Shown piece after piece: positions 1 through 64,000 of a DNA stretch of 64,000 nucleotides. Below the pieces are notes generated by a model, which searched no databases, had not been told where the DNA came from, and worked only from the letters and a program-made list of their open reading frames with translations. Made by a program: the position numbers and the translations under genes. Origin of the DNA: Neodothiora populina (Eukaryota); NCBI RefSeq assembly GCF_041146345.1, contig NW_027191405.1:1426001-1490000 (forward strand), given 5' to 3'. Position 1 is the stretch's first letter; the number at the start of each line of letters is the position of its first letter.

Positions 1-579
1 CTCGACCTCACGCACGACAACACCGCCAACGCCGAGCCTTCTCTCTTACGCACCTGCCGTCGCATCCGCCAGGAATCCCTGCCGATCTTCTACGCGTGCA
101 ATGACTGGGTGATCAAGACCCGGCGCGTGAACAACGGGATCGATCCCGCCACAAGATTGCCTGTGTTGTATGAGATCATACCCCGGTGGGTCGAGGCGGT
201 CGAGGAGAGGAAGGTGGGCATGATGGGGAGGTTTGTTGCTGTGGGATCTAGAGGCAGCTTTGTGGATACTGAGGGCAGGTGGAGGGAGGGTAGACGGGCG
301 GCATTCAGGGTTGAGGTCGAGGGGATGAGGAGGGAGGGGTTTGTGGTTCGGGAGGTTGATGGATATGCAGGGAGTGAGGAGGACGATGATGCTGCGGTCT
401 TGACGAGGGATAGGGAGAAGAAAGACATGGATGGAGAGATGTTTTGTGAGATTCGATTGATTGATCTATTGCGGGCCAAGATGAGGTGGTTCTCCAAAGG
501 TCGGGATGGGGCTGCAGGCGGAGGACGGAATTGGAAATGGTCCAAGGAGAAAGTACACGAGATTGCTTTCCTGCTTTGA
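1..579 (+). CDS. Hypothetical protein, 5'-truncated by the window edge
   Basis: Frame 1 is open from base 1 to TGA at 579 (LDLTHDNTANAEPSLLRTCRRIRQESLPIFYACNDW...). The P-x-LLRTCRxIRxExLPIFY motif is common in ascomycete hypothetical proteins. Confidence 0.65.
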   Translation, partial: LDLTHDNTANAEPSLLRTCRRIRQESLPIFYACNDWVIKTRRVNNGIDPATRLPVLYEIIPRWVEAVEERKVGMMGRFVAVGSRGSFVDTEGRWREGRRAAFRVEVEGMRREGFVVREVDGYAGSEEDDDAAVLTRDREKKDMDGEMFCEIRLIDLLRAKMRWFSKGRDGAAGGGRNWKWSKEKVHEIAFLL

Positions 580-1394
580 AGCAGTTCATGAATATAATGT
601 TGAAATGACTATGATCTCAACGAGGATTGCTATGTGAGACGGCATAGCTGGTTTGAAGCTGCAGCGCATATGTGTGTCTATATGAATTCCTAGGAGCAGG
701 GCGATTGCTCGACTATATCGACCAAAGCGTTCTGATATTGCCTATTTTGTCGCACGTAGATTGGCATATCAAAGTACAGATCGTCTCCTACTGCTTCGAA
801 TGGATTCTTTGCCCACAACTAGTTTCTACTGCTCAGTCCAATCCTGGAGTGGTGAGTGAAGTTCCATGTGACGATCAGACCAATTGACAAGGAATTGTGA
901 CTTTGATATGCATTATGCCTACTTGAGTCTATATGATTCTACCGCAACCATGGCTGCCTTGGAAGTAAATCAGATAGCACCTCAGCCAAGCTTCACTCTA
1001 CACGTGTGGACGCGATCTCTTGGCAGGTCGCGACGCGGGTCCAGGCATCCCGCGTCCACGTCTTGATTGCATCAGATACATTACAGCAATGCATATCATA
1101 TATCCCACAGTATAATATCAGATCGATTGCGAATGAACTGGTGCGGAAGATCTATCCATTGCCGGCGCGCTTGAAAGAGCCTGCTCTGTCCTAAAAGCTA
1201 AGGCCAAAGACAAACCACACTCAAAAACCACATTTCGCCACAAAATCATAGAGACGCTGTCCATCGTTTACCCAAAACTCGCGTGACCCTCTACCAGGAT
1301 AAATAGTGCAGCAAACACTCGCCGGCGATAACTAAGCAAGAAAAGCATGCAGGACTGCTGAGGATCTACCGGAAGCATTAGCAACAAAAAAGCA

Positions 1395-4340
1395 ATGGGA
1401 GATCAGACAAGTGCTCTCTTCTGGGGCGTCGACTACACAATCATCCCCAGCGACACCATCGACACAGCTACACAGGACGAACTCCACTCCATCTTACAGA
1501 CCAACCAAGCGCAGTTCATCCCGCTTCGGTCGCCGGACGGGCGCGTCGATCAGGTGCGCGCGCATACGCACATCATCGCCGACAGCGTCGATTTCCCAGA
1601 CTACAACGCCGCGCTCGACGCATCGGTGCACGTGGTGAAACCCAGCTGGGTGTTCAGCAGTGTCGAGAAGAAGAGACAGTCGCAGATCAGACAGCATAGT
1701 CCCGACCCGGCCATGTTTTTCAGTCAAGTCACGTTGTCTTGTGCGGAGCTGCCTGAGGGAGACAAAGACGCTGTCATTGCGGGGGTCATCGCCATGGGTG
1801 GACTGTACAGTAATCCCTTGACGAAATTGGTCACGCATATCGTTACGCTGAGCGACGAGAACGACAAGTGCAAGGTTGCCAGGGAGAGGATGCCCGAGTG
1901 CAGGATCGTGTTGCCGCATTGGTTTGATGATTGTTTTAGATTGGGAAAGCTGATCGATGAGACGCCTTATCGATTTCCGGACCCGGAGATACTGCGACTC
2001 AATAATAGCGATCCTGTCAAGATCAGACAGACTCCGGATATCGAAGGAGCTACATCTGCCGTGGCGGGTGAAATACCTGTCTATCAGCCTCCGGAGTCAC
2101 CTTCGCCGTCGCGCAAACAGCTGAGTGTTCTTCAAGGAAAGAGAGTCTTCTTCTCGCACGACCTCAAGGTCAACGATCACTTGGCAAAGACCTTGCGTTC
2201 AATAGTGGGTCAGGCAGGGGGGGAAATGGCTACTTCGGTAGACGAATGCGATGTATACATAGGCCATTACCGAGACGGACCAGACTATATTGCTGCCTCG
2301 CAGGCAGATCGAGAGGTCGCGAACCTGGCTTGGTTCTACAATGTCATCAACCGCAATCGATGGACCAATCCCCTCAGTAAACTTCTACACTATCCCATCC
2401 CACGAAACGGCATCCCAGGCTTCAAAGACATGCGCATAAGTCTGTCGAATTACACCGGTGAAGCGCGCATCTACCTCGAGAATTTAGTCAAAGAAGCAGG
2501 TGCAGAATTCACAAAGACTATGAAGCAGGACAATACCCATCTCATTACCGCGCATAAGCAATCCGAGAAATGCGATGCCGCGCTGGAATGGAATATTCAC
2601 ATCATAAATCACCTCTGGCTGGAAGAAAGTTATGCCAAGTGCGCTGTGCAGAGCATGACTGCTCAACGCTATACTCACTTTCCACCGCGGACGAATCTTA
2701 CCGAGATCGTAGGCCAGACGCCCATACATTTGGACACGGCGAGAAGACTTTACTGTCCGCAGAAGCAGAGAGCAGCTGTGCCCCCTCAACAGCGTAGTCC
2801 GTCGCGCAAGACTGTGCCGTCGACAAAGCCAGCAGCACCATCTCATGAGGCGAATGCCGAGGAAGGCGAGGATGACGGGGATGATGATCAGGACGATAAC
2901 GACCAGCACGAAGAAGACACGACACCTGCGCCTGTGACGAAACCTAATAAAACAAAAGGACGCAAAGCTTCCGTGTCAACCACAATCCCAGCACCAGCGG
3001 AGGCAACGACACCAATGCCCGCACGAACGAAGAAAGACGACGGAAAAGAAAACGAAACTCCTTCCACAAGTGGCCGCGCATCGAAAACAAAAGCCCTAGA
3101 CCAGATGCACAGACTGAAAGACGACATTGCGCTTTTCGAAAAGGAGATGAAACGAAAAGGAGGCGTCGTCCACGGTGGACGACGAAGTGTGACCGCTGAC
3201 GGGGGCGCTTCGCCCGTCGCGGCCGGCCCGAAGAAAGGTGGTACTACGACAACTGCAACAGGCAAAGGCAGGAAACGAGCCAGCGCGGAAGCCAATGGCC
3301 ATGTCGACGAAGACGGGGATTCAGATGCAGGAAATGGCAAGGCTGACGAAGACCAAGTGACTTCGACGGCGAGACCAGTCGGACGACCGAGTAAGAAGGC
3401 AAAGAAGAACGAGAGAGACGGCAGTGTTGTCGCAGAGCATGCGCCGTCCCTGCCGCGCATAAAGTACAAGATGCTAGTGACGGGCGAGTCGAGGTGGCAG
3501 TCGAAGCCGAAGAGCGAGGGCGCCGACGCAGTGAGTTCTATCCTTTCTCTCTACCTGTCGTGTCGACAAGACTTTTCTTCACAAAACTAACATATCCCCC
3601 AGAAAAAGCTCCGCCACCTCGGCGTCCTCCTAACCCAAGACCCATTGGACTGCAACATCCTGTGCGCACCCTCAATAAAACGCACCCAAAAGTTCGTCTG
3701 CGCACTAGCCGGGGCGCCAACAGTAGTCTCGACGTCTTACCTGGACTACCTCCTCAAAACCTCGTCCGAGGGCGGCGCCATCATGCGCGACCCGATCGAA
3801 GACTGGCTCGTAGACCGCGACTTCGAGGCCAAATACGCTCTGTCGCTCGACGACGCGCTGGAGCGCGCGAAAACAAATAAACGCCAGCTGCTCAGGGGGT
3901 GGAATATTTTCTTTACTGAAAAAGTCGGCGGTGGGTTCGAGACGTGGAAGAATATCGTGGGCGCGAATGGTGGGACGGCGACGCTTTATCGCGGCAGACC
4001 TGGAGGGCTTGGAGCAGGAGGGAAGTTCCAGCGACGATCGAGGGAACAGGTCGCGCAGACGCCGAATCAGGGCGTTGATGCCGGGCAGAGGGAGAGGGAT
4101 CGGTGGACTGTGTATCTTGTTTCGGGGAGTGATGACGAGGAAGTCAAGCTCTGGAAAGGGTTTAGAAGCCAGGTCGAGAAACTCGCTGTCGATGACGACG
4201 ATGATGGTGAAGACGAACGGACTAGTGGACACAAACCCAAGAAGATGCAGGCGCGTATCGTGTCGACCGAGTGGGTGTTGCACTGCGCGCTGGCGCAGCG
4301 GATAGAGTGGAAAGACGAGTGGGAGACGAAAGAAGGATGA
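1395..4340 (+). CDS. RTT107: Multi-BRCT DNA-damage scaffold protein (Rtt107/Brc1-like); exons 1395-3530 and 3603-4340
   Basis: Four N-terminal BRCT-like repeats (THII..W, THIV..PHW, THLI..NHLWLEES), a charged linker and a C-terminal BRCT pair (RTQKFVCALA, VSTEWVLHC). Intron GTGAGT(3531)..CTAAC..CAG(3602) joins the two ORFs in frame. Confidence 0.85.
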
Positions 4341-4457
4341 TGATGAGTAGTCGACCATAACCCGACCCAACAAGAAAAAACATCACAGAGTCGCCGGTGC
4401 CAAGGGGTATATACACACAAAAAAAGCCACAAGAAAGTGCCGCCTGCGAGAACAAGC

Positions 4458-5179
4458 TCAAAAAAACTTGACACCCACCCCGCCCTCTCCGTCCCCAGTA
4501 TCGAAAACCTGCGCCCTGCCCTTCTTAACCAACGTATCAAGGCAGCGTCTAAACATGCCCTCATCCATACCCCTCCACTTCTCCTTCTCGGTGGCATCAC
4601 TATTCAGCAACTCATAAACAGTCAGCACACTCCCCCGCTGACCCGTCTCGTCGACGACCCAAGAGTAAACCTCCTGGCCCCAGCCTTCCGCGCTGCGAAA
4701 CCAGATATACGCCGTCGATTTCCGAGCTTCGGTCAATTTCGCTTTCGAGGATGACGAGGCTGACGACGAGGAAGAGGTCGACGTCGGGGCGATGATCCAT
4801 TCCGCGCGCCGGTCTTCGGACGAGCACATGTGGTCGAGCACTTTGCGCGCGCCGAGAATGTCCATGCTGCGGTTTATGCGCGCGTTCGTGAACAGCGCTG
4901 TGCTGGGGTTTGGCGCTTCTCCTTGTCTTCCTGCTGCTCCGACGACGACCACTCCTCCGCCGTTTGAGACGGTGCTTGACGACGCGGGAATGGTCAGAAG
5001 ACCGGGCGACAGCGTCAGTGTGAATGTCTGCGTCGCGGCGCAGTAGGAGGTTATTAGCTCGCTCCACAGACTGAGTTGGCGGGAGAGCGTCGTCAGGTTG
5101 GGTTGGAGGGTGAAGAAGGGCGGGAAGGAGTGGTGCGCTGGGAAGGTGAATGCTGCGTTGTTGCTGTTGCTGTTGCTGC

Positions 5180-5211
<32 letters not shown>

Positions 5212-5384
5212 GGTACGTCGTGTTTTGGTGGGTCTGCTGCCGCTGCTGTCGTCGGTGATATTGTGATTGTTGAAGAAGACGAGGCGAGAGGTGTGCAGGT
5301 GGCCGGTCGAGTCAGGACCGAGGACGCGGTTGTCGTTGGTGTTAATATGCTCGGGGACGGCGAGGGAGATGCTGAGGCGTCCAT
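4458..5384 (-). CDS. VPS25: ESCRT-II subunit Vps25 with low-complexity extensions
   Basis: FTFPAHHSFPPFFTLQPN..RQLSLWS, WFRSAEGWGQEVYSWV..GSVLTVYELL and C-terminal GVKFF are Vps25 hallmarks. First ATG is at 5384. Confidence 0.92.
5159..5210. repeat. (TTG/CTG)n trinucleotide microsatellite encoding poly-Asn/Ser in Vps25
   Basis: ttgttgctgttgctgttgctgctgttgttgttg... seen directly. Confidence 0.9.
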
Positions 5385-5928
5385 ATCTGCTGAAGTTGCG
5401 AAGCTCTCTTTTCGTGTCGATTGAAGCACAGCAAATCGTTGGATTGTACGTTCTTGACAAGTGCAGGCTGGGGTGTCACTTGGACTTTTGTGTTTTGTCT
5501 ATTATAGTGATTGTCGGAGCTTGTGAAGATGGCGAGACTCCACTTCGGAGGTGGGATCGCGGAGAGCGGAGGTTGCGGTCGTGTATCAATCACTGAGAAA
5601 ATATATATGACTCGTATGCACAGTCAGAACTACCACCGAATACACAATTGTCATGGAAGATTGAAATTGAAAAACAACTAGATGGTCAAGAGTGGTTGAC
5701 CTTTCATTAATTATACATACGCTTCTCCACCAGTTCATGTAACCCAAAGCATATACTTGTAGTCTGTTGAAAATATGTCATGTCTTCTTGGAATTCCTGT
5801 GAAGCCTGCCAATGCTAGAACTTCGATCCCTGCCGGCTCATCTTTCCCGCACTTGCGTCCCCCTTCGACGATGTGTTCCTATGATGTAAATGCGAAAAAA
5901 AAAGGAAACAAAACAAGAGCAAGAACGT

Positions 5929-8759
5929 CTAATACTCAAAGTCGTCATCCACAGACGGCCCCTTGTTCTTCGTCACGCTCTCCTGCCTCTTGTACATGTC
6001 CGCAACCTGTCGTGCAGTGGTGGCGTCGTCCGGCTTCTTGTCCTCACGGTCGCGAATATACCTGGGAAATCTGAGACTGACACCTCGGTGACTGGCATCA
6101 CCCAGCACATCCTTGGCGGCCACGTATCGAGGACTCAGCGTCAGATCTGCCGTCTTGACTTCCCACACCAACCTGGGCTCGAACCAGACATCAGGTTGGT
6201 CTTTGTTTCCAGAAGAGTGCGAGTAAAAAGGTTTGGGACGGTCTATAACAAGATCCTTGAGTTTGTCGTAAAGTGCCTGGAGCACTTCTTCACTGAAGCC
6301 CGTGCCGATATTGCAGACAGTTTCATATGTCTGTGACGACGAGTTGTAACACGCAAGCAAGAAAGCGCCATAGACACTCGTGCGTTTACCGCGGCCGTAG
6401 TATGCTCCCAGTACCACTAGGTCAAGAGAGTCACCGGCGCCGGCGAGGTAGTCCTTCTTGACCTTGAGCCAATTCTGTGATCGACGGGACGGCTCGTAGT
6501 GTGACTCGACACCATCGAGCATCTTGACCATCAGGCCTTCGCACGATGCCTTGACGGAATCTTCGAGCAATACTTGGATTTCTTCAAGCTGATCCGTGTT
6601 GCCGTATTTGGCAAAGGCAAACTCTCCTTCGACTTCGGTAAAGGCAGAATAGAGAGCCTCTCTTCGTTCCCGGAATGACTTGTTGACCAATGCTTCGCCG
6701 TTGAGATACAAAATGTCAAAGGCATAGACACAGACCTTGACCTTGACGTCTTCAACCTTGACATCCTTTCGCTTACGCGTCATGAGCTGTTGGAAGGGCA
6801 GGACCTTCTTCTCGACCACGTCCCACGCCACCGTCTCGCAATCAAGCACAAAGGACTGCGTGCCCTCCTTGATCCAGTCTGGAAGTTTAGCTAGGATATC
6901 AGGATACTTCTTCGAAAGATCTTCCGAGTTGCGAGAGAAGATGTTTGAGATGCCTTTGCTCGTCTTGCCTGCCAGAGGGGCAGGAGTTGCCATAGCCTCG
7001 GCCGCACCATGAGCGACAAAGTGGATCTGAGCGCGCTCACCATCGTATTTGTACTCGCAAGTAAAGTCTTTGCCCTCGAAGCGATCGAGAACTTCGGTGA
7101 TGGACTTTGTCGGTTTGGCCAACATGGGCTTGAGCGGCACTCCTGGTTGCAGGTTGCAGACCTGGCGAAGATTGAAGACGCCGACATCGAGCAGTGCCGG
7201 GATAATAACCTCGTAGCTGGGGAGCTCGTTGTAGACTGCCTTGAGTATCCCCTCGCCCTTTGCTAATTGATCTGTCGACGGCACTTTACCCTTTCTAGCA
7301 ATATCATGGGAAGTCATGGCTTGCGCGAGAGCGACCAACACTGTCTTGTCCGCCAGTCCCAATCGCATCTTGCCTTCCAGAGTACGAACAATAAATTTGG
7401 CTTCACTAGAGCCACCTTTGTTGAGTGTGATGTCGACGCCCTGACCTTTGGGTAGGTTGGCATCGGCAGCAGAGAGCAGCTTGTGAATACCAGAAACCTT
7501 GCGGCCCTGACCACCCTGACCTTCAATCTTGGCAATAGCAAGAAGCTGCTCATGCACACCACGGACGGTGAGCGGCTTGGGCTTGAACATTGTCGGCTGG
7601 CTTCCCTTGCTCTTTGCCGCCACGAGACCCAGATCGCCGATTTTCTGTTGATCTTCTTTGATGATTTTGAGAGAGCGACCGGTGGAGTCGCCAATGGCTT
7701 TCATGATCAGACTCTCGCCTATACCGAGTTCTATGCCCGCATAGTCGGCGGCAAGTTTTCCCAACATGAGAAGCACAGTAGGTAGCAGATCATCGGGTGT
7801 AAGCCTTGCCACTTGACGCAGGAACAGGGAACAGTGAGCAGAGATTTCCAGTCGCTTTGGCGTCATTTCGATCTTGGAGAAGGTGGTGCATAAAGCTGCA
7901 TAGGGGACAGGATCGCCGGCTTTCCAGTCTGGGTATGGGTCTCTGGTGCCTTCGGCCGTCAGGGTGGACTGCAGCTTCTCTCGCGCCTTTTTTGCCTTTT
8001 CCGGCTCTTCCTCTTCGTCAGTCTCTTCACCCTCGGCTTCTGACTGCGGGTCGCTTTCAGATGCATTTCCCATGGCAACATCGTCGTCTTTGTCGATGAC
8101 GGCAGGCGCTGGAGGTTTGGGCTCGGCCTTGGCTTTTGTCGTGGATTTTGACGGGGTCGGGGTATGCGGCGGCAAATCTGGCTCGTCCTTTATAGCAGCG
8201 GTGGGTGTTTCGTGATCTTCGTCATTGTCCTCGGTCTCGACCACCCTTACTCCCTTCTTCGGATGTGGCGTTGCTGGCTTCTTGCGTTGTCTTTTGGTGG
8301 GTGGTTCGTCGTCAGAGGCGTCCTGGCTCATATCCTGGTCGTTGTCATCTGCGGCTCGCTTCTTGGGACTTTTGCCGTCTACGAAGTTGACTTTCTTCGT
8401 TGCAGCAGGACCAGTGTCTTCATCTGTGCTGTCTTCTGCCTTGATCGCGTCTTTTCTTGTTTCAGCATCTTCATTCTTCGCGGCAAGGTCGTGATCTTCG
8501 TCTTCTGTAGGTTGTTGTTGTTGAACAGCATCGACCGCGCCGACCTGATTTGTCTCACGCTTTGGTTTCTTTGCCGTGGTCCCAAACGACAGCTTCGCCT
8601 GTTGAGGGGCAGGCTTAGACCCATCAGGTTTGCCGAAGAACTTTCTGATGGTGCATGATCAGCGAGGGTATGGAAGTGTGGACGGGGGAGCAGGGCGCAC
8701 CCTATCGTGGTCTGGGAAGGCCTGACATACCCAAGAGTGGACTGCTGTTTGGGCGGCAT
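5929..8759 (-). CDS. CDC9: ATP-dependent DNA ligase I; short exon 1 from 8759, intron ending 8645, exon 2 8644-5929; possible longer isoform from ATG 8900
   Basis: Active-site motif EYKYDGERAQ, plus EGLMVK, WLKVKKDY and SLRFPRY. Splicing gives an N-terminal PIP box (Q..LGKFF) in frame with ORF 5929..8331. Confidence 0.97.
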
Positions 8760-9020
8760 GACTGACAGCCAGGACAAGCGACGAGAGAATGTCAAGTGAT
8801 GGTGATGAGGATGATGCGCGATATGCTGCAGTGAGGGGTGTCGCTGCTCTGTTGATGGTAAAGAACGTCGTGCGATCAGGCGGAATCCATGAATCCTCAT
8901 AGAATTGGGAGCAGCGAGTCGATTATACCAAGTTTATACTGAGTGCGATGATTGGATTCACTTTGGCGCAGTTGCCTCTTTGATGGAAGACGTGCTCTTT
9001 CCCGATTCGTATGGATAATA

Positions 9021-9046
9021 TGCGCGTTTCGACGCGTCAGACGCGC
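9021..9046. promoter_or_regulatory. Cluster of MCB-like elements in the divergent CDC9/MIX23 promoter
   Basis: tGCGCGTttcgACGCGTcagACGCGc contains three CGCG cores with a perfect ACGCGT at 9032-9037. MCB boxes are established G1/S elements of fungal replication genes, including CDC9. Confidence 0.65.
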
Positions 9047-9386
9047 TGGAAGGAAGGTACCTACTTAAGCCAAGCTGAGGTAGACAGGAGTCGATGACGT
9101 CGAGCCAGAGATGGAAAGCAGAAGCGAGATTCCCCGAGTCCCCGAGGATTGTCTCGTCTCGTCATGCTTAATGGCAGACATCGGCTTTAAACCAACTTGG
9201 TTAAACAACTTCTGGAATCATAGTAAAAACACCCACGATACCGCCACTTCTCACAACACCAGCAGCATACGATAATCTACATACCTCAATCTGGCAGCCT
9301 ACTTCTGGAAAACTGCCAGTCCTTCCTCGTCGCCGTCCTCCTCCCTGTCTGCTGCACCATTACCACAACCGCAACCACACCCGACA

Positions 9387-10075
9387 ATGTCATTACCGGA
9401 ACCCACGCCGCAGCCCGGCCTGACACCACAATTCTGCTTCAATCAGACCGCACTACGAGGTAAACCTCGCCTCTTCCGTCCCCGCACTCATCCCTCTCTC
9501 ACCCTCTCCCATCCAGACCTCATCTAACCACGACCACCCCAGACTTCCTGCGCCTCTCCCGCAGCGCAGTGGACGACACCATCTCGCAAAACCTCAACGC
9601 CCTCCTAACCCCCGGCACATCCTCATCCTTCGACCCAACCTCGACATCCACGCGCACGACCCCACCGCACCCAACATTCGCCACGCGGCGCACGATCCCG
9701 CGCCCCGCCTGCGACGACTTCCAATCCCGCATCCTTTTTCCGTCCTGGCAAGCCCGCAGCGACGTGCTGAACTACTGCGCCGGGGTAGCCACGTCGCCTG
9801 ACCCCGGCGACCCGGATCTGCTGCTGCGAGAAGTGGAGGATGCCAAGGCGAGAGAGAGGGTTGTCGACGAGAGGCTGGATCCCTACAGCGCGAGGTATTT
9901 CCCGCGGGCGCCGCGCACCGAGGCTCTGGCGGCGTTGATACGGAATGAGAGGATGGTGGAGACGATTGTCAGGGGCAGGACGTGGGGATTGGTCACTGAG
10001 CGGTGTGAGAGCGGGGGGTCGGATCCGGAGAAGGCGCTCGATGAGTGGCGGCGGCTACGGAGTGGTGGTTCGTAG
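9387..10075 (+). CDS. MIX23: Mix23/Cid2-family mitochondrial intermembrane-space protein; exons 9387-9459 and 9543-10075
   Basis: LTPQFCFNQTALR|DFLRLSRSAVDDTISQNLN, LFPSWQARSDVLNYC, ERLDPYSAR and RTWGLVTERC. Intron GTAAAC..CTAAC..CAG preserves frame. Confidence 0.88.
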
Positions 10076-10395
10076 ATGGGGAGGTTTGGTCTAAAGGGAT
10101 GGGATTCACTCCACTTTGCTTTCGAGCATGGCGCAGAGGCGTATTTGTAGCATTGTAGAAACAAAAGCTCCCTTCGCTCTCTTTCACATGTCGCATATTG
10201 TACATACAGCATTATATCTAATCAGACATGGCTGCACCAGCAGCAGGAAACCCCACGCAGTGGCCGCCGGAGGCATACATGTGGGCTGTTGTGGTTGCAT
10301 ATGCATCTCAGATGCAGCAAGAGAAGAAGCAAGTGCAAGCACGTATATTCGTAATTTGAATACGACAGACAAGCTAATTAGTGAGGAAAAGAGCC

Positions 10396-10937
10396 AAAAA
10401 GAAAAATGCCCCCTGAATCCCATGCGATCGTCGCCGACCACACCAGCAGCTTATCAGAGCGCCGTATGACTCCCAGTACTTCCTATGGGCGACACCTCCA
10501 AACGCCGGGTCCAGTGCAAGGTCTGCTCGGACAGACGGGACCGCTGATTGCCGACTTTGGTGCTCAGATGCGCAAGTTCCCGTGATGATGGGGGTCCACG
10601 TATGAGAAGGTGGCTCATAACCGGCACCGGCCACAATGTTTTCGTCGATGCCCGACGTCATCCCCCCGTATTAAGCAGAGGCTTTGGTCACAGACGCTGC
10701 ATGTGTGGCCCCGTCGACACAGAGGTTTGAAAACCGCCCGTCTCCGCAACTACTATGCCAAGAAGCAGGGTTACCTGTAACCCTTTCGTAGACCCTTTTG
10801 GGGCGAAACTGAGAATCGAACCGGGGACCCAGCTGCGGTTTCGAACCGAATCACCGGTAGTCCACCGCGCAGCCCTTCACCATGCAGTAGAGGTACAGTA
10901 GCTAGCTGCTCATTCTACCACAAGACCACTGAGCCCC
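10396..10937 (-). ncRNA. Putative Pol III-type structured ncRNA (or tRNA-derived SINE-like element) with a tRNA-like 5' domain
   Basis: Minus strand: TATATAAA (10978-10971), then GGGGCTCAG-TGGTCTTGTGG (A-box-like), B-box-like GGTTCGAAACC (10847-10837) and GGTTCGATTC (10822-10813), GCCCC closing the head at 10800, many hairpins, and TTTTTCTTTTT (10406-10396). Confidence 0.55.
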
Positions 10938-13431
10938 AGCTCGGGATACCGGAAGGGCCTCTCGGGAGGGTTTATATAGCTTAAGTTGCAAGTGATGTTC
11001 CCCACTAGAAAGACACTCTGTTCGTATCATTGTTTTTCTTGCTGCCACCCCTTGATAGTGTGATCCATCCACCACCGAGCGTGACCATGCCATCGCAGTC
11101 TTTTCAGATCAGTGGACCTGATGTGCTCTCTCTTGCAGAAAATGATATGAAGTAAAGGATGATCAGGAGATATATAAGGAGAATCGCTGCTGTCGACGCG
11201 ACTCACCAGGCTGCACCCATCCGTCTGACTTACTAGTACTTTTACTGCTCTGCCACATCAATCATGTCCAAAAGGAATGTTACGTCGTGAGCCTTCGTAC
11301 GCACTCATTCTTGCTCACGTAGGACTGACAACTAGCGAGCTCTGCAAACCCCATACGTCCTGGTCACCATAGAGAATGAAGGTAGCAACGCTGGACTCAC
11401 CTGCTACTCAATCTCTTGTCGCATCGGCATGTAGGACAGCGCTATAGTGGGCTTAAGCTGCTGTCGTACAGTCGAAAGGTGCCAACAACCTCGCCAGGGG
11501 AAAGCGACAAGTCTGGGGCGGAAGCCTCCTTGTAGCATGCAGCTTTTCGCACACCCTGTTCGTACATGGCATTATGCTGAGGAGCAACTCGTGTATGGAA
11601 TCGGATGCTGCCTCGAGGCAGTAAAAGCTGGACCAGAGGTAGTCGTAGCGCATTATCGTAAGATCGGGTCTCTCGCAAAGACGCATCGCGCGTAAGAGGT
11701 GCCGCTGCTGGCGAGTGCTGAAGCGTGGAGCCCCGATCCATGACCCTTGATGGAGTCACTTCTTTCTCTCCATTCATGCTTTCGGATGGATCCTTCGGCA
11801 GTGATTATGCCCCAGAGGATCGCACGCAGGAAAGAGATGGAAGATCAGTAATACTAGAAGTCCTTTGATTTCGGAATATGGTATGCGGTACTACCATGGC
11901 AAAAGGGCTGTGTCAGTATGCAATGAGAAGCTCAGAAGCGAAGAGCGGATCCCTCTATTGGCGACTGAGATGTGCTTCGACGCGCGAGCGGAAAGCAGTA
12001 AGATGACCAATACTCGACAACAGCCGTCGATTTACACCCTCATACACTTCACAAAGGTGACACACTATCATCAAAGGATAAAATCTGCAAGGCACTTCGG
12101 TTGCGAGCTGTAGATGAGCGTACACATCATAGTGAGAGGGCTGACCGAGAGCATAGGAGGGGTAATATGGACGAGGTGCGGTCGAGTTTGACTCTGGGCA
12201 CAGGCTTTCGTTCCTGCCTAAGCGAGGGACAGATTGTATCCGCGGAACCGAGTCAGATACCTTATGCAGTATAGTACAGTACAGTATCTCTTCTAGACTC
12301 AGAACTTTCCATTAATCATGCTATTTCGAAAAGCATGTCTAGGCGAAAAATTATGGATGATGACAAGCCTCTCATAAGTAAATGAGGATATTCTGTCGCG
12401 GGTTGAAGAACGGCATATTTGTAGCAAGACTCGAGCGCAAAGCTTACAAGGCAGAATGACAAGCAATATGATGCCCGGGAAAGAAATTTCGCCGCTTAAG
12501 CTGCAGCTTTAATGATTTTCCTCCAAAAGCTTTGTCTATCATTAACGTCGATGCTGAACTAAAAAAAAAGAAAAGATAATTGATGTACACGTCCGCCATA
12601 TCGACATATTTTATGATACCTTAACGACCTTGTATTGAGTGCATTATTAGGCGCCGTTATAAGTAACGCTGAGGCATTAGAGCGATTAAGAGACGAAGGC
12701 GAAAGCGGCATAGTCAAAGGTCTGTAGCGCGCGCCGAGGGGTGGTGTCAAGAGAGGGGATTTAGGCCGGATCATTTAGGGTATAATTGGTAAGGCGGTGT
12801 GGGAATGGAAGTTCTCGAGGCTTTGGATGGATGAGGCAGATCAAATTTGACCAATGCGTTGTTTTGATCACTTCGTCAACTGCCAGATCTAGGAGGTTGT
12901 ATGGAAGAATGCGAAAGATTCTAACCCTGATGCGCAAGCATACTCCGTACGAAACAGAATCCCGAATATTGAAGAAGGCCCATAAACAAAATGAACAAGA
13001 GTGTAATCTCTAACTTCTCTTTCGGTCTCCAATTTCCGTCTTCTTCGAGTCGTGCCCGTGGATATTGAGCGAATTCATATCAAACAATAAGACATTGACT
13101 CGCGCTCCTCTGAGAACAACAGTTGGGCTAGTGAGGTGGTTCTTCCCTCACTTTACTTACATACTTGAACATGCTCATTATACGGGCGTCTGGGACCTTG
13201 CTTTAGATAGGGGGGCCCATTCTTGTTCCATGCATCTCATGCCTAGATTGAAATTTATCATAGGATGATTGAAATTGGTATTCGTTTATTGGGGGTGTTT
13301 GTACATGTTTACCTTCGTCCTTTCCCTTTTGTTCCTCTCTCTTTCTCTCTCCTTTCCTGTCCCGAGTCTCGGGCCGCAATTCATCTTCCTCGTCACAGCA
13401 TAGTGTCGATAGATTCGCAGCACCCAGTCTT

Positions 13432-14343
13432 CTACCAGATCCCGAGCCACTTCCTAGGCGGCGGTCTCCTCTCGCCCGCCACAGCCCTAGCAGCATCCTG
13501 ACTATCCACGCCCTCAGCGCCAACAACCTCAGCACCGACCGGCCCAGCAGGCACGGCACCACCGAACGCACCCGCAAAATCCGGCCCACCCTCCTTCATT
13601 CCCGGCCCCATGACCTCGTCATCACTCTTGACACTCCAACCGCCCAGACCTTCACCCTCATCCAAGCCGTGCGCCTTTCTGTACTCGCTCCTCTTGCGCA
13701 CGTCTTCGACTTTGTGGCGTCTGTGCTCGGCCGTCTGCATCGAGACGTATTCCGTGTGCAGCTTGTAGACGCGGAAGTACTGCGTGATAAACGCAAAAGG
13801 ATGCGAGAAGAAGAAGTTGTTGGGCGGCAGCTGGTCGGCGTAGGGCGTCGAGGTCGTGAAATTTGTGAGGAATGTGAAGAAGGCGAGAGAGGTCAGGATG
13901 GACTGTTTGTGTTGGAGAAATCAGTCTTGAAATTCGGAAAAACGGAAGAAAGGGAGAAAAATTACCATGGTGATCCAAACGTGAATACTCTTGTTCGTCA
14001 GGAACCAATGCAGAAAAGTGCCCTCGGGCGGCATCATATGCGGATATCTCCTCTTCTCGCTCTGCTGCTTTTCATTTTCGCTGCGTCCGTACGTCGGCAG
14101 AGCGGCGGCGCTCGCACCCCGTCTTCTCGAGGTCGGCAGACGAGATCCGTGGGACGGAGGGTTGAACTTTGCTGGTTTCTCGAGCACAATGGGCTTGCGC
14201 GGAGGTTTTATCGATGATGAAGAGGCGTGTCGGATCAGAGTGCTTATGAGAGGGTTGTGTTGGAGTCGTTGTTGCGCTTGGAGGTGTTGGATGCTTCGAG
14301 GGGCTATACCTAGAGGCAGTCGCTGGGAGAGTCGAGATGCCAT
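13432..14343 (-). CDS. Hypothetical protein, probably mitochondrial and membrane-bound; exons 14343-13966 and 13902-13432
   Basis: Arg/Ser-rich acid-free N-terminus (MASRLSQRLPLGIAPR), KPIVLEKPAKFNPPSHGSRL and YPHMMPPEGTFLHWFLT followed by a TM segment. Intron GTAATT(13965)..CAG(13903) joins in frame to the ORF ending RKWLGIW. Confidence 0.8.
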
Positions 14344-14717
14344 GACTATCAAAGGCGAGAGCGTATAGATCGTCTGTCTAGATGGAGAATCAAAGATCAC
14401 AGAAACATCTACCGGCAATTGTCGAGCTTCGGAGGTGAAGCGGCGGAGATGGAGCCCGCACCGCCTCTTGGCATGCCAAGAGTCATGGTATACTATTCGC
14501 ATATGCGGTCGTTTTCCGTCACATGCGGTTCATGTCACTATGTCTGATCTAAGCTGCTGCATGCATAGCAGCCCTACTATTCTGCTGCTTGATATATCTG
14601 TAGATACTCGGGCCAAATCACCAAGTGTGCACGAGTCATTGCTGTCCTCGACACAGGTCAAGTCTGTCCAAGAAACAAACCGGCAGCAAACAAGACAGCA
14701 GACAAGACAGCAAACTA

Positions 14718-15859
14718 CTAATTCTGCTTCTTCAATGACCCGTTCTGTCCACTACGTTTACGAATAACCGAAGGCAGCGATGTAAACATGCTAGGCCAGC
14801 TCAGCTCGAATTCATCTTGCTTTCCGTTCAGGCAGTGACGGAGCCAGACGCCCCACACAATGTAAAAGTAGGCTCCAGTGCCGGTCATGAGATGCCTGTT
14901 CATCTTGTCAGTATGTCTTTGCAAAGGCACTCATCTCTCTCTTGTCAGACTCACCACCAGCCATGGCCTTCAAGCAAAATGCCCCAAGGCAGACCAACTT
15001 CTCTCCTCCATGCTCTCAATGTCGAGCAAAAGACATTGTCAAGCCCCCAGATGGCGAATCCGCCCAAGAAAATGGACAGTCCACATGCTATCATGAGCCA
15101 CATTGTCTTGAGGATCTTCCTGTCTCTGGCATCCTGTCTTTGCTGCTCCAAATCCTGCTCTTGTGTGTTCACAGCTTTCTTCGAAGACCTTTGCGCTTCT
15201 TCTCTTGCCTTGATGTTGGGTCGCAGGCTGATCTCCATGATGTACATGGATCGGAAGAGCACAATGGCGGTGAGGAGCGCGTACATGTTCTGGTGGAAAA
15301 CTGGGTCACCCAGGTAGTGGTAGTATCCAGTGATGAAAATGCACAGCGCAACTAGGAAAACAGCAAGCGCGACCTTGAAAGGTGTCTTTTGCTTGTGTGA
15401 GAATGTCGCGTAGAACATAAGACATGTCGTGTAAATCATGGACAGCTCATCAACAAGTTGCATGGGGTCTGTCTGCGTGTGAGTCATGCCGTCTTTGGTC
15501 GACATCTCTTGAGCATCGGCAACATACATTTCAAGGTAGAATGGAACAGGAAACTGCCCGTTCCCACAATCAAATACCCGATGAAGGTGACCAGAAAGAT
15601 TTGGTCATGTCCTTGTTGGACACAGTTCGAGATGCCTCTGAAGGCAAGCGCCACGAATAGCAGGTTGGTCAAGGTGTTGACAATTTCGGCAGAGTAGACG
15701 GTGGCATAGTAATCCTGAACGAGTATATCAGATATCGTCAATGATACATTCAACGAAAAACTAACTCACCTCTTCACACCAGTTCAGTGTCGAGGTAACA
15801 GGGCTCCAGTATCCATCCTGAGCAGGAGGATAGGGAAATGATGGTAACCAAGACTGCAT
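14718..15859 (-). CDS. Alkaline (phyto)ceramidase, Ypc1/Ydc1/ACER3 family; 4 exons
   Basis: GYWSPVTSTLNWCEE|DY..AEIVNTLTN, GSFLFHSTLK, MQLVDELSMIY and LEGHGWW|HLMTG carry the CREST-family Zn ligands. Three GT-AG introns lie near 15769, 15526 and 14954. Confidence 0.93.
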
Positions 15860-16647
15860 TCGACCTTCACCTATGGATAGCGGATCGTTCGGTCTCGGGT
15901 TCCTTGACTTTTCACAATCGAATACAATATATCCTTGTCCAGATCACGTAGTCGACGAGATGCAAAACAAAGTCAGAAATCCTCTACTGTCAACTCCACA
16001 TGAAAATGACCGTCGACGAAAACGACTGCCTGGAAATTGGTATAGACTTTGAAAGAAAGTTGGTTTTACAGCAGAGTACTTGGTACTGTGCGCATAAGGT
16101 AGTAGTAAAGCAGAAGTGGGACCATGCTACGTATAGGCGCATTTGCAGGCACAGACTCCATGTCCGACGCCTGCCGCATTAGCCCGCAAGCTACACGTGT
16201 AAGACTATTGGATATTACTGGGCATCAACAGAATGATTTTAGTGATATTACTACCCGGGATAACGGCAGGAAGAGCTACTTAATTCGTGATATCCCAGTG
16301 CAAAACCAGAACCTCCGTCGAATTTGTTAATTGATTGTTTGCATGCTTGTCAAAGACAAGTTGATCGCCGTATCTTTTTAGTTTGCCCAATCCCCATCGC
16401 TTGATTTTTGATCGACCAGAATCACATGCAAAATGCATTCTGCTTGACCACCATCTTGCGCCAGCGCGCTATGCACGTCTTTCTTGCATCGCTACCTCGA
16501 GATATTCCTTGTGCAGTATGCACTCTATCAACGAGCCTGTACCAATCTTCAGTATAACCAAGTCTGTGGGAACAGTATCTCGTCGTACTCTGCACTTACC
16601 TGTACCTAGTCATGCGCAGATGGATCGCTCAGATGATGTCATCGGCC

Positions 16648-17031
16648 TCATCCGACGGTTTGCTGTCCCTTGTACCTGTAAATCGAGAATATTCCGATCA
16701 GAGCTATTAAGCTTCCGGCGCATATGTTCACGAACCATGGTGGCATCCAGATATTGTCGTAGAACGTTTTGCCCGAATGCTTGATGACCAGTGTCTCGTC
16801 CTCGGATGGAGACATGTTTGCCTCATGATGAAATCGGTGCTGATTCTCGTCCAGTCCTTCCATACTTGCACGACGTTCTCGAGACATGCCCATGGCGGTT
16901 GAAACATGGGATCTCTTGCCCTTTCTGACATCGAAATGGGTGGTGAAAGTTGAGTTCAGTGGGCTTGTAAATTCTGGCATCTCCATGTGGGTAGGGAGCG
17001 AAGAATCTTTGTCGCTAGCAAGAGTGTCCAT
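16648..17031 (-). CDS. Possible small tail-anchored hypothetical protein (last exon only)
   Basis: 127-aa ORF with a C-terminal hydrophobic helix (WFVNICAGSLIALIGIFSIY-RYK). A CTAAT..CCAG acceptor sits just upstream in frame. No recognisable family. Confidence 0.3.
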   Translation of the reverse strand: MDTLASDKDSSLPTHMEMPEFTSPLNSTFTTHFDVRKGKRSHVSTAMGMSRERRASMEGLDENQHRFHHEANMSPSEDETLVIKHSGKTFYDNIWMPPWFVNICAGSLIALIGIFSIYRYKGQQTVG

Positions 17032-18646
17032 CTTGAGCTGGATATTAGTGAACGAGATATCGTCGTAGAAAGCAATGTATTGAGTTGTAGGAATAATGGA
17101 ACGGTACCTTCTACCTCGTTTGTTTTATCTTCTGTCAAGTGGAAAGTGAAACCATGAGTGAGGCAGCACAAAGCTATTCTGCGCCTTCCTACCATTCTAC
17201 AGTACAAACAACCATTATAGGAAAGCATCAGACAAACGGACAGCATACCTTTAGCGAAACGTGGGGTTGGAAGGCGCAGATTGCATTACACATTTGCAGA
17301 CAAACCAAAGCGCAGGGCATGAAGCTTGGCGAGACCCTACAACAAGTACAGTACCTTGAAAAGCGGCATCTAGGATACCTTACAAGACAGAGCATACCTA
17401 CTGCTTCCATGTTCAAAAAGTGAACCTCGCGATAGAAATGAGACTATCTTGGACTCCTATGAGCAAATTCCGGAGCATGCGCTCAAACGCTTTGCCAAGC
17501 ACTGACACTACTGATGCAGCGATCTAACAACTATACTAAACGGGCGTGTCGCTGTGCCAGAAAGCATAGCAAGTTGACCAGTCCCAAGTCGCCCTCAGTC
17601 GCGCTCGGCGGACTTGATAAAGCGACTGAGCACGACATTCACCCTTGCAGACTTCACTCGCAGCGTTGAAGAAAGTCCCGGCGTCAGAAGAAATCATCAT
17701 TCGTTGAGACTAACTCTTGCACGCCATAGAGCATTACACCCACAGAAATGTTGTAGCCACTTCAAGCCAACGAAGTATAGGCACAAAAGTAACACGCAGT
17801 ACTAGTACAAGCACTTCAAAAGCTCGAGTTCGGTGTTTCAGCCTACCTGATCATCCACGGTGATCGATAGCCATCCAGCCGGCATCGACTACATGCACTT
17901 ACAAAGCAGTATCGAGCTTATTCATTCGCCAATCTTGGACTATTAAAAGATAGCATGCATTAGTCGACTTTCCTGTCTCGCAGTGCGCCAGTTCACTGAC
18001 TAGCGCTGCAGGCTGCAGCCGCCATTGGAAGCAAAGGCCAAGGTGACAATGTGACCCCCGTTGGTGGGGTTGATCTCGCAATGTAGCTCGTGGACTTTTT
18101 CTCGCCCGTTCGTCGGTTCCCCCGCGTCTATGCTACACTCTTACCTTACTTCAGCTACACCTCTCACTGTGCTTTGTACTTGATTTCTCTGTGTACCGTA
18201 GGAGACAATTGGATCGATGCCGATGATACGCTCTCAATCATCTTAATAGCAGCGTTTGTGACAAGGACTGCATGCCGTTTATTATCAAAGGTAATATGAC
18301 ACATGTGCATCTACCTTGTCAGGCGATCCTTCGCTCCCTTCAGCCCCCACCCACCTAGCGAAGACTCAAGGTGTGAGAGGCTTGTACTAAGGTAGGTCCC
18401 AACTGCTGCCTGACCGGTTGCACATTATCTGATATGTGAGGCCCTCCCGTGTTGAATTGTCTTCCTTTTTCCTTCTCATCTTACACTTTCATCTCCGTTT
18501 TTGTCTCGGGTCTTATTGATCGCGCTCATCTTGTTCTCACAAGCAAGGGCTGTGTGTGTCTTTGCAATACATTACTTTGGAGCATTTCATCTATTCCCTC
18601 TTGATTCTCTTTCTTCTCTCTTATCCGCTACTCGGATAGGCAATTG

Positions 18647-20116
18647 ATGATCATGTGGGACTACGAGCACGACCACGAGCAGTGGCAATACAACCGCCCT
18701 CCACCTCCTCCTCCTCCTCCACCACGATATGTTCCTAATCCATATCGTCGCAGCGCTCATCTAAGTCCTGATCCACCCTTTGATTCTTCGCTGCATCGTT
18801 CTCGCTCTTACGGTCATGGACCTCGCCCAGAGATTAACATATACAACTATCAGGACCAGCACAATGATCAGGACCAACGCACGTCTCCACCGCCACCAGT
18901 AGCCATGGCGCCCGTGTATGAGGCAGCCTCTCGCGGCCGACAGGAGGTCAGTCTGGCGGATCAACTACTCACGGCTGAAATTGCAGGAATGCGGCTCGAC
19001 CGCATTGCAAGGTCGTCTCGTTCGCGCGGCAGGTCCGACGCGCAGCTGTTTGAGCACCATTATCATCATCACACTTCTCCACCTCCTGTGGCTGCTGCCG
19101 CAGCACCTGCACCTGCTCCCGCTCCTGTCGCTGCTGCTCCTGTCGCAGCAGGGCCAAGCTCTGACATCTACAAGTGGCAGGTAGAGCAACTAGAGCGTGA
19201 GAAGCGTGAGGCAGAACAGAGGAGATACTGGGATGCACGGAGACGCATCGATGCGGAAGAGGCTGAAGCGGAGCGGAAGCGCATTATTGACGAACACGAT
19301 CGTGCAGCGGCTGTTCGTGCGGCCCGCCAGAGGGACGAGGAACAGAAGCTCCTTGACAAGATAGAGAGAGACAAGCGAGAAGCCAAGGCAGAAGAAAAGC
19401 GCATCGTAGAGCGATACGAGCGAGAGCAGAGAGAGCAAGAGGAGCGTGAAGAAGCAGCACTGAAAGAATTCGAACGCAAGCGAAAGGAGAGAATAGAAGC
19501 GGAAGAGAAGAAGAAAAAGGCAGAGCAGGAGAAGTTGGAGACTGAGATGAGAAATCGTTTGCTGAAAGCAGGATACTCGCTTGAAGATGCCGAAGTCGTG
19601 CTCAGTGGAAAGAAGTCGAAGAAAAAGAGTAAGAGCAGCGACGAGAATGTAGTTGTTATTGAGGAATGGACCACCATCGTCCATGGCCAACCTCTTGCTC
19701 CCCCTCGCCACGTCCCGCAACATGTTCCCATCTATCCGCGGATCCACAAGAAGTATCTCGACACTCAGACGTTGATATACTACCAGATCCCATACGAGTT
19801 TGACAGGGTAAGTTTTTCCCCATTTTGTTCTTCAACACCCCCACTTCAAGATTGAGAATGAATCGGTACCTTCATAGCGGATGTAACTCACTAAACAATC
19901 AAAAAACAGGCAAACGGAGACTACATCGTCATCCTGCGCGAAATGAGCAACGCAGAGACAGAAGAGCTCTTTGACCACACGCGACGACTGCGCAAACGCC
20001 AACTGCTCCTGGAACCGGCGCCTAAAAGGGGTCAGAAGCAGTTCGCCTTTGTCCGCCCCAAGCGAGACAGAAGCAGGAGTGCAGTCAAGCGAGACATACG
20101 GATTGTCCAGTTGTAG
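18647..20116 (+). CDS. Hypothetical Pro-rich/coiled-coil protein; exons 18647-19807 and 19910-20116
   Basis: Pro-rich N-terminus and long E/R/K coiled coil. The C-terminal domain YPRIHKKYLDTQTLIYYQIPYEFDR|ANGDYIVILREMSNAETEELFDHTRRLR is joined by intron GTAAGT..CAG. Confidence 0.82.
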
Positions 20117-20612
20117 TATGACGATTACAGGATGGAAAGGAATGTGTTTCTTGCAAGTCTGGACTTTTACTTTTCTTGATCTATCATTTTGTCTTTCGAT
20201 GCGACCCCTCGTGTTGGTCGGACTTCATTATTCTTGTGAAGATTCGAGTGAGTCACGGGCGCCTCGCTTTCGGGTGATAGGATTACCTTTGACAATCTGG
20301 TTCCTTGAGTATTGTGTTCTTTGAGCGGCTCCTTCTTCACTTAGCGACGTCCATACACTGTCAACTGACTGATATACGATCTGCTACTGCGTCATTTCCT
20401 TCACTCGGTGCCGCATCACTATGCCGACGACATGCGCAGAGGAATAGAAACCATGAATATAAGAATGATGTTTATTATATCTATCTCGTCTACTTGTTCT
20501 ATCTATATTTTTTTATATCTTGCATAAATCGTATACCATGTGAGATGGAAGAGAGGAAGGTGTAACAAACGCGAGAAAAACAGCAAAATCTGGTAACACA
20601 ACACACACACAT

Positions 20613-22169
20613 CTAGACTTTCTGCCAAGTCAGCGTGTTCTTCAAGAAAACATGCCAGCCGTCCTTCTTGGCCTCTTGTTCGACGCCCTTTTCGGCAACG
20701 GCATCGATGATGGCTGCAGGGGCATCGGTGCCCATGGTGCTATTGATCCGATCCGTCTCGGCAATCTTCCACCCTCGGAGCAGAAACAGACATAGCGCTG
20801 CACCCATGTACATGAAGCCCGTGAAGAGCGACGCGCCGAGATAGCTGCCGCCTTCGCTCTGTATGGTCTCTAGTCCTATGGCTTCGGAGAAGACGCAGGG
20901 AATGACGAGGAATAGCCATACGATGTTCAAGCCGCTTGATGCGCGCTCTAGGTCCACGACTTCGGCGCATAGAGGAGAGATGGTGGCGTAGAACGTGCCG
21001 GCTACTAGGCCCTCCACTACCGCGAAGAAGATCAGGACTCCGTAGCTGTCTGCGTTGGTCCAGATGACTAGGGCGAAGAGACCTCCGACAAAGGACGCTG
21101 TCGACGCCATGTTGATTCGTCCTGTGACGTCGCTGAAGTAGCCGACCAAGGGACGCCCGATGGCTTGGCCGAGATTCATCAGTGCGGCGACGATGGCGGC
21201 TTGCGTGCCGCTGAGACCCATGCTTCTGGCGTCCGACGCGAGACTGAACAGGAGCACGATGTAGCCCAGCATGCTGAAGAAGCCGAAGCCAAGGAGAAGC
21301 CAGAACTCCATGCACTTGAACAGCTCGATGTCAAGCCTTCGCCTGGGTAGACCGATGATTGCATAGCGATCGCGGATCAAAATCGCACATACTCCATTTA
21401 CCGCAAAGGCGAGGATACCCAAGATTCGAAATGCCCATGCCAGATCAACGTTGCGGATCATAGCGTTGGTCCCAAGACTGTATATGAGTCCGCCTACACC
21501 TGAGCCGGCAGTGGCGAGACCATTGGCGAGAGATCGCTGAGTGCTGAACCATTGGCTCACGACACCCACGCTTCCCACGAAGAGAAAGCCCATCCCTATC
21601 CCAAAAGCGACTCCCTGAGACAGGAATAGTTGCCATATCTCTGTGGCGAAACTCGCGCCAATGAAGCCGCCTGCCTCGAAGATGGCTCCGATCATTAGAG
21701 CCGTGCCAGTCCCAAATCTTCGGACAACAAGGGTGACAAGCGGTGCTACCATGTAGCATAAACCGATTGACAGCCCGCCCACGAACGCATACTGTAACCG
21801 CGTGGCTCCTGGAAAAGTGTCCGTGGAGGTATAATGGGAGAGGAAAATGGAAAAAGAGCTGTTGAGTCCCCAGGTGTGGGCATTGATAAGAAACACCAAG
21901 AGAACATTAACCCAGCCATAGCCACCATCTGGAGGCGCGGAGATGGATAAATGGGTCAACACTGCTTCAAGGTCGGCCCCATCGCTTGTCTGTTGTTGCG
22001 CTATAGCATCATCCGAGTCCGAATTAGACTCGGCGCTGAAATGTGATAATGGCGACGAGACTCTTGTGTTGGTACTCGTGGTCATCAATGACTCTGGTGC
22101 CTCGCCTTTGTCTAGTGCATCGTGCGTGCCCTTCTCATTCAGTGTATCTGGAATGGTGGGCTGCGTCAT
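20613..22169 (-). CDS. MFS transporter, monocarboxylate porter (Mch-like) family
   Basis: PPDGGYGWV motif, QWFSTQRSLANGLATAGSGVGG, SDVTGRIN and ~12 hydrophobic segments. Single exon. Confidence 0.92.
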   Translation of the reverse strand: MTQPTIPDTLNEKGTHDALDKGEAPESLMTTSTNTRVSSPLSHFSAESNSDSDDAIAQQQTSDGADLEAVLTHLSISAPPDGGYGWVNVLLVFLINAHTWGLNSSFSIFLSHYTSTDTFPGATRLQYAFVGGLSIGLCYMVAPLVTLVVRRFGTGTALMIGAIFEAGGFIGASFATEIWQLFLSQGVAFGIGMGFLFVGSVGVVSQWFSTQRSLANGLATAGSGVGGLIYSLGTNAMIRNVDLAWAFRILGILAFAVNGVCAILIRDRYAIIGLPRRRLDIELFKCMEFWLLLGFGFFSMLGYIVLLFSLASDARSMGLSGTQAAIVAALMNLGQAIGRPLVGYFSDVTGRINMASTASFVGGLFALVIWTNADSYGVLIFFAVVEGLVAGTFYATISPLCAEVVDLERASSGLNIVWLFLVIPCVFSEAIGLETIQSEGGSYLGASLFTGFMYMGAALCLFLLRGWKIAETDRINSTMGTDAPAAIIDAVAEKGVEQEAKKDGWHVFLKNTLTWQKV

Positions 22170-24018
22170 CGGTTCTGGCGTCGATTTGCACCACTGTCTA
22201 CACTATCAACCTATGCTGGTGGAGGGGGGATAGATCCAGAATTGCGGTTAGTATATTGTTCAATGAAGAACTGAAAGTGGTGTAGAATCGTAGCTCAGAG
22301 GACACCGGATATTAGTGGTATAGAGTCAAAATGACAAACGTCTCAGGCCGTGATTGTAGTATTAGCAATTCAGACTCTCCCTTAAAGCCTTGACGATAAA
22401 CGCGGAATCTACTGCCTTAATACGGCAAACTAAGTCCAGCGAGTCTTGGTCCTGTCAAGTGAACTTAAAGGAAGCTTCGGTCTGCGCGTGTGGCGGATGA
22501 CCTCAGACAGAAAATCGTGCGTATCTCGGGCGGCGACGAAAGTCAAAGTATTGCAGGAACTGTGAAAACACCCGATGGACTGATCGCAAAAAGGGACAAA
22601 GGAATGATTACGGAGAGAAAATTCGAGTAGCCTGACCTACAATTGAGTGTCCTCATCGCACACCACAGCACCTCATTTTCCTGTCACATTTTGACTCACA
22701 GTAGCCCAGTCGGATCATGTCTGCTTCGGCAAGCGAGAATGGGACCGAAGGTCCTCGTTGTGCGCCACGCATCTGCTTCCTCTGTGACTTTTTCCCCCAG
22801 TGACGATGATGCTACCAAGACAAAAACGTTAAACTCACATACCGTGCTTTTAGCTTAATGATACCCCAACGGGAAGGAATTGGGTGGATCTCCTGAAGTG
22901 TCCTAGCGTTTCTTATCATATGCGAGGTCATGCCCGTCGGGCATCCATCGCAATACTCTTGGATACACCAATTCAATGCGCAATGGCAGTCTTCTCGCAA
23001 ATCAGTAGAGGTTGAGTGACAGCGATGGTACAGCGCGTCGTTGAGCAGATGTTTGTTAGTTACGGTCATAATAGGCATATTGACGCTAGGTATTGTGGAT
23101 ATGTGAGGCGGAATCATAGAACGCCGCTATCTTGCGATCTAGACAAGCAACGCAAAGGCCGACAATCCTCTCGTGCGAGTTTCGGCGTTCACGTTGTTTC
23201 GCCAAGAACAGATTACCAAAACAAACCCGAAGTTCCATGAAAGCTCCGGGCTGGGCTCTTTCAATAACAGTGAGGTCGAGGATGGCGAACAAGCAAGTAG
23301 GCGACGTGCGACGTGGCACTGGTGAATGTGGCCTGTTGTCTGTAGTCTATTGCCATTTCCGGAGCTGGGCAGAGCGTGGCATCATTGCGAGGAAGGATAA
23401 TAGGAAGCCGAGATCAAACATAACCGGTTGTATGCCCATAAGAATGAGGATTTCATATCATGTCGACTTTTCGCAGAAGGAGGACGCAAGATGTAGGTAA
23501 GACTGGAGGGTTAACATCCAGGGATATTACAACAGCTTCCTAGTCTATAATGTCGCCAATCCCGCTGAAGTGTCGGTCCAGCGGAGCAACACGCAAGGCA
23601 AGCTCGGGTGCATCATAGTATTTCGCAGATCGGGATACTATATCCACCGTGTGTGCTCTGTCGCTGCGTCAGCATGCAATGTATAGATCGCACGTACCGA
23701 GTGTTTACACACCTTGCGGTGAATTATCTAATCAACAGAACAAGCGAATAAATTTGGCGGACAAGGTTCATCAATCTCCTGGATGTTTCGCCGAATGTCC
23801 TCCTACTGGAAGCTCCATCGTACGAGAAAGCTCATTTGTAGTGTGGGAGCAATTACATACGCATTCGAAACCTTCTTCGACATCCGCCGCGAACACCAAA
23901 CAGGATCGTATCATCTTTTGTGAACAGCTACTTGGGTTGTGGCAGCTCTAAACTCGTGCTTTGATTCTTGTAGAAACTTGCATTATATCGATAGAAGTTA
24001 GACCGAGGAGGTCGTTCA

Positions 24019-26035
24019 TCAATATTGCTCTTTCATTGCTATTGGAACTCCACCTATCGAGGCTCCACCAGACTCCACACGTCTCGGGTCCATATGGATC
24101 TGCTCAGCCTCCGCCGTGTCGGCTCGTCTGATTCGTTTGACCCAGTTCGTCAGGCGTCGTATGCCAGAGAGCCGCTTCCAACTCATGAGAGTTCCGCTTG
24201 CAAGCCCGAAAGCCACAAGAACGGTGGACGACAATACAAGGACTATAGCAAAAGTTGTCCAATATGTTCTTGCATCGTATTTCATGTCAAGATCCAAGGA
24301 GAAGTAAGAAGTCATGAATGACAGCGGCACGAATAGCACAGTCACCTTAGAGATTAAGAATGCCGCTCGAGTAAGTTTTTCAACGTCCAGACTTTCTTTA
24401 ATGGCAATGAGCTGGAAATTCTGTATGATCATCAGTCAATAAGTGATTGCTGGAAGGAAGATCGCATGCAAGATTTACCATTTGTACGAGAGACTCTTTC
24501 TGACTCAGGTAGTCTTTGCACTCGCTCAGGGCGTATAGTTCGACCATATCTTTGAGCCGTTCGAACCGGACCCTTGCCGCTGAACTCAGACTGACACCAA
24601 GTAAGCTCTCAGATTCGGTCGCTACGGGCAAGCGTGAATCTAGATCGTCCTTCTCAGCGACCCGGTCGTCTGCCGTGTCCTCCTTGCTAAGACTCTTAGC
24701 ATGATCTGACCGTCGTCGGAGTGGATGTACAATAGTAAAATTGGGCAAATGGGTGCTTTCTTGGCTTGACTTGCTAGCGACTCTACTGTCAGCCGTAGAC
24801 GCAATGGCAGCTTTTTGAGGCTCTACCACGCGATCAATCAGACGAATGTATGCCTTGTAGTGTCTTTTCAGAACAGCTAGTTGGCAGCCAATCTGATCTA
24901 GTCGATCAATATGTGCCAGCTTTGGATGTTGGAACATCTCGTGTCGCACGCGCTGGAGTTCTAATCCGTATCTTGACTCTTTCCTAGTCACAAGTGAATA
25001 GCTGTTCTCCCAATTCTCGAAAAGATAATAGAATAATAGACCAGGCGCATCGGAGGCACGACGGGCAGTTTCTTCTGGTGTCTCACCCAGACGGCGTCGC
25101 ACAGGCAGTAAAAGCAGCGGATTCCGCTCTCCATGCTTTATCTCAACTTTGGATAGTGATCTGAAAACATTGTGTAGGTTACTCCGAGAATGAGCCAAGA
25201 TACGCTGCTCACTCGTTGTGAGACGTCCGGAGGCATTGGGAAACAAATCTTCTGTGATTGTGATCACGGTGCGGTCGGCAAGAAGGAGCAACCAAGTCCA
25301 AACACGCTTTACGTGTGGTAAAGGCTGCTCAATCTGCTCGGTATCACTCCTCTCTTCATTCGTGGATATATCAAGGGAAAGATCACATGTCGAGTAAAGC
25401 GAGTTAAAGCCTAAGCAAAGGTATGATCGGCCTTGATCAATAGATGTGTAATGCCAAACATCGTCAATAATATCGTAAAGGTTCCCTACTCTCGAGCTAT
25501 CCCTTGACTCTAGAGATGGCGCAGCCGGAGAGCAGGCCCTGCCGCCGTGGTGACCAGAGCTTAGGCTTGGGAATGCTGTAAGGGGGTAAGATTGCTCGGT
25601 CGCGATTCCATACCGGATTGTATGTTTTTTGGGAATTGACTTGCGAGGATTCGCGCACATCAAAGCGAGCAATCTCGGAGAGAATTCATATCGTTGACCC
25701 AGAATCTCGAGCAAATCTCGCTGATCGTATGGATACCAGAGATTGATCCACCGCGTGTGTAGCATATTTGGACGATCAGAGCTCAAATGATTTTGCAAAC
25801 ACGTGCCATCCAAATCAAAGGCGACACGTGCATGCTCGTCCCCAAAATCAAGAACAAAATTGCGACTTGTTGGGTCCAGCAACTTGTGCATGTAATATGC
25901 AAGGTTTCCTGGCTCATCAATGCTGTGGAAAGAGCTGGTGGGAGGATTACTATCTGTTCCGACGACCCTCGTACCACCCGCTGCAGCCAAATCATTCTGC
26001 CCGAAAATTGATCCATTCATTGATGTTGGTCCCAT
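24019..26035 (-). CDS. CorA-like transmembrane-domain protein; exons 26035-24479 and 24420-24019
   Basis: RWINLW..EFSPRLLALM N-domain. C-terminal VEKLTRAAFLISKVTVLFVPLSFMTSYFS plus a second TM is typical of fungal CorA-like proteins. The intron keeps frame. Confidence 0.8.
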
Positions 26036-26601
26036 CTTAGCACACAAGTAGTCGAACTCTGAAGGCAGGTAATTCGGCCTCCAGGCTTGAGTTTATATAC
26101 ACTTCTCTGGCAACAGCTGCCACTCGACTGCCTGTCATCATCGGGGCATGACAAGAGCACCTGGGCTGTTCAGCAACCTCATCAGAGGAAAGATGAGACA
26201 TTGACACGAGAATTATAGTCCCGCGCATGTTATGGTCGAGGTCAGCTGCCAAAGGGTGTCATAGTGAGGGTGAAGGAGGAAAGCCGAAGTTTAGCCAGGT
26301 CATTCGGTTGCGGTACCTAGTAAGTCATACATACATTGGGCCTACCTGATCTTATCTTAATCACCACAAACTCGAAAGGGCGCAGAACGCACAGTCATTA
26401 CTAGGTATGCTTTCCTCATGACCTGGTATCTGGAAGTGAGCCGTGCAAGACTACTGTCATTGTCCTTTTCTGGTGGATACTACTAGTGATATTAAATATT
26501 GTATACTGTCTAGAACATCTAAATCTAATGTGCTTTTTCTATTTTATTTTTTATTTGAAGCGTCCTTGGTACCGTGTGCTGCCAGTTCGCCGCATGAGCC
26601 A

Positions 26602-28450
26602 CTACTCTACACGATGAACGGCATATGAGGATCTAATCCGAATCCGAGCTCCGTAATAATAAAAGACAAACGGCACTGGCACCATGGCGGCGCTTATGGC
26701 ACCTAGGATAGTAAGGGTTATATGGGGATTCATGTTCTTGTAGAACGGAATGCCAACGACGGTCATTCCTCCAGCTGCAAGGTAACGTGAAAAGGTGACA
26801 AAACTCAATGCACTAGCAGCATATGCAGCGTATGAGTCGATGACATACATGTATGCACTGATGAATATAGTTATCACACCATATCCAAATAAGCCTGAAG
26901 CCACAATAGGCGACCATATCGAAACGGACTCCTGGAATTGCATTAGCATTACGCACAGTTGGAGCTCCATCATGTCTACTCACATAATCTGTCCAACCCA
27001 TCCAGAACAAACTGATGGGTATGGCGAATGCACCGCCAAGCATCGTAAACCAAAGGCGTGTTTCTGGTATGGGTGGTGGGTTGATATGGCCTTCCGCTTC
27101 CTGCTTCCTGATATCTTTGACCGTCCAGTTGTAGATAATAGGAAGTGTGATGGCTAGTGGGAAGAAGCCGACAAATACAGCCACCCAGATGATATTTGTG
27201 ACGCCTTGGGAGATACCATATACATCTGTGAAGATGAATTCAAACCCCACAAAAAACGTGAACAACACGATGTACAGGATCGTGAGATACAAAGCCATCA
27301 GAAGGATGATAGGTTCGGTCCAAATCATTACGAACGGCCGGTACACGGCAATCTTCAGTCTACTCCATAAAGATGTTTTGCGCACCTCGAGCGGAGATCG
27401 GAAGCGATCGTCGCCGGTAATTTTGCGGAAGTGATGAGCCTTCCATGATAGCAGAAGAGGTGCAAAGGTCTCCGGTTGGCCCAAAATGATGACTGAGGTG
27501 ATGGCGCCCGCAAATATGAGCATGAGCCATTCACACCATCGCCAGCTCAGAGTGCTCGGTCCAATGAAACTTCCAATCACAGGTCCGAACAGTGGGCCTG
27601 CAAATCCAATGAACGCATAGTATGGAAACATATACGTCTTTTCTAAGGCATCGAACAGATCTGCAATCGTTCCACCAGCGACAGTCAAAGGCGTAGCGCC
27701 GAACAGACCGGCGAGAAACCTAAAGGTGATGTGAGCCCCAAAATTCGGAGCAGCACCACAACCGACAAGAAAGGCCATATAAACAACCATAGTGACGATG
27801 TAGATGAGGTTCCTACCAAAAGTTTCCGAGAACGGACCAGCAAACTGGGAGCCAACGGCGAAACCGAAAAGGTACATGGCCGTAGCTAAAGAAGCTGCGA
27901 CATCGCTCACGCCCCAATACGCCGCGTACTGAGGTAGGACCGCTGCGTCTATTGATGATGCTGCAGTACCAGCGAAAGCTACAGCACCAACTACAGTTGT
28001 CGACCAAAGGCGCAGTCCAAAAGACCAATTGTGCGGTTTCATTGGGTCGTTAGGGCCCTCCCATTCGACGATGAATACATGTCCCGCTTCGGTCTCATGT
28101 GTTGCGCGCATTCGTGCATTAACTCCTGTCAGTGAGTACCCTAAAGCGGTCCGTTCGGAGAAGTGAGTGCGATGCGTGGGCACCCTTGACATGTCGTTTG
28201 CATTGTTATTATCTGGGTAGCCATCTCCAGGTTCACCAGACTCGGTGTCTGAATCTTGAAATGCAACCCCATTTTCAGTCGTCTCAGTAGGCTCTAAGGG
28301 CGCTTCGTTCCTCTTTTCTTCATCAATTTCGTCAGGTGTTCTTGATCTGTTGTGTGTGTGCAGAGACAATGCTTTGGCTTTTTCTTGGTCGCGCTCTATC
28401 TGCCTCTGCACGTTCTGGCCGATCCGGCGGTATTGCAGATACGACAACAT
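26602..28450 (-). CDS. MFS drug:H+ antiporter (DHA1-like); exons 28450-26984 and 26931-26602
   Basis: WEGPNDPMKPHNW, GPFSETFGRNLIY, RFLAGLFG, PETRL and YVIDSY..YAASAL. Intron GTGAGT(26983)..CAG(26932). Confidence 0.92.
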
Positions 28451-31400
28451 GGCAACGTAAGCTCTGAAAGTACGAATACAGTCGAGCAGGTCGGTGCCGT
28501 ACACGTATATATGTACAATACGCTATCAACATTCACCGATTGCATAAGAAAATTATTTCCGAGGTTCGAGACGGGTATTCGGGCTCCCCGACTTGGGTAT
28601 GATGCGTCAAGCCCACTAGCTCAACTTCAACGGGGCGCCCATCTTTCTGTGCCTGTACGAGATAGCCAAAATTTATGATGACGTTGAACCTTACCTCAGC
28701 CTGACTCATTTTACCATCACTCGAGAATCATAAGGTACTGATCGCTCTAATCCTGAGCAGCTGTCCTATCCAATTCAGAGGCCAGAAATTATGATATTTT
28801 TGAATGAGCAATGCTTTCTGTGTGTGTAGGGGTGCGCGATCTACTAGCGCGGAGGTTGTCCATTAGAATCGACACTCAAGCTACCTTACTGTACCTCGAG
28901 TGGTGTGTGGTGTATGAACTTCATCCTAGCTCGCAAGAGCTACATGCTTCTTGTCAAATTGTTGGGAATCTGCACTATACGTTTGATGATTGGTTCCATC
29001 GTAGAAAGTCATGCGAATAAGCGGTACCGACGCCGCGGTTTATCAGTGTCGAACACGGATCTCTTCCGCATCTGGTACCAAAATCTGTCACATGTTGGGC
29101 TTGAAGTGGTTGGGCGGAAACGTACCGCTTTCACATCAATGCAACATCCGAGAAGGTACAGGCGTTATTACCGTGGTAATCCGTTGTAGTCAATGGACTG
29201 CAACACTGTACTCGCAGCGCAAGAATCGCCTGTGATAAGCGAAAAGAAGTCATGGCTATTCGGATACTGGTCTTAAGCTGTTTGGCATGTTTGAGCGTGG
29301 ACTGTTGTGACAATGCTGGCACTGCAAAACGGCGTAATGGTGCAGACATTATGACAAGGCGAGATCACTGGACCATGTCACGATCAGATCGTTGAAAGTG
29401 AAGATGAAGATGGTTGTCCTACATCGAGGGGCTTTTACAGACAGACCTTCACCCCATGTTGCATAAGATTAGCCGCGGCAGCCGATGTCATGCCAAAGTA
29501 CTAGTGCCCACGGGGTGAATATCCCTCGGTAGCCGTTGGTGATTGAGTTGCAGTACTGTATTGAAATACTCTGTAGGCAGCCCGTCGTAAAATCTACGTG
29601 CTGCGGCACCGCTATGGTATACTCAGCAATACTTCGACACCTTCAGCCCTCTAGTGCTTCTAGTAACTCAGGCGTAGGGTCAATGCTAGCGGAGTTTTGC
29701 ACTTGAATGTTCAGGTCCCAGCATGTTCCGGTCGCAGGTGGTACGCGCATCTGATCAGGCCAATCGAAAAATATTGCAGCCTTGATTAAGACCACATCGA
29801 CCGATCGTATGCAGTGAGTGATGGTATGACATGAAGCATTGGTGTGGACAGATGTTCTCGCTGTATGGCTACGAGATACTGAGTTAGTGAGTCCAAGTGT
29901 ATCCTATCGGCTGCGATGTCTGTTTTTGAGAGCCCCATCAATCCAGAAGGAGGATTGCAGGAACGTACAGTAGTCACCATATAGCCTGATATCTTGGCCT
30001 CGATCAGACCATCAGCAGTTCCCATTGGCTGGTATGATCCTAACACTTACTCGACAGACGGGGTTTGCCTATAAGGATGATGGAAGCTCGCGGAAGACGC
30101 CAAGATTGGGCACAATATTCACAGCCTCATCGTATTGCCGTGAATCGAAAGTTTACCCGGAGCTTCCCAGTGGAACTTATGAGAAGATAAACAAATAAAC
30201 AAACAAACATGAAAATAGGTACTTGTAGATTATGATTGTGGCAACTGAGATATAGCCGTTTGTGGTGCAGGTCTTCCGACAGCTCTTCCGAAAGCTACCT
30301 TATTGAAGGACATGATATCCGACGCGCACAGAGCTCTTCTCGCCTCAGTGATTGAAGAGATCTTCTTAAGGCAGGAAATGTCAATATGACGATATGAAGT
30401 AAGAACATCTGCGAAGAACCAGGGACCTGGAGCATTGCCAAAGATATCAGGAGGCAAAATCATGAATGAGGTGACATCTACCTAGGGTCGTTCCAGACCA
30501 TGTACTGAGTCAAGAACTGCAATGGCTGTTGCCTCTACAACCAGTCCCCATCGCGAAATAAGTCCAAACATGACTCTCTGGTTCCTACCTTACCCAAACG
30601 CTTAGGTGAGATCCTCATGGGAGCAACCTTTCTCGAGCAGTGGTAAGCCGTGTCAGAAGAAGGGTCTGGAAACTTCCGAGCGAAAATCGTTCAACAGTAT
30701 AGCGCATGTCCACATGAGGATCAGTGTACCCTGCAGTACTTCCGTACGCACGGCATCGTGATGGTCTATTTGAAGTTTCTGGGAGCGGTATGAGTGAGCA
30801 AGAGAAGCTATTAGACGATGATCCACCATAGAGCCGCGTAAGACCCTGCCAAGGGCTCACCTTTGACTCTGATATGCCTTCGTTAAGGATATCCAGGATG
30901 CGTGGGCCAATACTGTACTCACAATGATGTACCTGATTAGGGTATCGAACTAGGTACATTCCCGCCATAGTGGGCCAATCTCAAACAACAGCGCCGCGGA
31001 GGACGGACTGGATGCTCGTCATCGTATATGGGACAATCCCGATGACGCTTCACAGCTTCGTGTTAAGTATCACCAATGGATTTGCTTTTTCTCTTTGCCT
31101 GAGATGTGACAAGGAAACCAGCTGTGCCTGACGTCGCTATTCAGAAAGTTGGAATTGCAAGTGAATGGTGGGAAACTCGAGAGGCAATCACTCACTCCCT
31201 CATTATAATCCGCGACAGACGTCTGCCACACGTTTACACGCACTTCTTTCACACCGATCATATGGAGCAAGCGGTCACGAACGTTGAAAATCCACATGTG
31301 GCACAACGTTTATAAGTGCGAATCTTTATTATGTTCGAATTCTCGAAGAGATATCGAAGATCTACAGTGGTGCGCATGCATGCAGCTTTGTCTTTGGGAC

Positions 31401-33691
31401 TCCTGTCGCTACCCGTTGGGGTGCGACCGTCCCGGTCCGCGCACCCAGGATAAATGATGGTCCCTTTGATGTCAATCTAGTCAATCCGTGTTCCCCGGCC
31501 ACTAGGAGTTTGACCACTCACGGAGACCAATCAGAGAGCGATCGAGAGAGCTAAAGCCATGTCCACCAATCGTTAGTCAGTGATGGTCCTCAGGTACGGG
31601 TGCCCAAGATGGCTTGTGTCTCAAAATCAGGGAAATTGGGAGGGCTCGTTAGCGGTTGGCGGTGAGCATCAGGGACCAGTCCAATGCCGTCCCATGCGCT
31701 AGTGCTTCAGATTCGCGATAGTCGCCTGAACAAGAACTCTAAGAGTGCGAAGCCCCTTTCTAACTCGAAGCTTTGACACGTGAAGAGGCGAAAGGTAATG
31801 TGAACGAAAGACCGATCAGAGTCGAGTGTGCTTACAGAGGTGAAAGAGGATCGTTCTCTTCAAGCTATGCGAAGACTAATCCCACCTCCAACGATGTCCC
31901 GGAAGTCAGTCTGGCGAGCACAGCCAACAGGTGGGGCCTGTCCGTTCCGCTCCGTAAATACAACGGCAGGTACCTTACCGTTTGGCCACGCTTTCCCCTG
32001 CAGACACTCGAGCATGATTTTGAGCTTAAAGCAACACACCTCTGATACACCGATATGCGCACTCGGCAGGTAGAGAACAATGTGATGGGTTTCGAAAATG
32101 ATACGGTATGCAGAATGAAAACAACGCATGTGGCGAGTGCGGTAGCGATGAGATAAATGACAGAGCGTCCAAGATTTTGCTTTTGATGAATCATCTATAT
32201 AAATAATAATAAGCAGGGCTGAGGACGTGCGTTATCCACGCAACCTACTCGTACAGCAACTTATATTACTTCCATGCATGGGCCATGAGCTCGAGTCAGC
32301 CGACTCTGCTCCAGCACATCGCGACTTTGTGCGAGGACAGAATCCTCCTATCATGGGCCTCTCGCGTTCTGCGCTTGCATCTAATCGCTGCCGCGACAAC
32401 GATGCGCGATTGTCGTGTCGTCGCACAATTGTTTCGACGCCCTGTTCTTTGTCCATCGCTCCTCATGTTATCCAACGCTCGATTCGACGAAGCAGCGCAA
32501 TACCTTTCGCAGATCCGAGCGATTACCAGGGACTAGAGACGAGAATTTGCCGTGCCTTTCGTCACACTGCCCTCCACAAGCAGCACCACTCGCTTCCTGG
32601 CCTTTGCTGTGATCGGGCACTCTGAGACCCTTGAGCTTGTGACTTTAGCGGCCTCTTCGAATCGACTTTTTGAAGTCAACGTTTGGTTCCGCGAAGTAGC
32701 TGCCCTGCAGATTCTTTGGTTCTGCTTGTTGTCCAGGTGTTGTTGTTGTTGTCACTCCAATCTGGGGAGGTATACTGTACCGTCGAAGCCAGTCCAGTCG
32801 TGCTTTTTCCTCTTCCGCTTGACGTGCTGTCACCAAGAATCTCGCAACTCCATTCGACGTAATTCCCCGCCGTAGAATACGGTGGGCGTCAATCTTCACA
32901 GACAAGCTTGCACGTCCGAGCTCTGCCTCTACCCAAATTCTACCCGAGATTATATGGTCCTCACGGGACCCGGCGACACTGCAGATTGCGCACACCGTCA
33001 AAGCAACACGGTTTTACGGTGTCGAGTCCCAGCACGCACACGTCCACTTGCTCTAAATCCCTCCCCTTGGGTGTTGCACAATCATCCCATTTCGACCATA
33101 GTCATCTTGTCTTAGAAGCTTCGACGGACCCCGACTGCTTCCATAAATTCAAAAAGTACGCCGTTGTAACGCCACGTCCCGCGCCATCGCCGAACTGTCT
33201 TTGAGATCGCCCGCCACTAGCCATTGCAACTAATCGTAAGCTCCCCAGCACTGGGTCCCTCACCTTCTTTCGTACTACGTCGACATTGTTTTTACCATCC
33301 CATACACATCACGCTCCTTTTGTGACCCTTTCGCTCTTTTGACAATTGACTCCTTGGACCCGGAGTTCTCAAACACTGACCGCATACTCTGCCAGACATA
33401 CATATCTGTCAACCGCTACAACCTCCAAACCTAATTTAATACATCTACACCAACTCGATCATCAACGGCCTCATCAACGTTCTTCTACAACGGCTTCAAC
33501 GTGCATGTCTGATACAGGTATACCATGCCTCCATCAAGAGCCTATACCAGGTCCTCTTTGTTGTGATCCTGCTAACAGGTGTCGTCAGTGTCGATCATAC
33601 CAACAGACATCATCCAAGACTTAGATGCAGTAGACGTTGGTGAATATCAGCTCTTGAGCTTAAGCTTATCATTTCGAAAAACCCGTCGACC

Positions 33692-36161
33692 ATGACTGTA
33701 GCCATCGACACATCTTTCCGGGGTTGGACCTCGCACCCGGCACCACCTAGCATGACGCTGGACGACAAATTCGAGGTCCTCAAAGATATCGGTGATGGCA
33801 GTTTCGGTAGTGTAGTGTTGGCAAGGACGCGAAGCGCTGGCGCCCACCTTGTTCGACGCAACACACTTGTGCGTTATCTCTGATAGTCGTTCGTAATCAT
33901 ATCAGAGCTGACCAGTTGTTTAGGTTGCAATTAAGACGATGAAGAAGACTTTCGAGTCATTTTCACAATGTCTTGAGCTTCGGGAAGTCGTCTTCTTGAA
34001 GACATTACCGAGCCATCCCCACCTTGTCCCTGCTTATGATATCTTCCTTGATCCGCTGAGCAAGAAGCTACACATTGCCATGGAGAACATGGACGGTAAC
34101 CTGTACCAGCTGATGAAGACTCGAGACCATAAGCCCTTCGATGGCAACACTGTAAAAAGCATCCTTTTCCAAATCTTGTCCGGCCTTGAGCATATCCATG
34201 ACAACGGCTTCTTCCACCGAGACATCAAGCCAGAGAATATCTTGGTGTCTTCGTCGGCTCCAGACACGGCGAGTGCGTTCAAGAGGTACTCATCTCTGGT
34301 GACGCCCCCTTCAACCCCACCCACTTACACCATCAAACTTGCGGACTTTGGCTTGGCTAGAGAGACTCAATCAACAGTCCCATACACGACGTACGTCTCG
34401 ACTCGATGGTATAGAGCTCCTGAGGTCCTTCTACGAGCAGGCCATTACTCGGCTCCTGTTGACATCTGGGCCTTGGGCGCCATGGCAGTCGAGATCGCCA
34501 CTTTGAAGCCCCTTTTCCCTGGTGGCAACGAGGTCGACCAAGTTTGGCGAGTCTGCGAGATCATGGGAAGCCCTGGAGTATGGATCAATAAGAGCGGCCA
34601 AAAGCTCGGAGGTGGCGAATGGAAAGATGGGGTTCGTCTGGCTGGTAAGCTTGGCTTCTCCTTCCCGAAGATGGCTCCTCACCCGATGGATACCATTATT
34701 CAGTCTCCACAATGGCCTGCAAGCCTGGCACACTTTGTTACGTGGTGCTTGATGTGGGATCCTGCCGCGAGACCAACATCGACGCAGGCATTGCAACACG
34801 ACTACTTTGCCGACGCGGTAGACCCTCTTCGACCGAAATCTTCGTCAAGGTTCCTGAGCCGTAAGAGCTCGACCTTGTCGAGTGTTCACGATTCCCCAGA
34901 GTCAAACCGTAGCCTTAGCACGAAGAAGTCTTTGTGGTTCAGGAAATCGATGTCGACTCAAGACTTCACTTCTGCGCCCGCTACTCAACAAGCCCCGCCA
35001 GTTCCCTCACCCGCGGCTCGACCAACTGTCGTTCACTCTAACACGACTGATGCTACTGGCTCGCTTAAGGTCAGACCGTCGCACGCTAAGAGAGCCTCCT
35101 GGAACAATGGTTCCACTCCTGGCGTCGCTCCGATTCCAATCCTGCCTTCAATCAAGCCGGTCTCGCCTATGCACGACGCAGTGAACGCGAGCGGCCAGAA
35201 CCAATCAGCGGAGAAGCCGAAGCGACAAGCATCGTTGAACCTGCAGGGTGGTCACTATTCGGACTACCACCGAGAGCAGGCCGAGCGAGCCTTGAGTGGT
35301 ATGACCGGCATCACATCACCTAGTGGTACAGCGAAAGAGAGCTTCTTTTCACATCTGCGAAAGAGAGCTCGAAGATTCTCAGGCCGTCACCAGGCACCGG
35401 CATCGCCCACTGCTGAGGACCCCGAAGCAAGCGTAGGTTGTGCACCTTGGGTCAGTGGAGGACGACAATCCATGTCGATCGAAGGGCGATCACAGAATGC
35501 ACCCTCTGCATCGAACGGCCAAGCTGATGCAGCCCTGAGTGAGCTCGATCGCGCTCTACAGAGTGTTCGTCACAGCTTGGACGCAAGTGCTTCTCTCCAC
35601 CCTTCAAAGCAAGTGCAACGTACTGCAAGCAACCCGCTGCTGAAGAGACACCACTCTGTCCACACAGCAAATGCCTCGCCATCGCCATCGCCATCGGGTT
35701 CGCTCAAGGGAAGAAACCGAGTATCGGTAAGGCAATCAATCAATTCTCGACCCAGATATGACACACCAGATGAGGAGGATGAGTTGTTAGACGAGGCTCT
35801 GACCAACGCTCACGCCGCAGCGACTCGACTTGACAAATCGCAGGCCAAAAGTTCCAGGCCTACCCACATCGACCTCGGACAAGCCAAGACCAGCAGCAGA
35901 CCCCCAATCACCCACGTCACCTCGGATCCCGGCCCTCCCAAGTTTCATGTACCGTATCTCACGCCTTCTCCATCGAAAGAGATGAGCGGGATGAACTTCG
36001 GACATGGTCCGATACCGACCTCCACGCCCATTGACATTACACCACAGCCAGTGCCCCATGACACTCCCAACCAGTGGCCGACGCCACCGTACGAGGAGAG
36101 CGAATGGGCGAAACGTGCTGCCCAAGAGCTTGGGCAACAAGCCGATGCCGCCTTCCGGTGA
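33692..36161 (+). CDS. IME2: Ime2/MAK/ICK-family Ser/Thr kinase (ImeB-like); exons 33692-33868 and 33924-36161
   Basis: IGDGSFGSV, VAIK, HRDIKPEN, DFGLARE and the TxY activation loop YTTYVSTRWYRAPE. Confidence 0.93.
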
Positions 36162-37793
36162 CGGCCACCACTCCAGCTATCTCGCATAATCGTTTCCAGC
36201 GTTTGAGCGTCTGTTTCGCGCAGTTTGTTATTTGTTTTTCCTCTTATTTCGCAGCCGTCAAAATCGGATGGCTCTTCAAAAATTTCATGGGCATTGTACA
36301 GAATCGGGGGAATGCCCGCAATCAGGAGTTTGAACGTCAAATTTTCGATCGAAGATGCAATCTCGCTTTGTTTTCCCTGCTCTGCACATTTACACATACA
36401 CCTGCACACGCACATACACACATACCCATACATACCACAGCCATGGTCAGCATATACACCATTGAACGTAGCGATACGCAGCTTCGTTTCACACCAATCC
36501 GGCCTCTATCATAGAGACGGCGGTGTGTTGTCCCTAATTTTCATTTCCCACTTGCTCGGACACGGATGTCGTACAGCTCGGATTGGATACCCTTTTTGTT
36601 TGAATTGTATTTGTTAGCAACTTTGTACATTGCTCTTTGTTCTTGTATCTCTTTTTTCTTTGCACTCTCTCATACACCATTTTTTGATCTCAGAGCAGGG
36701 AGCGCGAAACAGGGCGTCTCTCGAATGCGAGCGACGCACAATGCATCATACAGCACGGCACAGCTGGCTTATACATATTATTTCCTTTGTCATTTGAGAA
36801 GTTGAAGCAAAAAAAAAAGAAAAGAATCTCGTTTTTTTCTCTTGTTTCCATCGTTCCTTTGTTCTGTCGGTCGGTCGTTCGGTTGGTTTCCCGGATGGGA
36901 AAAGCAAAACAACGCAATGGTGGTTAAGGCGCGACCGGAAGGAACAAACAGGTTGATTAAATTTGGTGTTCACAGAACGAGTTCATCTTGGGGTGGATTT
37001 TCGGGGTAATCAAAGGGTGGTGTAGACATATCGAGATGAAGGAGGCATTTTCCTTGTTATTTTGTGGTTCGAATCTCAAGCAGCGGAAGATCTGAGGGAC
37101 AAAGTCTGTGGAATAAATAGAGAGACACTGACTAGGCCGGGCTGAGCCCAGGTGAAGTAATTACAGACATCGTTCCGCAACTAAATTTTGTGTCAACGTG
37201 AGCTTGATTTACTGTGGAATCGTTGTGACATGATGCATGACAGCAAAGGAGTTTCAATTGCCAATTGCATCATCGTACTGTATAAAACCTAGCAGGAGAA
37301 TCTCGTACTCAGTGCTCGACAGCTTCAAAGTGACTTTGTTGCATCACTCTGAAGCTTACCAGGAGAAGCAAGATCATGCTTCGGCGAAGAGAATAGCCTA
37401 CGAGGATGCAATGGTCAACAGTCATCTGACCTCGTGGTGGAATATGATACAAGATCTAAATGAATCATCTGGTATGCAATGCACAATAAGGTACCTCAGC
37501 GAGTCGATGTCGAGATTGACAAGGCACGGTGGATACAAGTATGGTAGCTAAGGTACCTTACCTAAGGTTCTGATGCTTGGCAAAAGCGAGGGTCAGAGCA
37601 AGGCGCAACGTCACCAGGAGGGTTCACCGTAAGGGAAGGCACGATACCAAAGAGGTAGGTACAAGTACATGCTGGACAGCTCACTGTATACCATAATACT
37701 GGCACAGAAACGAGCGCGACATTATTGTCCACACCTATTCCCACTGCCTTGCTGGACTATCCGTCGGTCTAGTAGACACATCAAACCACAATA

Positions 37794-39202
37794 ATGTCCA
37801 AACCATCCTTCTTCCTTGTATCGTTACCGACGTCCATATCGCCTTCCAACGACAAGGATGAAGCCCTGACGGCCCTCCGGTCCGTCATCACCACCGACAA
37901 TGGCGATACGTCTCCCTTCACGCTCCCTTCCTTCAAGATTGGCACTCTGGATGCGCTCGTGCAGCAAGCGGACGACCTCGGCAAGCTGAGCGGTGGTTGC
38001 GAGGCCGTCGTGGGCAAGGTTGCCGATTCGTTGAGAGGTCTACTCGAGGGTGATGAGGACAAGATTGCACAGCAGAAGACGGTCAATGACAGTATGCTGG
38101 AGCAAAGGACATGATTGATGAGAAAAGCGCTTCGTGCTGACATGATCCTGACAGGGCCGGTGGAGCAATATCTCTCGTCATTCCAGTGGAACAAAGTCAA
38201 GTACCGAGCTGAGAAGCCCATCTCTGAGCTCATTGACATGCTACAAAAGGTACTACCACACCCCGATCTCCACACATGTGATTACTCGACCGTAGTCCCA
38301 CGCTTTGATCATGTCCCGACCAGCTGACATGAGCCTCGTGCGGCGATCAGGAAATCGCAAGTATAGACAGCGACATCAAGTCCAAGTTCAATCAATACAA
38401 CGCAACCAAAACCAGTCTGGCCACCTCACAACGATCCCGTACCGGAAACCTCTCTCAGCGCAGTCTCAGCAGCATCGTCAACCCCCGCGCTCTTCTGGCG
38501 CCCGACGCCTCCGAGTACATGCAGCAACATATCCTGGCCGTGCCCAACACCCTTGTCAAGGAATACCTGAAGTCATACGAGACACTATGCCCCATGGTCG
38601 TGCCGCGCAGCTCTCAGGAACTCGCCAGGGACGACGAGTTCACCTTGTTCGCCGTCACCGTCTTCAAGAAGCACTCGGTCGAGTTCATCCACAAGTGCCG
38701 CGAGAAGCGATGGATCCCGCGAGAGTGGAAGTTCACCGAGGGCGGCAAGGAGGCCGAGGACAAGGAGTTGGAGAAGCTGGAGAAGGAAGAGAGAAAGGTC
38801 TGGGGTGAGGCGTTACGTCTCAGCAGGACGGGATACGCCGACGCCGTCATGGCTTGGGTCCATGTGCTCGCTCTCCGAGTCTTTGTCGAAACTGTGCTGA
38901 GATATGGTCTGCCGTTGAGTTTTGTCTGTGGTCTCGTCAAGGTAAGCATTTCTTTTTCTCGTTGCGTTGTATCATCGACAGCTAACGGTCGTTCTTCACA
39001 GACGGATTCCAAGCGATCGAAAAAGGCAAAGTCGAACCTCGACGCTGCGTACTCACACCTTGGAGGCAACGCCTTCGGCAAGGACAAAAAGGGCAGACCT
39101 ACAAAGGATGACTCGGCCATGTCGACTGAGATGTCGGCCATTGGTGGCGCCAACGCTGAACAGTACACCGCTTACGTCTTCTACGAGTTCGAGATTGTAT
39201 AG
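37794..39202 (+). CDS. VMA5: V-type ATPase subunit C; introns ~38092-38154, 38250-38350, 38942-39001
   Basis: FKIGTLDALVQQADDLGKL, FQWNKVKYR, MVVPRSS and LRVFVETVLRYGLP. Confidence 0.96.
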
Positions 39203-39604
39203 GTCAGAGTTGGATATGAGAGCAAGCTGTGTGTGTAAGTAGATCGGGTAGGAGGCAGAAAGGAGGACTGATAATCGCTGTCTCTTTTCATGTGTCATAT
39301 TTCAATGTCTGTGTGAAATGTGCTGCTGCTGCTGCTGCTGTTGGCGAGTTTCTCTATTTGTTTTTGATTTCATGCAATCTTCGTCCTGTGTCTATAGAGG
39401 ATTCTATACCCAACAAAAAGACAAGACTTCCACGGTGTTGATACATGTCTCGATCTCTCGACAAGAAAAACACAACTGTCATGAGAAATATAGATGAGGC
39501 ACTCTTCTTCTTTCATATGTATAGTGTATATCTCAAAGCCTGCTTTTATGAAGTTGTTGACTCGGATCTGTCATGATCGTCACGAAAGATGGAGCATTCC
39601 ACAT

Positions 39605-40421
39605 CTATTTCTTAAGAAGACCCTCCTTCTCGAGGTACTTGGTGATGATGACGACAGCCTCCTCGACGCTCGTCTTCTCCGAGTGGATGTGAATCTCGGG
39701 CTTCTCGGGAGCCTCATAGGGAGCACTGATGCCAGTGAAGTCCTTGATGATACCGGCTCTGGCCTTCTTGTACAGACCCTTGGGATCTCTCTTCTCGGCC
39801 TCCTCGACGGGGATATCGACAAAGACCTCGATGAACTTCAACGGCGTCTCGCCCTCGGCGGCGACCTCGTGCATCTCACGCGCAGTCTGTCTGTCGGCCT
39901 TGTAGGGCGAGATGAACGACGTCAGGGCCAGGCACGACGAGTCGGCGAACAGCTTGGCCACCTCGCCTATCCTGCGGATGTTCTCGTTGCGCGACTTCTC
40001 GTCGAAGCCGAGGTCCTTGTTGAGCCCGAAACGCACGTTGTCGCCGTCCAGACGGTATGCGCTGAGGCCCAGGTGCAGGAGGTGCTGCTCGAGCGCTGTG
40101 GCGATGGTCGACTTGCCCGAGGCCGAGAGGCCGGTGAACCAGATGGTGGCTCCCTGCTGTCCGCGGAGTTCGCTGCGCTCGGCGCGGGTGAGACCGGCGT
40201 GCCAGGTGATGTTGCTGGATGGGAGATATGTGTTAGCTGGGCATTGACAGAATGGTGGGTTTTTGTCTTTCTTTCTCCTTCTTTGGCAGGTGAACGGGCA
40301 GGAACGGAGGGGTTTTTGGTGGGGTCAATGGAGGGGCAGAGACACAAAAGTCACACAGATATGTACACAGTTGTACACATCATCTGCCACAGTAGGAAAG
40401 CAGAGTGACTCACGTGGCCAT
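39605..40421 (-). CDS. MET14: Adenylyl-sulfate (APS) kinase; 8-nt first coding exon 40421-40414, exon 2 40214-39605
   Basis: Spliced MAT|NITWH.., P-loop [35 protein letters not shown] and [11 protein letters not shown]. Confidence 0.96.
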
Positions 40422-41136
40422 TGTATATATGGAATCTAAGACGTCAAGAATTGGAATAATCTGAATTGGAAGGTGGTGTGGGTGAAAGAAAAAGTGACTT
40501 GCGGCGTAAACTGCGTAAGGTAATGTAATGGAAGGTACTGAAATGTCCAGATGCAGAAAGTAAACGCAAGCTCAAACTTTACCAATCGCGACTGAATTGC
40601 GTGCTCGCTGCGTCGACGAATTGGCAGGTGCGCGTACACTCTGCGAGTGCCCTTCCCACATTTCCACCACACGTTGACACAAACCCGCCCTGCTCTTCCA
40701 CCCACCAGGACCACCCCCTCCTCCCGCTCCAAGTGAATTGGCCGATAGCGGAACGGGCCGCGGGGTTTTCTCTTCGTCTACGACTCTCGCTTCGAGTCAG
40801 GCAGTGACTGGGCAGACCGCCTCCTTGAATCAGACAATCTCGATAAGAGGTCGTTTACCATTTACCATTTCCTTATCGCTCAGCTCACTTGCTCGTCTAT
40901 CGCGCGAGAGATTGACTTTGGATGGTACTGTACATGATAACTTTCCTCGAACATGGACTCACTTGATATCTTCGCTTTCAACTCAGACTCTTTCTCTTTC
41001 TTCTCAACTTCTCTTGGTCATTCTCGCTGTGAACAGATCTCTTTCGCGTCTACTTAAGGCGATCCTTAAGCTTGCGGTACAGCGAACACTACTTTAAAGC
41101 TTCGGCTACCAGTGACTAAAAACATCTACCCACATA

Positions 41137-42561
41137 ATGTCCGCTGCTCGTTGCATCAGAGCAGCGACTCCAGTCCTTCGTTCTGCTACGATCAGATCGG
41201 GCGTCCCTGCTCGTCAGAGTCTCGCACAATGTTCACAAGCATACTCCACATGCAGACCGCGATTGGTCGCAAGAACATCGCTCTTTGCCCTACAAAAGTA
41301 TAGTCATGCGAAACAGGGTGCCAGAAGCTATGCCACAGAAGAACTGGCTACCGAAGGAACTTTAGGCAAGACCGGCCTCTATGAACTGCATCTCGCACAC
41401 GGAGCCAAAATGGTCCCGTTCGGTGGTTTCCATATGCCGGTTCAATATAGTGATCTCGGTGTTGGCGAATCCCACAAGTGGACGCGCGAGAAGGCCAGCA
41501 TCTTCGATGTATCGCACATGGTGCAGTATCATCTCGCGGGACCAGGATCCAATGCCTTCCTTGAGAAAATCACTCCTTCAGATGTCAAGGGTCTCCCCGC
41601 CCATCAATCTACTCTCAGCGCTCTCCTCCTCCCGGAGACTGGTGGCATCTGCGACGACACCATCATTACAAGGTTGGAGGCCGAGAAATTCTATATTGTG
41701 ACCAACGCAGGCTGCAGAGAGAAAGATGCCGCATATTTCGCGGGTGAGCTCTCGGCTTGGAACTCCGCGCATCCAGAACAGCAAGTCACACTCACAGAAC
41801 TCCAAGACCGAGGTCTCATCGCTCTTCAAGGACCTCTCGCGGCCTCAATCCTCGAGTCTGTAGTCGTTGATCCCCAATCTGCAAACCTAAAGGAAGTCTA
41901 CTTCGGCTCAAGCAAATACGTCCAAATCTCCCTCCCCTCCGGCCCGTCCGCCCCCGTCCTTGTCTCACGAGGCGGCTACACAGGCGAAGACGGCTTCGAG
42001 ATCTCCATCGCGCCCTCAGACACAGTCGCCGTGACAGAACACCTCCTCTCGACCGCCGGACCAGACAGCCTCCGCCTCGCCGGTCTCGGCGCCCGCGATA
42101 GTCTGCGTCTGGAAGCAGGAATGTGTCTGTACGGCCACGATCTCGACGACTCGACGACCCCCGTCGAAGCCGCTCTAAGCTGGATCATCGGCAAGCCCCG
42201 CCGCGAGACAGGAGGCTTCAACGGCGCCGAGACCATCCTCGCACAGCTCAAGCCCAAATCAAGAGGCGGCAGGGGCGTCGAGCGTCGCAGAATCGGCCTT
42301 TTGATCCAAGGCGCCCCTGCGCGAGAGGGAGCCGAGATCGTGTCTTCTGACAACCCCGAGACGGTCATTGGCAGAGTAACCTCTGGCTGCCCGAGCCCGA
42401 GTCTGGGCGAGAACGTCGCCATGGGATATATCAAAGATGGCATGCACAAGAGCGGAACCGAAGTCGGTGTCAAGGTCAGGGGAAAAGTCAGGAAGGCCGT
42501 CGTGGCTAAAATGCCCTTCTTGCCTAGTAAGTACTGGAAGGGCGGCATCTCCCCTGCTTAA
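41137..42561 (+). CDS. GCV1: Glycine cleavage system T protein (aminomethyltransferase), mitochondrial
   Basis: Presequence, KMVPFGGFHMPVQY, FDVSHM, RGGYTGEDGFE and GLGARDSLRLEAGMCLYG. Confidence 0.97.
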   Translation: MSAARCIRAATPVLRSATIRSGVPARQSLAQCSQAYSTCRPRLVARTSLFALQKYSHAKQGARSYATEELATEGTLGKTGLYELHLAHGAKMVPFGGFHMPVQYSDLGVGESHKWTREKASIFDVSHMVQYHLAGPGSNAFLEKITPSDVKGLPAHQSTLSALLLPETGGICDDTIITRLEAEKFYIVTNAGCREKDAAYFAGELSAWNSAHPEQQVTLTELQDRGLIALQGPLAASILESVVVDPQSANLKEVYFGSSKYVQISLPSGPSAPVLVSRGGYTGEDGFEISIAPSDTVAVTEHLLSTAGPDSLRLAGLGARDSLRLEAGMCLYGHDLDDSTTPVEAALSWIIGKPRRETGGFNGAETILAQLKPKSRGGRGVERRRIGLLIQGAPAREGAEIVSSDNPETVIGRVTSGCPSPSLGENVAMGYIKDGMHKSGTEVGVKVRGKVRKAVVAKMPFLPSKYWKGGISPA

Positions 42562-43074
42562 TACTCTTTATTCTGTTTTCTTTTCCCCATCTCAATGAGG
42601 GAGAACTTGGCGCTTGTGGGATGTCTGGCGGTTCAACACGACGAGACTACGAGTCTGTCTCTAGATCCTCTCTAGATCCTCGCAAAAGAGGACGGAGGTG
42701 AAGTAAAGGGCAAAAGTAGATAGATACGGTGCGGGAAGCAGCGATAGCTTTCTGTCCCACACGCGAAAAACATGAGATTACAACCAATCAAGATCAGTCA
42801 ATTAGCAGAATGTTCTACGTTCAAATCGGCAGTCACTCAGGAGTGGATACTCGTTTGCAACTTGACCGGGACCTTGAAATTAGTGAGCCCGGCAAGGGAC
42901 AGATAAGACTGCTCGATATAGAATGGCGAGGATACACACAAGACAAGACGCGAGGGAAGGACATGGATTCGCAGCCAGTATATACAGCCCAAATCGCTAC
43001 ATGTCCATCGCTTGTGACTACCAATTTACCTCGACCATGATGTCCCTGTTTCCTCATCACATTGCGCCTTGTCA

Positions 43075-45300
43075 TCAGTCATCGTCGTCATCATCGCTAT
43101 CTCCAAATATCGACTTGAAGACCTCGTCTCCAGCCCTCTTGGCCTCGAGCGCAGAGTTCGTCTCAGGGTCAATCGACTCTTGAACCTTGACTTCTCTAAA
43201 CGCCGGTAGTGTCGACTGGGATTGCACAGAGGAGTCATCTTGTCCTTGTGCAGCATCAGAAGAAGAAGAGACAGGGTTGTCGTTTTTGGGAACAGAGCGT
43301 AGACGATTCGCTTCCTGCATGATCTGGTCCAGACTCGCTTTGGACACGACGTCTAGTCTGCTGCTACTGCTAGTGTCGCCAAAGTTATCTTGGTTGCTCG
43401 CACCACCAGTGCTTGATCCAGGCCCAGATCCGGGGTCTGCGTGCGAGGGAGTCTTGACTCCGAACCGCTTGCAGAGGAGTCTGGTCGGGTAAAAGGTCGT
43501 TCGTGAGCGAGTCATGGGTCCAAACATGCCGAGTTTCGCGGCTTCGACCGCGGGGTCTTGAGGTGCTTTTGGGGCGGCCTGCTCTGAGGGGCCAGTAGAG
43601 GAAGAAGTCGATTTCTGGCCGTGAGTCGAAAAGGCGGCGGAAGATGATGAAGCGGTGGTGAAGCGCGAGGCCATCAGACCCGAAATGGGACGGAAGATCT
43701 GGGCGACCTGGCAGAATTCGCGTAGTTCCGAGATCCATTCGTCAGTGGTTTTGTCTTTGGCACGTATAGGCAAGGACTCGCTGATGCCGGCGGCAATCTC
43801 GAGGAACGCTCTATAGCGGGCTCGTTTCCCGAGGTCTTCGCTGTATGGCAGGGAGCCACTCGATCCCCGTTGAAGCGCGCTCGTTGCTGTAGACTTGTCA
43901 AGGACAGGAACGAGGTCCCAGAGGATTTTATTTTTCTGCGCTTCTGTGCGCTCGAAGCCTGCTGGTGCAGGATCGTTGCGCGCTTGAGGCAAGTTGGTTC
44001 TGCCTGTTGCGTTAACAAGACGTTCGCGGGCCGAACTGGACAAATAATCGAAGATGGATTTGCCGGGCAATTGCTGTTCGCCTAAAACGGCAGCTCGCGA
44101 GGCGGGATCGAGGGTGGATGCTTTTGCTACGTCGGCTGTAGACTTGAAGGTCGAAGGGTCGGCAGGTTTGACCGGATCCTTGTTTTTACTTGATTCCCAC
44201 CCTTCTGGAACAGATGGAGGAGGGTACTTGTTTTCTTGATCTGTGATCAAGGGTTGGCTTGCGAGTACAAACCCATCCAAAGGTAGTCGGCCGTCGTAAC
44301 ATTTCCTGAAGCCTGTATTGCTGATGACTTTGCCGAGTTTCCTTGACATGAACGTAGGAGCAGCTTTGACGGCGGGACTAGCAGTATTGGCGACAATACC
44401 ACCTTTTCGCTTCTTCTTGTCACCTCCTATGATGCGATTGTAGGATATCTTGGGACCCATCTCGTAAGGATCCTCGTCATCCGAACCCGTGTCGTTCAGT
44501 ACACCTACGCCAAAAGCGCCTCGCTTAGGCTTCTGCTTGACTTTCAGAGGCTTCTTCATGGTGAAAGATGAGGAATCGTCGTCATCTCCATTATCGTCCA
44601 AATACGAAGAAGCCCGTCGCGATCCGGCCGTACTGCCTTGGAGACGCTCCTCTCTAGCATATCCCAACCCGAATCGGTCCTTTTTCTTGTCTATTTTGAC
44701 GAGATGTGTGTTCGCGGGAGCGAATAGATGGGTTCCCTGGGCTTCCACCGAGTTGTCTTCACCCGTCTCCGCCTTTCGTCTGACTCTGGGACCGATTCCT
44801 TGTCCCTGACGCCAACCCATCTTTTGGAGTAATTTCACACCTATAGTGTCTGCAGCAGGTTTGAAGAGGTCACTTAGTAGACCGCGGCGCATGCCTTCCT
44901 CCTGGGTAGAGCCCAAGCCTGAAAACGAGGCCTGGGTTTCCAGCTTCTGGGCTTCGGCAGCATCGGCGAGATCCTCATCATCCATGAAATCTCCCGCTTT
45001 CTGCTGCGTCTGTTCTGCGTTTGCATCTTTGGCGCGGTTTCCTCGCGAAGAGATAAAGGTCGATGGTGTCCAGCCTTCCTTGGATCCTACGGTGTTGAAG
45101 TAACCAGCGCTGAAGCCTCCGGTGAATGCGCCATGGAGACGCTTCCTGCCACGCTCATCCCTGACCTCTTGCTTCCACAGCGGCACGTAGCTTCCGTCAT
45201 CGCGAGTCTCCGAGTCTAAGGGAGGGAGGGGGGTGCCATATAAGGCAAAGGGCGGGAGATGATCAGCCTCATAGTTGGCTCTGGAGCGCTTAGAGGACAT
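43075..45300 (-). CDS. G-patch domain protein, GPATCH1/DUF1604-like splicing-associated factor
   Basis: RLHGAFTGGFSAGYFNTVGSKEGWTP and the G-patch IGVKLLQKMGWRQGQGIG; C-terminal FKSIFGDSDDD. Confidence 0.92.
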   Translation of the reverse strand: MSSKRSRANYEADHLPPFALYGTPLPPLDSETRDDGSYVPLWKQEVRDERGRKRLHGAFTGGFSAGYFNTVGSKEGWTPSTFISSRGNRAKDANAEQTQQKAGDFMDDEDLADAAEAQKLETQASFSGLGSTQEEGMRRGLLSDLFKPAADTIGVKLLQKMGWRQGQGIGPRVRRKAETGEDNSVEAQGTHLFAPANTHLVKIDKKKDRFGLGYAREERLQGSTAGSRRASSYLDDNGDDDDSSSFTMKKPLKVKQKPKRGAFGVGVLNDTGSDDEDPYEMGPKISYNRIIGGDKKKRKGGIVANTASPAVKAAPTFMSRKLGKVISNTGFRKCYDGRLPLDGFVLASQPLITDQENKYPPPSVPEGWESSKNKDPVKPADPSTFKSTADVAKASTLDPASRAAVLGEQQLPGKSIFDYLSSSARERLVNATGRTNLPQARNDPAPAGFERTEAQKNKILWDLVPVLDKSTATSALQRGSSGSLPYSEDLGKRARYRAFLEIAAGISESLPIRAKDKTTDEWISELREFCQVAQIFRPISGLMASRFTTASSSSAAFSTHGQKSTSSSTGPSEQAAPKAPQDPAVEAAKLGMFGPMTRSRTTFYPTRLLCKRFGVKTPSHADPGSGPGSSTGGASNQDNFGDTSSSSRLDVVSKASLDQIMQEANRLRSVPKNDNPVSSSSDAAQGQDDSSVQSQSTLPAFREVKVQESIDPETNSALEAKRAGDEVFKSIFGDSDDDDDD

Positions 45301-47134
45301 GTCTTAGTATCTGTGTCGCGAAGGTGTCAAGCATTGAGATGGTCTGCTCCAGTGTCCAAGGTGGGATACTTACGTGAAAATGCTAACGAATCATTGGAAA
45401 CGCAACCGATGATGTTCTATGTGAGTTGTACGGCGAAATGGCAGGTTCAGCTCGCAGTCCTGCACTCAACCGGCAGTCACTGTCGCAGGCGGCGAAAGTA
45501 GCAGGAACGATATCAGCAGCACCTACGTCGGCGCAACTGAGTGTCTTTGGTCGATATAATACCGTATGCTTTGCCCAATGTCACCTTACACCACCTTATT
45601 ACAGCAGACATTCGATAACAAGTGCATTAATCAGTGCATTCCACACACACAAATGATAAGCTCACCACTGACTCGGAACAACGGGTTAGAGATTCACTTA
45701 TACCGTGATAATAAACGCAGGTTAAGCCACTAACAACAGAAGCACCCACCACTTCCCGTTCCGCTTCGTTTTACGGAGTATCACTAGCCACTTTTGGGTA
45801 TCGAACAGTAATCCGAGCCCTCGAACACGAGCAAGGTGCAACGTGAATCCATCTGGCCTCTCTACTGTGCTGTACGCCAATCCTGCCTACTGTATGGTCC
45901 AGAAGTCCTACCGCACTTGAGATGTGTGATGCACAGTCAGATACTCGCAGCGTGGATCGGAACGACTCAGCTGGTGATGTAATTACCTTACCGCAAGAAC
46001 TTGTGGCTTCCTTGCTCACAACTAGGCTCCCCTCATTATTATCGTTGAATAAGGTAGCACTTGCGTCGTCTTGCCTGCGGCCGCACCAGCTTATTCCTTG
46101 TACTCTTCTTTGCCCTTTTCGCATTCCCTGCCCCTGCGTGATTATTCAGCTCGAATCTTGACGAACGACTTGCCTTTCTGCGTCAGCAATTGCGCGGCAG
46201 AAATATTCTATTTGTGTCTTGTGGTCTTGCAAACTGTGTCTTGATTCAGTACCTCAACCTTGCTGCTCGAGTGCAGTACAACATTCACAGTACCTACTCT
46301 CTTGCCGAACCCTGGTTCAACGGGTAGGGGAAAGTGTATCCACAGAACTCGCTCTGGTCCTTGGTTCTGGCTCGGTTGTTGCTCCACATCTCGGCGCGCT
46401 TCATTGTTGACGTCCAAGGAAGTCCAGAGGGTTCAGGTGGCCTCATTGTTTGCATCATCCATCCACCTGTGGCTTTCGTCGTTTGGACTTGGGTTGTTTG
46501 TGTCACGAAAGCAGAAGGCCCTGCGCCAGCTTGTCTTTTTCTCTCATCTCACTACTGCCTGAAGCTGCCAAAGCTCGCTGCACACCTTACTGCATATACC
46601 ACAGTACGGGACACACTGCACTACGCGAGACTAAGCCACCAAACAGAAGACTCAGACAGATAATCGCAATCTCGACAAGACCCAAAGCGGAAGCCTCATC
46701 TCTCCCCGTGCTTTGCGCCCGCTGCTCGTCCAGAGACAACTGCAGACAACTTTAGCAACATCGGACCCCAGCACCGCCCCTTGTCATAAATTATTCCATT
46801 TGACACCTGCCAAATATCTTGTTAATCCTACATCGTTGACCCCGCAGTCTGAGCAGCTGTCTCTTGTCTTGCGAACCGACGATCCAGACGTCTTTTATCC
46901 TCCCCAATCAACATAACAGCACTCCCACTCCCATGCCATCGCGCCTACACCGATAGAAAGAAGCGGCTTCGCCATATTGGCAGCCTAGCAATTGTCTCTC
47001 CACACCACACCTCGCAACGGCTACCACATCATAGCTGTCTCTGGTGTGTTCAACGACGTCGCTTGTCAGCCATCCAACCTCTTCTTTCTTTACTGCACCG
47101 TGGTGTATAGTTACCACAGCAGCACCAGATAAAT

Positions 47135-50100
47135 ATGTCGACTGCGGCGTCGCCGTCGTCAACTCCACACACTCCATCGAGCGTGCGCCGACACCAGTCG
47201 TACGTTGATCGCGATCGCTACCAAGCCACACCTACCAGAGATGCGGCTCCTTCGTCTCCACGGAGGAGTTTGTCGCAATCCCAGGTTCCCTCACATAGTC
47301 GGGAGCCTTCTGCCCAGGGTCAATTGTCTTCAGTAGCGAGACGGGACTTTGAGCAGAGCAACGTCGCCCACCCTCCCTCAGACGCCCTGCCAGACGACTC
47401 GCGCGAGCCTCCCCCTTCTTTTCCCGCCCGCTCGGATTCGACGAGACAGCCCTCGATGAGGAACGGAAATGGTCAGCACTCTAGGTATAACTCGCAAGAC
47501 ATTCCTCAACCCGCCGCTCCTCCTCCTGCCAACGCCAACGGCAGCGCCAACAATGACCCTTCTCACCATACTTCGAGCTCTGGCGTGCGGCGTAGAACCA
47601 CCATTGACGCGACCACTGGTCACTGGGAGCTGGGTAAGACCATCGGTGCGGGTAGCATGGGTAAAGTCAAGCTAGCACGAAACAAGGAGACCGGAGAACA
47701 GGTATGTAATTATGCGGCTGGGAAGCCAGCCATCACCCTCAGCTTACCATCGCCCAGGTCGCCGTCAAAATCGTTCCTCGCTTATCTACCGACGAGCATC
47801 GAACACCTCAAGATAGAGAAAGAGCAGACCACTCCAAAGAGGTCCGCACTGCCCGCGAGGCAGCCATCGTGACACTCGTCGACCACCCGTACATTTGCGG
47901 CATGCGTGATGTTGTCCGCACCAACTACCACTGGTATATGTTGTTCGAATACGTCAATGGTGGTCAAATGCTGGATTACATCATCTCTCACGGCAGGCTG
48001 AAGGAGAAACAAGCACGCAAGTTCGGTCGCCAGATCGCAAGCGCCTTGGACTACTGTCACAGGAACAGTATTGTGCACCGCGATCTCAAGATTGAGAACA
48101 TCCTTATCAGTAAGACTGGTGACATCAAGATCATTGATTTTGGTCTAAGCAACACATTTTCCCCCAAGAGTCTACTCAAGACCTTCTGCGGCTCACTATA
48201 CTTCGCTGCCCCGGAGTTGCTGCAAGCCAAGGCATACGTCGGGCCCGAGGTAGACGTCTGGAGTTTTGGCATCGTCTTATATGTCCTGGTCTGCGGAAAG
48301 GTTCCATTTGACGACCAGAGCATGCCTCAGCTTCACGCGAAGATCAAAAAAGGTGTTGTCGAATATCCCCCTTGGCTGTCGACTGGTAAGATTGCACTCT
48401 TGGCTGTTTTCTTCGCTCTTCGTTCACTGACACAGCGATACAGAATGCAAGAGTCTCATTGGACGCATGCTTGTCACAGATCCGAACCAACGCGCGCCAC
48501 TCTCCGAGATCATGGCCCATCCCTGGATGACCAAAGGCTTCGGCGGTCCACCAGAGTCCTACCTGCCTCCTCGCAAACCATTGCAATTGCCTCTAGACCC
48601 GCTCGTGCTGCAAAAGATGGATGGATTCGATTTCGGCTCGGCCGATGTCATCGAGCAACAACTCACCGATGTCCTGAGATCGGATGAATACCAGCGAGCA
48701 GTTGTCGCGGCCGAGCGTCGTAACCAGATGCCGACGCCCGAGGTGGAGAAGAAACGAGGAGTCTTTGACTTCTACAAGCGTCGAAACTCTACGACTAGCC
48801 GGGAGACGCTGTCAGGGGCCTCTTCAGAAGCTGTCCAGCTTGGTGCTGATCCGCTCAATGCATACCACCCCCTTATCTCGATTTACTTCCTCGCAAAAGA
48901 GAAGCTCGAGCGGGAACAAAGAGAGTCGAATCCTGGGGCTCTCAGCATACCTTCTTCGATCAGTGACAAGACGCCCAAGCTGCCAGAATTGCGGGCTCCC
49001 CAGGCAGCATACACCAACACCTCGACATACGAGATGGCCGGAGAAAAACCCACCGGTGGCCGAAGCAGACCACGAGCCCGAACGCACGGTGAAGATGAGG
49101 TGGCTGATGATTTGTCGAAGCTCAAGATCAATAACCGCCAAGTACCACCGTCCCCAGCCATCGTTCTACCTCCACCGGACCAGACCCCGACAAGGAAAGA
49201 GGGCATGGCTACGGGCATACTGCGCAGATTCAGCACACGGAAACATCGCGAACCTGACCGGCCGACAGCATCCCAGCCAGACCATTCAACACCTCGCAAG
49301 AGTTTCAGCATGCGGCGCCAACGCGATCGAGACTCGAGCGCGACTGGTCTGAGACCAGATGTCAACACAAACCAGCCTCCGGAATTGCTGACACCACCCC
49401 AACCCTCCAGTGAACCGCAGAGTCGACGCGTGGGTCTCGGTCGCTCTACAAGCGTCAGCACAGCAGAGCAGAGGCGTCGCACATCCCGACGTGGTGTATC
49501 TGAGGGAGCCAGCGGATCACGTCCACCAATGCCTCCTCAATACGGCAGCCGACGCGGGAATGCAGCCGACCGTCCTGGCGACGCAGCATCCGATGTCGAA
49601 TCTCCGGCCTCACGCAGCGCAGGGCCGACTTCGAGAACCAAGTCCGTCGGGCATGCACGTAAGGAGAGTTACCAAGCCAGACGTGTGGCGAGGGGCTACA
49701 ACGATACAGACAATGTGCCCGAAGAGACGGATCAAGACCTGCAAGCGGATATGGCAGGCAACAACGTGGGCGGTACGGGGTCAAGTCCCCAGATCAAGCC
49801 TGTATACCTCAAAGGGTTGTTCAGTGTGTCGACGACCAGCTCCAAGCCGCTAGCAGTCATCCGAGCGGACATCATTCGGACATTGAAGCAACTGAACGTG
49901 GAATACAGAGAGATCAAGGGTGGGTTCAACTGTCGCCATGCACCCAGCATTGATCTCCACAAGAATCACGATGAGGGCGGAGACAGAGGTCTCTCAGCCC
50001 AGCCAAGTCACAAACGCAAGATCAGTTTCGGTGGTTTCATGACATCGGGTAGCAACGAGCGGGAACACGATGCGCGAAATCCGTCGACGCCGACCATGCC

Positions 50101-50392
50101 ATCCCGACGGCCGGAGAATAGTTACATCGGCAGCGAAGAAGAATCAGACGACAGCGAAGGTGCTTCTGCACAGCGAGCACGCAGGAGATTGTCTGCTCAA
50201 GGCAGACCGCCAGGCGAGACGAGCACGCATGTCCAAAGTGACCTGGGGTCTAGCATGGTGTTGAAGTTTGAGATATTTGTGGTCAAAGTGCCGATCCTGA
50301 ACATTCATGGAATCCAGTTCAAGAAAGTCGATGGAGGTACTTGGCAGTACAAGAACATGGCACAGACAATCTTGAATGAGTTGAGGCTGTAA
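47135..50392 (+). CDS. KIN1: Kin1/Kin2 (PAR-1/MARK) kinase; introns 47702-47757 and 48386-48443
   Basis: [30 protein letters not shown] and C-terminal KA1 domain ([26 protein letters not shown]). Confidence 0.96.
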
Positions 50393-51615
50393 GCACGGTG
50401 AAGACACTGAGAATGAAGAAGAGAAAAAAGGGTTAGGGATCAGGGCGGTGGGGCTAATGGAAAGGAGGATGCATTATCAACACTATGGTTTTTTTTTCCC
50501 CACCATGCTTCGACTTGTTTGCTGAGATAGCAGGGCGCTGATGGAAGCGGGTTTATAGCATTGTCAAGCGCGCATTTTTTGTTTGTCCTTCCTCTTCGTC
50601 TTGCTGGACGTTGGAATCATGACTTTTTGCTGATACCTTTGCTCATGAGTATTTTATGGCTTTTGACAGAAGACAAAAATACACGAATGCGATAGTATCG
50701 TCTCACGAAGTTGTCTACCGTATGCTTGAGTCTGTCGCTTACCTCGCCTTCAGCGACAATCACAATCTCTCGTTGCGATTTACCAAGCTAGCACACAGTA
50801 TGACCATCATGCTTCGATTCTCGTGCTGCATTGCATTATGACACATGTGCAGTCTGCCTTTGTGACTTGGGCAAGGTACATGCAGTACCAGTGACTTGGC
50901 TCTTGCAGGCACAGAGGCAGAATGTGGGCGGTCAAGGAGGGGTAGTCGACACGAAGTAGCTGTGTAGACAAGTGCCTGTGTCAGATGCAGACGCACAGAC
51001 AAAATCAAACCCTAAGACACTAAGTGTGGGTCATACATACAAGGCAAAGCGGTGCGGTGGTGGTAGTGGTGGTGGTGAATGTGCCCGGACCGAGCAAGTG
51101 TGGCTTGATTCTCTGTTTCTCTATTTCCTCCATGTGGTGTGGCTTGATCAGTGCGGAGCAAATGCACAGATGCACAGATGCACACTTGCCCTGCACAGAT
51201 GACTTTGGACTCAGGTGCAAATGCACTTGCCCACTGAGAAGCACAGAAGCACAGAAGCGCAGAACACACCCAACTGCTCTTTCCTTTTGGAGAACTACCC
51301 AGAGTCGCCATTTCCTTGTTCGATACCACACATTTCCGAGCCTTCCTTTTCTGCCACATTATTCCACAACCTTCACCATCCTTCACTCACGCGCACACCT
51401 CTTTCAATCTGATTATCACGATTCAGTACGCCATCTCACCGACAAGTCGTCTACGAGAGTGCTTCGCCAGACTCGGCATAGAGCCAATATACCGCGATCA
51501 CTAAATCATACATAGCGCACGTGTGTGTGTGTGACACAAACGCCCTCCCGTTTCCTCCTCACCCTTCTTCACCCTCTTCTCATATCCTTCTCCGCCTCTC
51601 CTCTCCCGATCGAAA

Positions 51616-53048
51616 ATGCTGCCGCAGCAGCAACACGTCTTCTCACACCAGCACCAATATCCCGGTCCCGCGGATTGGAGCAGTGTCCAGCAGAATGCGC
51701 AACATGCGCAGCACCAGCAGCACCCCTCGAGTCTGGCCCACAACCACGCCCAGAACCCTGCTGCTCTTCAACACCAAAACGTAAATGTCGCACATCAACA
51801 CGCTCAAGCCCAGGCTGCCGCCGCAGCAGCACACGCCGCACAACAGCAACATTACTCCAGGATAGCGGCGGGTGGTGCAGGCATGGGTCAGGGAACCCAC
51901 GATCATCTCGGGCCTAGCCCAGGTTCCCAGCAACAACAACAACAACAACAACAACAACAGCAACAACAGCAGCAGCAACAATTACAGCAACAACAGCAGG
52001 GAAATGGCGCCAATGGCATGGTCGTCGGTGGCGATCAGGGCGCTGTCAGTGACGAGAATAGGAGAGTCCTCGAATGGATCGCTCAGATGATGAGAGCCGA
52101 GACGCGCGAAAGTGCGCTGCTGGAGCTGAGCAAGAAGAGAGAGCAGGTTCCGGAACTGGCTCTCATTCTTTGGCACTCGTTCGGTGTCATGACCACCTTG
52201 TTGCAGGAAATCATCAGCGTCTATCCGCTTCTGAACCCGAGTCAACTCACCGCTGCCGCGAGCAATCGCGTGTGTAATGCCTTGGCCTTGCTGCAATGCG
52301 TAGCCTCTCACAGCGAAACGAGGGGCCTGTTCCTTGGAGGTGCGTCAACTCTCGAATTTCTTGCTTTTATGGGGGTTCCTTGCTGACTTTCTGCCTTAGC
52401 CCATATCCCTCTGTTCCTCTACCCTTTCCTCAACACCACTTCGAAATCCCGTCCATTCGAATATCTCCGACTCACCTCTCTTGGTGTTATCGGCGCTCTT
52501 GTCAAGAACGACAGCAGCGAGGTCATCAACTTCCTGTTGACGACTGAAATCATCCCACTTTGTCTCCGTATAATGGAGACTGGCAGCGAGCTGAGCAAGA
52601 CGGTCGCCATCTTCATCGTCCAGAAGATCCTTCTCGATGACTTGGGTCTGCAATATATCTGTCAAACATATGAGCGCTTCTACGCCGTGGGCACTGTCTT
52701 GAGCAACATGGTGAATCAGCTTGTCGAGCAGCAGACTGTGAGACTACTCAAGCATGTCGTGCGGTGTTTTTTACGGTGAGCATGGAACTTCTCCAGTCGT
52801 TTGTTAATCATCGGAAGATACTCCTGCTGACTCTTGGTTTCACTACGATAAGCCTCAGCGACAACGCCCGCGCAAGAGAGGCCCTTCGTCAATGTCTCCC
52901 GGAACCTCTTCGCGACGCTACCTTCTCCAGTGTTCTCCGCGATGATGCCGCAACCAAGCGCTGCCTTGCTCAACTTCTTCTTGCCTTGTCCGATCAGGTC
53001 GTCGATCCCGGCCAGCAAGCTCACCAAGGACAGATGCTTCTCCAATAG
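51616..53048 (+). CDS. RCD1: CCR4-NOT subunit Rcd1/Caf40/CNOT9; introns 52340-52399 and 52776-52852
   Basis: [53 protein letters not shown] and [14 protein letters not shown]-rich N-terminus. Confidence 0.96.
51928..51999 (+). repeat. (CAA/CAG)n poly-glutamine tract in Rcd1
   Basis: cagcaacaacaacaa...cagcaacaattacagcaacaacagcag. Confidence 0.9.
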
Positions 53049-54495
53049 GTTGTCGACAGCGTACAGAAGTCCATGAATTGGCTCGCATTCAACTTGCGCT
53101 CCTTGGAGCTTCTTTCATTCTACACGTGTACAAAAAGGATCAGGCGGTCTATACTTGCATCAATTGATGCAAGCCGCCATTCACTCCTGTCCAAAAAGCT
53201 CCACTGTTGCTAGACATTTTCACCCTGGTTTTCTTTCATTCTCATGATACCCCCCTTATCGGAGCCATGTCTTGATTTATACCTTTTCATTTCCACACCT
53301 GACATTTTCACATTTTACTGCTTCTGATGATGGATTTTTTGCGCCGAGGGGCGCCTATCGAAGCCTTTGAGCGAGGAGCGGAACCGGAAACGAGACATCT
53401 TACTTGTCCTTGTTTCTTCAGTCAAGGGTACATTAACCTTGCCCTGCACACTGCAATGGGTCATGGCAACTTGGATTCGCTCTCAACATTGTTTCGGCAA
53501 CCTGCATTGACTTGCACCAAGGACACGTTACACGTACGAAGAGGCTCCGTCAGCTCATGGATCACAATGCACGAAGCAACAAGGGATAAGATGAGGGCGC
53601 TCGACAAGCTGATACGAAGGAACATGGAGTGAAGAACGGGAGAGAAATGCAAGGAGCCAAGACCCAAGGCATCGATGAGTGCGCCATCATCTCTCAATGC
53701 CACTTCCAGACTAAACTTTTTTTTGGAGGAATAGGAGCGCAACTCAGGGTTTTTTTCAGTGTTCTCCAGTCGCGCAGGGAGTTTGTTTTGCATCAGACAC
53801 GCGAAGGGAAAGGAAAGCAATGAAGATTTATTTCCAGGCGCATTTCGATATCAATGGATGATACGAAGGAGTCTGCAATGGAACTTGGATGGGAATTGTA
53901 GAACGAGTAAGAGAATTTTCCGAGAACGAAAGACGGCGGACATGTCGAGAAACGCAGCAAATGAGAAGAAGAGCAACGACCCCAAAAAAATCGGAGGTGC
54001 ATGGTAAGTGGTTGGGTGGGGGACATCCAGAGCAAATTAAAGCAAAGCAAAGCGAGGGCGTTTTCTGGTTTTGTTCTTTGTCTTCTGCTCTTGCTTCTTT
54101 TTCTTCTTCAGGCGGACTGTCTTGTGCGATAGTATGAAAAGAAAAGCGGATACGGATTATGGGGGATGGGGGAAATATAGGCCAAGGAGTTTGAATTTCT
54201 TTTCTCTTTTCTTTTTTTTGATATTAGATCTGTACATGGTAAAAAGGTAAAACTTATGTTCCTCTCTCTCCAAACCGACTGGTGAATTGCTCTTGACGGT
54301 TCTTTGGCTCCTGGTCTTCGATATCAGACGGTATCGAGGGCGTGTGGGATCGAGTATTCCATTCAAGATGGAACACTCGACCTCTCATGAGTCAACCGTC
54401 TAGTGGGACTCAAGAGAATGCCTTTTCTTCTTGCTCTTCTCGACGACTCGTTGGTGATTGGCAAGGAAGCTAGATTACGTCTTTTGAATCGCGTA

Positions 54496-54596
54496 TGGAT
54501 TTTAGAGTCAGTGAATTATAAGATAGAGTATGAGTTCATGGTGCTTGGATTTTAGAGTTGGTGAACTTACGAGATAGAGTATGAGTTCATGGTGCT
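54496..54596. repeat. Imperfect ~50-bp tandem duplication
   Basis: tggattttagagt..gtgaa..ta..agatagagtatgagttcatggtgct occurs twice (54496-54545 and 54546-54596), flanked on both sides by gaatcgcgt. Confidence 0.9.
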
Positions 54597-54895
54597 CGAA
54601 TCGCGTGTGTTGTGTGCCTTGTTCACAGATGATGCTGTACCTACCTTACCTTGCAGAGCGAGGACCAGGCCAGGCCCACCAAGTCCAAAAGCGATCGATG
54701 GTTATATCTCCTCTTCGTCTTCGTTCGTTCACGGTGTATATGTATGTGTGGTTAAGCTTTTGATATTTGCATCCCAAGTTATGCTGTCTGTCCCATCGTA
54801 TTCTATCCGAGAAAGGGAAGAGCAAGAGCGGCGTCTCCGTCTCTCGTTTCTACTATCTAGCTGACCTTACGGCGCCCCCGCTTCGTCCCATTCGT

Positions 54896-57800
54896 TCAAA
54901 ACTCCATCGCTATGCCCTCTGGCATCCCAAAGCCCCCTCCTCCGCCAAGTAACGGGAACCTGCCGTGCAACATGTCGCTCCTCCTGTCCAGCTCGGTCTG
55001 GTATTCTCTTCGCACATCCTCGAGCGTGACGATTTTCCGTTTCTTCGCTGCTGCTGCTGCTGCTGCTGCCGCGGCACCGACGACGACGACCGAAGACGAA
55101 GAGGCGTGGTCGACTAGCACCCACCCGTCTTCCTTGCCTAGACATGCTAGCGCGTTGATGCAGACCAGGTAGGCCTCTAGCAGGGTTTCGTCGTCTGGCT
55201 CGAAGACTTTGCTGGCGACTACGGGGGGTTTGCTGGTGCTCGTCTCGCCGACTGTCGTGCTGGTTGTGGACGACGAGGCGGACCGCAGCAGTTGTAGGCG
55301 GTCGTAGAGGATCGAGGCCGCGCCTCGGAAGTCTTGCGTGTGCATCCGCCAGGCGTACATGACTTGGTGGTATTGAGGGAGGGGTGTTGCTGTTGATGAT
55401 GCGACGGGGGAAAAGGGGAGGTGTTTCTTGGTTAGGGTCAGGAGGATTTGGTCGATTTCCGGGTACATGTGTGAGGGGAAGGGGAGGGATGTCAGGAGGG
55501 TCAAGGGCGATTGTTGGGACATTGAGGTTTCTGAAGAGGGGGAGAGAGATGAGTGGATGAGTGAGGATATCAGGGATTGCAGGTTTGCTTTTCGTCTGTT
55601 TGGTCGAATTAGCATATGTAAAACAGGAGAGATATTGGGGAGAGCAAAGAAACGAAAGGCAACTTACAGTGCTGGGTCTCGGACCAACAACAACACATCG
55701 AATGCTCGTCTGTAATGACTCGTTTGCAACGAAGCACTGAAGATTCTCGACAATATCTCTTCTTTGAGCTGCTGTACCCTCAGCAAATGCAGCTCCTCCA
55801 TCGCCATGTCCACCTGCATCGCTGCCGGTGAATTGTGCATGTTGCGTTTCCTCGAGTCCAGCTTTGATAGCGCGTCATCGTCTAGTGCTGCGGGGTCGTT
55901 ATGGCCTAATTCCTCCAGCGCCAAAGAAGCGAAATCCGCAGTGTAGGTGTGGATCTTGAGTGCTTCGTAGAGAGAGGACACGTGCATATAGAAACGCGGT
56001 AATCCATCATTGAAGAAAGATCTCTCGGTTCCCTTAAGCAGATTTGATGTGTCGATGTCGTCGATCTTGGGAGACTTCGAGCTGAGGTCCTCGGCACAGC
56101 GCTTCAGGAGCACTCCTGCCATTGTGAAGTCACCAGTGGCAAGATACAGTCGTCCGCGGAGGTATTGCGCCCACGGTCCGGATGGCAAAAAGGCCTCAAA
56201 CTCCGTGGCCAGCTCGTGGTTACCGTGCTTGATGAGATTACCCATGATATGCATAACCACGCCGTCGTACGATTTTGCCAAGTTGGCTCCATATGTCCAC
56301 GCCCGAGACCAGTACGTGATCAGTGACGACATGCTTTCGTTCGGAAAGCGCATCGCCTGCCAGTCACCGATGAAAATGCTTTCGAAAAGTGTAAGTGCGG
56401 GCTGAACCGTACGCTTGTTCTTGCTTAGAGGATCCAGGATCTCCTTGGTTCGCTTCGAAGGCTCCTGGCGCACATTGCTGGCCAGCCATAGTAGGATCTT
56501 GTGCTCTTTGAGTTTCGCCATAAGGTCCTGATACAGCTCCGAAGCATTAAAGTCAGAGGACAATTCTTCAGGTTCAAGATCACCAGCCATGAAGACAACC
56601 AGCGCAAGTAGATCCAGAACAGCCTCGTGTGTTGATTGTAGTGTCTCTTGTGCGCCTCTGATGGTCGTCTTGTCACCATATCTGGTGAGTGCCTGCTGCA
56701 GGTCTGATCCGCGTTCAGGCTCGGCCAGTCGCTCGATAGCCGCAAGAAAGATATCGTTCGTCAGCTCGCCTAGACCCCCAAGGTCTTGCATGGACTCTGT
56801 AAGACTGTCAAAGTCTTCGTTAGAGACTTCGGAGTGCAGAGCGCATGCATCGTAAAGCTCAAGTACGTGACGACTGTACTTCTTATGCACCCCGTTCACT
56901 GTCTTGTCCGTGCTGAGTTGTAATGCGTTGACCGTACTCGCCTGCTCAAAAGTGGACTGAAAGTATGCAGACAGTCCTCTTCTGAAAGCACGAGCTCCGA
57001 TCAGCAATCTGGCGACTGGAACACAGTTATCGTCAGGCAGGTAATTAGCGAGCGGTAAAGAATTGACGATGTAGTGTTCCTCTTGTGTGATGAAGATGTC
57101 TGAGTTGTGGTTGATGACTTCGAATTCGCTGCATGTCCTGACTGGACTTACGAAGTCTGCCCGGACGATCCATGGCAGGGCGAGAGCTGCGTCAAAGGCA
57201 AGAGATAGTGAATCAGCCCGGCGACTGTGAAGTAGTCTGACCAGACCAAAATACGTGTGCCACTGCGCAGCGATATCTGACTGGTAACGCTCAAAATCGA
57301 TCTGGCCAGAAGCCGTCTTGTTCACTTCGATCTTGGCGGAGATTGCGTCGCAAAGTCGCCGTTTTAGAGGCTTGTCATTTGATGCTCGTGTTGAGTCGGT
57401 CAGAAGCTTTAGTCCTTTTCGATAAACAAATAGTGCAGTCTCAAGCGTGGCGGTACTGAAACGACCGGGGTAGAACAGAAAGTCCAGCCATCGCTCGGAC
57501 GGACTTGAAGCATCATCCGCAGCCAGCAAGACGTCCGACTCGGCAGGATATTGAGCAATGTTCATGAGCGAGTCGATACTGAGTGAACCTTCATCCACGG
57601 CCGCCCAGTTGTTCTGCCACACATCTTCCACATCCTCTGGAGGTGCCAAAAGGTCAAAGGTTAGAGTAAAGATCTTCACAAATGCACCAGCTCGGACTCT
57701 GATCCAGAGTTGAGATTGTCGCCATCCGTGCCCTGGCAAGATTCGGAACTCGACAATCTGCCACACATTGGTGTTCATGAGTTCGTCGAGTGGGGGTATC

Positions 57801-58963
57801 AACTTGGCCTCCGATTGGAGATCCCTCATGCCGTGAGCGGTCGAGTCTGCATCTCTGATTGCCCAGAACTTGAATCGATGGTCCTTGGGCGAATTGGTAA
57901 CGATATAGTACATGTCTCCATCTGGACGGCCTTGCACTTCGACAATTTGCATGATGGAACCTTGACTCGGGTCGATTAGATACTGAGCTCCGTTGTGGAC
58001 GTTTTCCTTCTCGTTTTCGCCAAGTAGATCGGTCTGAACAGCAGTCTTTCCAGTCTTCATGTTCCAAGCCTTCAGGGTATGGTCGAGAGACACGGTGAAC
58101 AAGTGGTCGCTATCCGGTGACATGGCAATGGCGGTTGGCGTCGAAGACTCGAGATCGACGTCGCCAAATCTCACGGTATTGTGGCCTCTAAAGGGAATGA
58201 GTCCTCTAAAAGTAGATCCCCAGCCTCCTTCACTAAAGAAGGTCTCGCGCCATGAAGAACCTGTAGCATGGTTAGAGATCTCTATCATCAATTATCCGAT
58301 AGACGGCTACGCACCACTGTCCCCAGCCTTTCTGTCCAACCGTAAGAGGCTTCCATCGTGCAAGGAGATGAATAATTCGAGCGAACTTGTTGCGACTAAT
58401 TTATAAGGATTCTTGAAGCTGAATGAGGTCGGCTTGTACATTTTCCAGCATGTAGACGTGTCGAATTCCTCGGACGTCGGTACTGAGTCTCTCAGCAAGA
58501 CTCCCTTGCTCAAGGTGAATGTGAACAGTTCATTGCTCGTCGTAAGGACAAACACTTCCAGTGCATCATGCTGCTCGGGGTCCGCGAAAGCGATTCCGTT
58601 CAATCGTATGGGATTGGCGAAGCTCAGCGCAAACGTCAAGACCGACTCCTGTGTGTTCTGTTTCGACTGCGCCAGATCCACGGATTGTATTTCCAATAGG
58701 TTGCGATCTTGGAGCACGCGCCAGAGAAAAGTGCGAGGAGATCTCGAACTGCGACGAAAGAAGATGGAGCCCTCGGTGGCTATGTGACGTTTTGCGTACG
58801 AGTCTTCATCTTGGTCGACGTCGCTCTCTATCGGTCTTGATCGTTTGCGGCCAGAGAATAGGCCCGTGGGCTCTGTGGAAATGTGAAGGGTGGAATTACT
58901 GTAGGTCGGCTCGATGTTTAGTCGCGCCTCTGTGTAGAGATACGGCGCAACCGTCGACGACAT
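54896..58963 (-). CDS. NUP120: Nucleoporin Nup120/Nup160; introns 58314-58261 and 55667-55596
   Basis: FFRRSSRSPRTFLWRVL, LFTVSLDHTLKAWN, ERWLDFLFYPGRFS and C-terminal YAWR..DFRGAASILYDRLQ..RKIVTLEDVRREY. Three ORFs join in frame. Confidence 0.9.
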
Positions 58964-59552
58964 TGCGCGCCCGTACGTATATGTGTGTCTCCGCAAGGCA
59001 AAAGCGCTCGCCTGGTGGATGGAAGAGAAGGGAGCGTGATCAGGCGTGGTCAAGTCAAGCAGAGCGTGTTTGCAGACTTCACGTGAAGCTCAATTACATT
59101 CGCGTCTCAGATATTCGTGAAGCCCCAAAGTTATGCCAAGACTTTTGAGACGATGGCGGACTCTTTTGCGGAGATGATGGCGGAGGTGAAGTGAACCTCG
59201 TTCATCATCTTGTTTATCACTTCCTCTCCCACGTCGACCATGAATATCATTAACATGGTCTGCTAGGTTCAGAGAATGTTTATAATACTCTGCTGGATTG
59301 CTCGGCGTCAAAGTGCCTCTGCATATTCTATAGACAATTGTGTGTACTACTCGTGCTCATGCATGCAAGTAGAGTATAAGTTGATACCCACGTTCATCCA
59401 CACTCCGCTCTGTAATCTGCCCCGACGTTCCTCCTAGCGCCAGATAATGCAGAAAAGTTGGTATCATGATTATGAAAAAGCAAAGAATCCCCCATCCCTC
59501 CTACCCTTGTGCGCCGTAGACTTTACCATTACTCGTCAACCCCTTGCAGGTT

Positions 59553-60724
59553 CTATGCGCGACCGTCTTTCTCCAGGTCCTTGGGTGTCGGGTCACCAAT
59601 GCCGTCCTCATTGATGGCGAACATACAGTCACTCTCGGGTAAGCAAGGGCTGTCGTAGATCTTGCATATTCTAGTCTCACCCCTGCCCTTCTTGAAGCTG
59701 AGACGCGTCGTACTGGCGTGAGCGATAATGTTTCCTCCAATGGGCTTCTTGGGATCGGGGTTGAACATGGCCGATGGGCCGCCGTCGACCTGTGCGACAA
59801 CTTGGTTGGTGATGACTACAGCGATTCCGAACTCATCTGCCAGGCGTTGTAGGGTACGCATGAACTTGGCCAGATGGACCTGTCTTGCTGAAAGCTCTCC
59901 ACGTCCAGAGAAGTCTGTGCGGTACAGAGAGGTAGCTGAGTCAACGACGAGTAGCGAAAACCGTGTTTCTGTCATCATTTGAGCTGCCTGGTTCAGCAGA
60001 TCAAGTTGATGATCCGAGTTGTACGCCCTCGCGTATGCCACATTGTCCAACACCTCTTCTCCACTAAGTCCGAAACGCTGGGCAACCGAGAGGAGACGAA
60101 CGGGTCTGAATGTACCTTCGGTGTCAATATAAAGACACTTTCCCTCGCCACCACCCATGTCAAATGGTAGTTGACAGGTGACTGCGAGGGTGTGGCACAG
60201 CTGACTCTTTCCTGTCCTGAACTCGCCAAACACTTCAGTAATTGATCCAGTTTCGATACCGCCAGCAAGTAAAGTGTCAAGCTGCTTGGACCCAGTAGTG
60301 ATACTAATGAGCTCGCTTCTTCGGGCATGCATCTCGGTGGCGGTAGTGAAACCCATGGGCACAAGTTTCGATGCTGAGCGCTGATTAGCACGAGTCCATC
60401 CACTTTCACATATATTTAAACCAACCTTCTATGAGCATCTTCGATGCCTTCTGCTCGGATATACCCTTGATGCGCTCAAGTACCATCTTGGGGGTATACG
60501 CCACCGCCTCAACCGTATGGAAGCCGCCATCAACGAAGAGCTGAATGTCCCTCTTTGTCAATCCATTCATACCCTGCGTCGGCAATCAGCGAGGCTGTCA
60601 TACGTCTTGACATGAGAGTTATATCTACCTCTAAAGCAGAGAGTGGCGTTGGTGCGCCAGGGCCGCCACCCATCTCTTCCTCCATTCCTGATTGAGACTG
60701 AGCCTCTTCGGGAGCTGCACTCAT
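59553..60724 (-). CDS. RAD51: Recombinase Rad51; introns 60628-60574 and 60425-60374
   Basis: [20 protein letters not shown], Walker [31 protein letters not shown] and [12 protein letters not shown]. Confidence 0.98.
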
Positions 60725-60863
60725 GATGGGCGATCTACGCTACGATTTGCACTGACGGAGATCGATATACTTTTCCTTTGAAGAGTCGCTGGGCGTGCTG
60801 TCGTCGTTGTTGTCGAGGATGAGAAGGAAAGATAATTGAAGATGTTCTCGAAATGGTAGATGA

Positions 60864-60890
60864 TCGCGTTTAGTGGCAAGTGCGACGCGT
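60864..60890. promoter_or_regulatory. MCB-like elements upstream of RAD51
   Basis: TCGCGT at ~60864-60869 and ACGCGT at 60885-60890, 140-165 bp upstream of the ATG. Confidence 0.5.
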
Positions 60891-61475
60891 ATCTGGTCCG
60901 TGGCTTATCGAAAATCTGGGGATGCAGGAGGCAACAGCGACACACGAAGTCACGTTTTCAGGGTCCATTACAAATGAATCTTCATTACCTTCCGCGGCAC
61001 ATGACGGGGCGACCCTGGCTGCAGAGGTCAGGCACGACCGAGTTCACAAGAACCTGTGGATTCGAGATTACTATCATAGTGTTCTCACCATTGAGGTTAA
61101 CAAGGCAATGAGATGTCCTCTACCGAAACTCATGAGTCCTTGACCATTTCTTTGTGTTTCTCTGTTGACATAACAACGCCTCGAAGTTCGTTCATTTCAA
61201 TCAGCGGAAGCTTCTGCACGGTTGACTTGGAACGACTTTTGTTTAAAGCGGTATCTTACGATGACGGTGGTAACATATACATTAAAAACACCTCAACGTG
61301 TAGCTGGACTCGCAGGTGAACATGGCATGAGTTTACCACCCAATTTTCGAAACGAGGTGACATGACTTCTTCCGATAGGCCGCATCGTGCTGACATCGGC
61401 AAAAGAGGAAGCGCGAAGGGTCATTGAAGACATCGTTCGCAGGCGAGCGAGCATGTACCATTGCGTATGCACACC

Positions 61476-63398
61476 TTAACCCGTCTTTGGTTTCTTGCTC
61501 ATCGGCAAGGCAGGCACCTTGAAGCCATCCTTCGTCATGCTTCCAGAACTGCTACTGGCACCACCGCCAACTTGAGTGAAGGTACCACCCTTGAACCATC
61601 TATCCTCCTCTGCTTTTCTCTTCCTGTTCATCTCTTCTCTTACTTTTGGATCCACAAGTTCCAGACCCTGTACTGGTGTGAAAGCAACAGTGCTTGTACC
61701 ACTAGCTGCTGCGCCGACTCCGCTTGTGCGCAGTCCCGAATTACGCAGCACAGAGGCAGTGCCAGATCCAAAGCCACCCTGGAAAGTTGACGCCAGACCA
61801 CTCTGTGCGCCGCCTGCCGGCGTAGCCCCACCCCAGCCTTGATTCTTCTTCGACAGCTTCGCTCGTGTCCTCTGATCAATCTGAGTGGCACGAATACGAC
61901 CTTCTTGGGCTGTACCTATCATGCCCATACCGATCGTGCCTTCACCTTGGCCATAGCCAACTTCAGCCTCTTCCTTACCAAATGCCATACGGTTCTGTGC
62001 TTTTCGCAGATCCGTCATGGCTGTGGCTTCCTTTGCTTTGCGAGCTCGTCGTCCACCTCGCTTGCGACTAGGTTTGTCATCGGGTGCTGGAAGCGCTCTT
62101 GCGCCCCGGTTGGGAGGTGCTTCTGTCAGCTTCTCTAGACGATCAAGACACTGTTGTTTCAGGTCTTCTCCGGTAAAGCCATTAGGTGACTCGTGAACTC
62201 GATCGACACGGGCAGCAAGCACGACTTTGGCGCTGACAATGCGCATTGCCTGCTTTTTGAGATCGGTCGGGATCTCGCGAATGATAGGGGAGTTGTAAAG
62301 GAAACCTTGGTGGCGTACTCCTACGTTTGTGGCAAACCCTGTCTGAGTATTCTTCTTCGATCCGAGGGGAGGAATATTGCAGGAGGGAGTTTTAGCGAGA
62401 CCAGTGATACCTCCAGCGTAGTTGATGAGTTGGGCGGCGGTGAGCGAGCCGATCAAGACAGTCAAGTTTGGTGCGAAGAGATTCATCCGTGATTGCACGT
62501 AGTCAGTCAGGGTTTTCTTTGCCTTGTCAAGGCGCAGGATCATCTCGCATGCACTCCGGACAGCTGCGAGCTCCGACTCTGAGAGAGGTTGACCCCTGGT
62601 AGTGGTTCCTTCCACGGTGACAACCATAAGCGATGGACCATCGAGAACCTGGCGCAAGGACTGTCCAACCATGGGGTTCATTTCATTCTGGATAGCTTTG
62701 ATGTTGTCCATGGGGCCATTGCCAATGATTGCGACCGTCTTTGCATAGTCCAGAGGATTGACAACGAGCCGCTCGAGTTCCGGGAAGCGCACAGAGTAAT
62801 GGTCGCGGGTGAACTTGTGCACAAGCATGATCTCGCCATCGATAGAGGTGGAGAGTGTATTTGCTTGTGTCAACAGCTTGTACTCAGGGTTATCCTCCAC
62901 GGAACCAATGTTTTTCGTTTGCTTCTCTGGTGGGAGAGCTTGGTAATGAGCGATTTTCTGCAGGAGAAATACCAGAGTCAGGGCTAAAGCTCATCGATGT
63001 AAATCTGATTTGCGCAAATGGGTAATGTGAGAGGTGACTGGGTAGCTTACCTCGAGTACGGGTTCCAGTGTCTTCATAAGGCCTGCCACACTTCGCACGT
63101 CGCCGACAGCGCCCAGCTGCATCTTTTCCACCCTCGCTTTGGTCTCTTCTTCGTCCTCGGCCTCTTGTGCATTGTTCAGGCTAGCATCGCCTTCCATGTC
63201 TTGGTCTTCGATCTCTTCTTCGTCTCCGTCAAGCTCCATGCCGCCATTGCCATTTGGCTCGTCCGGGTCCAGAGGGCGCAGTCCATTGGCAGATGGACCA
63301 CCTATGAGATCGTCATCTCCCTGGAGATTGTTGTTTGTCTCTTCTTCATCCCCGCTGTCTTCGAAATCGTTGAGCAACTCATCTGCGATGGTCGCCAT
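61476..63398 (-). CDS. PRP31: U4/U6 snRNP protein Prp31; intron 63050-62958
   Basis: MATIADELLNDF, RFPELERLV, Nop domain (APNLTVLIG..AKTPSCNI) and RKRGGRRARKAKE..QNRMAFG. Confidence 0.96.
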
Positions 63399-63923
63399 GT
63401 TGTAGTTGGATGCGCAACGGCGCACTGGACCTGAATGGTTTGCTCTATAGTTGCTGAGTGTATATCACTTATCTTATTAATAGTGTTGACCGTCTCGACG
63501 AGATGATTTGGTTCTAGGGTGGAACAGAGTCGGTGTGCTGGAGATGATGTAGTGATGTCAATGTTGAAGTTCTTCAGCCCTTTCGATACAAAATACAGGA
63601 AGGTGGAGGGCGGAGGACGGCAGAGGTGGAGGTGGCGGCGGTGGTGGTGGTGAGCTCACAAAGTTCCGCTCCGCCGTGAGGCTCTGCGTTGCTCCAGGCG
63701 GCGTCTGCCAAGACTCGAGCAACTGTATCTTTACTGCCTACATCGGCTTTCTATCCATCACCATCATACACTCCACCTCGCTCTGATTGTCGCCATATAT
63801 TGCCCGGCGCACTGGTCGCGCGCAATCGGACTGGTACTGGGCTCACATCTTCCTACACGCGTCCAACAATAAAATTGAGATTCTGTCCTCCCTACACACC
63901 AACGATACTATCTCACCTTCATC

Positions 63924-64000
63924 ATGGAGTCTTCACGTGGCCCGCCAAGGGTCAAGAACAAGGCCGCCGCTCCCATCCAGATCTCTGCAGAGCAGCTTTT
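63924..64000 (+). CDS. CLF1: Pre-mRNA splicing factor Clf1/Syf3 (crooked neck), 3'-truncated by the window edge
   Basis: [25 protein letters not shown] matches the conserved VKNKxPAxxQIxAEQL N-terminus. Confidence 0.88.

Follow-up and report, generated by a model that had tools for sequence, protein, structure and literature searches.

The locus lies within a 64,000-nucleotide stretch of the Neodothiora populina genome (contig NW_027191405.1, positions 1,426,001 to 1,490,000), referred to below as the window. It is bordered on one side by the second exon of a convergent MIX23 gene, which is identical to a Neodothiora populina protein at 177 of 177 residues, and on the other by a coding-like ORF; no recognised gene was found between these two neighbours, across at least 3.3 kb. 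The original prediction had placed here, on the minus strand, a ~540-nt structured Pol III RNA gene with a tRNA-like head, and a reading of the sequence recovered every motif that it had listed, together with its four hairpins, at the expected minus-strand positions. The features of the locus are as follows:

9464-10072, plus strand: MIX23 gene, second exon, convergent neighbour (Pfam PF09774, E 1.3e-48)
10377-10661, minus strand: 95-aa ATG ORF; codon score 0.0, no homolog within the length ranges searched
10396-10406, minus strand: TTTTTCTTTTT (T5CT5), first T5 run after the head, ~540 nt from the inferred start
10407-10796, minus strand: proposed "body"; spacer, no excess structure, no known family
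10521-10536, 10601-10619, 10643-10657 and 10768-10783, minus strand: small hairpins (sequence reading)
10730-10733, minus strand: first T4 beyond the head (~205 nt past the inferred start), where Pol III might stop weakly
10800-10826, minus strand: second T-arm-like piece, comprising the B' box, TTTCGCC resembling an acceptor, and an end similar to CCA
10812-10822, minus strand: B' box GGTTCGATTCT, starting 25 nt after the B-box start
10813-10822, minus strand: second B-box-like motif GGTTCGATTC (sequence reading)
10823-10935, minus strand: tRNA-like module, found by ARAGORN after a 24-26 nt deletion
10837-10847, minus strand: exact B box and T loop, GGTTCGAAACC (sequence reading)
10874-10904, minus strand: anticodon loop plus intron-like insert of 24-26 nt, 31 nt between the anticodon-stem halves
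10918-10928, minus strand: A-box-like TGGTCTTGTGG
10926-10936, minus strand: best A box, GGGCTCAGTGG
from 10937, minus strand: GGGGCTCAG (sequence reading)
10971-10978, minus strand: TATA element TATATAAA, ~28 nt 5' of the start inferred from the A box
13435-13920, minus strand: next coding-like ORF beyond the element

To assess the promoter-like signals of the head, we compared each element with its consensus. The TATA element fits at 8/8 positions, the B box at 11/11, and the B' and A boxes at 10/11 each. The A-box consensus is well established, as is the A expected at position 14 of a tRNA. The best match to the A-box consensus is not the one that had been assigned: TGGTCTTGTGG, which in the ARAGORN register covers tRNA positions 8-18, has two mismatches, including a T at A14, whereas GGGCTCAGTGG departs from TRGCNNAGTGG at a single position. 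Taken alone, A-box matches are unremarkable (13 with one mismatch in the window vs 23 expected). Exact B-box matches number 2 against 0.34 expected, the other one lying within a DNA ligase ORF. TATATAAA occurs twice on the minus strand and once on the plus strand of the 64 kb, and TATAWAW has 7 sites per strand; from these 14 sites in 128 kb, we estimated a ~0.3-0.5% chance that a TATA would be correctly spaced, for a slot of 30-40 nt.

The combination is much rarer than its parts. An A box (at most one mismatch) followed 30-150 nt downstream by an exact B box appeared in 4/300 simulated 64-kb windows, and requiring a further B-like box no more than 60 nt away, or TATA, A box, B box and second B box jointly, left none (0/300). 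The cluster of promoter-like motifs is non-random. These frequencies, like the deletion scan below, come from criteria set up post hoc with the sequence already known, and very many windows were screened, so that rare chance clusters will arise somewhere. With this reservation, the expected order of a fungal Pol III gene (TATA, A box, B box) with a tRNA-like head was upheld, and the sequence supports a Pol III type-2 promoter geometry for the head, namely TATA, then A, B, and B' boxes.

We then asked whether the head derives from a tRNA gene. ARAGORN called no tRNA gene in the intact head, in either default or intron mode at the standard threshold, and in intron mode it found the intact module only at -ps90 or lower. 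Among 10,507 single-deletion variants of the 171-nt head, five were called as tRNA at the default threshold. The deletion begins at 10903-10900 and spans 24-26 nt in all five, and each yields an identical cloverleaf (10935-10823) whose variable arm is long. In control scans, a tRNA call was obtained from none of 150 random 171-nt segments of the window and from one of 100 shuffles. The recovered cloverleaf has an acceptor stem (GGCTCAG/CTGGGTC, two of its pairs being G-U), a weak D arm, an anticodon stem (GCAGC/GCTGC), an 18-nt variable arm, and a T arm (TTCGG-TTCGAAA-CCGCA). The variants are marginal: they pass -ps100, but 0/4 pass -ps102, in a benchmark where 23/24 real tRNAs passed at 105 and 19/24 at 110. 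The scan supports a probable tRNA origin of the head, with a cloverleaf that is recoverable by one deletion but marginal.

Covariance models did not recognize the intact head. Rfam gave no tRNA match on the intact head, at gathering scores or at E<=10, with either 1.2 kb or 166 nt as query. Our own tRNA model, built from 13 of the 24 ARAGORN tRNAs of metagenome loci (class-II tRNAs, 77-78-nt "Leu" calls, and L010 duplicates were left out), aligned 10866-10800 as anticodon arm, T arm, and acceptor, with 9.4 bits and an E of 1.4, a score at chance level and no better than that of sites within coding ORFs.

The module also departs from a functional tRNA at several points. A functional tRNA has U33, a purine at 37 and, if it has an intron, the intron between 37 and 38. 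No cut that removes the insert yields a canonical anticodon loop, and the anticodon varies with the cut (GAA, AAG, AGG, AGC, or ACT). An intron at 37/38 with the perfect stem GCAGC/GCTGC puts an A at position 33, and in the solution that ARAGORN itself found, the insert lies at 32/33. Further defects are the T at position 14, one T-stem mismatch, and one surplus base between the T and acceptor stems. No oligo-T terminator lies shortly 3' of the module, as the first T4 is ~90 nt and the first T5 ~415 nt past its 3' end. We rejected a functional nuclear tRNA gene: the A and B boxes are present, but the cloverleaf call, a canonical anticodon loop, and a nearby terminator are all absent. A double-deletion scan (1,337,422 variants, no control set) gave 35 calls at -ps104 and one at -ps108. 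The anticodons of these calls disagree (Ala 13, Phe 8, Leu 8, Pro 4, and Ser 2) and name no single ancestral isoacceptor.

The downstream ~390 nt had been described as dense in hairpins. Hairpins are found there, but their density does not exceed chance: the body folds at -141.1 kcal/mol, whereas shuffled versions average -146.2 +/- 5.3 (z +0.96) and match or exceed its stability in 81 of 100 cases, and the four named hairpins are ordinary at the local composition. The whole 542-nt unit has a z of +0.41 against shuffles and the 142-nt head a z of -1.39. It is likewise true that no T5 run occurs before TTTTTCTTTTT, but this is uninformative, because a random start runs 530 nt free of T5 with a probability of 0.68 (minus strand) or 0.70 (plus strand); 57% of random minus-strand starts meet no T4 within 200 nt. 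As the T5 spacing equals chance expectation, the 3' limit at 10396 is arbitrary. Hence, with no excess structure and an oligo-T distance expected by chance, the data do not support a ~540-nt structured Pol III RNA gene.

An Rfam search, as had been suggested with the original prediction, was run and returned no known family. RNase P, RNase MRP, SRP, snRNA, U3, snoRNA, and telomerase RNA gave no Rfam match even at E<=10, and the top match in the region was a "Hairpin ribozyme" on the opposite strand (19.1 bits vs a threshold of 65). A telomerase template was discarded, as 10100-13400 holds just 7-8-nt matches to the TTAGGG template. The earlier failure to find signatures of RNase P, MRP, SRP, U-snRNA, U3, or telomerase thus held under both the Rfam and the template search. 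A single C/D snoRNA candidate (10621/10567) was set aside, as the background alone supplies such candidates just as often (0.12 per 580 nt).

The statement that the region has no credible CDS also withstood Pfam, codon scores, and homolog searches. Of 71 ORFs of at least 35 aa overlapping 10050-13300, MIX23 alone exceeded the Pfam threshold; eight ORFs of 10050-13300 had sub-threshold matches (E 0.015-0.21), and no domain above threshold fell in 10100-13270. Codon scores across 10100-13200 ranged from -0.28 to +0.13, a weak measure because the genuine MIX23 exon reaches only 0.017. ORFs 10377-10661 and 11445-11804, both on the minus strand, had no homologs within the length ranges searched. 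Together, these sequence comparisons support the absence of a credible CDS from the element region.

Searches elsewhere gave no relative of the element. BLAST against a plasmid collection returned no match. A pattern scan of metagenomes for double B boxes yielded 10 loci, all unrelated and discarded: some were tandem repeats, others bacterial-type tRNA-Ser genes matching through anticodon arm and T arm, and one was a tRNA-Val followed by a motif; BLAST of 10100-11300 against them gave just two 24-nt matches (E 0.30). One RNA run, in which 5% of the sampled words occurred, produced a 193-nt contig at 9397-9589 and a spurious 37-nt piece, with none on the element. Among the papers listed on SINEs of Aureobasidium and other fungi, on Neodothiora populina itself, and on extra-TFIIIC sites, none appears to describe the element.

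We favor, with a probability of about one half, a decayed tRNA-derived relic, in which a tRNA gene copy has degenerated but still carries promoter signals and is followed by ordinary spacer, rather than a structured RNA gene. The relic would be either a tRNA pseudogene or a low-copy SINE-like remnant. Among the alternatives named with the original prediction, a decayed tRNA pseudogene plus chance hairpins appears to fit the data best. As in tRNA pseudogenes, the acceptor stem, the canonical TTCGAAA T loop, the variable arm, and the anticodon stem become recognizable after one deletion, the A and B boxes are present, and the score lies at the very edge of tRNA detection. Unlike in tRNA pseudogenes, the TATA and boxes are unusually intact relative to the stems, 10826-10800 holds a second T-arm/acceptor/CCA-like piece, and there is no terminator. 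In this head, the promoter elements are less degraded than the tRNA stems, a pattern that is not obviously expected of neutral decay and would be expected of selection on promoter function.

The architecture also agrees with that published for a family of fungal SINEs. In the sections of PMC5063351 that describe them, the AfuSINE2 elements of Aspergillus fumigatus measure 140-493 bp, are of low copy number, and have heads with degenerate A and B boxes, none of which folds as a cloverleaf; AfuSINE2-1a carries, 20 bp past its B box, an additional B' box, GGTTCGATTCC. Our element resembles those described there in its degenerate head without a cloverleaf, its A and B boxes, a tRNA-unrelated region running to an oligo-T tract, a length of a few hundred bp and, within the window, a low copy number, and its B' box, 25 nt past the B-box start, parallels that of AfuSINE2-1a. 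Added to the tRNA-derived head with Pol III boxes, which the deletion scan and its controls indicate, these likenesses make it conceivable, although unlikely, that the element belongs, as one copy or as the source gene, to a tRNA-related, AfuSINE2-like SINE family of low copy number, in which a degenerate tRNA head, an unrelated body, and an oligo-T end would be transcribed by Pol III and copied by LINE machinery. Unlike AfuSINE2 as presented in those sections, the element was found only once in the 64-kb window by BLAST with words as short as 7 nt (which says little for a low-copy family), and it has no target-site duplication: no direct repeat of at least 8 nt joins 10930-11010 to 10250-10815, and the flanks share one 7-mer vs ~2.5 estimated by chance. 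Nor does it have a repeat or LINE-like tail, with no A-rich, simple-repeat, or tandem tail in or beside it and a 3' end that is T-rich, not A-rich. Across 3.2 kb around the element, Pfam detected no domain of a reverse transcriptase, a LINE, or any other transposon, and an upstream TATA of its own is not something that a SINE insertion would bring. At ~540 nt, the element exceeds the size range given in the same sections of PMC5063351, and of five head motifs sought in the text of that paper, a comparison by motif, GGTTCGATTC alone was present, two times. The hosts differ as well, Neodothiora populina belonging to a different class, the Dothideomycetes.

Two further explanations were weighed. 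In yeast RPR1 and SNR52, which Pol III transcribes, a tRNA-like leader supplies the promoter, and these genes share with the element the order of TATA, A box, B box, downstream RNA, and oligo-T, with a leader that lacks a terminator. The element might be a real Pol III gene of this style, with the tRNA-like leader serving as internal promoter for a downstream ncRNA and being cut off by tRNA-processing enzymes. The boxes are correctly ordered and spaced and better kept than the tRNA stems, the region has no coding potential, and because no terminator directly follows the module, any Pol III transcript would run on into the body. We consider such a gene very doubtful nonetheless, as the body does not exceed shuffled sequence in structure, matches no known ncRNA family at E<=10, has a C/D-box candidate at the background rate, and ends at a terminator positioned as expected by chance; unlike in RPR1 and SNR52, the downstream part has neither an RNase P or snoRNA signature nor excess structure. 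It also seems rather improbable that the element is neither a Pol III gene nor a retroposon, being instead a Pol II non-coding or orphan transcript, antisense towards MIX23, with incidental boxes, or a TFIIIC landing site (an "extra TFIIIC" boundary). TATATAAA is a canonical Pol II TATA, a 95-codon ATG ORF lies at 10661-10377, and at least 3.3 kb without a recognised gene separates MIX23 from the minus-strand ORF at 13435-13920. That 95-codon ORF has a codon score of 0.0 and no homolog in a protein collection that does contain the 177-residue-identical MIX23. Paired B boxes are bound by TFIIIC in yeast, and the exact and near-exact B boxes, 25 nt apart, are candidate TFIIIC sites by sequence. 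Yeast ETC sites and chromosome-organizing clamps are likewise strong intergenic B boxes without a functional tRNA; unlike at ETC sites, the B boxes here are part of a tRNA-derived module that also includes an A box and a TATA. Free-standing boxes are contradicted by the tRNA fold obtained with one deletion, which argues that the boxes descend from a tRNA gene.

Under the favored reading of a decayed tRNA-derived relic, the head (10935-10800, minus strand) would be a degenerate tRNA gene copy, probably of class II, with a long variable arm and an insert in the anticodon loop. It would keep Pol III-type signals (the upstream TATA and the A, B, and extra B' boxes), yet would no longer make a canonical tRNA, and it would lack its own terminator. 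The ~390 nt after it would be intergenic spacer between convergent MIX23 and the next gene, not an RNA body. If TFIIIC and Pol III still load, read-through may stop weakly at the T4 (~205 nt) or at T5CT5 (~540 nt), yielding not a functional RNA but a by-product without structure and probably of low stability. Retention of the tRNA-like module as a promoter would account for a near-perfect TATA, A, B, and B' beside broken tRNA stems. Pol III might then drive a lineage-specific RNA of ~200-540 nt, its leader cleaved by tRNA-processing enzymes, or the module might form a TFIIIC-bound boundary between convergent genes; we regard such retention as a long shot.

Two lessons of method follow. "No T5 until X" and hand-picked hairpins are near weightless when bases are distributed as they are here. 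Conversely, running a tRNA finder over all single-deletion variants can reveal tRNA ancestry that is degraded and interrupted by an insert and that escapes standard tools. If the conservative reading is true, the locus holds an unannotated tRNA-derived relic in a Dothideomycete, which merits annotation as a pseudo-tRNA or repeat and little more. If the element were transcribed and conserved, it would represent a new Pol III non-coding RNA or TFIIIC boundary for filamentous fungi; to our knowledge, very few such genes are known outside yeasts.

By standard tools, the head (the tRNA-like, promoter-bearing part at about 10935-10800 on the minus strand) is not a tRNA. ARAGORN at default threshold reported zero tRNAs in the window, also in intron mode, and Rfam at E<=10 gave zero tRNA matches on 10100-11300 and on 10785-10950. 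A covariance model that we built from 13 class-I tRNAs scored 10866-10800 at 9.4 bits (E 1.4; second of 12 matches), no better than sites within coding ORFs, and in its alignment the anticodon arm falls on the first "B box" and the T arm on the second. This model's best match in the window, 54324-54401 on the minus strand (13.3 bits, E 0.07), has acceptor, D and anticodon arms, lacks a T loop and drew no ARAGORN call; it is probably a chance match.

At 90% of its threshold or less, ARAGORN reported a 113-nt tRNA at 10935-10823 on the minus strand with a 24-nt insert. All possible single deletions of 4-100 nt were made in the 171-nt head, and the resulting 10,507 variants were submitted to ARAGORN. 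The default setting called a tRNA in five, all of which had lost 24-26 nt from 10903-10900 onward and adopted an identical fold, with the following parts.

Parts of the recovered fold (ARAGORN, deletion variants)
GGCTCAG / CTGGGTC, minus strand: acceptor
10909-10905 and 10873-10869, minus strand: anticodon stem
18-nt, minus strand: variable arm
TTCGG-TTCGAAA-CCGCA, minus strand: T arm

The same scan gave calls in 0/150 171-nt segments drawn at random from the window and in 1/100 shuffles of the head. We conclude from this that a tRNA was the ancestor of the head, apparently one of class II whose anticodon loop held an insert. The recovered fold is marginal: deletion variants pass at a -ps value (percentage of the default threshold) of 100 and 0/4 pass at 102, compared with 23/24 genuine tRNAs at 105 and 19 at 110. 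A double-deletion scan, run without a control, yielded 35 calls at -ps104 and one at -ps108, with disagreeing anticodons, and no clearly better ancestor was recovered among its 1,337,422 variants. Several departures from a working tRNA can also be read directly: T occupies position 14; position 33 is A, provided that the insert lies at the canonical 37/38 site; the T stem and acceptor stem are separated by one extra base; the T stem has one mismatch; the D stem is weak; and the ~90 nt past the module's 3' end contain no T run. The module is followed by one further piece.

10826-10800, minus strand: second T-arm/acceptor/CCA-like piece

A palindrome, AGCTAGCT (10897-10910), sits exactly at the expected anticodon-loop place of the module and permits an alternative local hairpin, GCAG-CTAGCTA-CTGT.

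The original prediction was a ~540-nt structured RNA gene, and the evidence speaks against one. The body (the ~390 nt after the head, 10407-10796, minus strand) folds at -141.1 kcal/mol versus -146.2 +/- 5.3 for shuffles (z +0.96), and 81 of the 100 shuffles equal or outdo it; z is +0.41 for the 542-nt unit and -1.39 for the head alone. A stretch of 530 nt free of T5, proposed as marking the gene's extent, is seen from 68% (minus) or 70% (plus) of random starts in the window, so the proposed terminator defines no gene end. The absence of known RNA families was borne out, with no Rfam match in the window at gathering scores and no relevant one on 10100-11300 at E<=10. The single C/D-box-like candidate corresponds to background frequency (0.12 per 580 nt), and telomerase-template matches are only 7-8 nt long.

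The element lies among the following features.

5932-8658, minus strand: DNA ligase I, upstream of MIX23
9464-10072, plus strand: MIX23 main exon (Pfam PF09774, E 1.3e-48)
13435-13920, minus strand: coding-like ORF, next after MIX23 (codon score 0.22, no family)
14954-15604, minus strand: ceramidase ORF, next domain found downstream of MIX23

The window belongs to a fungus of the Dothideomycetes. Residues 27 to 203 of the MIX23 exon match, with 177/177 identities, an NCBI protein bearing the name Neodothiora populina, whose N-terminus matches the adjoining frame 9276-9527 (plus strand); MIX23 therefore has one intron. By comparison with the database protein, the N-terminal "MSLPEPTPQPGLTPQFCFNQTALR" is in a different frame from the 9464-10072 exon. 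Given the position of the next coding-like ORF, the element lies in an unusually long gap between convergent genes, of 3.3 kb or more. From MIX23 to the ceramidase ORF, ~4.6 kb (10100-14700) is without a Pfam domain, unusually long for a convergent-gene gap in a compact fungal genome. As originally predicted, the region holds no credible CDS, and the evidence is against its being coding: there is no above-threshold Pfam domain in 10100-13270, codon scores (a weak measure) are near zero, and zero homologs of the 95-codon ORF 10661-10377 or the 120-codon ORF 11445-11804 (minus) were found, in the length ranges searched, in a 5.8-billion-protein collection that includes a protein identical to MIX23 over 177 residues. 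The ~120-aa ORFs at 11445-11804 and 11958-12311 (minus) look non-coding, and ORFs tested at 13273-14529 gave no domain.

The motifs first reported, hairpins and T runs as well as promoter-like boxes, were all recovered at their minus-strand positions. The best A-box consensus match is GGGCTCAGTGG (10936-10926, minus; one mismatch); the A box originally proposed, TGGTCTTGTGG, has two mismatches in our own reading and occupies tRNA positions 8-18 in the ARAGORN register. GGTTCGAAACC (10847-10837, minus) is an exact B box. Exact B boxes number two in the window versus 0.34 expected, the other lying inside the ligase ORF, and A-box-like matches 13 versus 23 expected; singly, the motifs do not exceed chance. 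Their combination does. We simulated the window 300 times with a first-order Markov model. With order and spacing required, A + B turned up in four simulations and A + B + TATA in one, and no simulation had A + B together with a second B-like box. These criteria were fixed post hoc, with the sequence already seen, and very many windows are covered by the scan, so chance has become a weaker explanation without being eliminated. In two metagenome contigs from a double-B-box pattern scan (L003, 1451-1560; L010, same sequence, reverse strand), a tRNA-Val(CAC) is directly followed by a second GGTTCGATTC motif, which recalls the arrangement of the B box and B' box (10822-10812, minus) and is otherwise without similarity to the window.

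This architecture is shared with tRNA-related SINE-like elements of Aspergillus fumigatus, which are described as 140-493 bp long and low in copy number, with degenerate boxes and no cloverleaf fold in their heads; in one family, an additional B' box lies 20 bp past the B box (PMC5063351). A low-copy SINE-like element nevertheless seems unlikely here: the 64-kb window holds no second copy, there is no flanking repeat of at least 8 nt and no tandem or A-rich tail, and the well-placed upstream TATA is not something an insertion carries along. Still fainter is the prospect of a Pol II transcript or of a bare TFIIIC site, and a real leader-driven Pol III RNA gene, with a body that folds no better than its shuffles, is at least as improbable. 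The reading we favor, at roughly 50%, is that a degenerate tRNA-derived module whose promoter layout resembles that of Pol III genes is followed here by ordinary spacer. A single observation keeps the bolder readings alive: preservation is much better in the promoter elements than in the tRNA stems.
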